From Fimbriosthenelais zetlandica (lineage: Eukaryota): a DNA stretch of 64,000 nt. The stretch spans positions 24,862,001 to 24,926,000 of the forward strand of contig OZ365113.1 of NCBI GenBank assembly GCA_977030845.1, given 5' to 3'. Numbering within the stretch: position 1 is the first letter of the stretch; the number at the start of each line of letters is the position of its first letter. Positions 1-64,000 of the stretch are shown piece after piece. The notes below the pieces were generated by a model. The model had not been told where the DNA came from, searched no databases, and saw nothing but the letters and a program-made list of their open reading frames with translations. The translations under genes were made by a program, and so were the position numbers.

Positions 1-487
1 ATTTTGTGGTGCAAAGCCAACTCAGGGAACAAAGTCAATCCCAATACATTGTACATCAAAGACCCACGTAGTCCTGCCTGACGATATAGACAAATAGTAG
101 AGGAAGACGATGGCCTTCCTCACAGACGCAGATTTGGAGGATACTCTACAATGGGACCCATATAACCACTTGGTGGTATGGGGGCCTGCCATCCCCTTCT
201 TCTTGTTCTTCGTGTTTGTCGGGGACCTTGGTTTGTGGCCTTGGGCCATGCTTTCTGCACTTCCTCAACCTCTACGCCTCGCTCCATGCATCAGCATCAG
301 CTAAAAAGATATCTCACTGCATTCCTCAATGCCTTTATATACAAGGTATTCATCACATGCCACATCTGATGATGATCTGATTTAAACGAAAAAGTTATTA
401 TAAAATCTTTTTTGGGCTTTATTGTCACAACAATCGGAGCTAGATTGTGACAAACTGGAAACACGCACCTTAAATGCATCTCAACAT

Positions 488-735
488 CATAGATAGTGGG
501 AGATATGGCTGGGCTGTTAAATGCCTCTCACCATAGACAGTGGGAGATGTGGCTGGGCTGTTACATGCCTCTCACCATAGACAGTGGGAGATATGGCTGG
601 GCTTTTACATGCCTCTCACCATAGACAGTGGGAGATATGGCTGGGCGTTTACATGCCTCTGATCATAGACAGTGGGAGACGTGGCTGGGCTTTTACATTC
701 CTGTCACCATAGACAGTGAGAGACATGGCTGGCCT
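488..735. repeat. Minisatellite, 44-bp unit, ~5.6 copies
   Basis: Unit CATAGACAGTGGGAGATRTGGCTGGGCTKTTACATGCCTCTCAC recurs at 488, 532, 576, 620, 664 and 708 with no spacers. Confidence 0.95.
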
Positions 736-3451
736 TTGGTATCCTAGTTAGCAGCACTGGACAAAGAAGGACAATAGCACGATAATAAGTACGAAGATTG
801 CTTTTAGAGAATACTTTGGTTCTGTTAGTTCAGAGTTGTGCGGAAATGAAATGTCATGGTATAGTTCGAGCTCCAGGAAAATGAAAAATTATGTTACTGA
901 ATGTCATGATGAAAATAATTATAACCGGGGAATGGCAGGAGTATAGTGTATTGGTTAGTAGAAGTAGCTAGTCTCGGAAATCACGTGCTCTGAACTTTAT
1001 GGTGCAGAGCATGAATGTGGGAATGAATGAGGAAATTACAATAATTAGGTTCGAATATTTTAATGCAGAATCAGTCTATAACCTCTTATATGATTTCTCC
1101 ATCATTATAAAGGTCATTACGATGTCTTCTTCAGTTTGGGTCCTCTGGCTGTACAGAGAAAATCCCCGCAGGATATTATATATAAACTGTAGGCTACATC
1201 TCTGTGCAAAGTGGTTGGAGGGTAGAAATAAGAGGTGCATCACTATAGGTCTCATAATAAGGCAAAGGATGGTGAGGGGCAAGGCCAGGGTGTAATCCTA
1301 TAGTGCACTTATTTGATCTATGTATTCTGCGCCGTGTGTATAAGCATGGCTAATTAGAATCCAACGACAGGCACAGTTATGGATCGGAAGAGACGGTTCA
1401 AAGGCAAGGCGGGGTCGGGAATTACGTCGATGGAAACAGTTGGGGCATAGTGCGCCTTTCCTTCTGTCAGTGATTTATGCTTGTATATCTATACCTTCTT
1501 GCAGGAATAGATAAAGGCATTGCTTTCAAAGCCAAGGATGGTAAAAGTTCATAAGAAGGAATGTTGGTTATAGGTTCATATGTAAACTGATTTAAGTCTG
1601 CCCCAGGGAGAGGGAAAAGGGAATACGCCTAAGTCATATAGGATTCGATGAGGGGGAGAGGGGAATGCAGACTTTAGGGCAAGAGGGAGAGAAGAATGTC
1701 TAGATGCATATTTATGCCTTATGTGTAACTTATTATAAGTAGTATATAGTATTACATAGCACACACAGAGTCATACCATAGGACTGTTTGGTGCACGATT
1801 ACATGATGGAAGAAAACAATATATTACATAGAAGCTTTTATTCACAACATATATCATTTAAAAGATACCGCGTCAAGAATCAGTTAAACTTAAAGCACCC
1901 TATACTTGCCCTCCAAATGCATTCCGCTTTGACGTGCACGGAAGTAATTTCCCCTTTTGATGTTCCTTGGACCAGGTTGCTTTCTAAGTACAAAACCTAT
2001 ATAAATATTTCTATTTGTACCACATGACAAAGGCATAGAAGAATCTAACACGTTCCTCATCCTTGTTCCTACAAATCTTTATTCCATTGCACGAAAGATC
2101 GATCCAATCTCGCCGCAAAGTTTTCCCCAGTGTAGCCTATATGCTATGGAAGCTGTGAGTGGACCACTTGGTATTAGACACCCAAACATTTATAGGTGCC
2201 ATATTCTGTGCCATAATCATCTTAGATGAAGACAAGCTATACACAGAGACACTACTGTTAATTGACACCTATGCATTATCTTGTCTCTTGGAACCCGCTG
2301 ACCGTTTCGCTATATTATAGTAAATTTTAAGGCCTGTCACTATTCGTGACAGGATGACGGGCATTGCATGCAGCGAATTGATTCCTCAGCATCAATGTGG
2401 CCTTGTGAATCAAACAAACCTCTTCGATCTCCTCTGCCTCTTCTCTTGCTGCCCGCCTGCCCGCTATAGGCTGAGATGGAGTGGGGTTCATGGAGGCCTA
2501 TACGCTGCCACGTATAGCAGCAATAGAGGCTCCACCCATCGACCCTTGGCTTGAGGGATGTACGTCCATTTACGGCTTGTTGGTGGACATGGGGGACAAG
2601 TGAGTTTTAGATGGGGAGACTTAAATCCTAAGTTGTGTACACCTCGAATAACACCCAAGTTTACCCCTATATAACTAGTGTCCAGAGAGAAGATTGTCTT
2701 TGGAGGTGGGTTGCATGGGGGTGAAGGATATTACATGCAACGTTATAATTCATGTTTACTTACCAAGTGTATCGTCCTCCACAATAAATTAAATAAACCG
2801 TCCTTAAACAGAGGACTACATTATAATTATTTCACTTCAAAATACCTTCAAAATATTTTTTAAATCATGAGGTGTTCCATTGGAATATAATTATGGTCGT
2901 CACCTTAATTATCTTGCAGAGATGTCAATAGGATGCCTTTAACACTCTGTATAGATTGTTAGGTCTTTGTCTCCGATAATAATACAGCAGAAATCCCCTT
3001 CATTGGTGCCATTTTAGTGCCGAACTTCTGGGCCAAATGGTCGAACACCTAGTCCAAGCTTGACATGCAACTTTTCTATTTACCGGAGCGGGGAATTCCT
3101 CAGAGTGGACATCGTGCCAAAGATGGACCACACAAGCCATACGCTTGTATTGTACATTTTAGGAATATTTTCCCAACATTGGCCTCGCTGTTGGTGGTGC
3201 AAAATTACAAAAATCGTGGGTTTTCTCGTTTTCCCAATGAACGGGGTGCACTCGTGTAATTAGATGAGATTTAAATGTATTTTTAATATTGGATATTATG
3301 ACAGCTACCTTACCAATCATTTAAATTAATGTAGCTTTAATTTGATTTATTGCATCTATAGGTCATAGAGGCTATACCCTCATCCAGTATTCATTTTGCT
3401 TGATATTAATCTGACTCGAGCCTAAATGATAGAATGACAAGAGATCATTGA

Positions 3452-3525
3452 GAGATTATTAATATACTTGGCCATTGAGAGATCATTAATATACTTGGCC
3501 ATTGAGAGATCATTAATATACTTGG
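3452..3525. repeat. Short tandem repeat, 27-bp unit, ~2.8 copies
   Basis: GAGATCATTAATATACTTGGCCATTGA repeated from 3452. Confidence 0.9.
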
Positions 3526-3891
3526 ACATGTATTTCGATGGCTCGCTCTCTCGAGGGCTACGAAATTCCACTTGACATGATGCATTCCTCAATGCACTGA
3601 CTTCTGATCAGTCAACATCTATATTTGGAGAACGTTCCTGTGCAGATTGCGAGCAAACAGACATATTGTCCAGCCTTCCCACTTCACCCGCCCGCCCGCC
3701 CTCCCACCCACCCACCCATCCACCTCCTTGCAGATTCAACACATCGGGCCTTGCACTATAGCCGGCCTAATCAGTGATCACTTAGTGCTCTTCCACCCCT
3801 TCATTGTGTACGGCCCAATAATCGTGCGACTCCGGCACACCATACCCAAATGTTGACACATACTTCGATCTGCTCGCAAGCTGCTTGCCTT

Positions 3892-4064
3892 TGCGCATGC
3901 GTGTGATTTGTAGAGGCGAGATGGCGCCAGTATAAAGCCTCGACGTCAATAGTTATCGAACCAATCAGCGGTAGTGACGTAACGTCGGGAAGCACTTCCG
4001 GTGGGGTCCATTGAGCCATTTGGGAGTTAGACAAAGTCATGTAGGAGGTGTTGTATCTGGCAAG
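3892..4064 (+). promoter_or_regulatory. Housekeeping-type promoter and probable first (non-coding) exon
   Basis: NRF1-like TGCGCATGCG (3892), YY1-like AGATGGCG (3919), CCAAT (3962), CRE-like TGACGTAA (3976) and ETS CACTTCCGG (3993) within 110 bp, followed by donor AAG|GTAATG at 4064/4065. Confidence 0.6.
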
Positions 4065-4665
4065 GTAATGGTTGAATAGGCCTGCTTCACAAGGATTGGA
4101 GACGGTGAAGCCTCATATCAGACAGAATAAGAGATGTTATTTACCATGCGATCATATGTCTGTCGACGTCTTGTCTGTCGGCACCTGAACAACACAACCT
4201 CATCATTACAAGATGGCTTCTTGGACGTAGTCTTATTCTGTTTTTCATAATATATGATCCTTTGTTCAGATAGTCAATCTGATTACATGACTTATAACTT
4301 GCTTGTTTATACATAGGTCTGTAAAATGATGGTGTCGGTTTAAAAGGATTTCTTCTCATGATCAAAACAAATGGTGGATTCCGAGAAGTAATGTCGGATG
4401 AATCTCAAGCGCTATTTTGTTGGAAATAATTGGAAGTGTATTTAAATGTTTGTCTAATTAGACCAGGCTACAAGTTACATACATGCTATTCTTACAACTA
4501 TTACGTAACATGATTTTATATAGTATTTGTTTTACATTGTTTTTTTTGTAAATGAATAGTGTTTGAATAGCGTACAGAAAGACCCTACCAAGGTTCCCAC
4601 TGGTCATGATTAAGTAAGGACAAAAATATTTCTTTAAGGTCAGGAAAAATATCTTTTGAAAGTTA

Positions 4666-4877
4666 AGCCGGGACTCCACTGCTGCGATTCTGCTTGCGAC
4701 ACTACCGCGACAAAGGTGATGCTTGTGAAGGAGTGTGAGAATAAAATTTATAAATTGTGGTTCAAGTGTCCAAGGCCTTAAGGCCGTCCTCCAATGGTAA
4801 ATTTATCATTGAAACACAAGCATCACCTTTATCGCAGACGTGTCGCAAAAAAAAATCGCAGCAGTGGAGTCCCGGCT
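4666..4877. mobile_element. MITE family A copy 1 (PIF/Harbinger-like, ~60-bp TIRs)
   Basis: Begins AGCCGGGACTCCACTGCTGCGATT and ends AATCGCAGCAGTGGAGTCCCGGCT. Flanks are TTA/TAA. Four copies lie in the window. Confidence 0.9.
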
Positions 4878-5615
4878 TAAGCCAGGGAAAAAACAGGACA
4901 TTTTGGAGAATGCAGTAAGGAGATCAAGATAATTATTATAAGGAAATCAGATTTTTTTTTAAATGAGCATAATATATTACAGCGATTATCAGAATTGGTC
5001 AGGACATTGTAAAGTATAGTCAGGAATTTGTTAGCCTGGACATTATACAATAAAGGGAACCCTGCCTATGTTCTGACATGTTTAGACCTACATACAAATT
5101 GAATTGATCCGTCCCGCTATCAATTATTAAATGCCCCTGTCGCTACAAGAGTACCATTGTGACGTTTGACATTGGTAGTTCCTCCGCCGCATCTATACCA
5201 TGAAATGGGACGCCGCTATCGATGTAATGTCAGTCTATACAACCACAATCAACCCCCTGAAGCCAGCAGCTTGCTGCATGGGCCCATATAGATGAATAGA
5301 GAAAGGGACACACACACATATGCACTGCCCACCCACCCACGTCCCCGCCCATATTATCAAGGCACTATGTTATACTGCAATAAAACTGCTTCCTATCTCT
5401 ACTCCTATCAAGTGTAATTATATTTCCCCGTGCATCATTATTATTTTTTCATCACTCCAGTTTCCTATGCAGTCAGACTGAAATGGAGTCAAGGCTCATA
5501 GATAAATTTAAAATTAAGCTAATATTGTAAATCAATGGTTAAAACTTGATGATGGGATCACCCCAGGTGATTTAGAATTCAATATTCTTATTTTGTATAT
5601 ATATTTCTCTTGCAG

Positions 5616-5670
5616 TCTAAAGGAAAAAAATGGTTCTCAGCATCCACCGGGAAGCTTGTCTTGTACTATG
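5616..5670 (+). other. Candidate 55-nt internal exon
   Basis: Acceptor TTTCTCTTGCAG| and donor ATG|GTAAGT, downstream of the 3.9-kb promoter. Coding status unknown. Confidence 0.45.
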
Positions 5671-8600
5671 GTAAGTTAGGAGGTACTATTATTATTGCAA
5701 TTGCTATAGCCGAACTGTCATCAACGAGCGACCATTCGTTACAAAAAAAATCCTACACGGAAAAAACTGCGGCATATACGTTGAACCAATGTTCCGCAGT
5801 TCGAATGATCAATTCCCAATAACATTCTAAAGGAATACATGTATATCGGTTGTCTAAGTTTCGGAGTAAGCTCCTAAGACCTGTTCCCTGTGCTATATTA
5901 AGCCCCACTTTTTGTCCCCTTGCACACGGGGTCACGAGTTCATGACCTACCCCCAGGCTCCAAACAGGAATCACTCCTTAGTCTTTTTTTGGTATTTTGC
6001 CAGGAACTGCCGGGGAAAATTGTTGACAGCCAGGCAACGTCCGCAAGAACACCTCATCCCTCCCCCACCCCTTAATTTCCTCCCCTTGAAATGAACGAGG
6101 CTCACTATGGTGGGATCCTATTACAGCCGGGTTATAGGCCTACCTGAAACCTACTGTTCTACTGGGAACGGAACCCGTGCACTCCGATATCCTCTCAATC
6201 TGTTCTCCCTTTTCCCTGGAGCTCATTAAGGTCGTGCTTTTAGCCTTGTTTATATTAGACTTGGTTAGTTACGACGCCTTACACATGTCACACGTCTGTG
6301 TGATGTGCTGGCACTGGCTTGACAGTCTGTTGTTTAGCTAGAACAATGAACATTGGGATGTATTTATTAAGATTTTGAATACGTATCCGTGTCCGTGGAG
6401 GCTCAGTAATACTGGTTTCAAATTTTCTATCCTGAATGAGCAGGAACAGAGCTATACCCACGGAGAACGGGACTACCCATGGAGAACCGAAATTCATTCT
6501 CCGTGGATAGGGGAGAATGGGAGCCTATTACATGTAATGTTATTTGAAGTTCATGGCAATATCAGATATGAAAAGCTCAAACTAGATAACTTGCAACCTA
6601 AGGGACACTTTTCTTTGGTTAAAGTTTGACATGACATTAACCAAAGAAAAGTAATAGATTATCGAGACAAACTTACAGGATTCCTAAAGGTCTGACTGTC
6701 TTGCTTATATAAGTGAGCTTTTCTCTTTTCCATTGATGTAACGTGAGTCATGGGAAATGTGAGGGAGTGGGCGTATTATTGTGGGCTTGATGGAAGTCCT
6801 TTAAGTTGAATACATAGATCCTATTATCATTATGTATTTGATTGGATATTATGTAATGTATTTATAATAGAATCAAGTTTACTCAGATTCATTAAGTAAG
6901 TCAAGCATACTCGTGTAAGATAAATATTCCAACAATTGGTACTTGTGTGTTATACATACAAGAATATATAGTAAGAGCATAGGCCATTCATTATAATTTT
7001 TGTTCATGACATTTTGAAATATTTGATCATTTTATGGTATATTACATTATTGATGGTATTATCAATTTTGATGATCACCAAGACATGCCTCCATCAGGAT
7101 CTGCTTGTTCAGCTGCTGCGTTCCCAAATGTCAAGACATTGATGACATTACACACGAACGTGATTCAAGCAAACATGTCTGTCATATGAAATCATCAGGT
7201 ATACGGACAACAGACCTGAAGCAAGGACATGCCCATGACTGACAAATTGAGAGATAACAGGGGGGGGGGGGGGGGGGGGGTCGTGGAACTCTTGAAGCTC
7301 CTACTCTGATCAGTCAACCTATTATTAATTCATAAAAGAAGATTTGTTTGTACTCTAAGGCGAGATCATCAGAAGGCAGGATCATCGCTAGTGGTAGAGT
7401 GGAATATATTATTGACATCCTTGATTTATTTTGGCAGAGGTTGTTTCTTTCTTTTCTTTGAAGTAAGGAATAACATAATGCTATCTGCCATTGAGCTATG
7501 TGGTGTGTGCGGCAGGCAGTTCTGGGTGTATGACCTCTAACTATTGTGACCTCGACCCCTTCGTGACCCAAGTTAACCTTGTATATATATTCATAAGTAC
7601 CTTACATCTTTAATGTAGCGCCTCAGGGTTGGCTCGAGGATTTTGCAAAAAGGATAGTATAGGGGTGGTATAGAATAGTGGGGTCAGACCTGTGAAAAGG
7701 TGGACCGGGCGACAAAAATTATCTTCTGACACGAGGGGTCCTGACCCCAGCATAGTATACATCCGCCCTTCTACCTATACCTCCCTCACTTTTCGAATCT
7801 TGTCTTCCGTTTTAATATACATGTAGAAACCATACTGAACTGGGATCTGGGAAGTTTCAACATCATAATTTTTGTAGCACATCGACTTTTTTTATTACCT
7901 GTATTTAACTTTGTGACCTCCAACTCAGTATCTTGCGTCAAATGATTCCATAAAGGAAAATGGAGCTGGTCATATTAGTCTTCGTTTGATTGCTGTCAAA
8001 TAGGCCTAGCTATGTACGGCCAAACAAAATAATGGCCAATTGGATCTGCGAAAACGTTACATGATCCCTGAGTTTAGTTAGGCCTGCAGAAACGTGAAGC
8101 CTGCCCGCCCCCTAATACACATGCGGCCTGTCGACAGAATATCTTCTTGTCAATTGAGATTTGTTTATGACATAACTATAACCTTACATATTCTCCTCTT
8201 CACGGTGGATAAATTGGCAGATGCCAGGTAACCTGCGTGAACAAGGAAACCTGAACCCTTTGCAATTTCGCACGCTGTTCAATAGTACCGGTACATTCCG
8301 TATATTTGATAAAAAGAAAAGATCAATACCAAGTAGTCAGCAGCCAATATGTGTGATCAAAAGACACCCTTTCTACCTGTCCCCTTTTCCAATTTTTACC
8401 TCATGTCTGTGGTAAAAGCTCATGCAACACATTATGAATAGCAATCATATTAGGCTTTCTTGAGGGGTCGGGGTTGGCATTTACCTTTTTGCGGAGGCAA
8501 TGCGAAGATGTTGCGCTCTTTCCTCGCAACACAATCAACTAATGTGTTCATGCCTTTACTGCTGACCTCTGAATCTTTTCAAGGTGCTTGTCATCTGGCC

Positions 8601-9487
8601 CGCGTTCAATTATAAAACCTCACCTCACCTCCCCATGATACTCACGTGGTTTGGCATGACAGTTCCCGGTAATCTGAGACCAAGAAACGTAGGCTTATTT
8701 TATTGCTTAAGTGGATTGCTTCACGCTTTTTTTTCGCCACCTGAGCGCATCATATGTATGTACGTGAATATGGAGGAATCGGAATGTTTCTGTACGCTCA
8801 TTTGATTTTCTTCCTTTATGTTGTTTTTTCATATTCTTCACATTAATTTACTCCAAGTATATATAGAAGTAAAGTGTACTATTACCCGGTAGACACTGCA
8901 TCACACATTTTACAATCTGGGTGTCCCTGCAACAAAAACTTTGTACATACAGATATAGGCCTTTATAGGTGGGACAATTCCAATGGACTGTCCCACCAAC
9001 GAAGTCTTTTTGTGACACTCTATTTCCTGCGGCCCATGGTAACAAAGTTCTCTAATCTTTCGCATGGATTTAACTTTGAGGAACTACTTTCCACCTACGA
9101 GTATGATGAACTTTCCACGATCGAAAACTAGTAAACATCGTGCCCCTCTCCCTCCTCCCCTAGCTCCTCCTTCCAAATGTTCTACACTTGATATTGATCA
9201 AGAGGAAAAGTCTCATTGACATGTAGGTATCCGTCTACCTCTCAGAAACATAAACACCAACAGAACACACAAGGGACGATACTCTACTCTACCATGGATC
9301 TTTAGAATATTATGCACTTTGCGATCGAAGTACTCCAGTTTTTATCATTACTTCGCCTCTCGTGTTTCGGTACTTCTCCCCGAATCTATCGAAGATTCCG
9401 TCTCTAAGGGAGGATGATAACCCTTCAGTGCTTGCTTTAATTGTAGCTCATTGCTTCTGGTTCCATAACCCCCACTTCTCACCATTA

Positions 9488-9697
9488 AGCCGGGACTCCA
9501 CTGCTGCGATTTTGTTTGCGACACGTCTGCGACAAAGGTGATGCTTGTGTTTCAATGATAAATTTACCTTTGGAGGACGGCCTAAGGCATTGGACACTTG
9601 AACCACAATTTATAAATTTTATTCTTACACAACTTCACAAGCATCATCTTTGTCGCAGTAGTGTCGCAAGCAAAATCGCAGCAGTGGAGTCCCGGCT
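9488..9697. mobile_element. MITE family A copy 2
   Basis: Same TIRs as copy 1 and a TTA/TTA target duplication. Its interior is the reverse complement of copy 1. Confidence 0.9.
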
Positions 9698-10047
9698 TTA
9701 CATTCTAACAATATGCAAATGGTGAATACAGTTGCCCTTGTACATAAAAGTTCACCCACACTGCCAGAGTGCGCCTGTGGAACATGGCTGTTGTGTCTCC
9801 AGTGCACCCCTATACTTTGAGCTTTAATAAAGGCTCTAAATTCCTCTTGTAAATGTCTAGTAACGTGCCATGATGTTTGTCGCCTGTGATATCCAAGTAA
9901 CACAACCATTGTCGCACGAAATTGCTCGACCCCTGACATGCAGTGTGGGCCATGTGTTAACTACTGATCCCCACACTGTACAACCAGAGACTGAAGCATT
10001 GTTGTACAACGACTGTCTTGTATCAGTGTACTCCAACATTTGACTTA

Positions 10048-10239
10048 AGCCGGGACTCCACTGCTGCGATTTTGCTTGTGACACTATTGTGACAAAAGTG
10101 ATGATTGTGTCGTAATGAAAAATGTAATACTTGTGGACAGCATTAAGACCTTGGAGACTTCGGCAACATTTTATAAATTTTATTGTGGCACCAGCATCAC
10201 TTTTGTCGCAAATTAAATCGCAGAAGTGGAGTCCCGGCT
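10048..10239. mobile_element. MITE family A copy 3 (more diverged)
   Basis: AGCCGGGACTCCACTGCTGCG...CGCAGAAGTGGAGTCCCGGCT. Confidence 0.88.
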
Positions 10240-11097
10240 CTTAAGTGTACTAAACCGAACACCTTGCTGCATCACGCAGCAGCTCCACGTGTACATTGTG
10301 TACCCGGCAATCTCTGCCTCTCCTACCCCCCAAAAAATGTATCATCAATCCACTTTTGATTTGGATCTGTGCCAAAAGCGAACAAACAAAGTTTGCAATG
10401 AAAGAGGTAAACTTGGTCCGCTTGGAACATACACAGTGATCATTGATTCAATGTGGTGTTTTTTATGGAAGTTCTTCCCAATATCCTGCATGTAATGAAT
10501 GATCAAAGCACCCTGAGTAGGTAGAAGTTTGCTAAACATGAACAATACATCTTTTTTATCATACTCGATATATGTGGGCGCTGGAAAGATGCACTTCTTG
10601 AGGAAAGGCAAGAAATTCCTGCTTCTTATCTGCTTCTTTTGAATACCAATGGAATAGGGAAGATTAAAGCTTGAGATAATGACTGTTATATATGAATACT
10701 ATACCATGCAGCTGATGTCTATAAAGATTTGTACTTTGACAGATAATGTAAGTATTAGAGATCTCTGCCCGTGCACCAATGTAAGCACTTATAAGATTCC
10801 TCAGCTTCAGATTCTTCTAATTCAAACATGTATATACTTTACGGGTAATCCATTTTTGAAGATGAACAAATCCAGTTCAAACATTATTATTTTTAGCCTT
10901 TGAAGGCCAACAATGATTTTTCATGATGTTTGAGATATCCACATCGATTGAACTGAACTGAATTGGATGATCACATACCATCTTCTGATATATAACCTGT
11001 TTACAGTTCCACTTGCCTTATACTACTTAACAATATAAGCTAAAGCTAAAGCATTGTTGTATAACTATAGGCAACTTTGATCAACAGTTTGACTATC

Positions 11098-11230
11098 AGA
11101 GAGAGGGAGTGAGAGAGGCAGGAGGGAGATATAGGGAGTGAGAGAGGCAGGAGGGAGATCTAGGGAGAGAGGGAGTGAGAGGTAGAGGGGGAGAGTGAGA
11201 GAGGAGAGTGAGAGCGAGAGAGAGAAGGAG
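11098..11230. repeat. Imperfect GA-rich microsatellite
   Basis: Purine-only (GA)n/GGGAGA tract. Confidence 0.85.
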
Positions 11231-12110
11231 CGTGCACCATTGTATTGTTAGTGTTCTCGTGGGCGTTGTTTGGTAGCAACATCTTCCATTGATGGCAAGA
11301 TGACACCCAGCTTTCTTAAAAAGCGACAAGACGCGACATTTCACTGACGAGTTTGCGTGCTTTGTGAAGCTTCTGCGATTCCATGTGCAGCGTCTTTTCT
11401 TTCTCCTCCTGTTAAATTATCCTTGAAATTTGACAGCCCACTTGACAGCCCACGGTAGACTTTATTGCCTCATTGTGTTCTTTTCGGTTGCCAGCTTCCT
11501 TGCTCGCAAAATAATCGCTTCTGAGGTATCACATTTCCCAAAGGAACCAGTCGTTTTTTCATTGATTTTTCATAGAAATGTTCTGCATGCCATGGTCCTT
11601 TATTGTAACTCGTTTTACCTTATTTACCTTGGCTTTAATTTGTCTGTTTTATATAAGTCTACATGGGATAGTGGCCGGTTCAGATGCAAGAAGCCCGTTT
11701 CAAAATGAATAATTCCTTTTGAAAATGACTGTTGAAGCATGCTGTTTTGTTGCTTGGACGGAAGTGTATGGGATCTGGTGTCCGGTGATGTTATATCATA
11801 TTCATCTGAGACTTTTTTGTCAATTATATAAAATGAAGATCAAATTTAAGTATAATTATAAGTGTCAAATTTAATGAATCCTGTAATTTACACTTTATGG
11901 CCATATCCAGCAAAATGACATTTATTACTACTTTAAGTAGGCCTATTTATGTGTTATTAGTGCAAGTACTTGCAAATTTGTCATAACTGATTGTTACTAT
12001 AATTGAACCGGTTAGGCCTTTAAATTGGAATTATTCTGAAACTACATGTAGGCTTATACGTGCATTGGACCAAAAAGAAAACCATGTAATTTGCGTGTTT
12101 GTGGACTTAC

Positions 12111-12164
12111 CAAATGGGAAGATATACCATTAGCGGTGTTGTGGGTAGAGAGATAAGAGATAAG
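12111..12164 (-). other. Candidate 54-nt minus-strand exon
   Basis: Minus strand TTTTTAG|...TTG|GTAAGT. Open in phase 0-0 (LISYLSTHNTANGISSHL); product not recognised. Confidence 0.35.
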
Positions 12165-13426
12165 CTAAAAATCGGGCAATGTACAAGGAAACATTCGGTT
12201 TATAAATTGGTATAAGTGAAGAGGCCTATATATTTTGTCCTTTAATGATAGTTCTACAGGCACTAAATGAGAAATAATATGTTAGTCCTAAAGCAGTGGC
12301 GGGTCCAGAGGTTAGGGGTGGGGTGTTAGGTGGGTTGTGGGGGTTGCAAATATATATGACGTCATGTCAGATCTAACCTATATCATATAAATATCCAGCA
12401 TTATGAGACAAGGTTTGCATTGTTGTCTTTGAGCTATTACATGTGGTTCAGGTGCGCAACGTGCCACTCCAGTCCTGATTACGTCACAGACACAAGCAGT
12501 GACGTCATCTTGACGCAAGAACCACCCGGCCTCTAACTGTGACAAATGGACAAAGAATGTCGGTGGGTTGGTCTTGTCCCTCTTCAGATAATGATCATAA
12601 TTAATGGGTTAGTTTAACTGGCTTCCACAAGGGAAAGATGCCAGGAAATGAGTGGCTCTATTATGCTTGTAAAGCAAAAAACAAACTTGAATTTTTTTTT
12701 AATTAACATGATAGGATAGCGATGCTTAGGCCTACCGTCTTGATATTGCGTGGGTTGCAGAAACATTTTGGCTTGTATAAAGTTTTATGATTCGCCATCG
12801 CCCAAAATGCTTCGCGATTTGCATCGCTGAATCACCCATTTTTGCCTATTTTAACAACCCATAGAAATACATAGGCTTTTGCCTAATTTTGGCGAGCAGA
12901 AACTCGCGATCGATGAGTTTATGCAATACATGTATTTTCTGGTCGCAAACCGCTCGCAACACCGACTTTTGGCGAACAGATTTTGTTTCTGCAAGGCAAA
13001 TCTGATTCTGCAACGCCCGCATTGAATGGTAGTGTCCTCGATCACGGATTCGATCGCGACCAAACTGTCAAACTCTACTTGTAGAATGGGGCATTTTAAT
13101 AGTACCTCTTTAATTAAATGTACCCCTTTAAAATGTACCGACTGTTCCTGTTAAGAAAATCGAGGATACAGAAGTGGAGATGAACACATTGGAGGACATA
13201 GCTTCGGGCAGAGATTTTGTTACTAGTCCTCGCCCCAGGGGTGCTCAACCTTCTTTCTAATTAAACGATTCCTCCATTTCTCATATCAGGTGAATAATCT
13301 TCTTTACCTAATTCTAATTACATGTAGCCATCCTAACAGCGTGTCATGGGACCTCTGGTGGCTTGTGACTAGTGAGCACATTATTATATGTGGATAATTA
13401 AAAGCATCTCACCTCAGTCTGCCCCA

Positions 13427-13930
13427 AGTACAGACCTGCCTATCTGCTGATATTAGTACAGACCTATCTATCTGCTGATATTAGTACAGACCTGCCTATC
13501 TGCTGATATTAGTACAGACCTACCTATCTGCTGATATTAGTACAGACCTATCTATCTGCTGATATTAGTACAGACCTATCTATCTGCTGATATTAGTACA
13601 GACCTGCCTATCTGCTGATATTAGTACAGACCTATCTATCTGCTGATATTAGTACAGACCTATCTATCTGCTGATATTAGTACAGACCTACCTATCTGCT
13701 GATATCAGTACAGACCTACCTATCTGCTGATATTAGTACAGACCTACCTATCTGCTGATATTAGTACAGACCTATCTATCTGCTGATATTAGTACAGACC
13801 TACCTATCTACTGATATTAGTACAGACCTACCTATCTACTGATATTAGTACAGACCTACCTATCTACTGATATTAGTACAGACCTACCTATCTACTGATA
13901 TTAGTACAGACCTACCTATCTGCTGATATT
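13427..13930. repeat. Minisatellite, 28-bp unit x18
   Basis: AGTACAGACCTRYCTATCTRCTGATATT; 504 bp equals exactly 18 units, with no spacers. Confidence 0.97.
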
Positions 13931-15306
13931 AGGGAACACTTGTCCACTTATTTGAGACGAAAGTCGCATCACCGCACCATTTTCCATGGGTCCTTGTTAA
14001 CTTAACACGCGGGAATATTTGTAGCCCATGCTTATATATCCTCACTTCCCTGACTTCTGTCTGACCATATATAGACTACCTTTGGTCTCACCAACCCTCT
14101 TCCTTTAACCTTTTCCCCTTGTCCTTTTTTCTATAAGATTTTTATTTATTTTCTCCTGTCGATCTTCAATATATCTGACTTGAATCTCTTTGTTCTTCAC
14201 AGTGTCTGTACCTTTTGTCAACCGTCGGTTCATTCACACTCTACTCAGCCTCCTGTTTTCCCATAGCGTACTCCTAATTAATCTCTTGTTATTGTACACA
14301 TGGGCTTTACTTGAGGCCTCCCGGATCATGAACACCTGGTGGGGATTATTAGAACCATGCTGATTATTAATTAGTTCATGGAATTTTTATTTTTTTTCCT
14401 CGCAACTAGGAACAATTTGCACAACTTGGATGATGCCAGATGACTTCAGTAATAGGCCTGACCATCCCTACCAAAATATTTGTTCAGCAATCAATAAGAA
14501 AAACATCTATAATCTTTTGAAAATTGTTTTACATGATTCCATTCCCTCACTTGGTTTGGCAATTACTCATAATGTCATAAAAATCTTGTTTTGGCTCAAT
14601 ATTTTGTTTTATATGTTGTGTAGAATACATGTACTTGTTTAACTAAATCTAGGAGTATATGTTCTATTTTGTGAAGCCTGATCATGGGGCGTCGCCCTGA
14701 TAGATTCTCTTTCCTGCCACCACCTTCTTGTTATATATAAAAGCAGTGTAAATAGTACCACTATTTCCTCCCTCGGGGAGTGGCTTTTGGGTGTGGTTAT
14801 CTGATGTAAAAATTATATTAATGAACATAATCGGCGTATTTATGGAAAATGTTCCTTCCATAAATCCAGAGAAATTACCATCAGAAATTTATAGCAGTAA
14901 ACAATGCTATATTATTGTATATGACCAGTTCCACCATTTGGTCGACACTCCATCCATAATAAACAATATGATTTTTTCATGAGAAATATCATTTCCTCGC
15001 TATTTTAACCCATTCCAATGATTTTATCAGCGTTTTTTAAGCTGGGGGTACCCTACTTTCATGTAGTTGGACTATTTTTCTTTGAGAAAATACTAAATAA
15101 CTGCATTTTAAGGCCTAAAATGGAGCTGAAAATGGAGCTTTGACCAAAGTATCTAAAAGTAATAGAAGATGAATTAAAAATTATTTGTTTTACCTTAATA
15201 AATAGAACATAAATTATGACTGGTACTGTATGAAATATAAAAAAAATCAATAAACAATATTTAAAAATCAACTAAACCTATTTTTAACTGTAATTTTGAA
15301 TTAAAG

Positions 15307-15728
15307 TATTTTGGGGCAGGTTATGTCGCCATAACGTGATGCCTATGTCTTTTAATCTGTACTACGATGCAAACATGAAGAAAAATAGGAAATGTGACTT
15401 TGGTGTACATACACACTTAGTATAGTATTACTATAATATAATTAAATTTCAAATTTCAAATTTCATGGATTTCTGGCTCTAGGACCCTCAATATGGACTA
15501 ACAAATATTTTTGGGGTAGGCTATGTCTCCATAACGTGATGCACGGTTAAATGTCTGTTATAAACAGTTTATTTATTAGATCAGTGAAAGGCTGTGTGAT
15601 ATTGAAGCTTCTAATTCACCCTAACACCTTCACATAATAATATTCAATGTTTTCTCTAATTATAGATAATTGACAGGGAAAAATCAATGTCACCATAACG
15701 TGATGCATCACGTTATGGGGACACTGTA
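15307..15728. mobile_element. Probable end of a non-autonomous DNA transposon with subterminal repeats and a terminal palindrome
   Basis: CCATAACGTGATGC at 15329, 15529 and 15693. The last is half of a perfect 26-bp palindrome that ends GGGGACACTG|TA. The interior is AT-rich. Confidence 0.45.
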
Positions 15729-16137
15729 AATTATCAATTAATTGAGATGATATTTTAAGCAGAATATATTGAGAAATCTTGGAAGAAATTGCAGAGGAAA
15801 TGTCTCATATAATTTCCTATGCCTAATAGATTTATTACTGAATTTAACTATTTTAACTTGCCTTTTTATATTTTGTCCCACATGTCTTAAATAATATGTG
15901 TTTTATAACTTTATTATGCATTTTCCCTGCATCATATTATGGAGACAATGCTATTTCAATGGAGATTTCGTTAATATCCTGTCATTTGTACAGTTTTTGG
16001 AATTAAGCTGCCAAACTTTGCCAACCGATGCACATAGGCAGTAGGTACATATATAATGAAGATTATTTGACTTGAACCATTTTAAATTATTTTTGATATT
16101 TTGAGCTCGTGTCGACCAAATGGTGGAACTGGTCATA

Positions 16138-16342
16138 TAGTGGAACTCCACATAACGGTCACTTCACTATTGCGGTCACCTCACATAATGTTAAATTATA
16201 ATGATATAACATAAGTTATACTATGCTTGGTACCATTTCTAGTATTTCATGTTTAAATATATATATTCACTAACGCGGCCTACTCGCATATCGACCAGTA
16301 AACCTTGGAACTAAGGGTGACCGTAATAGTGAGGTTCCACTG
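16138..16342. mobile_element. Tc1/mariner-pogo-like MITE
   Basis: TA|TAGTGGAACTCC...GAGGTTCCACTG|TA gives CAGTGGAACCTC-type TIRs with a TA duplication. A related decayed copy lies at ~62379-62537. Confidence 0.7.
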
Positions 16343-17017
16343 TAGATCATTATGTATTATATAATTCCTGAGCGTCTCAAAAAATTATATTTTCAACAAA
16401 ACAACCCGTGAATGTATACCTATAATAACACTGGACTTACAAGTGCAGCTGCCTACTTCTCATATCCGGACGTCGGCTGCCACCTGCCCATCTCTCCCTC
16501 TCTCTCCATCTCTCCTTCTCTCTCTCTAACCACGCCCTTGCTAATTACAGGTATTTCTCCTCCATGTCCAGGTGTTGGTCGCATGGACACTCCATATACT
16601 ACCGGACCACTTATTGTGCTCCACTATTGTCCACCTTCTCCATGGGGGGAGTATTATATCATATATCACAATAAGCCCTCCCGACTATCTCCACCTCCCC
16701 TATACATCCACACAATGATGATTCTTGGTTCAGCTATATCTGATCACGGAATAAAATATAAGTAACTAAATACGTAACTATATTCCATGCAGATGAATTA
16801 TAAAGAGCAGTGCCTCCTACACAGTGCCTCTTACATGTGACTAAGGTTTCGTGAGGATATATATTATATAGTTCTAAAGCTTTGTGTTATTCGTCATCTT
16901 GCTTTAAAGAAACACTCGGAACTCCATTGTTTGGTGTGGCATTTCATGTTTCCTTTTGAATAAAATAAGTTAATCCCAGCTCCCACCGAAACAAGTGAAC
17001 ATAAGACAGCAAAAATT

Positions 17018-17167
17018 ACATCTGAAGATTGAAATTTTGTCAATGGTTAGCCTTACCTAGGTGTAAAGGACTGTTCAATATACAAGCATTTGGTGCGAAT
17101 AGAAATATAGTTTCGGACAGCTATCGGATGGCTCCGGATAGAGAAACGGATTAGAGTATTCCTGGCT
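17018..17167. mobile_element. MITE family B, partial copy (left end missing)
   Basis: Matches the interior and right TIR (GGATTAGAGTATTCCTGGCT|TGA) of the 43509 and 48233 copies. Confidence 0.8.
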
Positions 17168-19672
17168 TGAGACAGGGTGAGTTTTAACAAAACTCACCCT
17201 CCCGAGGCCAGGGTGTAGGGAGGATGAATCTAGCAGATATTAAAGTAATGCCACTGGTCACCCATATCATCATTAGCCTGTCGTTAACTTACTCCTGTAC
17301 CTCTTGTCCAGGCGATTATCCTCGACTGATTAACGTTAACACGCCTGAACGATAACCATTATACACATGCACTAATCTGTAAATACAGCCCCCTATATAA
17401 CTAATCACTAATGATGCTTCCCAATAATGAATCCATCTTAACTATAGGTTAGCACACTGCTCCAGGGCGGTACTTAATTACGTCATCGTATTTGTCTGTT
17501 TCATTAGACATCCATAGAGCGAGCTATGGGGGTAAATATGGCAGTTACTATACAATGGATATAATATTATGTTTATATACGCAATTCATTGCCCCTAAAT
17601 ACACCTTGGCCTAAGGGGATCTTAACCCTCTCCATGCGGCTGAATTATCCCTAAAAATGTCTTTTACAGAAGGGAGGATTTGAGGAAGCGGGAGACAGCT
17701 GAGTGAAACTGAGATGTACGTGTGCGTTGATTGATTCAAACAATATATAAAGCAATCATTCCAAACGATATATGTATATATGATCAAAACAATCATTATA
17801 TACATAGTTAATGGAAGCAATGCATATAGATATACCATCCACACCATTGATTGCATAGAAGAAAAGGCGCGGTGTGCTTAGACAAGAGACTTGAAGCATT
17901 TGCTGAACCTTGTCTTGAGACCCCTTGAGAAAGGCCGCAGCTGTGTGTAGTGCCTACCAGATATGTTTAATGTGTGATTGCTTCATTTATGTGTTGATTC
18001 TAGGCTCAGCGACACTAATGTCCTCTTGTCTCTTGTATTAGGTTATCATTTTTAAAGGGATACATGGGAGTCTAACACACCTCCGATCCCATTCCAGTCC
18101 CACTACCAAGAGAGAACTAATTGTGAGCGATAATTGGTGATTTTCCCATAGACTTCCACTATAAGCAGTGCCAACTTTTATTTGACCCTGGGATCAAAAC
18201 CAATTATTCATGCTGACTGCCCAATTCTCCATCCTTTTGAATTCAAAGTAGTCACAAATATCTGTCTCTGCTTAACATTGAAAGGAAATATTGTGATTCG
18301 TTCAATTTCTATTTACCTCGCATTTATCCCTTTAAATCTCTTTAATGGGTGCCATTGTCGTCCAAGGTCTCATGCCATTGTTATTCTGCATTAACCTAAA
18401 GTACGTTCTTCCAGCCCGGCTTCCTTATAATGTACAGACTTAATGTGTTGTTCAGCCTTTTGTTGTTCATTTCCCCCACTGGGCACCTCTTTTGTTTTAC
18501 TTATAAAGGAGTAAGTAATTTGAAGGGTAGGCCTAAGTTATGCGAGGCGCCCTTAATTAAAGACCCTGGAGGGTGCACTAATTTGGTTTATCAATTTGTT
18601 GAGAACGTTAGGTGATGAAATACCATATAGGTTGTACCTTGTACAATTTAATCTTGTAGAAAAAAGATGACAAATGGTATTTAAAAAGTGATTAATCAGT
18701 GGAACTTAAGGTGATAACCATCTCCGCCAAGATCCGAGAAGACGATCTATAATGTTCCCCTCATATTATCGCTTCAAATTTCTCTGAAGCTGAGACAGCA
18801 TCCAAGATGTGCCTGGTGCAAAAACATTGTGGCCTTATGAACTAGGCGTACTATACCCCCCCCCCCCCCGCCCACACACACACCCTGGCCTAGTGCTAAT
18901 TGATATCCACGCGTCCATTCAACCTCTCCATGTACTTTGTATACCCTGCCTGTAAACACTCTTTCTCACATACTGCCACGTGTCACACCATGCTAATTAA
19001 GGGGCTAGAGGTAATGAGAAAAATCTTGTTTTCATCTCCATTCTCTACAGAGATAAATCAACGCGTCGAATCCTTCTTTATATGCTTGACACATGTAGAT
19101 AATGACATGATAAGGATTCCTTATTTGGTTCTAGTAGTACATTCTAATTAAAATATTTTTGATACTTTATTTTTTTCTTACTTTATATTCCTAAGGGAAT
19201 ATAGAGTATTTAATGTTGTGTAATGGTGGAACAAACATTCTCACCGCCCAGTGCTGCTAACTGGGATATCAAAGTCCAGCCATGTCTCCAATTGTCTATG
19301 GTGAGGGACATGGAAAAGGACCGTTATCATGCATTGCTGTCGTTCAAGAAGAGTGCAGTCATTGTTTTCCGACAGCTTGTTTTCCCTAGTTTTGAGATAG
19401 CTGAAAAATTGCTGACTGGACGTTGAACAATGCACAAGCTTACATTCACAATTTTGACGTGAATAGGGGAGACATCATGAGAGAAAATCCCAGAGAACAA
19501 GTTTCAAGTTGGACTTCAGCGGAGGATAATAAAACCCTCTTACCGGGCGTTCATGATATGCACGCTCGGCCCATTCATCATGTTAATGAATAATGGGCTA
19601 TCTTTCATGTAGAGAGTGAGAGAGGATCGCAGTGAATATGATGGACCGGTGGTGGAGGGTGAGAGAGTTTAC

Positions 19673-19721
19673 CAGGTCGAGAGGCGCCATGGCAAGCGGA
19701 AGTGTCACCGCGCGCATGCGT
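19673..19721 (-). promoter_or_regulatory. Promoter cassette with candidate 18-nt first coding exon (MAPLDL) on the minus strand; possibly bidirectional with the zinc-finger gene
   Basis: Minus strand reads ACGCATGCGCGC (NRF1-like), CACTTCCG (ETS), GCCATGGCG (Kozak; ATG at 19690), then CTG|GTAAAC donor. Confidence 0.5.
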
Positions 19722-21362
19722 GTCAGGCTGGCGAGGTGTGATCGGATGTGTGATTTGGGAGTGGTCACCTGTGCCCCGTGTCATCTTTTGCTTAGTTATT
19801 TTTTTTGTAAATTTGTTTTATTCAGGAGGTGTATTGTTACATATGGTAGATAATTATACATCAAGCCATCTCAGGGCAGAAGAAGCCCTGGTTTTCGTCT
19901 GGCTTCCTAACCTCAAAAAATAATACAATATGCGCGGAGTTGGTTAATCACTGATACATATTCGAGTAAAATTTGTGATTTTGTTAATGCAGAGTGCCCT
20001 GTTTAACATGTAGTGATCTTTTTAATTTGTACGGCAAAAAGTAAATGGCTCGCAAGGCTAGTTTAAAAGACTACTGGTCGTTATAGGAATCCATGCATGT
20101 GACATTTCTATTCTCAAAGCATACACCAAACTTAAGGTTACCTGGTAATATTATATTTTAGTAATAACTAAACAGAGGCCAAATAATAGAAGTACACGTG
20201 CAAACTTTGAAAGTATAACTAAACATCTAATAAAAGATCTAACCCAAGTGTAATGATGCAGATAATTGAAATGAAGCTATAGAACAATGTAACAAAATCC
20301 TATTTTCCATTAGCGATAACATTTTTTTTGTCATGACGTCGGTCTTCCATCTGGTTTCTTGTATCATAGATGAATAACTGGGGATGTTTTGGGATCTTTT
20401 GAAGTGCCATTTCTCTATGTAGGCAATGGCGCTGCCATAGTTTAACAGCTTGTCTGTGCTGGCTATTGTTTTCAGAAAAGATTGTAGACAGTGGCAACTG
20501 CCCGTCATTAACACCTATCAAGCTCTATCACTGTCAGGCAGCTCATTAGATTTGACATGACAGATAAATGTTAAATTAGTGGTTAATGCGGCGGGTCATT
20601 AATCCATATCCTGTGGATTTTGGGTCATATTCTATACTTTCTCAAAGTTTAACTGATATAAGTCTGCCATATATTATAGTTGAATATCATTTTTGCGTCT
20701 GACTTCATATGATCGTTTATTATAATAGATAAACAAGTGTAATATGTGAGATGAATTTAGTGTTAATTGATGTCAAAATTGTGTGTGCAGGTAAATACCT
20801 GCTCCTGCCATGCTCCGTGTTATTTCACTATTATCAGTATCACCATCACCTCCCATATGCGCCTAACCCTCCATCATTATGCCCTATTACCATTAAAATA
20901 AGTGCCCACGCTATTCCTGCTAGTATTCCTTGTTGTCTCACGCGAGCACTGTCCCACATGGACCGTTTTATAATCCAATCTCTGCTTGGAAAAATAACGA
21001 ATAATCTTCATCTTATGTAAAAAGGAGTCTTTTGTAATTCAGTTTGTATACTTAAGCGGGGAAATTATCATACTGGTCGATTTTAAGAAGGTGGCTTTTT
21101 TTCGTTGGGCTCCCCTGGGAGGAGGGTCCTTGGCGTCATGTTAAGTATATAAAAGCTTGTAATGAGAAGCTGAGTGGAAATGGCTTTATAGGGGCTTATA
21201 CATGAAGAAGGGTCCCACATAAACATGTCCTCTAATTATCTGTTTAAACTACCCAGGTGGCAGCTTTGTGTTCCATTTTAATTCATTCAAATGCTTGTTA
21301 TATCTAATGTTATAATTGACATGAGTAATATTTAATGGGCGCGTTTCTATTTCTCTTTACAG

Positions 21363-21460
21363 ATCGTCCAGTGGTGACATCCTGATACATCGATTAATCT
21401 CCAGATGTGATCAAATAAGAACATCCACCAGCATCGCAGAAGTTTACAAGCGAGGAAAAG
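21363..21460 (+). other. Spliced 5' UTR portion of the zinc-finger gene's large exon
   Basis: Acceptor TTTCTATTTCTCTTTACAG| at 21362. An in-frame TGA lies upstream of the ATG at 21461, which has an A at -3 and G at +4. Confidence 0.7.
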
Positions 21461-24400
21461 ATGGCAGAAGACAGCCCTGATGATTACAAGTGCCACTGTG
21501 GTCGGACTTTTAAAAGAAGCACGACATTCAGAAGGCATCAGGAAATAGCCCACTCCACTTCCACTAGTCACAAATGTGCCGAATGTGGGAAAACCTTTGG
21601 CAATGCCAATACATTGACAATGCATATGAGTGTTCATGAGCGCAAGGAAGCATTCACGCGCTTGGTGCGGCCTTCTACCCGTCAAACCCGGTCCTGTACT
21701 AGGAACTGTTTGGAATTAGGCGAGGAAACGCCCAATATCAAATCTAACACAGACACTCTCCCAGTTAGCAATCCAAAAATCTCTTATAAGGACCAACAAA
21801 ATGAGAAGGAAAATCAAAGGGAAAAGCAACCCCAAAATCCCCAGAAAAGAGTTTTATCTCAAAGTAACCGGGAACAATTGAGTGAGAATATTTGCATGAG
21901 TGAGAAGCCATTGAAAATAGCCCGGGTGGTGAAGGAACCCAACTTTTTTAATGGCAAATGCTCCACCAACGGTGGAATTGGGTCACCAGGTATTGACTGC
22001 AGTGTTAGTGGACTTGATAAGCCATTGAGAAACGCTGTAAGTAAGCATAGTGAGGAAAAGTCAGACTCTCAGGACATTAACACAAACAATATTAGCATTA
22101 CAAAGAGGGCAGTCAATGGCGGGGAAGTTAGTTACATAAATGGGGATTTGCCCAGCACTGTGAGTGGTCAGGTGGGAAGCATTGAAAGCAAGAAAGGCAC
22201 GGTGGATAATTGCTCCACTGTTCTGATGCAGTCACACCGAGGGAGGAGACAACATAATAATCAGGCCTCCCAAAAGCAGCAGCCCCAGCAGACTGCAACG
22301 CCCCAGGTAACTCAGCAGCTGGCACGTCGGCGCAGGCAGACCCCCGCAGGTAGCAATAGTGGGGTCCATTCCTCTCCAATCAAGGTTGACTCTGGTCTTA
22401 GCAGCAGCAGCAGCAGCAGCAGCAGTAATAGCTGTAGCATTGGAAAGACCAAGGATGATTCAGAGGCAGATGGAGAAGGACAAATCAGCAGCAGCAGTGG
22501 TATTGGAAGTTCAGCATCGCTCGCTAGCAGTAAGGTGTGCAATGATTCAGACCCAGGTAGCCCAGGTGTGGTGGGGGTAGAAGAGAAGCAGACGCAGCAG
22601 CAGCAGCAGCAGCTGGACAAGCCCTCCTCCCCTTCCTCTCCCTCCTTCCCCATCATTACTACCACATCGACCTCCTCCCCATTGCCTCTACTTTCAACCG
22701 CTGCATCGCCAGCGCTGGCAGCAGTTAGCAATACTGTGACAAGCCATCAGGAGTCTTTACCATCACAAAGCAAGCAGCAGACGCAGCAGCTGCGTTCAAA
22801 GCAGAAGCCAGGTAACAAGGGGGCACTACACAGCACTATCGTTTCTCTCCTTGCATCAGCTCCCATTAACTGCCTCCCTTCTGCTGCTGTTGCCTCCCCC
22901 AACCCCCACCGCCACCCCCAGCCTACCACACTCCCACTTCAGACGCACAAGCAGGGGACATTGGTGGTAGCAGCAGCAGTTGACGCAGCTGCATCAGTAG
23001 ACAAGCAGATAGAGGGAGAGGAGGACAGCATTAGGAGATATACAGCACATCAGCATGGATTGTTAATAAGTAAACCCAAGGAGAAGGACCTCAGCATCAG
23101 CAACCATGCAGGTAGTGAGACCAGTGCCACACTTAACTTAGTTCCTACCACCACATGCGTGGGCTCCAATATTCCACAAGTCTACTTAAAACAGGGGCTA
23201 GCTCCAGCACAATGTGCCTTCTCAGGTATTGTTGGAAATAACACACATCTCCCCTCCATCTCCTCCTCCTCTTCATCCACCTCCCCCTCCCCCTCCTCCT
23301 CCTCAACCTCCATCGAGACACATCGAGACTTGGGGTGTGTGAAGGGGGTTGACACACTTGGCAGCACTTGCTTGGAAGCCTCTGTCTCCAACTGCAAATC
23401 GTCCTTGCCCCCATCTTTCCCCTCAGCCTCCTCCTCTTCCTCTACAGGAACCGCTTACCCTGTCAAAGGACAGCCTTCAAAAAATAGCACACCTACAAAA
23501 AAGGTAACGTCCATTTATACAACTGTCAACCAGCCCTCTCTTGATATCAAAGGCAACAGAAATGTCCACAATAGCAATAATATTGATGTTCTGCAGAAAA
23601 TAGCCCTTACAGACACTGCCTCTGTCAGCACTAATATAAACCTTGGCATTCATGAACATTTGGGGGAATCTATTCAAGTATTACCAGTGGATCCAGTTAG
23701 GATATATCAAACACTAGACCTAGAAGGGAATCTAACGGAGGAACATATTGAACTTGACGAACAAACTCTATTAATATCGAATGATCTAGAGGAGAGTGAC
23801 GACTCTTGTACTATAGTTAACCACGATGATGACCCTTATAGTAGTACAACTCAGGAACATCTACTGTCATCCATTGATATACAAACACTAAGTGGTATTC
23901 ACGCAGGCAAACAATATGTGCTAGTCACTGGCAGTGGGTCGACAACCATAGCAGTGGAGATAGAGTCCCCAGCTTCGCTCATAAACGAGGAAGAATATCC
24001 GGACAGTGTTGGGATAAGTGATGAGGTGGTATTACAAGGGGTCAATTATGATGGAAGCGAAGCAATATCACTACCAGCACGCCCTACTCATCAAGCTGAA
24101 CCAGCAGAGCTCAGAGCACCTCCCAGCGGCCTACATGAGCAGCTAGCAGCTGTTGTGTCCCATCCAGCGCCACCAGGTAGAGCCGCAGAGTCAGAGGAAG
24201 CAGTGAGAGGAGAGGTAGAGGTGGAGGTGGAGGCAGCGGTGACTAGCATAGCAGCGGCAGGGCCAGGTAGTATCAGGAAAAGCTGCCGTGACCGCAAAGA
24301 AAACACTCTGTGGAAGACATTACTCACTGGCAAGGTGTATGAGGAGGTTTTGGACAGTGTGGAGAGTAAGAAGAGGAGGGGAGAGAGTTGCTCAAAAGAT

Positions 24401-27400
24401 CAGGGAGGAGAGGAGGGTGAATTGGAGGTGTGGGGGGAGCCGTTAGAGAGAGGACAATGTACCCTGGTTGACAAGGTAGTTCAAGATCTGGCTGCCACTA
24501 CTACCACCACCAATACCTGCCTGACTAGCAGCAGCAGCGGCGGCTTCATTGCCACACCCAACTGCCAAAGTGTCCGTGACCATCAAGGGGATCCAAAGGG
24601 CGTGGCCATGATTCCCACCATGGTGATCAAACAGGAGCCCACTGACTATAGTTACATGCCCGACTCTGTCAAGCAGGAGTTGGAGGATCAAATAGGGGAA
24701 CATCCCGGTTCCCATGGAAATCCTCTGGAGCATCATCCGGGCCAGCAGCGTCTGAAACGCGGACCCATCCGGAAGCTGCGGTCCGGATCGTCAGCAGGGG
24801 CAGCCAGTAATGGCCTCCGCCAAGTCAACACCACCACCTTTGATTGTGTCGTTTGTGGTAAGGCCTTTATCAGTGAAAAGTACCTCAGCATGCATATATC
24901 ACTGCATGACACGGGCAAGAGTGAGGCAGGATCCAATCAAGCTGAGTCAGGCCTTGTTGAGGGCCTTGCTAAGGAAATTGATCAACTACAACAGAACGAA
25001 GTGAAGGTAAAATGTCTAGATGAAGGGGAGGTGTACAGACCGCCCCCTGTGAACAATACAAAAGTAAATAACTCCAGCAGTGACACTATGCTACCAGTTA
25101 GCGTTGAGCAAATCTCATCTTCAGTCAATAATGCTTTTAAACAACAACCAACTCCAGCCAAGAAGTCGGCAGTCAACAGTAATAATAGCTCCTCCTCCAG
25201 CAGCGCTAAAAAGGCTGCTAAACTCCAGACAGATGGTGGATGGACCTGCTCTCTGTGCAACAAAACATTCGCACATAATTCTGGCTATAAAAACCACATG
25301 AGAACCCATTCTAATGAGCGCCCATATGTATGTCACATCTGCGATATTGGCTTCAAAGAAAAATACCACCTGAAGAAGCACAACTTGTTCATCCACAGCA
25401 ATGAGTTGCCTGAGAAATGCAGGGTTTGTGGGAAGAGATTCAAAGATTCAACAGCAGTGAGGGCACATGAGAGGATCCACTCAGATGCCCGGCCCTTCGC
25501 ATGTAGGCAGTGTGGAAAGACCTTCAAGACGTCAGAGTGTCTGTGGCATCATGAACATCGATCTAAGACATGTGGCCTCGCTCTGGGTGAGATTATAGCC
25601 CAGGAGAGGCTCGTCAGACGCAGGAGGAGGTTCCCAAAGAGCAACTCTCCCCCTCAGCAACAACAACATCCTCCATCACCGGCCAGTGGCTCTGATACGA
25701 ACCCCGACTCCTCTAGTCCCATGGAAACAGATCAAGATACAAGTATGATTGATGCTTACCTCTGGCATCAACAGCAACAACAACAACAACAACAAAATCA
25801 TCATGTTCAGCAACAACAGCAACAGATGCATGGCCAACAACAGCAGCAACAGCAAAGTCAACAACATCATCTACATGCCAGCCACGATGATATGAATAAT
25901 GATGAATATATGCCACCCATCACCCACTACCTCCCCACAACCAATGATATGAATGCCATGCCAAAGGTCAGTAGTCAAGCCAGCAAGCATTCAGCCATCG
26001 CGAACCAGCTTCATTCTTGCGTTCAACCTTTGCACTCTGAGATCTCAACAGCTCTGCATCAGACGCCTCTACCAGCCCCACCCAACCAACCTCAGGTGCC
26101 TCTCTGTGTGGAGGAACACAACATGTCCCCAGACCAAGTCAGTGAGGATGACCATCTCTCCCCCAATCATCTCACTATGGGCATTCCCATCAAAGATCTT
26201 CACTGCCTCTCTACCGGCCCACAGCATGGGGAAACTGTCCTTGAGGAAATGATGAATTCACAGGGCATGTATTCGTCAGTCATCAAACAAGAGAGGGACA
26301 ATTTCGGCTACAGCATGGATGAGGAGGATGAAAACTGGGTCACCACTAATATGGATAAGATCATGAGCAGCAAAGCTGATGATTTTGTGGATAGCAAGGT
26401 GGACGCCATTCTAAGCAATATGGCCTCCAGCATGAGCAATGCATTCGGTATGCTTGGCGGTGACCCAATTGACTCCCCACCCATGCCAGACTTCACAGAC
26501 AACAAGGAATATAGATGTCGCGTGTGTCGGAAAGTCTACACTGATCTCTCGGCTTACCAGCGACATTCCAAGGTCCACACTGAAGATCGACCATTTGTCT
26601 GTCTGAAGTGTGATATTGGTTTCAAAATGAAGGTCCACCTGAAGAAGCACAATCTCTACGTGCACAGCAATGATTACCCATGTGAATGCCAATACTGTGG
26701 AAAGAAGTTCAAGGATTCTTCAGCAGTAAAACTCCACGAGCGAACACACTCTGACAACCGTCCCTTTGGATGCTCAGGGTGCGGCAAAGCCTTTAAGACG
26801 AGAGAAAATCTATGGGGACATCAGCACAGAGGGAAATGTGTGGCAGCTAGGAAGAAACAGGATCAAGATGGCGGAAGCTTTGAAGATGGCTCATCTGCAA
26901 AGGCATCTGTTTTAAATAACGGAATCTTTGCTCATGCAACAGCCAATACAAACGGGGTGACGGCCCAGGCCTGTGTCAATAACAGTCAAGTAACAGCACA
27001 TGCATCTATAGAAAACAACCAGCTCACTGCTCATGCAACCTTCAACAACAGCCAGTTCACTGCGCATGCCTCAGTGACAAACAATCAGGTCACTGCGCAT
27101 GCGTCCATTGTCACAGACCATGGTACTGCTCAGGCTTCTGTCTCTAATATCAAACCACAGAATACCTTTACTTTTTCAAATGCTAATGCCTCCGATTCAC
27201 AATTGATCACCACAATGACCAACTGTAAGGCGATGAATGGCTCTATCCCCAGTACGACCACTGCCCCAATGTCTACCTATGGTGGAAGTTCCCCAGGACT
27301 TTCCAAGGGTCTGGTTGCTCAGTCTCTCCTCACTCCTCCCCTAAACACCAATGATGCAGTCAATGATGGTTCAGCTATTCGGGGTAATCAGCAACAAAAC

Positions 27401-28180
27401 TTGTCTCCCAGGGCAGGTTCGCTTCCAGCAACTTCCACTGCCATGCCACTACAAGAGGGCACCATACCAACAATGGTCAGCGCAATGGCCACATCTACAT
27501 CCAGTGGTCAAGCGACCACCCTCAGTGAAAAAGCCCTCGATGCAGCTTCTGGAAAATGGCCCACTTTGAAGGAGTTTCTCTCGAAGGGCATTGGACCTCC
27601 AACTCCAGTACCAACGTGGACCGGTGGGGTGCAGGGCCAGAACAACAAGATCTCCCAACAATTGATGAATAACAATCTGCCTGAATGTAAATCCCTCCTC
27701 AATGGTGATTATCCAGCCCTCAAAGAGCGCCTCTCCAAGACCTTCTTTAACTCACTCACCACTGCCGACAACAACAACAGCAATAATCAGCAAACACAAC
27801 AATCCAACATCAACGCCTCCTATCCTTCCTCTCCGGCCTCCAGCAATATGAGCGCCCCCTACAGTGGGCAAACAACACCAACTACAGGGACGAGCCCGTA
27901 TGGCAAAGGTCGTGACTCTGTCTCCCCATTCTCTGACCTCAGCCCCGGAGGAAGCAATGGCCCCATTCCATCTTTCCAGTCCACTTTCCTCAAGCGTTCT
28001 AATCCCCCTCCCCTCTCTGCTTTTGGTAACAACCCAATGCTCCGTGGGGAGGATCCAAACATCCCTATCATCTACTGGGACGATGAGAATGATCAGCGGC
28101 CACCTTCTGCGGCTTGGAACTCTCCAGATTCAGACTCCATGTTCCATGATATTTCTGAAAGTGTCCTCACTCAGCTTTGA
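21461..28180 (+). CDS. Large intronless multi-cluster C2H2 zinc-finger protein (2239 aa), putative transcription factor
   Basis: Uninterrupted ORF with 11 fingers: 2 N-terminal (21485-21637), 1 isolated (24839-24907) and two 4-finger arrays (25241-25573, 26510-26839) with ERP/DRP-type linkers. Long S/Q/T-rich low-complexity regions lie between them. Confidence 0.95.
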   Translation: MAEDSPDDYKCHCGRTFKRSTTFRRHQEIAHSTSTSHKCAECGKTFGNANTLTMHMSVHERKEAFTRLVRPSTRQTRSCTRNCLELGEETPNIKSNTDTLPVSNPKISYKDQQNEKENQREKQPQNPQKRVLSQSNREQLSENICMSEKPLKIARVVKEPNFFNGKCSTNGGIGSPGIDCSVSGLDKPLRNAVSKHSEEKSDSQDINTNNISITKRAVNGGEVSYINGDLPSTVSGQVGSIESKKGTVDNCSTVLMQSHRGRRQHNNQASQKQQPQQTATPQVTQQLARRRRQTPAGSNSGVHSSPIKVDSGLSSSSSSSSSNSCSIGKTKDDSEADGEGQISSSSGIGSSASLASSKVCNDSDPGSPGVVGVEEKQTQQQQQQLDKPSSPSSPSFPIITTTSTSSPLPLLSTAASPALAAVSNTVTSHQESLPSQSKQQTQQLRSKQKPGNKGALHSTIVSLLASAPINCLPSAAVASPNPHRHPQPTTLPLQTHKQGTLVVAAAVDAAASVDKQIEGEEDSIRRYTAHQHGLLISKPKEKDLSISNHAGSETSATLNLVPTTTCVGSNIPQVYLKQGLAPAQCAFSGIVGNNTHLPSISSSSSSTSPSPSSSSTSIETHRDLGCVKGVDTLGSTCLEASVSNCKSSLPPSFPSASSSSSTGTAYPVKGQPSKNSTPTKKVTSIYTTVNQPSLDIKGNRNVHNSNNIDVLQKIALTDTASVSTNINLGIHEHLGESIQVLPVDPVRIYQTLDLEGNLTEEHIELDEQTLLISNDLEESDDSCTIVNHDDDPYSSTTQEHLLSSIDIQTLSGIHAGKQYVLVTGSGSTTIAVEIESPASLINEEEYPDSVGISDEVVLQGVNYDGSEAISLPARPTHQAEPAELRAPPSGLHEQLAAVVSHPAPPGRAAESEEAVRGEVEVEVEAAVTSIAAAGPGSIRKSCRDRKENTLWKTLLTGKVYEEVLDSVESKKRRGESCSKDQGGEEGELEVWGEPLERGQCTLVDKVVQDLAATTTTTNTCLTSSSSGGFIATPNCQSVRDHQGDPKGVAMIPTMVIKQEPTDYSYMPDSVKQELEDQIGEHPGSHGNPLEHHPGQQRLKRGPIRKLRSGSSAGAASNGLRQVNTTTFDCVVCGKAFISEKYLSMHISLHDTGKSEAGSNQAESGLVEGLAKEIDQLQQNEVKVKCLDEGEVYRPPPVNNTKVNNSSSDTMLPVSVEQISSSVNNAFKQQPTPAKKSAVNSNNSSSSSSAKKAAKLQTDGGWTCSLCNKTFAHNSGYKNHMRTHSNERPYVCHICDIGFKEKYHLKKHNLFIHSNELPEKCRVCGKRFKDSTAVRAHERIHSDARPFACRQCGKTFKTSECLWHHEHRSKTCGLALGEIIAQERLVRRRRRFPKSNSPPQQQQHPPSPASGSDTNPDSSSPMETDQDTSMIDAYLWHQQQQQQQQQNHHVQQQQQQMHGQQQQQQQSQQHHLHASHDDMNNDEYMPPITHYLPTTNDMNAMPKVSSQASKHSAIANQLHSCVQPLHSEISTALHQTPLPAPPNQPQVPLCVEEHNMSPDQVSEDDHLSPNHLTMGIPIKDLHCLSTGPQHGETVLEEMMNSQGMYSSVIKQERDNFGYSMDEEDENWVTTNMDKIMSSKADDFVDSKVDAILSNMASSMSNAFGMLGGDPIDSPPMPDFTDNKEYRCRVCRKVYTDLSAYQRHSKVHTEDRPFVCLKCDIGFKMKVHLKKHNLYVHSNDYPCECQYCGKKFKDSSAVKLHERTHSDNRPFGCSGCGKAFKTRENLWGHQHRGKCVAARKKQDQDGGSFEDGSSAKASVLNNGIFAHATANTNGVTAQACVNNSQVTAHASIENNQLTAHATFNNSQFTAHASVTNNQVTAHASIVTDHGTAQASVSNIKPQNTFTFSNANASDSQLITTMTNCKAMNGSIPSTTTAPMSTYGGSSPGLSKGLVAQSLLTPPLNTNDAVNDGSAIRGNQQQNLSPRAGSLPATSTAMPLQEGTIPTMVSAMATSTSSGQATTLSEKALDAASGKWPTLKEFLSKGIGPPTPVPTWTGGVQGQNNKISQQLMNNNLPECKSLLNGDYPALKERLSKTFFNSLTTADNNNSNNQQTQQSNINASYPSSPASSNMSAPYSGQTTPTTGTSPYGKGRDSVSPFSDLSPGGSNGPIPSFQSTFLKRSNPPPLSAFGNNPMLRGEDPNIPIIYWDDENDQRPPSAAWNSPDSDSMFHDISESVLTQL

Positions 28181-29928
28181 ACATTGATTTCTGGTCATAT
28201 CAGATGCGAGAATCCAAAAATTGCAAGACTGTATCTATATATAAAGACGTCTCTGCTTGCTGAATTGTGGAATACATGACTGTCATAACTTGGGGGAATG
28301 GTTTCCATTGTCCTCTGTGGAAGTGCTGGCTTGAAGGTCATATGTGCTTAAATAACATGATTCCTGTTGGCATTGAACTGAATGGTTACTACTAACCTGA
28401 AAGGATTTTACTTCAGAACATTATACATCGCCACATGTACACATAAGAAACAAAGTAATCCAATGGATGCAAACAGAGGACTTATAATCGCTCTTGCAAA
28501 ATAATGGAGTGTATAAGAAACTCATCCCAGAAGTGACTCTCTATAAATATCTAGCATTCGATAAGGGAAAATATATCAACAGACAATTGGATATACATGT
28601 CATACAACTGCTGGCCAGGTATGAGAAGAATCTGTTAATGAACTTTATATTAAATATAGATACGAGGTTTCCACTGAGGCTGTTCCAATTCTTTTAAAAA
28701 GAGGCTTTTAAGCTCGGGGCTGCTGGTCAGAAAAAAAACTGTTGTGTATCGTAAAAAAACGGAGGAACTGTCATGAATTATGGCGCTGGCTGGTTGATTG
28801 CCCACTTGTTGTTATACACATCATAATTGTTACTCCAAGGAACTAATCTGTACATGAAGGCATGTTTATGCACATTTCCAACCAATATGGCCATACCACC
28901 CACCGTGACTACTTCTATAACAGCTGTTCAATCTATGACGTATATACACCGTCTTATAATGCATATATTTCACATATTAAATGTTTAATATTGTCCCTAG
29001 ATGTCAAGTGCAAATGAGAAATAATATGTATGAGACCTATATTTCTCACTACTACACCTAAATGTACATAGGAAGGAAAGAAGGGAATTCTCTCAGCGTT
29101 CAGATTCTTATTAAGAACAGTGGAACTAATTCGTCCATTATTTGCAATTCAATCCGTCTGGTTCATGAACACATATGCCATAGATATTTCAAACTGAGGT
29201 ATAAATTAAGTACTAACTCCAAGGATGTACGTACCCACAAATGTGCCTGAGGTATTTTGACCTACATATTATATAGTTAGAGCTCTCTCTGTCTCTCAGT
29301 ACCCATGTGCCCAAAATCTCTGGTTTCCACCCGACTTCTAGCTTTCGGCTAGGATGACTATAACGCCATATGATCTCTTGAATCTCTCGCCCGAGGGAGC
29401 AGCAGCTCTCTGGGTCTCAGTTAATGTTCTGGGCTAGCCATATATAGGAGGAAGCCTGGCTGATGGAGCCTTAAAAGTACTACTGCCTGCCATAAAACTG
29501 TGCAAACACTCGAGTCGGTAAACAGTGTATTGATACCACTGCTCACACAGGTTTTATTTTATAGACATTCTCCTCTCAAAGCTCACGCCGAGCCCGTTTC
29601 CATGTGTATCTCTCCTATGGACTACAATGCACATTAGGGACGTTTCCCGGTCCAGTTTTTTGGCATGAAATCTGCTAAATGAGGATATTTTACGAGGGAA
29701 TACCAGATATTTCCTCATGACGTCACATTGTGTGTGTCTTTATTGATTCCGAGGAGGAAAGAATATTGTGTTTTAAAAGCATGATGATTTGATTTAGGAT
29801 GCGGACTTCATTTCCGTTTTTTCCCTCCAATCTCAAAGCTCTCTTTCTAAGAGATGTAAATCAAAATGGATGCCAAATGAGGGAGTCCTCAACAACAAAA
29901 GGCTTGGAACAAAAGCTGCGGCAGTGGT

Positions 29929-29942
29929 GTTTCCATGGTAAC
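29929..29942. promoter_or_regulatory. RFX X-box motif (perfect)
   Basis: GTTTCCATGGTAAC matches GTTNCCATGGNAAC. A TGACGTCA CRE lies ~210 bp upstream. Confidence 0.45.
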
Positions 29943-32900
29943 AACATTTATTGAAGGCTATAAATTAAACCTTCCGAAGCAAACCAAAAGGAAAAGAGCA
30001 TGAACAGTTATTCCCATGAATGCAAAAACAAAACTGAAGAGGCCAAATCTCCAGAACCATTTTAAAGGCGAAGAGAGAAAAGAGATCAAGAAGAGAATAC
30101 ACTGAGGGGAATCCTGGACGAGGTCACGCAGTGGAGTCTAAAAGAACAGTGGGGGCTTATTATGATCAGTGCATGGGCGAGTCTGGGCAAAGCATGGTAG
30201 AACTTCAAGGCACCAAAGACAGAGGCAGCGAGAGTGATGGAGGAAAGAGTAGAGGGGAAAAGCCAAAGGTCGGAGCTCTGTGCTGAAAGGATAAAAAGAC
30301 CCAAGGGGTCAAATATCGATAGAAACCAACACGCTACATCTTTACTTATCATCCATGGATGCGGGAACTGAAGAAGAGATAGGGGCATGCAGCATGCGCC
30401 TCTAAAGTTGTGTGTCATCTATTGATAGTCCCCACTACCAAGTTGACAGTACTGTTTTTATGATTCTCAATCAACCATGTTCAATCAACCAGTTGAAAAC
30501 AACACTGCCTACATGGGAAGACTGCATCGTATGATGAACACTCTCATACCCGATTACTGGAGAAAGGAACATTATTTTTTAAAAAGCCCAAGGTGCTATG
30601 GTTTTGAAAATGTTTATGATGAACTGATGGTGGCTTTAGTGAACTGCTCTGGAAGCTTGTGTTATGAAGAATCCTAATGACTCTCTCTATATTGGACTCT
30701 CGTCAGTTTTTCAGAAAATCATTGACGGCGGGTGTAAAAACTTGATGGGCCAACCAAAGAGACAAATTGAAGGAAATATCAAAACGTTACGGAATGTATG
30801 AAAAGCATCTGCTAGACCTATTGACTTATATAGCCTGTGGGCAAGGCCACTGAGGATGATTTGGTGCGAGAGGGGAAGTGAAAAGACTAGATGTATTGAC
30901 TGATTTGTCCCCTACCTCTCCTCCCTCCTCCTCTACCTGCCCAGTGCTGCAGCATCATCATCTCTCTGCCCCTCACACCTACACACCCACACCCGAACAC
31001 ACACCTTTCCTACCCATCTTGGTACAAGGCCAGGTCAAGCCAGCCTCATCACTCTACCCACCGGTAAGATCCGTCCGCGCAGTGATGATGACGCATCATC
31101 TTATCAACTCCCTCCAATCAAAAAAATAGTCCGGCCACTATACACTGAGATGATCGTCTTTTTTGTATTTTTTTCTGATCGTGCTTGACTAAGTAAGAGT
31201 TTAGGAAGGTAATGTGTATTATTATGCACTATATATTATGATTCATTTCACTTTGGCCTGTTGACCATGTTATGGCTAAATATTGTGAAGACAAAACACA
31301 TGAAGCGCGCTATCTATTGATGTATACATATTGTTTTGTAAGAGACGTGTTTTGTATAATTGTATTTTTCTCTCTAGGCACAAAAGCACTGTGCCATTGA
31401 TTTTACAATGGCATTATGAGGGTTTTAGATGAAATTATTTTTCAGGAATGAGATAATGCCGAAATGTTTTTCTCCCTCCCGTCCACAAGGGCTTGTGCCT
31501 GAGGCTTTTTATATTGCATGAATTGTTAGGAGTTGGCAGTCTTCATATTTTGGTATAGAATTGATAGGGAATAATTCAACAGAGTAGATCTTTCTTCTTC
31601 TCTGTCCAAGAACCGTCCTTTTAGAAGAAGAAGATAGAGGAACATTATTTGATACAGTATACATGTACACATAGAGGGCTGACTGAAAAGACATCAGTGA
31701 AAAGCACTAGTTACCTCACCTACCAATCTTGCATGTTGGACAACGGTCGAAAGACTACGCTCTAAGAGAAACGGTTGAATTTTGCTTTGAAATGTTTTAT
31801 TTTTGTGATTGGCATTTTGTTTTGGTCTGGTGTAAGTAGTGCAGGGAAATAGGAATATTGCAACGGGCTCATCCTTGAAAAGTACCGTTGCTCCAGGCAC
31901 CGAAAGTATTTTATAATCCAGTCCATCTGGTTTTAGTTACCTCAATATGTTATTTAGAGTATTCCTGATTGCTAAATTCAACCATTTTAATTACAAAGTC
32001 CAGAAAACTTTTATTTTCATTCAGGATATAGTGCAGGTTTATTTATATAAGATAAATTATAGGCTCGCTGGTTTCAGTAATGTGCTGCGGGCCAGGTACC
32101 GTAACTTACCGATCCATCTCTTAACAGATTTATAGACAACCACTATTCTTGCACTTACTTGAGTACATTAGTCATGTCAGGATAGAGAAAAATTAGAAGG
32201 TACTTTAAAACCATTATTTTCCCATCAAGAGCACGGCAGCATTTTCCCAGCTTCGGCTATAAAGCCGGGCAAAACAGAAGCAGAAAACAAAGGAGTAAGG
32301 GGGAGAGCACAACTTGTCTAAGGCCCAACATTATGTTGGTGCTTTTCATATAAGGAATGGGGGGAGGTTGTATCTTCAGCTGCATACCAGGCCCCATATA
32401 AAGCAATGCTAGTACACTATAGCTCTGCCATAATGTCTTTACATCGATTGCGGAGCTCGGAGAGGCCTTTGATGTTCTTATCTTTGAAGCTTATAGAAGC
32501 ACTGCAACCGCTTCCAAGGCTCGTGTTGCATTAATGGGAGGCGCGGAAGGCGTGTGTAGCTGAAACAAAAGGCGATTGTTGTAAATGCGGGCACGGAAGG
32601 TGCGGAGCGGCATGTCTCCGGGGGCCGAAGAGGGCCGCAAAGCCGGTGAGGCATTTGATAGTTGTCTGATGCCATACTAAGCTACTTAGCGAGGCACACA
32701 TCCACACAGAGAAAAGGGGAGAAAGAACATAACTGATTATAAACTCACGTACGTGGCCAGGCCCTCCCCCAATATCCCACCCCAATCAATCCTTACTAAT
32801 AGATGGTGGCTGTAGGAACTTGTCGAACCGCCCTGTGCTCTATTACAATGTCTTTTAAAGAGTTGAGTATCAAAAGTTTGCTAATGATACTCCTCTATAC

Positions 32901-35085
32901 AATGTGAGGCAAAGTGCTGCAGGCTTAAGCTTAACTTGTTATGCTTCCATGCCAACCTCATATTTCAACGGCTTGGTTGTAGCCTAAGCGCGTTTAAGGC
33001 TAGGTAAGCATTGAATGATTGTAATTATATAACTCAATGGCATTTTTGTTCTAGGGAAGGGGTCTCTCTGCTGGTGTTCAACATGCGAGATTAACGTTAC
33101 TCTCACAGTAAAAGGAGCTGGTTTAGTCAGCCCAGTATCTGATGTCAAGTTTTAGTTTCCACTTTCGTTTTTTCACACATTGAGTGCATTTCGTGTACAA
33201 TCTAAAAGACTTATTAAGCATTGATTCGAGAAACCCGCCTGTACCTGAGAATTATTTGTGGGAAAACTAACCAATATTGGAATAACCAAAGGGAATGCAA
33301 TATGTAATTGTTCTTGGTGCAATAACATATTATTATGAAGAGTCGTGTTGATGGAATAGTAATGATTAGAATGTACATATTGGTTGGTATCTTATAGCCT
33401 ATATTTGAGAAAATCATGGATGTGTACATATATACATATATTTTGCAGTTTCCTGTTTGGTGCTAGTTAGCCGTATAATGTACTTCTTATCAATCCAAAA
33501 TGGCCTAAAATTTATACATCCTAAACAGTATCTTTTAGTCCACTTAATGGGAAATTCAATATTTCATTCATTTCCGCGAGCCAAAAAAAAGTGAAAATCA
33601 ATGACAAGTTCAAGAAAGTTAAGTATTCAAATCAGTTTTTCTCTGGTGAGTTAAAGAAAGGGGAGTATTATACATAGTTAAATCACTTCTGTCCAACTTG
33701 TACTTGATAGATTTAAAGCAGGTGCAAGGTCTGTCAAGCTGTTCCCTGTTAGAACTGTCCGTGGTCGCTGTACACGGCGGTATTATTGCCTTTATTTCAC
33801 CACTCCCTTTTGGGGATGTTATTATATCAAAGCAATTCATAGATGACATGATCCGTCCCTGTCATTTTCATGTCATATCAATGAGAAAACATGAACCGTC
33901 CTATAATGTTCACCTCTACACAGAGGAACCGAAATCTGTCCAACAATTACCGCTCTGCCTTTCTGTCTGTCCCTCAACAACTTCATCTGAAATACTATGT
34001 CTTTGATTTAATGCGCTCTTTTCACTATCTAGGTACATGTTTATAGTGAATGATGATAAACCGTGCGATGATTATATATATGCTGATTAGACATTGTTAG
34101 TTGGTAGCACACATAGATCTATAACGAAGAGGATGCACAAAGAGTTATTGTCACATATTTTGTAGGTGATTTTACTTGGGATTTGTCAGTGTCTATGAAA
34201 AGAGTTTTATTAAGTAACAATCTTGGTGCACTGATATATTGTTTGCTCCAACTTGAACACACTCCGCCCAGGTGATTGATTAATAATAATCAACAGATTG
34301 TACCACACAAGAACCATTGAATATATTACATATTTTCCTATGATTAGTCTCAGATGTTTATATACTGTTGTTAGCTCCCAAAGATTTGGTGTAATTAGTG
34401 ACGTGTTAGGTAAAGTTGAGTTAGTGGTGTAATTATAGTTGAACTAGTATATAAAAAATCATTCCATCCACTTACATCTATCTATTCAATAGTGATTGTA
34501 TGTTTTCATGACAAGTTGGAAAATCGAGAGATTTTTGGTGAAACAAGATAGTCCCAAGCTAAGGTAAATTAAAGTTAGATTTTGTTAATTTTTTAATCAA
34601 CCTGATGAGTTCACACTTGTAAAACAAAGAAGGAGATTATATTTGATTATTAATCCTTTGTTTGTTAGCCAAATCAGTCCATCCATTCCACTTTGTTATA
34701 CTTGTATGCTGTGTTCAAACCAAGATGAAGATTGTAAAGACGATTATTGATCACTTATTGGTCGTCGTCTATTGATAATGAATCCCTCCAATTTCTGTCC
34801 AATCAAAATGTGCTGAGTCCGTCTAGAGGCACTGCTCTACTGATGTGTGATTGAATTATTCCGTCTGTACCGTCAACGCTCATCTCAGTTTGGCCACACA
34901 GTTAGCTTATATGGTTAGCCGTATTCTCATTAGAATTTCATAAAAATGAATATCATTGATTAGGCCTACTGTTTATCATAATAATTATGCACTAAAGGGT
35001 GTTCCATAAATATGGACAGGTTGAAAAATGGTTCATACCGATAATTTCTTTAAGGCTTTGTCTTTTTCTAATTGTAGTCTTACAG

Positions 35086-35135
35086 AAGAGGTGTACTATA
35101 AATGGAAAAGAAGAGGTGTACTATAAATGGAAAAG
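35086..35135. repeat. Perfect 25-bp tandem duplication
   Basis: AAGAGGTGTACTATAAATGGAAAAG x2. Confidence 0.9.
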
Positions 35136-38100
35136 CTGTCATTTTATCTAAGTTGCTAAATCAATATTGTGTGGCCAAATGAGAACTAAAATGCCTTGTG
35201 AAATGATGAATGTGATGAAAGCTGGGAGTCTGGAGTATTTAACTTGACCCCTAATGAAGTCCCTCCAATATTTGTGAAGACTTATATTCATTGTAATATT
35301 ATACACTTCCTGTTTACATTTGATACGCCATATTCTCATGGCCTTGACCCCGTCCCGCGAAAAAAAGAAAATTCAATAATTATGCATGTGGAATATGAAG
35401 TATGGATTTAACGTAGTTTACTTGTTGCTCATGAAATGATTCAAGTGTGTTATAGCATCGCCAAGCGACTATATTTTTTATCTTGAGAATCAAAGCAGAT
35501 TATTAATGTATATAAAATGCCTAGCCAACCTCCGTTCCCCGTTATATTCCTGTATTATCGCCCATGATGGTTCTGACAAATAGCCCATAGGATGGTGAAA
35601 ACTTCCTTCAGAAGGCTTCCCTGTTTGTTCAGTTTAAACCGACATCCTAATTATCGTCAATAATCAACCTGTGGATGCCACATATTTTGACCTATGAAGC
35701 GGAAACGAGCAATTGTACTCGACATTTAAATTCTGATTGAAATCCGTGGTAACTCAGAACAACTTGGGGGCGTGTAGACCTATACATAGGCTATACGTAC
35801 AGACACAACTGAGTTGATATAGAGACCCTATATGAGATCTCTGGTTGATATCATTTCTTTATTTAAAACAACAGATTTGGCGAGTGCATCATCATTCAAT
35901 GGTTTATTTCCGTTTGCATCAGCTGTCTGATTTTTAGGGCATTTACAAATCACATTCTGGCCAAAGTTGTAATTCTCTACTGCCATCTGCGATAAAAGGC
36001 CTAAAATCAATATGATATGATTCCAAGTAGGTTTTCTGTAAGATGTTATGTATGAGGTCTTTTAACAGGGATATAAAATGCGTGGATGCTTTTATTTAAT
36101 CACACATAAACAGGTCTTTTCCAAACCCTTCTGAGTTACCAATAGTTTACTATAGTTGTCACTGTGGATAGATTTTAGGTCACTGGTCCTTCTTCGAATA
36201 TGTCAATTACTTGTACAAAATGTTGTAGAGATATATTATAGCTGTAGTGAAACATATTCATAAGCTCTGAGTTCAGCTATGATGCACAGACAGAAACTGG
36301 TGAAATATTATCCCAAACTATTGAAAGGTTTGATTTAGAGTTTAGTTTTAGTATAAGGTACCAGCTAACATTCCGCACTGATGACTTCATGAGGCATTCC
36401 TTAAGTAATATTTATCCTTATTGATGTATTTATAAAAAGAAATTGATCATCTAATATTTTCCAAATGTCAAAGAATCTGTTTGTCCTCAATTTTTGATTA
36501 TTCGCGATTGTATTTCGCAGAATTAAAAATGTTTTATTTCCTATATATATATACGACAAAAAGTGCTTGGGGGAACAGTATACCAGTGGAGTTACTGTAC
36601 ATTTTTGTCTAGTCATGTCATTTTATGTGTATATAGGCTCAAAATTCCCAATGGTCAAATGTTTTAGCAATAGTTATAGGGATTTTAAAAATTGGCTTTG
36701 TCTTAGTGAAGGAGAGACCCATTTGGAGGACAATGACATTTAACATGTTGGCATTTTATGCTGGATCTCAGCTCAATTATAACATATAGATATGTTTATT
36801 TAAAGGCCAAGAAATATTGTATAGACGAGAGACTTATTCATAACAAAAAGCCCATAAACTGATGTTTGACTCCCAATCAGGGTCATCAATTTAATATATA
36901 TTTGCAGAATTCCTGTCCATCTGCATTATATGATATATATATAACATTCTATGTTCAAGAACTGTTAAGAACACAACTTTGAAAAATACCACATAAGACA
37001 TGAAAGCGGGAGTTTGTAATATTATCCACGTTGTCAATGGAAGGACGTATAGGTACTGCTCAAGTCTATTTATTTGTATAAAGACCTGATGATGAAAATA
37101 ATAATAACCAACTTTCAAATCGATGTAAGCATATATCAATATGGATGTTTATATATTATGATGATTGCATATAGATGTATCATATTGATATGTGGTAAAG
37201 ATCTGTGGCCTCGTACAGAAGCTTGATGTATATGACTGACTATAATAATAATAATTATGAAAAAATAATTAACAAGACCACAGACTTCTATTATAAAAGC
37301 AGCATTATATAAAATAATAAGAGTAAAGTAGAGTAAATTGAGGTTTCAGCCTAGTGGTGAAGTCATGTTCATATATTAAGTCCGTGTGTATATATACAAG
37401 TACGAATAATGTTCAATATCCGAATACACTCACTGAAAATAATCCCCTGACACTGCTACCCATATATAGCCACTGCGCGACTTAAAAAATCTGCAATCCT
37501 CCATTTTGTGGCTGTTGTCACCATTTTGTATGACGTAGAATGGACGGCAGTCGTGTGTCTACGGTATGTGTATGATGTACATGTAAATCTATTGTAATTG
37601 ATGTTTTATATGATGAATAATTAAAAGTGAAACGTCAAATTCACAATAAATGCAGCCTTTTGTGTTCCTTTTGCACTCGATGCTTTATCCTTGGTCTAGA
37701 GGTCCGGGTGCAGAGCTAACGTTAGGGGACTATAAATGGGGACTATTTTATGTTGGAAAGAGACTACACTGTCAGAGCCGTGACTCAATGTGACTTTAGT
37801 GGACATTGCAAAAGCAAGGCTTTATACCCGATTAACTCGTTTAATATTTCATTTTATTATTCTTTTTCTAGTGTGAATGTGGTCACTACAATGGTCAACT
37901 GTCCATTCGTGCTATACTTTCATATTTTCCATGAAGGATGTCAAAGGATTTCTGACACTTCAATACTCTTTCCCCATGAGCTTTTGAGAGACAAAGCTAA
38001 TTTGAATGAATAGAAATGAATAAAATATATTTGTACGTGTAGGCTCATAGCTAACAGCGACGAGTGATTGTCCATTGAGTTTCCTCAGAGACTGAACTGT

Positions 38101-38956
38101 GACTTTCAGCCTTCTATTTTCTAAAATGTCATGCATAGAGAAATTTCCCAAAGGCAATCCATATTCACAATGATTATAATTGGACAGAGATATAATAGTG
38201 ATTTCCCATTTAACTAAAGGTACAGTGAAAAAAATCCCTGGTATTAATATTGCCAGCTTACGAATATTGAAACAGGCAGATTCTGTAAGGAGGCAATAAG
38301 TGACAGACTATCACTGTAACAGGGTGTTGTACACAACAATGCTTTAGCCTATAAGATGGTTCAACAACACCCTGTATGCGAAATCTGTAACCATGGGGAA
38401 ATTAAAAATGAAGAACATGCCCCACCCCCCACCTCCGCACACCCCTCATGCAATCCTGGCAAATTGGCCTCGAAATCTTAACTCCAATAGGTGGATTTCG
38501 CTTCATGTCGTGCTGATATATCATAGCTGTTTCTCACTAAATACCTTTGCAATTCCCCCAATGTCTGGGTGTGGTCTTCATGCAAAGGTAAGATGAGATG
38601 CTATATGCTGTGTGTATGCCATGGCTCTTTATACTTGGTGTTTAATAAATGGCGTAAGATGAAGAAAGCCACAAAGCCAGCCACAACATTCTAGAATACT
38701 TACATACATGTATATATTATGTCATCCTTTATGTGGCGTTATAACAGAGGATATGGCTGTGGCCCTATAAAGCACAATTCACTGGCGGTGACATTGCGGG
38801 GATAAGAAAATTGTCCAATCTGCTTGACAATCTGAGTTTTTTTGCCATACAACCAAAGTAAATGGAAGGTCCGATTGCTATAAGATGATTTTGGTGGAAA
38901 TTAACATTGAATCGATGATGCTCAGTTTGGTATAAAGACTCATGCAATTGCCGAAT

Positions 38957-38977
38957 TGACGTCAGGACACCGGAAGT
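38957..38977. promoter_or_regulatory. CRE plus ETS motif pair
   Basis: TGACGTCA (38957) and CCGGAAGT (38970). Confidence 0.35.
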
Positions 38978-39848
38978 AGGCCTACTGCTTTCACGGCTCC
39001 TTTCTGTAGGATCGCAGCAAGATTTGCTTACCTTATTACAGAATTAAATCTAGAGATTTTCCACCTTTACGTACACTTTGTCCAACTTGTGTATTTAATA
39101 TGTATAACAGGCGTGAATTTAAAATAATTGGTACTTGGATTTATAACTTTTAAGTAGGTTAATTATTCAAAAGTATCGGCGATATATAACAGTGAATTCT
39201 TGACACAATATCCATGGTATTAAAAGAAATGCCTGTTGAGGCGTTCCCAAGCAGGTCGGCTAAAGCTGACGCACAATGTACATTCTTACGGGAGGAAGCC
39301 CTGAAAAGACAACAGCGTCCGCGGGGACAGACCAGACCAGGCGTCCATCATATAAAGACCTGCAAAATGTTGGCACAAGGATCCGTTTACCGTATATACT
39401 GGGAAATTGTGTACAATAAATTCAATAGTGATATATTCTACATCAACTAAAACGTATTTAGCAGACCCACGCTGTATAATATTTAAAGTTTAAATCTTTT
39501 AGCAAGCTTTGAAACAAAAATTAATCACGGAAGTGTTAACTTTCGTTAAATATATTATTCATCAGCAATCTACAGTCTTGTAACTTTAACTTTGGGCCGT
39601 TTCTATTCGCTGCCGCATTACATGGTTCTCGCCTGTTGCATTATGGCAAGGTAGTGGCTTGAACCATCATAACCCAAGTCACATCTAATATGAATCTTTT
39701 GAATGCAATCCTAAAAGACCATCTTGACTTGGAAGTCATAAGGCCTCGTCTTTCCTTAAGCATATCAGGTATACCCTTCCTACCTGTCGGGCAGAGGGTG
39801 TTAGTGACATCATAGAACGTCGGAAGTTACTGGACTTCTGACGTAGCG

Positions 39849-39862
39849 GTTGCCATGGTTAC
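39849..39862 (+). promoter_or_regulatory. RFX X-box (one mismatch) 10 bp upstream of an ATG
   Basis: GTTGCCATGGTTAC, preceded by CGGAAGT (ETS) and TGACGT. Confidence 0.5.
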
Positions 39863-39871
39863 AGAACCAAA

Positions 39872-40114
39872 ATGTCGTCTGTTTTGCNNNNNNNNNNNNN
39901 NNNNNNNNNNNNNNNNNNNNNNNNNNNNNNNNNNNNNNNNNNNNNNNNNNNNNNNNNNNNNNNNNNNNNNNNNNNNNNNNNNNNNNNNNNNNNNNNNNNN
40001 NNNNNNNNNNNNNNNNNNNNNNNNNNNNNNNNNNNNNNNNNNNNNNNNNNNNNNNNNNNNNNNNNNNNNNNNNNNNNCGCTCTCGGTCTCTTGTCTACTA
40101 CCTATAGGACTAAG
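39872..40114 (+). CDS. Probable first coding exon of an unidentified gene, interrupted by the assembly gap
   Basis: AAAATG start (MSSVL...). If the 190-N length is right, the frame resumes as ALGLLSTTYRTK and ends at a consensus donor AAG|GTGAGT in phase 0. Confidence 0.5.
39888..40077. other. Assembly gap (190 N)
   Basis: Run of N. Confidence 1.
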
Positions 40115-41486
40115 GTGAGTGATGAGTTATAGATGAAAGCACGGGGCAAACCGCCATCACCCTTGTTTGAAAGATGAAGGATCTTTCAACCACGACTGAA
40201 AGGTTTTCTTGTTAGACGCCCGGGATGAAGGCACTTGAATGAAATGCCTTATGAGTGCAACTCAATGGGCTCTTTCAAGGGCTTTATCAAATTACCCGCC
40301 TCCGAAGAAGACCCTCCGATAGGAAAGCTTTTTCAAATGAGAATAGATGATAACTTCGCGCGCTTTTAAAAGCTTGTTATTTTCTAAGACTGTATTTGTG
40401 TCTTTGCCCTAGCTCCAAGGATTTGTGGTTAAATTGCAGATGAGAAGCAGCATGTTCCTCAGCAATTTAACCTGTTTTGTTTGAAGGAAATTGAAGATAA
40501 AGCATTTTCCTCTTAATTTGTATCTTCTGGTACATGCATGTACAATTAGGCATGCCTCTATTTTATAGGCATATCTAGGTTGACTCAATAACATTCATAG
40601 ATTTGCTGTTCTGCTATATGCAGTCAATTTCTAAAGCCTATAAATATTTTCAGCATTTTCAGGCATAACTATTTGCCTTCTTCAAAAATCTACGATCGAG
40701 AGCTGATCAAGTGTCACAGGGGATAGTATTCAATTTCTATGTATACCCTGAATGATAACAAATACCCTGTAGATATACACTCCAACCCTGTATTATTTAT
40801 CAGTTCTTCCCCACACGATCATACGATCCGCGGGCCTCCCTCTCCGCGCGTACCAGGCTGAGCAGCTCAACCCCTGCCAGCCTGAAGGCGGTCACCTGAG
40901 CACCTCCTGTAAGTTTATCTCACTCACGTTTCCACACAGCTGGTCCACGCCCGTGGCCCTCAGGTGGTGCCGGCTCGTCTCAGATGTACGGGATGACCTT
41001 CTCCCACTAACCATGCCGCTTTTATTTGAACTCTAACATCTTCTGGACTTTCCCGAGCTCTCGTTCCTTTGGCGTCTTTCTGGACTCCTGTTTCCATTCC
41101 TCGCTTATAGGATATCTTCACTGCCATTTCTACTCCTTCTACTTCGACTCCTGTTCCTTCTGATCCTACTCAGATTCATTTTCCGCCAGTTCCCTGCTGT
41201 TTCTATATGCACAGCTCCTGCTTTGATTCCTGATACGGCTCCTGATTTAACTCATTTTCCTTCCTTCTCTGCCGGGGTTGGAAACCCCGGGAAAACCTTC
41301 TCGACAGAAAAAATGCTTTGAATGGGAAGATCGTTGCAAAATTAGCTGATCCTTTTAATAGTTAATAATTTAATCCTTTTTAGATTATCACAAAAATGGC
41401 GATCTTGGAGCTGGAATACTCTGTTTTTTCTCTGAATGTTGCCAAATTTGCTGGACATTTGTATATATTGATATAGTGGTGGGGGT

Positions 41487-41521
<35 letters not shown>

Positions 41522-41576
41522 CAGCTACGGCTTAGCTAGGCCCTACACGTCGATCCCTTTTCTGATCCTTTCTCAG

Positions 41577-41891
41577 GCTCCTTTCCATGATTTTTTAAAA
41601 AGCAGAAAGTCATCATCAGTTGTCTTTCTACAATATCTCCCAATTCAGGATTTAATACAAAATGATAATTCAGATCCAACTATCACAAAGTGCCTTGCCC
41701 CAAGTGACCACCAGCATAGTGGGAGGGGTGGATCCAAAGCTAGGTATTGTGGGAGGTCACAGGTCAGTGGAGGAGGAAGAAAGGAACCATTGCTGGATCC
41801 ACAACAGCAGCTGTCCGAATCCTCCATCATCCATGGAAGGTTAGGCGTAATTCAATTCAATATTTGGAATAATGATCCATTACCCATACAG
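41577..41891 (+). CDS. Probable second coding exon (105 codons, phase 0-0) of the gene starting at 39872
   Basis: Acceptor CCCTTTTCTGATCCTTTCTCAG|, a stop-free frame (APFHDFLKSRK...WNNDPLPIQ) and donor CAG|GTATGT. An alternative donor is possible at 41839. Missed by the ORF track because it has no start codon. Confidence 0.5.
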
Positions 41892-42189
41892 GTATGTTGA
41901 AAGATAATTTTGTAACTTTAATATTGTGTAATCATATATAAAAATGTCATTGTGAATTGTTGGCGTATGGTACGACATTGCATGGAATTCTCATGGGTCA
42001 TTTATGGTCATTTATAAAATTAACACAGGTTGTACTGTTAGTGAGATCAAAATAATAATTTGCTGTAGTCACTCAGTGACAGTGTTGTCGGACGTGTCTG
42101 TAGAAATGCTTTGACATATTCAGCATAGACTGACTCCATCCACCAAGTGGAGATTGTTGTGCATGACTATCTTACCAAGGGGCACTCAC

Positions 42190-42224
42190 CGCTGGTGAAC
42201 AAGGCCAGAACAATCGATGGACGC
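42190..42224 (-). other. Candidate 35-nt minus-strand exon
   Basis: Minus strand TTTGATCTCTATAACAG|...GCG|GTGAGT, with a second donor GTAAG 14 nt further on. Lies downstream of the 43.35-kb promoter. Confidence 0.35.
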
Positions 42225-43243
42225 CTGTTATAGAGATCAAACATCCTCTATCTGCCTCAGAGTGGGAGAGCCCAGTCATGTGCACAAACAGCCCCTCCCC
42301 CCTCCCCCTCCCCCTCCCCCAGGTACCCCTACACACATACCTAGGCTTACATGCACTGTATAAAATCATGCGTGTGTGAGAAAAGGTTATATGGCACATA
42401 CTTGTACTTATGGCTTTCGCAAGAAAGCTGTCCATTGCAAATTGCCTGAAGTTATAGATTCTGAACCATCGCGAATCATTAAACTAGATGTCCACTCTCA
42501 CGATAGAGCACTAAAATAGCAGTTAAGGTTATGTATTGTACATAAAATTCCTCCAATGTAGCCAAAATAATATGAATTCATATCTATATTAATTCAATTC
42601 ATTGTATTTCATTTCAGCCAATGAGTATATGACACTGATTAGTCAAATTTCCTGTCATTTAAAAAAAGATTTTTGCCTTCATACGTTTACCTATGTCTTT
42701 CATAAAATAACGAAAGTGGCTTTGTTTAAAAAATATGAGATCTTGTACAGTCCATTCAAGACTCGCCCTTGATAATTCCGACACGTTCAAAGGGATCCAT
42801 AAGTAGCACATAGGTAACATAGGATCAAAGAGACAGTCCCCTGAGTACTCTAAAGAATTCCATTCAAGATCACGAGAAGTCTAATCAATACTGAAAGCTT
42901 TAATGGCATTTACTTCAAGAATTCACCCCACAAAGCAGACTACATGATCTATCCAACCAGGGGATGGATGTATTTATATACACGGTGAAAATAGATGTTA
43001 AGCTTCGCGGACCAATTGAACATGCCTAGATTTATGAATATAAAAGTTAAATCTATAAGCCTCCTTGCTATGAAAGCTTGTTATGAAGGAATTTAAGTTG
43101 TGAGAAAGGCCGAGAAGCTAGAGTAAGAGAACCTTGTCTAGAAGCCAGAAAAAAAGAACCTTGTTGGCGCCGAGGTGACAGCTAGGGTTGAACAAATTCT
43201 TAAAGAAAACAAGAACCAAATAATGGGGGAAAATACTGTATAC

Positions 43244-43387
43244 CTGCCTCGGAGAGAGTGTTGATTCTTTGAAACCCGAGACAGATTTACATGTAATGAG
43301 TCAACTGGAGCCAGCATTCAACTTGACATGATGGCCGCCATCTTGTTGACGGCCGCCATCTTGTTGTCTGTGGGACGTGTGACGTCA
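43244..43387 (-). promoter_or_regulatory. Promoter/first exon with tandem YY1 motifs
   Basis: GGCCGCCATCTTGTTG twice (43333, 43351; CAAGATGGCGGC on minus), CRE TGACGTCA at 43380 and minus-strand donor CAG|GTATAC at 43244/43243. Confidence 0.5.
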
Positions 43388-43508
43388 GTCTGTGTTGACC
43401 TTGCGTCATCAGGTGGTGTGTAGGATGATAGAGCGGGTGTCGGGTTGTAGCGTGGGGCTTTCATTTGAAGGCTATAGTTTGAGATGCAAGTATTCACAAG
43501 CACACTGA

Positions 43509-43719
43509 AGCCTGGAATACACTAATCCGATTCTCCAATCCGTCGCCATCCGAACCTCCATTTCTAAAGGCATCTAATGATTGAAATGTTGTCAGAGGTT
43601 AGCCTTACCTAGGTGTAATTGACTGTTCAAATTACAAGCAATTGGTATGAATAGAAATATAGTTTCGGACAGCTATCGGATGGATCCGGATGGGGTATCG
43701 GATTAGTGTGTTCCAGGCT
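43509..43719. mobile_element. MITE family B, full copy (PIF/Harbinger-like)
   Basis: TIR AGCCTGGAATACACTAATCCGAT...ATCGGATTAGTGTGTTCCAGGCT with an exact 3-bp TSD TGA/TGA. Confidence 0.9.
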
Positions 43720-43863
43720 TGACTGTAAATGGAGAGGCATGACCATAATATGAACAAGGCAGCATCCATATAAATAGGCCTATTCTTTCGGGACTTAATT
43801 GGTTGTTAAAATTTCAAAATCCCATCGAATTGACTGATTGAAGTTGAACGATTTCCGATGTTG

Positions 43864-44187
43864 ATTGATTGAATGGGGTTTAACGTCACTTTTGAACAAT
43901 TTTTCAGTTATATCATGACGGTGCCTACTTGTGACAGTGAGCCCAATGCTCTTTTATAGTGCTGCCTCACTGAGGTATCATGTCGCAGGCACATGACATG
44001 ATATCTCACCCAGTCACATTATACTGACACCGGGTTGACCAGTCCTAGCACTGTCCTCTTTTTGCTGAGTGCCAAGCGAGGGAGCCACTAGTCCCATTTT
44101 TTCAGTCTTTGGTATGACCCGGCCGCGGTTCGAACCAGCGACCTTCCACACACGGGGCGGACACTGTAACCACTACACCACCGCGGT
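43864..44187 (-). mobile_element. Full-length tRNA-derived SINE with 14-bp TSD (central domain resembles MetaSINE-type cores)
   Basis: Minus strand has A-box TGGTGTAGTGG, B-box GGTTCGAACC, core GGTCATACCAAAGACTGAAAAAATGGGAC...CTTGGCACTCAGC and a (CAAT)n tail. It is flanked by the direct repeat GATTTCCGATGTTG at 43850-43863 and 44188-44201. Confidence 0.92.
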
Positions 44188-44591
44188 GATTTCCGATGTT
44201 GTTATCGCGCCACCTTTTCTATAGCCTAGCCTTGCATAGACTGCACATTTTACTGCTTGGACGTAGTAAAATAAAATCACATTTTTGCTGGTTTTCTGGT
44301 CCCTCTTTCGGTGTCGAATTTACATTTTTGCATTAGCTGAAAAAACCATAAATACAAAGGAAGTACGTTCTTAATACAGGAACAGATTACTTGATTTATC
44401 TTCTTACGGTCGGGATTTCCATTTGCTTGTGGAAGGAGTTTCTATTGGAAACCGGTAGTAAAGCAACGGATTAGTCAAAGCCGAATAAAAAGCTTTTGCA
44501 GGAGGTCAAGATCTGAACTCTGTAGACCTTTTTCTGCGGTACTGGTAGCTACGTCACTTCCTGTAGGTACAATGGAAGGAGCAAGGATTCT

Positions 44592-44721
44592 AGGACCCGT
44601 TTCATAAAGCCTGCGAAAAAAACGCAAGTTTAAGATACGCAGCTTCCAGTAAGTCTATCTGCTGCGGTTTATTAACAGCTTATGCACTAACATGACAAGA
44701 GTGTTTATGAAACAAGCTCCT
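44592..44721. mobile_element. Degenerate short TIR element
   Basis: AGGACCCGTTTCATAAA at the left and TTTATGAAACAAGCTCCT at the right form an imperfect inverted repeat. Confidence 0.4.
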
Positions 44722-45149
44722 CCTAGCTGCCTGGCGATGGCAGGTGGGTGATTACGATCATCTGCCACTAGGTGGCTCATCTGATCCCTCTTAGATAACC
44801 GCCACATTGGCACAGAATGCCTCGCCTGCCTCTTACTTCATTAATAGCATGAGTTTTCCATTACATTTTCCCGTCAATTGTGTAAGCTGTTTTTTGCCGC
44901 ATGGAGGCTCGAGCCGAGCCAACAATGTGACATCAGGTTACTGCTGCAGCTGCGATAATCAAGTGCAGAAGGCTCACTGTTGCCGTAATTAAAGCCTGCA
45001 TGAATTGTTGAATTATAAGTTATATATTACTGAAAATACTGGGTCCATTATAAATATTCTTTATTATTTTGAATGTTGGTTGATCCCATTAGAACTGGAG
45101 TGTGAGGTGTCACAACTTTCAGGACAGTTCAGTAATTATAGGGCTGACC

Positions 45150-45292
45150 GGTGGCTGGGTAGCTGGGTGGCTTGGTGGCTGGGTGGCTGACTGACTGGCT
45201 GGCTGACTGACTGACTGACTGACTGACTGACTGGCTGGCTGGTTGACTGACTGGCTGACTGGCTGGCTGGGTGATTGACTGGCTGGGTGACT
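45150..45292. repeat. Compound (CTGG/CTGA/GTGG)n tetranucleotide microsatellite
   Basis: Visible TGAC/TGGC repeats. Confidence 0.92.
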
Positions 45293-48232
45293 GTTAAGCC
45301 TACTACATGTATATAAGAAGCCGTCAACAGTAATATGCATAATTGGATATTGGACATATATCTGCTAGCCAAATTAATGTCACATCCATGTTTTTACTCT
45401 AGCATTACCCATAATGGTTTGTTGTAATATACTGTCTCTTTTCTGTTCTTAATGTAGCTTCATAAGATATAGGCTATACAGTTTATTAATATAGATTATC
45501 TATTCTCCGAAGAGACCTGTCTTCCACCACCAAGATTCTATTAAACTGTTCAGGGGTTTGTACAGCAACCATAGGTTTAAAGCATTGTTGCATTATACAA
45601 TGGGTCTGCTTTTGCGACGCCGTGATGCCACTCGCGCTGCCACCTGGTGTCCAAAACGTGTACTATGTAGTGTGTCCTACATGAAGCAGCAGCGTTAGCC
45701 ATCAATTATTGATTTCCACACGAGGAGGCGCCAGTGTCTTTAATGTATAAATAATTACTGCCTAGATCCTTTTGACTATTGATTTGGCCTTGGTTTTATG
45801 CCAGTCCTGGTACCCAGGTAGTCCTATTCTCATAGCTCTACCAGAATAATTGGGTCCTTGCCTACCCTCTCCCTCACTCACACTCACACCTCCTCTAACC
45901 CTGTACTATAGTCAGTCTACTATATTGGGGATACACAAAAGGTATCATTAACCCTTCTTATTCATAGTAAAGGAATGTACATTTTAAAAAGACAAGAGCC
46001 TTTGAAATTCCTTCTGATTTTGATTGCTTAAAGTTAGCAATGCCTTTAATAGTTATCATTGAGACACTTCTTGCAAAACTCTGGAAGTGCCTCTAGAGCC
46101 TACATGTATGTAGATTGGTCTAAGTAGTATATTAAAATGCATATTGTCATCGGGATGCTCAGGTTCTTTACTCTTGTGAAAAAAATATCATGTGGTCACG
46201 CGTTGTCTGTCGAGTGTCGAGCAAAAGAAAACCCTCATAGAAGCTTAGGAGCAATTCATAATCTTCAAAAATCAATATCCTATCATGACAGGTCATAACG
46301 TTAGAATCCCCCTGGCTTATATCTCATCAAAGAACGCTTTGTGTTTGAAGATGTAAAGGAAGTATATAGTAAACCATTCTAATGTTTTTCCTTTAGCCTT
46401 TTCTGTTGTCTTCTTCCCTATGTTTGCTTGCCCTGTCTCTTCTTTTAATCTATAGGATGTTTTCAGTGCTTCCTTTACTTAAAGTGCTGTTATTTTTCAT
46501 GAATTTCATAAATGTCAGTATAATTATGATTATTAATAAATGGTTACCTACTTATAATTTCCTGTCTCTCCAGCATTCCCTGGGCCACAAGACTGGACCC
46601 TGCCCCCGCCCCACCTTCCCCCTTGACACCCCCCCCCCCCCCCCCACCCCCTCACCCCCACCATCTACAAGCATTTGTCCTCGCTACTCTCTCTTTCTCC
46701 TCTGCTTCCTTTCCATATCCCACTTATCCTTCCAGTACCATTGTTTTCCAACCAACCTCTGACACCGAGGTCATACCAGTTCACCAATTGCCTCGAGCAC
46801 CAGTTCCCTCCCTCTGAGTATGAGATGCCATAAATTGTGGCATAAGCTATTGCCTACTTAATAATATTTGATTGGTCCGTGACCTTGCGCTTTTTATAGC
46901 CTGGTCCGCCCAATCAAAAATCAATGACGGAGAAACACATTTCACACAGTTGAAATATCCATTCAATATGATCTCGTTACATAGCTTGTGCACTTGGCGC
47001 CCCATAAATTAGGGCCAGTGCTTGGCAAGAAAAGACTAGCAATCCACAGACAGACGGTTTGCTGGCATGGGTAATACTGTAGGCCTACTGCAGTTGACTG
47101 TTATCGGCAACGACAGACCCAAACAGAGGCCTGCAGTATAGGAACAAGGGCCCTTTTCTTGTTTCCTCCTGCCTATTAGGCATCATACTTCCAGGGCCAT
47201 CAAAAATCAGCTGAAGTAAGTACACTGTCTATATGTGATAGAACTATGCATTGTCAACAGCATGGAAATATTCAACAAACTTAATTTTGGAGTAACATTA
47301 TTCATGTTATTACTCCAAAATTAAGTTTGAAGATGAGGTCATATGGGTGTACATTCAACTGCCTGGTAAGATGCAATATCGACAGTATACAAACAACACC
47401 TATATAGCATAAGTTCCCCGGGCTATTTCACCACTTGTCATTGCATGGAAGGAACCATTAATTTACATGAGAGTTATGATAGTACAAGCCATGGCTTCAG
47501 ACGAGGTGGATTGGAAAGAATCAGTGCAATTCAGTATTGTGCCAAAATATCAACCCCATCAACCTAATATGAGTTATACTTCATTGGCCAAATAAGGTGT
47601 TTCCTGTTACCCGAACAAAATAGGCATTTGAACTGAACAGAGTACAAATGTATATATATAGGTGATTCGTCTTTAAGAAGTAACGGTCTGTATGGAAGAT
47701 GGGATCGTAGGAAGAAATGTATTATTTAGATTGGACAATTTTCCTATCGCCTAACCTAGTATATAGTGAGGCTAACTGGGATATCAAAGGTCAACCATGT
47801 CCCCACTGTATATATATACGCTGACAGGCATTAAAAAGAGCCGTTGCTGCCATTTAAGATGTGCCCTTTGAGTGCCGACAGCGAGTTTCCTCTCGTCCCG
47901 TGAAAGCTGGACGTTAAAGAATATACAATACAAAAATAAAATTCTATGCATTATAATCTGTATTTGCATGTATCAATAGAGGCCATCAATGAATGCATAT
48001 ATTCTGCGCCATCTTAGCTTCAGGAAATCCTATGCAAATTGCTCTTTGCATGGCAATTCTTTAAAGGTCTGGTTAATGCAGTGATATCATGCAGGATTTT
48101 AACCGTGAGGCATGCACGGCTTTTATAAAATATGCACACGCTCGTCGCCCTCGCCTTTAATTGCCTTGTTCCACATTTAATGAAATCTTTGGTTTTGTGC
48201 ACGTTGTTTCATCGCTCCATTGGGTATCTAAA

Positions 48233-48436
48233 AGCCGGGAATACACTAATCCGATTCTCCAATCCGTCGCCACCCTATTTCTAATGACATCTACAGATTG
48301 AAATTTTGTCAATAGGTAACCCTACCTAGGCGTAAATTACTTTTAAAATTACAGGCATTTGGTGTGAATATAAATACAGATTCTGACAGCTATCGGATGG
48401 CTCCGGATAGAGAATCGGATTAGTGTATTCCTGGCT
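48233..48436. mobile_element. MITE family B, full copy
   Basis: AGCCGGGAATACACTAATCCGATTCTC...GAGAATCGGATTAGTGTATTCCTGGCT with AAA/AAA flanks. Confidence 0.9.
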
Positions 48437-49698
48437 AAAGGATGGATTACTGGCTGGCATGCTTGTAAACCGTGCAAAAAGCCTCTTGTGAAAAGTCATG
48501 GCGGCACACAATACAGATGGTGAAATACAAGCCAACTATTCATAAGGTACCAACCAGCTTTTTATAAGGTCAGATCCGCTGTATCAAATTTCAAATAAAT
48601 TGGAGTAATGTAAAGTTGCATTACTCTGAATGATCGCCTGTGATATCAGTATTGTATTTCCATATGCATTCATCTTCTTAAGATTGCTTTGCCATATGGT
48701 TTTGCCATTGATTTTCCCAATATACATGAGTATACATAAAGTATAAGCCTATATAACTGTCGTGCCATACCTTGATACTTTGCTTTCAAAGATCAACAAG
48801 GAAATGGCCCAGAGTTTCAGGCTTTCAAGGGAAAATTGCCCACTTTCGCTTCACAACCCAAAGGAAACATTTAGGAGAAGAGGGACTTGAGGTTAAATAG
48901 TCAAAAGTCAGGTCATGCCGTATATCACACCGACTTATTGGTGTCTGTTGGTCAAGATAGGCTTGGATGGCATGACCATTGAGAAAAGCACATGTTCATG
49001 GAAGTGTTATGTAGGGAGAGGGAAAGGTGCTGAATAATACTTGTACTAAGATACTAAGGGAAGACATTACAGGCTAGCATTTAAATGCATGGCCAAACAC
49101 ATGCTTTTCCATATTTTCCCTTTCCAAAAGCTTTTCCATATTTCGAAAGCTTTCATTTTATACTCGAGGTGTTATATTTTAAAGGTAGCTGCTCATCCCA
49201 GGGGGGTGGGGGCGGGGGGTGGGGCTAGGCGATGGCTAGCCCCACGAAAGGTTTATCATGTGTGTTTAGGTAGGGGCGGGGTGAGTGACATAAAATCAGA
49301 AACTGAGTGACATAAACCATATCTGAAAGGGCCTCTCCTCCTTGCTTTGAGAACTTGACACAAAATGAGGCTATTCATTTGTCTTACTCAGATCAAAGTG
49401 GATCACCGCAATTTAGTAAATACATTAAGTTAGATTAGAAGCCACAAAGTGATGGGATTTGGTTCGTGAATCCACTTTTTGATGAAGAAAATGAGAATTA
49501 TCCGTATCTTGCCCATGAATAATGGCCAACGTGATGGCAGTTATACTGAGGCATGTGAATCATCTCTGCTTGGATCGAGATGGACACGGAGCCTGTAAAT
49601 GCCACATGCTATATAGATCGGTCAATTCAATGTGTGCATCGGTTTAAGGAGGTGGACTGAGTGGCCCCCATCCATTTCCCCCCTTTTCCCCAAAACAG

Positions 49699-49846
49699 GT
49701 ACAAGTGCACTGTTGGAGAAGGCAATTGGCCAGCCCAAATCGAAGCTGCAGCGATTGGATGCTCTGTTGTATATGGCAGTCACCGAAGCAGCAGCGAAAC
49801 GTCTGATGGGGCACACTCTTCAAAATACTTCCGCAAAATGTATAAG
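49699..49846 (+). other. Candidate 148-nt exon (coding or 5' UTR)
   Basis: Acceptor TTCCCCCCTTTTCCCCAAAACAG| and donor AAG|GTAGGC. Two of the three frames are open. Confidence 0.45.
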
Positions 49847-51140
49847 GTAGGCTAGTTCACATTTGTAAACTAAATATTCAGCTTGAAATGAATTTATGTT
49901 ATCCTGGAGCAAAAGTTACTGGAAAAAATTCCCCACATTACAGCTGGGTACTCGGGAAGATTCATTACAGTGTTGATAATAGAGAAGTCATCAAGTTAAA
50001 AACCTTATATTTGTCTACCAACAATGTATCCACTTTTACCACTCATTCAATATACCGACTTTTTTCTTTTCAGGTATCCCTCCCTCTATTTTTATTTGTC
50101 TCCAAGGCCCTCTTAATTCGAAACCAGAACTTTTCCAGAACAGCCAAAGCAATCATGCTGAATCACGTTTCCTTCAGTATAAATATACCCTCTTGCATAT
50201 TTGACCTTCTCGCAACCAAGCGGCCACCTTTGGAAACCATTGAATGGAAAGGTCAGTAGAATGGAAAGTAGCTCCCCTGTGGCAGAGTGACTGAAGCCTT
50301 GCCTAGCTATAAGCTTGGAGGCCATGGCAGTTGCTGGAGCAGCAGCGTTGGCAGCAGGAGAAAACAGCAGCAGCAGCAGAGGCAAGTGAATCAAGGCAAG
50401 GCCTTTCAGTATGCGCCAGCATTCCTCAGTAACAAGCTCCAGCCACTGGCAACCGTTGGCCTTATGGACACCACCACTATCCTCCGTCATCACCCACCAC
50501 CACCACAGCCGCCACCGTCTATTCACAACCTTGTGGCCTTAGTCTTTAGACCATAGACAAACTGGCAGACATGTGCCTCTCCATGTATAAGGGAATTATG
50601 AGAGACGAGAGACTTAATACATTATCTAGTAGCGGAGGATTATTTATCTAAAGCATGGCGGATTTATCTAACAACCGGCTACATATGATCACATCGGGAT
50701 ACGGGAACGTCTCTTCTACTACGGCCTTTTCCCTACCTTCTCACACTCGCCTCCGTCTCTCTTCCCTCATCTCTCTCTCCCTCTTCCCTTCCTTCGGAGA
50801 GAACACACCCTCATCCTCCCCCTCCTCCTCCTCCACCTCCTTCTTCCCCTCCTGCAGTCCTCACCATCACAAATTCTCCAACAACACTCCAGTCAGCAAT
50901 TGGACCTTATAGTTCTTTACCCTCAATTCACATGCTGCTAAATAATTCCACGGTAGTGTGACAAGAGATGTCTTAAGTACGAGATCTGGGATTGTTTTAA
51001 GGATGTTTGGATTTTACCATACACAGCTGATGATCTGGAAACTCTTGACGATCGGAGGTATTTCTCATATAGAAGGTTGCTGTCCTTTAGCTAGGTAGGG
51101 GTAATTATAATCATATGTGTTGTTCGGGGGAGAGAAGACT

Positions 51141-53400
51141 ATGGGTTGTGGGTCGGCTAAGATATCCCTATCGCATGTGGGCAGGCGGTCAGGGGAGCGA
51201 GGTGGGGGCGGGAAGAGGAGACAGGCTCACACTGACTACAGTGACAGTGACCCAGAGGAGTCGGATTCGGAGCATCATCATGGATACGAGAGAAGCAAAC
51301 TGGCTGCACGGGGTGGTGCTACAGCAGCCCGGTCGGCCCCCGCCCTTGTTACCTCGGCCAGTGTGGACTCCCAACTGCAAAGACCCAACCATAAACATCC
51401 CAAAATAATTACTTCCTTCTCTCAAAATGATTTTACCACCACCACGAATATCGACGGGCGGGGGAGGATACGAGTGACACTCTCGCACGATGGGTCGCTA
51501 CTTGAGGTGGAAACGGAAATGCTCAATACACACCAAGACGAGGACAACGTCGCTGCTTCTCTCCAGGCAGCAGCGTCTTCGGGAAAGGATGGTGACAACA
51601 GGAACCGGAAACAGCCGCCAGTTTGGACCCCAAATGAGGGTAAACCAGAGCAAGACGAAGCATTGCCTTCATGTAGTGGGACGAACACGAATGTTGGTAA
51701 AGCAATGTCGGGAGGATCACGATCAGATGTATCAGGTCATGGGGTCTCCACATCAGAGCAGGAATCTACCACGTCTAACTCGGCTAACTCTTACTCCACC
51801 CCACATTATAATGATGGGAGACACACGCGGGATAGAGGTGAAGTGGTCACGTCCGGGGGTTGTGATACTGAAGATGAGGAAGATGCCCCCAACGCAGGCA
51901 CGGTATTCATCACCGTGGCTGAGATAGAAGACAGACCCCCCTCTAGTAGGACACACAGATCGAAATCCATCAACTCCATCCTCTCCCAGGCCGAGGAAAG
52001 CCTCCGACAGGAACTCACCAGACCCAAACTCAAAAGGACATGTAAAGAATGTGGCTGTGCCAAGGATGATACGGAGGTCAATGGACCTGATAACATAGCT
52101 GACTCTTCTACGACGACGACTGTGGGTGATATAGAAGTGATAAACTTGGCAGACAAAAACATCGAAAAATGTGAAACGATTGCAAACGCAAATAAAAGCC
52201 GTGGGGACCTTTCATTAGTGAATGAATCAAGCAATAGTGCTAGTTGTAACAGTCAGTCTGGCCTGACGCGTGTTTCTCATCCAGCTGCTCAAGAAGGGAC
52301 GGCTGGTGGTGGGAATAGAAAAGCCAGAAAGTTCAAACAGTGTTCGGAGGATCATCCCTCTCCATTACTCATTGATAAATATGTAGAATGTTGTTGTTAC
52401 TGTCATCAATACCAAAGAGGAATCGACAGAAACGAGATTAAGCCTTCTGGCAAAGGCAACACAGCCTCTGGACAATCAAAGGTCACTGACCACAACCCTG
52501 GGTCAATCCCTGGACAGACAGATATAAAAAATGGCCATAGTTCAAACAGTCAAACCACTTATAATAGCCGTTCAGACAAGGACCCTACCTCTTCAACCAA
52601 ATCCAAATTGGGGAAGCTCAAAAGAGCCAAGATATTTGGAAGAAGCGAGTCTAAGGAAAATGGGAATAACAACGACTCTTCTAACCATTCTTCTTACAGT
52701 GTTTGCAATGGGAAAGATATGTCCAGTTGGAGGGAGAAGGACAAGAAGGGGTTTTATAAGACTTCAAACACTCACTCTGCAGAATTTAACCAACCTAAAA
52801 ATAAAGCCAAAGCAAACATAAAGGGTAGGAATTTTCTAGGTCATAGCCATGATGGTGTCCTTTCAAATGACACCATTGTGACAGTGCCTGTGGCACCCAT
52901 AGTGGACGCCAATGCTGTTTTTGATTTTGACGATTATGAATGGGCCGAACTGGCTTTAGGCAGATCATCCAATCCTAGGAAAAAGTCCTCCAGCAGCCCT
53001 AACAAACAGTCTAAATCATCCAGTAGAAGTAAGAAATGTGTACCTGGAGACATATCAAGCAAGGAAGTTGCGCACAATTTTAAAGAGAATAAGACTTTCC
53101 ACAAGATAAAATCTTTATCCTCCAACCAGTTAAGTCTGGCTTCCACTGCAGCTGCTTCGAACGGTCACTCATCGTCCAGATTTTCTACTTCTGACCAGTG
53201 TAAATGTAACCTAAGGCGGAGTAAGACTACAAGTTCGGGCTCTATAGCAGAAATGGCAGACGGGCCTGGTCTGAGCCAGCAAAGTGTCAACACCTTCATG
53301 ACCCCCTCACTCAGCATGGATTCAGCTTCCTTACCCAGCAGTCAGGGGTCATTGGATAACCCTGCTATGTGGCTGCAAGTCCACACTGACTTTTTCAATG
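51141..53400 (+). CDS. First coding exon (2.26 kb) of an uncharacterised protein with N-terminal MGCGS lipidation motif
   Basis: In-frame TAA at 51108. The first in-frame ATG (ACTATGG) is at 51141 and the frame stays open for ~753 codons. A donor ATG|GTGAGT at 53400/53401 means the ORF-track tail (GELLLL...) is probably intronic. Confidence 0.8.
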
Positions 53401-54624
53401 GTGAGTTGTTGCTGCTTTCTGTCCTGTTCACTCAGGCAAGAATAACATTACCTTTTTCAGTGAAAGACGATTTTTTCTTACTTGGTTAATTTAAGGAGTA
53501 AAAGTATAATCAAAGTTTTTCTACTAATATTAAATGACTAGCTCCTGAATAGAAAAGAAGGATGGCTATGTGATGGAGGAAGACTAGTTGGATTTGCACA
53601 TGACTCCACCAGCATTTATTTTACCGGAGAAGCAGATCGCAAAACTTGAGTGCATTTACTTACCAGTTCGCAAAGGTTGAGTGCACTTATGTAACCTGAC
53701 TAGCAAATGCCTGGGTTATCTGGGCTGGTAGAAGAAACAATGGAAAATCACAGAAAATGACAAACATCAGGTGTATTTCGGCTGCACATATTATAACATA
53801 GTCATCCAAAATTATGAGTCAGAGGTATACTCAATTCACACCGCTGCATGCTGCTTTTCATGTTTCCAAATTTCGTTTTCCAATTTCCCGGAGCATTAAT
53901 CGCTGTGGAATTCATCTCGTTGAGACAGTGGTTGTTAAAACCCTGTGATGAACTTATCATTGAATTCATTAATCACCAGAGACTTTGATATGATTAAGGT
54001 TCATTTACATCAGCCTTTGTGTCAGGCATCACTTGCCGTCAGATGGAATCATTGATTGGTGAAATGTTCTGACTCAGGCTCATAATATCCCTGATCGATA
54101 GCATGCCGGGCTGAGGATTATTGTGAAGATCTGCACTATCATTTCTATCAGCATATTGCTGGAATTTAATGTCTTGCAGGATGATTTAAATAGCGACACT
54201 TTCCATTGGATGATTTTCAGAACGGCTGTTAATTATTATTCCCAGCCTATATCTGAACTTATCCAGGGTGCCAATCTATAGTTGGACAGGCTAACAAGGT
54301 AGAACTCACGTAAGATGAATCTAGTATAGTGAGAATCCCGATAACATTATCGCACATTGTGGTGTGCCATTTTTATTGGCTTGAGATTGTTAACATTCAG
54401 GTCATTGTACAAGAAGAGGGTCATAAATTACAAATCTCAGCATAGAATTTGTATATCATTTACCCCCTCTCCCTTGTACTAATTTTGATAGAAAATTGTC
54501 AGCAGCGACGAGGGTACGAGACCTCGTAAATGACGAGGATCACGTCACTGTCATGGCCTCTCATCGCCGAGGAGGGTGTGCTTTGTGAAGTTTATGCTTC
54601 GTTATTTTTTTACGAAGTCTGTAT

Positions 54625-54679
54625 CCTCGTCGGCGAGGGGCTCTTAGTTAACCCTTGTGGACCCTCGCCATTGACGAGG
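54625..54679. mobile_element. Inverted element ends around TTAA (piggyBac-like MITE remnant)
   Basis: CCTCGTCGGCGAGGGG...TTAA-CCCT...CCCTCGCCATTGACGAGG, with more GACGAG motifs at 54500-54560. Confidence 0.35.
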
Positions 54680-54964
54680 TTACTATAGTACAAGACCCTG
54701 CATGTCTATACTCGTGTTTGCATAGCTTCCACATTTAATTCATTTTCTTGATGGTCCTTCCAATATCATCATGTCCTCCAAAGCTGCTGCCAAATGCCAG
54801 TTTAGGGTGAGGCATAAATTGATTATTCCATTGAGTGATGATGATAGAGGTGGCATTTCACCATTTGCATATAAGTCCACAATGGATCATAGCTGGGGGT
54901 AGGACATGAGAGGGGCCATATCTCAGTGAAATCACTCACTTATCCACCTATAGCCATCCCTCAG

Positions 54965-55087
54965 CTGGCATCCCGAGCATCCGCCTAATCCCCGGGCTCG
55001 CCGTCTGGGATATCTTTGTCATGGAATCCGTGTGCCAGGGCTGGCTGGCGAAAATCAATGGAGAGGGCCTGAAGGAATGCCCTACAC
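54965..55087 (+). CDS. Probable exon 2 of the MGCGS gene
   Basis: CCATCCCTCAG| acceptor. The phase-1 join gives FFN-AGIPSIRLIPGLAVWDIFVMESVCQGWLAKINGEGLKECPT. It ends either at donor CAC|GTATAT or at TAA 55095. Confidence 0.55.
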
Positions 55088-55815
55088 GTATATAAAGCAC
55101 GGGTGAAAAAGTGACAAGAGTCAAAAGCAATTTTCATATGTGGGTCTAAGCCGAGGGAAATTTTAACTCCTAACCATGGTCAGAAAGAATGTGCTGGCAC
55201 TTTACAAACCTAATATGTCTTTCTGTGTTCGGCTGTCCTTTTGCCTTATGGGTATCCTTTATCCAAGATTTTCCACCTTGTCTCAGTGTCAACCTTATGC
55301 TTTGCTCTTTTTCTGATACCAAACTGTCCCTCAGTAATAAAATGAGAAGTATTCAGTGTGTGTTAAGAAAGGAATATAGTCCAATTCCTCTAAATGTAAT
55401 GGCGTATGATTGGCAAACTTAAAGGCCTATAAATATGGCTGGCTATATGGTTGTGAGGGGATAGATTGTTGAATTGCTATCTCATCCGAATCATTAGATC
55501 TGATTGATAATTATATTTATATTAGTGATGCTCTAGTTCTATTAAAAACAATTTAACCTGACTTAATAATCCAAATATGCACCTCATTTGACATTGTTAG
55601 GCTAGTTATTAGCCCCAACAATATTATATGCCATATGCTCTTCCAATAAGGCGACCACCTTTGGGACCGACAAAAAGTGGTCACTATAAGCTATCTGAGA
55701 TTCCATATATAAGGATGCTATTAACTCAAAGGCGTTATCCTGGATTTACCCCTCTAACCTCACTAATAGCTACAATAGTTTCCTCACTATAATAGTGTCT
55801 TTAATTTCATATTAA

Positions 55816-55995
55816 AGCCGGGACTCCACTGCTGCGATTTTGCTTGCGACACTCCTGCGACAAAGGTGATGCTTGTGTTGGATTGAAAAATGTACCAGTG
55901 GAGGACGGTCTTGGACACTTCATCCACAATTTGTAAATTTGACGGCTTTGTCGCAGCAGTGTCGCAAGCAAAATCGCAGCAGTGGAGTCCCGGCT
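55816..55995. mobile_element. MITE family A copy 4 (internally shorter)
   Basis: Same TIRs as copies 1-3; flanks TAA/TTA. Confidence 0.9.
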
Positions 55996-58003
55996 TTACT
56001 GTAGAGTGAAGATGCACCTTGTTAAGACACTTCATCACCCGGTGATAGACCCAATTCATTAATGGTGCTTGATAGATTCTCCTCATGGAATCGACACTTC
56101 AACCCCCCTTGTGCAACCTCCCTCCCGTGTACTTCTCCATATCAATTTTATGATAGGCCAGCCAGTGCAATGCTGTTGGTGCACTTTGTTGTTTTTTCTC
56201 TAGCGCCCAAGGGAAGATACAGTTTCATTTCCCAGTATACACTTTGCCAATACAGTGCAGTGTAGCCTGCCAACTACCACTCCCAAACATTGTGAATAAC
56301 CCGATTGGCGAGGTATAAGATTATACACCGTTTAATATAGTTATATGTACTACACAAACATCGACTGTCCATATTGATTTTATAGGCAACCAAATAATAA
56401 TATACATACATACCTTGGTTTGCCTCTGAAATAATATATGATGTCAAAATGACCATTAATCTGGTTGGCGGAGTGCAGTTTGTACAGGATTCGTTCACTT
56501 CCAGTAGATCAAAATTTCATGATTTTTTCATGCTTTTAAAGGCAGATGCGGCAGATTTTTAGGTCTCTGTTGCCAAAATGTGGATTTTCACTAAATACAC
56601 CTTTTAAGTATAGGGAATCAAATTTCATCACTTATTCATTACTTTTTGAACATTTAGGAAATTTCATGACTTTTGAACTTTTCCTTTTTTTTTCTTTCTT
56701 TATGCAAATCACAGAAATGACTTGTATTTATGGTATGGGTCTTCATTTAAATCTATGGAAAAAAAATCTTTGAAAAATTGGTGGGGGCCTAATTAGGTGT
56801 TCTATTGTATAGAATAGTACATGTATATAAACTAACCCCCCCCCCCTCCACTGCCTACACACACACTTGGGTTTAATATACAGCCTTCTTATTAGGTTAG
56901 GTAATTGGAAACGTATAAAGCAGTTTGCGAGAACACAATTTCCCTAAAGGCAGTGAAGGAAAGCAAGAAGTTGGTCATGTTATCTATCCCAGAGGCAATC
57001 CTGTCCCTGAGCACTATATACAGCAGTGAAACATTTCCATTGTATAGAGGCAGACTTCCTTCTCCCATATCATGACTGTCGCAGAATTAAGGAGCACAAG
57101 AATAATATGATTTTCTTACTTTACTTTCTCAGTCTGCTCTAAGCTCATACTAATAAGTGTGTGCCATTGAGAACTAGTAGACCGGCCTATACGTCGGGGT
57201 TTTGAAAAAAATGCCATTGCTGAATTTCCAATTTATCATGGTTTCATAGTGTACAGGACGACTATTGATATAATTTATGCACATGTGTTGGCCAAAACGG
57301 CAGCTTTTCCACCGGCATTTGAGGCGAGTCCGACATTTTAGACTCCTGCCAAATTATCAGGAAATTTTCATTTTGAGGATTGCCGTGCACTGGTGCAGGG
57401 GCCTGTTTCAGCGCTAACATTTCCCATAGACTTTATGGGTTGTTCATGCCTGAAGTCATATACCCGTTGTCTTTTGAGATGACCTTCACATCAATAATTT
57501 ATCTGTCTTTCCTTTGAACGATTTTCAAGTCACCTCCTTGCTCTGCCCCCTCACACTTTTCTTTGATATTTTACTTATAAATGAACTATCCTTGTCCTTC
57601 TGACTCTGACCTTCTCTTTGGACTCATATTAGAGACTCTTTTCAATACTGTACTATGTATAGATCAATGAATCAAGGCCTGCATGGCCAATGTCTTTCTA
57701 ACACATAACTTATCACATTACTTTTCTTTCTAAGGAATGAAAAATAGGGCCTTGGACTATGCCGTAATGTTGACTCAACATAGGACTTGATCCCAGATTC
57801 TCTGGTCCTTCTTATCCATTTAGCTGGCAGGCTTAAATGTATATAGAACATTATGATGTAAGAGAGTTCTGCAGGTTGCCTTCTTCTGCTCCATGCACAT
57901 TCACATTATGTATCATTTCTCTCGAGATCTTTCTCTCTATTCCTTATTTCTCCAGTTAATATTCCTTTTTATTTCAGGAGATATTTTTATCTCTGTTGGG
58001 GAG

Positions 58004-58017
58004 TCTGTCTGTCGGGG

Positions 58018-58050
<33 letters not shown>
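58004..58050. repeat. (TGTC)n microsatellite
   Basis: Visible CTGT repeats. Confidence 0.9.
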
Positions 58051-60579
58051 CAGTCTCTTTCTTTTTTCAAGATTATTTCTCTCCTCCCTCTCTCTCCGTG
58101 ACTATTCCTGTTTTCCCTCCCACTTCCATTTCATCTCTTTCCCTCCCGGACCTAAAGATTGTCAGGCCTTTTCTACCCCCATACCAAGCTTCTATATATA
58201 TATATATCCCAATCCTGCCTCCCCATCCACATCCACCCCGTCCCCAACCACACCCCCACATCACCCACCCACCCACCCTTCTCCCTCATTCCTCAGGGAG
58301 CCTAGCACATGTTTTACTGAATTAGCAGAGGCTAGCCTTTACCCCAGGAGAGGCGAATGCCTGAGAGTCGTGTATAGTTATCCTGAGGGTACTTACCACC
58401 ACATATAGGGAGCAGCTCACCACCACCTCCCGAGCACCACTCTCCCTATAGGAAGATCATTCATTATGGAGCTTACCACCTTACGCCAGTATATAAGTCT
58501 ATGCATCACATGGTCAACTGGTACATGTTCCATCTAACTTCTAAGCGATGGACTGCGGCCAGATATTCATTGATGTCCATGCGACATGTCCCCTCTTTCT
58601 CTCTGTGAATGCAGACAGTTATAAGAGAAAGATATGATTATGTAGTTTCTGCTGAACTCCCAGGGGATATATATCTCCTGATGAATTTATCGACACTATC
58701 AGATCTGCCTTCAGCAGAGCATTTCATAAAATATAGAGGAACTTTCAAACGTGGCCTTTGGTAACTAACAGTGGCAGACCCAGACCCTCAACCTTTTTCA
58801 ACCGAAAACAAGTTGGACTCTGGTTTGGTTTTTTGTTCACTGTGTATATATGAGCTGGAGTAAATCAGCACCCCACAACCCGTGTACCCCCAACTAACCC
58901 CTACATCCACATCTCCAACATACTGTCAGAGATTCACTTTGAACATGTATAGATCATTGAACATTATATGGAGAATATATATATATAAATGGGCTTGTCT
59001 CACAGAAGCTCTCTTTATTCCTGTTTCATCGATTTGGGGTTAAAAACTCACGTCAAAGAGAGCTAGACAGCAGTAGCATCGTCTAAATCGTGTTGATATT
59101 GTGAGCACTCCAGCTGGTATGGTGACGTGATTGTCGATTCAGCATTGCTTTTATTTCTGATCCAATTTTGTGATTAGTACTCGTTTCACCTATCATCATC
59201 GTGTAATGTGTTTGGGAGGACAAGAACTCATTGATTAAGTCTAATGCACAGAAGGGCCAGGCACTCTCTGACGTCCAATGACGTCTGATGAGCGTCTTGC
59301 TGCTACCATGCACGTACATGCCCAACACGACAATTAAGTGACACTTCCTTTTACGACACTGCCTTTTGCGTCTGACTTTTGCGACACTGCCTTTTGAAAT
59401 TCAAAGTTTAAATAGTTGCATCTATGAAGTAAAACTCGCTTGGAAGTCCTACAACTACAGTTAGTTATGACCCTGATCTAATGCCCACAAAAATGGAGAC
59501 GAGAATGCATCACTTCCGGTGACCTTTTAAAATAACATTGCAGAGATGGAATAATAATCCAATCTAACCAACCACCGATGTATCTGCCATAAAACCATGA
59601 GTAAAAGAAAGCTTCTTTAGGCCTGCTTGCAATTAGATTTTTGTACGTGTATAGGGATTAAGAAATTCAAATGAAGATCAATATCTGTGGGCCGAATCGG
59701 CGCCATATGGCACCGGAAGTGGTGCTTTCAGGCCTCACTATAATCTATCCCCTTTTTTTATAGTCTATTCCTCAATTTGAAAAATTCCTATTGAGAATAG
59801 AATTAACTGTTGGGAACATTAAATTTCGATGTGGGATCGGGTAAATTGTTATCTGTTCAAACGAGATACCTGCATCATGTGTGGCTAGCATTGTTGATCT
59901 AATATTGGCATGCCAGACGTCAGACAGTGAGACAATGGGGTACACAAATGATCATCAGAAACATCATGTCCACGTAGGTTTCCATGGAAAATAATATTTA
60001 TAGCATGTGGCATCACTTTAGGATCGCTAAATAACCCTCTAGAGAAATATCTTTTGTAAATAGATCAATTTGCGTTACCGGATTAACAATTCTCAGGAAC
60101 TGGGAAAATTGTCTTCCATTAAAGGTTTCGATTCTATTCTTATTTTTTTTTATTGGAAATCTATAATCAAAAATATTGAACTTGGAGAGTTATCGCACGA
60201 AGGGACCAAATCTAGGACAATTTATATAAGAAGCGAAATAAAATGAAGGAAAAAAACATGTGTGATTGCTTGCAATCACATAGAGACAATATGATCGATC
60301 AGTGCACAGTTCAGTTTGGTTTGTAACAGGAAGTCAATGAAAGGTGAGTTAGTCTGAATGGAAGAATAACACACAGTCAGGTGGAGTGATCGTGCTCGTT
60401 ATGGGTGTATAAAGAGAGAGATCAATGCTTGACATGAGGCGCATGTACATGTAGAAGGTTAGGAAAACTCCACACATGACAACTGTTTACAGTCACACCG
60501 TCATTATAGTCAAAACATGCAAGTGATAAAGTCAATCCGGGGTCCGGCAGGTCGTCTCTCATGGATCTTCTCCTCCAAA

Positions 60580-60775
60580 TCACTCACTCACTCACACACT
60601 CACTCACTCACTCACTCACTCACTCACTCACTCACTCACTCACTCACTGGCCTATTATTCTACTGACTCACCCCTTTGCTCATTCACTCACTCACTCACT
60701 CACTAGCCAACTCACTCACTCACTCACTCACTCACTCACTCACTCACTCATGCACTCACTCACTCACCCCATCAA
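60580..60775. repeat. (TCAC)n microsatellite, interrupted
   Basis: Long CACT arrays. Confidence 0.95.
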
Positions 60776-62007
60776 TCACTCGCCTACCCGCTCCATAAAC
60801 GTACTTTCTATGTCACCCGCCCCTTATTCGCACACCCACTCAATCTTTTTATAATTATTAAAAAAAATTGTAATCAGGGCAGGATAAAGATACATGTAAG
60901 CTACCTTACTTTCTTCATTCCCTCCTTTTGTTCGGTCTCAATCGATTGCAAGTAAATCCCATACTGAGATGGAGTGAGAAACATTGCGATTGAAATTAAT
61001 ATGCTCATAGAAGAAAATGGAATGACAAATAGGGAGATTTAAGGAGATTAAATTTATGTACTCCTCAAAAGGATCCACATAAATTGTTCTCACTTTGCTT
61101 TGAGAGGTTTATAAAAATAAACGAGAAGCTTTCGAAAGAGTGGCGAAATTATAAAAGGATAATCAATGGTGAAGGTTTTATGGTATGTATATATGGTTTT
61201 CCGGGAATATCTGTAATTGAAAACAACAGACATCTAATCTATTATCGTATATATGCCCTTAGAGTAATTAAATTAATGTCATTAATATTAAGTAATGTAT
61301 AACACTCTCAGATGAACCAAAATCTGAGGATTAAAAACTAGTGATCTCGTGTAACATTGTGAGCTAATTAAAGACCTAATTAAAGAATCGTATTATTAAA
61401 GGGATATGATCGAAAGACTATGTATAGTGTTATTTTCCTAGGTATAGTAGTTCTGACTTTAGATACTTGATTTCACTGAACAAATTATAACCAGGTCTTA
61501 GTGGATTATGGGCGGGACATTTTAACAGGCACAGTTCTAAGACCAGGTTAATAAAGCCAAGCTAAATATAAGTGGTTCATATCCCTTTTAATGGTTTGCG
61601 ATTGTAACCCTTCTCCATATGAAATAATTTTAATTGAGTGGGCCCGTTGTCATAGATCCATTAGGGCTACTTCATGCATGTGACCCAAACTCACTGCACG
61701 AAAGTGGATCGTACCTTCTCGTTGAGTGTCACATTTGCCAGTGTAACGTTTTTTCTCCTTCCTACATCCGATGCCTAGAGCTGATGATGGGCCCTAAACT
61801 GGCGAGGTAATATATATAGCTAAAGGTCAAGTGGGGAGGCTATATAGGCCTATATATAGGTCCATGTAGAGTCCGAATAAATATATATTTCAATATTGGA
61901 GAAATCCAAGTTATGGGTTGGATGTTCTACAATATAGGCTAAGAGCTCTTCTGTCCATCTAAGTGCATCTCTGTCCTTTGCCCATTATATATCTCATTAT
62001 GACACAG

Positions 62008-62152
62008 TGTATAGATACATAAAGGAAGCGGAAGTTGTGCTGATAGATGCATTAGCAACCACGGGCGTGTTCCCTAAAAATATCATCTTTATGATGCAGT
62101 GCCACTTGGGCCAAAGGGCGTTCTATTACCATGACAGACTAAATGGAAAATG
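62008..62152 (+). CDS. Candidate exon 3 of the MGCGS gene
   Basis: CTCATTATGACACAG| acceptor. The phase-1 join gives CPT-LYRYIKEAEVVLIDALATTGVFPKNIIFMMQCHLGQRAFYYHDRLNGK, within a 109-codon open frame. The donor is uncertain (TG|GTATAG). Confidence 0.4.
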
Positions 62153-62378
62153 GTATAGTAGGACGGACGGAGATGTTATCCATGTAGAAAGAGCAGATAA
62201 TAGTGTGCAACATATTAACTTTCAGTACACTCTAACCCCTATATATATATGCTCTATACCCATACACAAAATTGTCACTTTTACAGAACATTATTTACTT
62301 AGTGTTGACATGTACCTGGTTTTAGGAGGTTGGTAGTATACGTTCTGTGATTTCTTTGTCAAAGCTTCGTAAGACCCA

Positions 62379-62537
62379 TAGTAGAACCTCACCACCTCTT
62401 GACATTATGTGAGGTCGCATTAGTGAATAATTACAGTACATTTAAAAATGAAGTAGTACAAATGAAGTGGTAGCAAGCATGGCCGTTTTGTGAGGTGACC
62501 GCTATAGTGAGGTGAAAGTTAAATGGAGGAACCACTG
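62379..62537. mobile_element. Decayed pogo/Tc1-like MITE related to 16138-16342
   Basis: TAGTAGAACCTC...GTGAGGTGACCGCTATAGTGAGG...GAACCACTG|TA; the interior is complementary to 16150-16190. Confidence 0.55.
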
Positions 62538-62567
62538 TATAGCGGCACAGACCTATGCATGTATGTA

Positions 62568-62635
62568 GAGAAATGTAGTTTCGGACAGCTATCGGATGGC
62601 TCTGGATAGAGAAACGGATTAGTGTATTCCTGGCT
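62568..62635. mobile_element. MITE family B, right-end fragment
   Basis: TTTCGGACAGCTATCGGATGGCTCTGGATAGAGAAACGGATTAGTGTATTCCTGGCT|TAA. Confidence 0.8.
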
Positions 62636-63043
62636 TAACAAGGATATAGATATGACTATACAGATGGACTCAGCTGGAGGCCTCATTAACTCTACAATCT
62701 CTCACATCTGAAGATTGTAACTCAATAGATGAGCTGAAATAATGGCGGTATTACAGGTATCTAGATTTACCACAAAGGGCCCAGGCTCATACAATATCAT
62801 TTTGCCGTCTCACAGTGTGAGTGTCCATTATGCCAGGACAGTGGGTGCATTAATTAGGCCCACGCAATTATGTCTTTTCCTGCCTCACAAATTACTGTGT
62901 TGTTAAGGAAAAAATTGTTGCCTGGCAACCGTCCATAAGGTCTTTCTTGCGACTGTAGATAAGGGAGAGATTCTGGAATTATCTCCAAATCATATATAAT
63001 GTTCAGTTCCAGTAACGTTTTTTTTAATATTTTAATCGTACAG

Positions 63044-63229
63044 TATATCTTTCATTGTGACGATTTGGGTGAAGAAGGCAAAGTTTGTCAAAATAACGAC
63101 GATGGAAATGTCTATTTTTTGCGCAGATGTCTCCGAGTATATGCCTACTGCGCAGCTATTGATGCCCTCCTAGCGTGTGTTACTGCTCAGTGTTTTGGCA
63201 TGATCTGTTATGTCTCTAGAACTTTTCAG
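63044..63229 (+). other. Candidate further exon
   Basis: T-rich acceptor ...TTTAATCGTACAG|. One frame is open to a CAG|GTACAT donor at 63229 and another ends at TAG 63173. Confidence 0.3.
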
Positions 63230-64000
63230 GTACATCTACATGTACATGTATATGTATGTATTATATAAGAGCATCCCTCTTCTTTATTTCCAAGTCCCGG
63301 TGACAAACACAAAACAGACATATCATATATCAAAATCACCTTTCTCTCATCATATATAGTTATATATCCAGGAAATAGTATCTATATTAGAGGCCAGGAG
63401 TTATGAATATTGGATGCTCTGTGGGGTTAAGCTTGTCCTTCCCCTTCCTGACATCCACAAAGATGGCAGCAACCTCGATATATTTATTGCTATGTAATCC
63501 CCCTTTATGAATGCTGAGTTGCCAGACAAGGATCGTCTGTGGCAGGCGAGAAAGGTTAGTGGTGCTATAGAGGGTGATGATGGGGATATGGTGGGTGGTG
63601 ATGCTGCTGTGAAGGATGAAGAATAACGGTCGTTAGCCTATAGGCCTACGTTATCCTATATAACTGATCCTATAGAGAGGTCAGTGTACAACCATAACCT
63701 AAAGTATTGTTGTACAACGACCTGCAGGCATGGGAATCTTCAGGTAAAAGCCAGAAAACCCAGCTTTTTTGAGGTCATCACCAGGGACTAAGACCTGTCC
63801 TGAGATCAGTGCAAATCTGATGAGAAATGTGTTTGTTTTGGGGAGCCAGGGAACACTCGCAGCATTTTCCCTGCGAATTTGTTTTTAGCGAGAGGTAGCC
63901 TACAGCGAGGGTTCGTACATGCAAGCGGGAGTTTGTGTGCTTACAGCCTGTTCCCTCTCGTCCTGAGACAGCTGCATGAAAAATTGCCGGACAGCTTTGT

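Follow-up and report, generated by a model that had tools for sequence, protein, structure and literature searches.

The non-finger regions of large zinc-finger factors are usually dismissed as disordered filler, and this locus raises the question of what to make of one of them, an 11-residue repeat that closely follows a finger array. The repeat lies in a 64,000-nucleotide stretch of the Fimbriosthenelais zetlandica genome (the window), within a gene (21461–28180, forward strand, as are all features below) that the list of open reading frames and its translation give as a single-exon open reading frame of 2239 amino acids. The host protein is a C2H2 zinc-finger protein, with 11 stretches matching the Pfam zf-C2H2 model (PF00096; E 7e-35; score 117.9 bits, cut-off 25.2). 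It has two N-terminal fingers, one lone finger and two paralogous four-finger arrays, and is mostly low-complexity elsewhere. Array 1 (25241–25573; amino acids 1261–1371) and array 2 (26510–26839; amino acids 1684–1793) align at 57% identity over 109 amino acids with no gaps (BLASTP, E 1e-48). Their matches in the PDB are generic and consist of solved DNA-binding C2H2 arrays (e.g., ZNF568, CTCF and PRDM9). Array 2, which adjoins the linker and the repeat on the upstream side, shares 97% identity with the orthologue P0001 and 87% with P0002. Both orthologues are full length, their matches spanning from the region of the start methionine to the last residue. A conserved C-terminal motif (28061–28177; IPIIYWDD ... 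MFHDISESVLTQL) is common to the whole family, including most members that carry no repeat, and marks orthology.

The first-pass annotation had read the repeat as AKASVLNNGIF, AHATANTNGVT, AQACVNNSQVT, AHASIENNQLT, AHATFNNSQFT, AHASVTNNQVT, AHASIVTDHGT and AQASVSN, which is the exact translation of amino acids 1813–1896 (nucleotides 26897–27148). We delimit eight in-frame 11-residue units at 26897–27160, seven of them full and the eighth decaying after seven residues but extendable to the full 11 (AQASVSNIKPQ), with an end at nucleotide 27160. Their consensus reads A-[HQ]-A-[ST]-[VI]-x-N-N-[QG]-V-T. The first unit begins 19 residues past array 2, after a linker (26840–26896; amino acids 1794–1812) that is basic and then acidic. 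Shifted against itself by 11 residues, the 88-residue stretch has an identity of 0.44, a value reached by none of 20,000 composition-preserving shuffles (best-lag mean 0.18, SD 0.02, maximum 0.30). No other period-11 signal in the whole protein is as strong. Register, alignment and predicted strands place units 2 (26930–26962), 6 (27062–27094) and 7 (27095–27127). In unit 1 (26897–26929), the strand predicted by AlphaFold2 covers unit positions 1–7 and leaves N-G in the turn. Alignment A2 has Ala-x-Ala in 11 of 11 sequences in unit 4 (26996–27028; columns A46 and A48) and in unit 5 (27029–27061; columns A57 and A59); in unit 3 (26963–26995), Ala 3 is present in all 11 and Ala 1 in at least 90%. 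Unit 8 (27128–27160) loses the motif past position 7 and carries the last predicted strand (E88–97 of the construct, equivalent to nucleotides 27122–27151).

Purifying selection acts on these units at the level of the protein. The first alanine is written GCA, GCT, GCC, GCA, GCT, GCG, GCG and GCT from the first unit to the eighth, and pairwise identity among the units falls from 0.65 and 0.71 at the first and second codon positions to 0.33 at the third (56% at the DNA level). Against the nearest orthologue, at a dS of about 0.7–1, the dN/dS of the repeat is 0.039. Elsewhere in the gene, dN/dS is 0.40 for the low-complexity N-terminal part, about 0.04 for the fingers (0.044 for array 1) and 0.032 across amino acids 2041–2239; the gene-wide value is 0.16. 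Furthermore, identity between the units of the window and those of P0002 is 0.70 for units of the same index versus 0.45 for units of different index. With third codon positions randomised, a dN/dS of 0.039 and units that are positionally orthologous, the earlier reading of synonymous variation as a sign of protein-level selection rather than slippage was borne out.

The first-pass annotation had also named absence or degeneration in orthologues as an observation that would count against its reading, and the answer is divided: the module is kept at the same position in ten orthologous sequences (four to eight units each), which a quick tree places in at least four deeply separated groups, but is absent from eight more divergent members of the family. 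P0001, P0002 and P0004 have eight units in the same order, and in P0037 seven units are clear while the first is degenerate. Among 65 in-register units, Ala 1 is present in 61 and Ala 3 in 59. Indels between orthologues are nearly confined to unit positions 6–10, where the loops are predicted, leaving the T-A-H-A-S-V core free of them except at one ambiguously aligned site. Relative to P0002, the repeat is 71% identical, compared with 44% for the poorly conserved upstream linker (20 to 45 residues long among the orthologues) and 39–59% for the sequence downstream. The search of representative sequences was dominated by poly-zinc-finger proteins, and we used those rows in which the match ran beyond the fingers or was limited to two to four stretches. 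Word-based family searches added a single sequence (P0156), and the only cluster name among the family members was that of P0121, ‘uncharacterized Zn-finger protein’. One orthologue contig (L012) lacks poly(A) and shows a probable splice acceptor ahead of the ATG, and thus looks genomic rather than derived from a transcript. Paralogues were not found in the same genome among the extra matches that we opened (L003, L005 and L006–L011), a check that set aside one weak match on C29 (E 0.005). The opened matches were rejected as paralogues and are untranslatable 33-nt minisatellites or other repetitive non-coding DNA.

The repeat belongs to no named domain, as first proposed, with both Pfam and PDB-sequence searches coming back empty. 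Pfam searches of the window segment and 11 orthologues at E up to 1 did not recover the TCP10_C/CPAP G-box domain (PF07202), nor did the same 11-sequence set recover HET-s (PF11558) or RHIM (PF12721) at that threshold. Among Pfam beta-solenoid repeats there was a single match to LbH_EIF2B, in one of 11 members and far from a meaningful threshold (E 0.038). The best match of a profile search of the PDB was yojF (27 residues, E 0.9), and a repeat-only search of 5.8 billion proteins returned the orthologues and nothing else. The ESM Atlas had no usable look-alike of the C-terminal 444 amino acids or of a 110-amino-acid segment. The repeat is, in sum, novel as a sequence family and familiar in its structural kind.

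That structural kind is a beta-meander, one of the beta arrangements suggested by the first-pass annotation and one that is moderately supported by modelling. AlphaFold2 with an alignment of 11 sequences predicts an open antiparallel meander to which each of the eight units supplies one strand, and no helix (mean pLDDT 71.8, repeat 75–82, pTM 0.53); this fold comes from a single run, whose five models span pLDDT 57 to 72. The hydrophobic moment is consistent with strands, peaking at 164 degrees and falling near zero at 98–100 degrees in three species. A single-sequence predictor, on the other hand, left the segment unfolded (pLDDT 35). A 556-residue AlphaFold2 construct with three sequences returned the same topology at low confidence (repeat pLDDT 30–45), and everywhere else past the fingers its pLDDT was below 30. 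The single-sequence result belongs to a complex prediction of two copies, made with the alignment unused and without controls, which scored 0.00 (own-fold pLDDT 35–37) and speaks neither for nor against self-association. AlphaFold2 can render periodic sequences as regular sheets even when they are unfolded in reality. An isolated single-layer sheet with no hydrophobic core may need a partner for stability. The hairpins of the model and its best structural matches are antiparallel, and so depart from a beta-solenoid, which has parallel coils of at least 15 residues per turn. A 22-residue coil of two strands may be an alternative to the meander.

Searches by shape point to the same architecture. 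The structural matches are open antiparallel meanders, led by the walls of beta-barrels (Z 10.2, rmsd 2.1 Å, 88 residues) and including the free-standing, single-layer sheets from the CPAP/SAS-4 G-box (4bxp_A, Z 8.1, 72 residues, rmsd 3.8; 4by2_A, Z 7.9) and OspA (Z 6.4), although a Z of about 8–10 is in the range that the search tool calls common for models without true relatives. Foldseek found no match in the PDB at E 0.001 or better, the weak ones being up-and-down barrels (FABP and avidin; TM 0.25–0.4). The AFDB clusters and a shape search of the Atlas returned only generic meander sheets, mostly of unnamed or phage tail proteins. The CPAP G-box, with 17 strands, lies wholly exposed to solvent, has a peptide-binding face and forms end-to-end fibrils; it is a continuous sheet in crystals and gives concentration-dependent assemblies in solution (PMC3824074). 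These properties of a single-layer exposed sheet make it the best mechanistic analogy. As in the G-box, the tandem strand-plus-turn units of the repeat make up, in the model, an open antiparallel meander that lacks a conventional core, and the host is likewise a large and mostly non-globular eukaryotic protein. The two have no sequence relationship, however: the G-box has a Gly-rich motif where the repeat has Ala-x-Ala with N-N-Q, and its 17 strands belong to a centriole protein rather than, as with the eight predicted strands of the repeat, to a zinc-finger DNA-binding protein. Borrelia OspA resembles the model more weakly, as a free-standing antiparallel meander of beta-hairpins. OspA is a lipoprotein of bacteria whose sheet is capped at either end by globular domains, and it has neither a regular sequence repeat nor sequence similarity to the segment.

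The repeat is an ancient module maintained by selection. We consider it probable, though only by a modest measure, that its eight 11-residue units form an open antiparallel beta-meander behind array 2 and act as a docking platform. Each unit would contribute one short amphipathic beta-strand with the core V-T-A-[HQ]-A-[ST]-[VI] together with a turn rich in Asn (x-N-N-[QG]), and the units would assemble into a sheet tethered about 20 residues behind the array. With Ala-x-Ala at mid-strand, small residues bordered by Val/Ile would line up as a stripe along one face of the sheet, leaving a His/Gln-Ser/Thr stripe on the opposite face. Such a rigid, flat surface could hold the factor, while bound to DNA, against another copy of itself or against a protein partner, a role in docking or self-association that we infer. 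Self-association and partner binding are also the business of the BTB, SCAN and ZAD domains of finger proteins. Those domains are N-terminal, helical or zinc-bound, and represented by Pfam models; the repeat, by contrast, is C-terminal to the fingers, is all-beta in the model and is built of repeats. A bolder version of the proposal, which we think unlikely, is that the module represents a new class of beta-sheet domain, free-standing and single-layered, within a protein that binds specific DNA sequences, and that it joins DNA-bound molecules into ordered dimers or filaments via the alanine-striped face or the open edge strands.

The evidence against a stable fold would instead fit a disordered array of eight linear motifs (T-A-H-A-S/T-V), unfolded on its own, in which the same partner domain binds each motif for multivalent recruitment. 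Beta-strand addition is one example of such a binding mode. The mostly low-complexity host, the collapse of AlphaFold2 confidence past the fingers outside the segment and the single-sequence prediction are all consistent with it, as are a core of about 6–7 residues, which is typical of linear motifs, and a number of units that varies from four to eight depending on the lineage. Yet the spacing of the motifs is gap-free within the clade of the window, with indels only between cores, and the near-invariant, small Ala-x-Ala suits packing more than recognition. Also against it are the strand-like alternation of polarity and the confidence that AlphaFold2 reaches with the family alignment, and we regard this explanation as having a rather low probability.

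The composition of the units raises another alternative: 22% of the residues in the segment are Asn or Gln, and an N-N-Q or N-G element recurs in each unit. HET-s, RHIM and Sup35-type N/Q segments are likewise Asn/Gln-rich, with short beta units that can potentially stack. The repeat could thus be a cross-beta, amyloid-like polymerisation module, as the first-pass annotation had entertained, whose units stack between molecules and cluster the factor on chromatin. The stacking could be end-to-end, like the fibrils of the CPAP G-box, or take the form of a steric zipper. Both edge strands of the predicted sheet are open, and its nearest shape among eukaryotic matches, the CPAP G-box, is itself an assembling sheet (PMC3824074). 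But a Pfam search at E up to 1 gave no match to HET-s, RHIM or any other amyloid signalling motif, and the unit logo shows neither the G-x-Q-x-G nor the I/V-Q-I/V-G core of such motifs. Furthermore, the units are individually conserved across species and not interchangeable in the clade of the window, unlike those of a uniform prion-like tract. Polymerisation of this type is, in our estimation, improbable.

Modification is a further way to account for the conserved hydroxyl residues. Of the 65 units, 40 have Thr at position 11 and 42 have Ser or Thr at position 4, and these residues could be sites of O-GlcNAc or phosphorylation that tune the adjacent DNA-binding array. Ser/Thr-rich segments of nuclear factors are, as a matter of general knowledge, often modified. 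The most conserved residues are nonetheless the two alanines, position 4 tolerates Val, Cys and Ile, and a kinase or OGT consensus is not evident, all of which make a modification array very doubtful.

Two readings have little left to commend them. An 11/3 amphipathic helix shares with the repeat only its period and its Ala/Thr/Asn content. The period is that of apolipoproteins, alpha-synuclein, perilipins, group 3 LEA and type I antifreeze proteins, and the last of these are also rich in Ala, Thr and Asn. We rejected the helical reading as scarcely credible: the Eisenberg-scale moment in three species is 0.03–0.05 at 98.2 degrees, against 0.16–0.34 at the strand-type 163.6 degrees, beta-branched residues and Asn/Gly turn formers abound in the units, and AlphaFold2 predicts strands without any helix. 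Finally, the idea of a recent DNA minisatellite, in frame by chance and without protein function, was rejected as next to impossible: genuine 33-nt minisatellites do occur elsewhere in the genome, some matching the repeat profile weakly, but theirs is a DNA identity of 95% in contrast to 56% (33% at third positions) in the repeat, where Tandem Repeats Finder detected no 33-nt array (only a trivial 11-nt, two-copy match) and where unit number and order persist in orthologues with a dS of about 1 or more.

The practical value of these findings is modest, for a family that has no studied member and is absent from recognisable model organisms. The 88-residue repeat is, however, a non-finger region under constraint as strong as that of the fingers, with a regular architecture and no described family. 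If unfolded, it would be a clean case of a deeply conserved array of multivalent motifs. If folded as predicted, it would add to the small set of rare, core-less single-layer beta-sheets (OspA and the CPAP G-box) and offer a handle on how an uncharacterised family of invertebrate factors assembles on DNA. And if the sheet does oligomerise, it would be, to our knowledge, only the second eukaryotic assembly module made of a single-layer sheet, after the CPAP G-box, and a beta-sheet counterpart of the BTB, SCAN or ZAD oligomerisation domains.

The repeat is enclosed by an uninterrupted open reading frame of 2239 aa (window 21461–28180, + strand), in which C2H2 fingers are the sole Pfam match (11 stretches, E 7e-35). 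Two fingers occupy the N-terminus of the host protein and are followed by a lone finger (aa 1127–1149) and two four-finger arrays, array 1 (aa 1261–1371; window 25241–25573) and array 2 (aa 1684–1793; window 26510–26839). The arrays are internal paralogues (57% identity over 109 ungapped residues), and their conservation in the whole family indicates that the duplication is older than the family's radiation. The poly-Gln/His tract between them (aa 1435–1472; window 25763–25876) has another length in the orthologue P0001 and is absent from the orthologue P0002, which marks it as a fast-evolving low-complexity region. The repeat (aa 1813–1896; window 26897–27148, or to nt 27160 if the eighth unit is completed) is separated from the last finger by 19 residues and lies in a tail of 446 residues C-terminal to array 2. 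We also identified short conserved islands in this tail, none with a Pfam match: GKWPTLKEFL, DYPALKERLS, GPIPSFQSTFL and the C-terminal IPIIYWDD...MFHDISESVLTQL (window 27551–27598, 27707–27736, 27959–27997 and 28061–28177, the last being aa 2201–2239). The C-terminal island also persists in several repeat-less members of the family. In an orthologue's genomic contig (L012:270–390), a polypyrimidine-AG, likely a splice acceptor, precedes the start codon by ~100 nt and hints at a 5'-UTR intron before a single coding exon.

Residues 1813–1896 read exactly as the eight units listed in the first-pass annotation, which confirms that observation. Self-identity at lags 11, 22 and 33 is 0.44, 0.50 and 0.49, respectively; for 20,000 composition-preserving shuffles, the highest self-identity at any lag had a mean of 0.18 and stayed at or below 0.30. 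Nucleotide identity between the units is just 56%, with values of 0.65, 0.71 and 0.33 at codon positions 1, 2 and 3, and the first alanine of the unit, invariant in the window, uses all four GCN codons. Furthermore, Tandem Repeats Finder reported no 33-nt array at the repeat. The DNA divergence of the units and the lack of such an array contradict a minisatellite without protein function, a reading that we regard as virtually untenable. The genome itself offers a control for slippage: searching the entire assembly with profile and protein queries gave several weak matches, and those inspected were 33-nt minisatellites or other non-coding repeats. For example, L006:672–1724 (contig C22:314200–315252) carries 32 copies of a 33-nt unit with 95% DNA identity, which reads ILTQGSINNQQ and is flanked by stop codons. 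Similarly, L003 (C38:13664933–13665163) is a non-coding tandem repeat (IIAHQTPCNSG x7) and L005 (C19:21654938–21655153) is a non-coding repetitive stretch interrupted by stop codons. The three arrays are chance look-alikes, whose translations match the repeat profile weakly. These repeats display what recent slippage looks like in the same genome, and the module is unlike them. The whole-assembly searches, with one weak C29 match left aside, found no paralogue of the module.

Selection on the repeat was estimated against the DNA of P0001 (locus L001), at a synonymous divergence of ~1 per site gene-wide. The dN/dS of the repeat (0.039) is similar to those of finger array 1 (0.044) and the C-terminal 200 residues (0.032); the inter-array linker has 0.075 and the N-terminal low-complexity 1085 residues 0.40. 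Together with the third-position identity and the absence of a 33-nt array, this ratio bears out the earlier proposal of protein-level selection rather than slippage. The fraction of synonymous differences (pS) to the nearest orthologue is 0.445 in the repeat, 0.573 gene-wide and 0.71–0.78 in the fingers; the low value, from 84 codons and differing by ~2 standard errors, may be noise or codon bias. Identity to P0002 is 71% in the repeat, 44% in the preceding linker and 59%, 39% and 55% in the downstream segments. Same-numbered units of the window and P0002 share 0.70 identity versus 0.45 for other pairs, and seven of the eight units match their own counterpart best. Thus, the array is old and static, with no concerted evolution. 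At the greater divergence of P0021 and P0031, the unit-position signal is weaker (0.42 versus 0.38).

A word-based search that used only the tail as query recovered two full-length orthologues, P0001 (tail 84% identical) and P0002 (57%), each with eight gapless units in unchanged order. In an exhaustive profile search, where poly-finger proteins dominated the output, eight rows had matches that continued beyond the fingers; a further search added P0156. Ten orthologous sequences (P0001, P0002, P0004, P0037, P0021, P0031, P0033, P0043, P0156 and P0129) carry 4–8 recognisable units 20–45 residues past array 2. The repeat is absent from eight more divergent family members, recognised by both arrays, tail motifs such as LPPFETF and CPTIQ and, in several, the C-terminal motif. 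In a quick tree, unrooted and with long branches (at least 1 change per column), the repeat-bearing rows cluster with two state changes, matched by none of 500 label shuffles. Three repeat-less members (P0100, P0114 and P0121) have another conserved motif directly after array 2, approximately NVRLFHSAEFGPILGVPVNA[KR]LVF and then PTAVV[AT]PI[KR]R, which suggests that an alternative module takes the place of the repeat. When the 905–2880-aa size range of a 5.8-billion-protein collection was searched with the repeat only, the orthologues alone passed among 390 word-sharing candidates, and no chain of such units was found in the other poly-finger proteins examined.

A logo of 65 in-register units has Ala at positions 1 (61/65) and 3 (59/65), His (30) or Gln (18) at 2, Ser (24) or Thr (18) at 4, Val (31) or Ile (16) at 5, a variable position 6, Asn at 7 (36) and 8 (31), Gln (22) or Gly (11) at 9, Val at 10 (29) and Thr at 11 (40). 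All columns that are invariant across the 11 sequences are alanines within units 3–5. Nearly all orthologue indels fall at positions 6–10, and the T-A-H-A-S-V core is free of them, one ambiguously aligned site excepted. In three species, the hydrophobic moment is 0.03–0.05 at the helical harmonic (98.2 degrees) versus 0.16–0.34 at the beta harmonic (163.6 degrees). We tried and rejected a classical 11-residue amphipathic helix, as the moment is nearly zero at the former and strong at the latter; a helical 11-mer is thus highly improbable. These data show a repeat of eight units maintained by selection, each with a beta-alternating core and an indel-tolerant, Asn-rich loop.

AlphaFold2 models of the 556-residue C-terminus (three sequences) have low confidence everywhere past the fingers, with strands over the repeat (pLDDT 30–45 versus 22–28 in the remaining tail), and a single-sequence predictor (complex job) gave the repeat segment 35–37. 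A disordered array of multivalent motifs is an unlikely reading, though the one that survives best among the rivals. Modelled alone with the 11-sequence alignment, the segment reached a mean pLDDT of 71.8 (repeat 75–82; pTM 0.53), with the caveat that AlphaFold2 can over-regularise regular repeats. This model has eight strands, one per unit, spanning positions 10/11 and 1–5, with loops at 6–9. In the model, the loops around units 3 and 5 alternate between two and four residues in length, in agreement with the additional lag-22 signal seen for this species. Judging from the strand boundaries, Ala-x-Ala pairs on adjacent strands would lie side by side. An antiparallel meander is moderately supported as the predicted fold, and with the hydrophobic moment it sustains the beta character suggested in the first-pass annotation.

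Foldseek found nothing in the PDB at E 0.001 or better with the repeat model. With an exhaustive structural aligner, the model matched open antiparallel meanders, among them outer-membrane barrel walls (BtuB at Z 10.2, with an rmsd of 2.1 A across 88 residues) and sheets from phage baseplates. Two kinds of free-standing single-layer sheet matched as well, the CPAP/SAS-4 G-box at Z 8.1 and 7.9 and OspA at Z 6.4. Shape searches of AFDB clusters and the Atlas returned generic meanders and nothing else, and none of these structural comparisons revealed a relative. Nor does the module match a named domain, as the annotation had stated: Pfam gave no shared family across the 11 members (best single E 0.008), PDB sequences a best E of 0.9 and Atlas features no match. 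The module would most resemble the G-box and OspA sheets in its working, although it belongs to neither family. We rate it as a new sequence family of an already known structural kind.

The CPAP G-box is a 17-strand single sheet, solvent-exposed throughout, whose surface takes a partner peptide and which joins edge to edge into fibrils (PMC3824074). The first-pass annotation, whose views on selection, beta character and the lack of a named domain held, had also proposed amyloid-like polymerisation; a cross-beta polymer seems doubtful to us, and an array of modification sites more doubtful still. The predicted sheet has no core, so its faces would be its function. One face would present small and aliphatic residues (Ala 1, Ala 3, Val/Ile 5 and Val 10) and the other His/Gln 2, Ser/Thr 4 and Thr 11. 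With the G-box as the best precedent, we lean, by analogy and by a modest measure, towards a folded platform: the repeat would be a rigid surface for docking or self-association, kept near DNA by the adjoining finger array.
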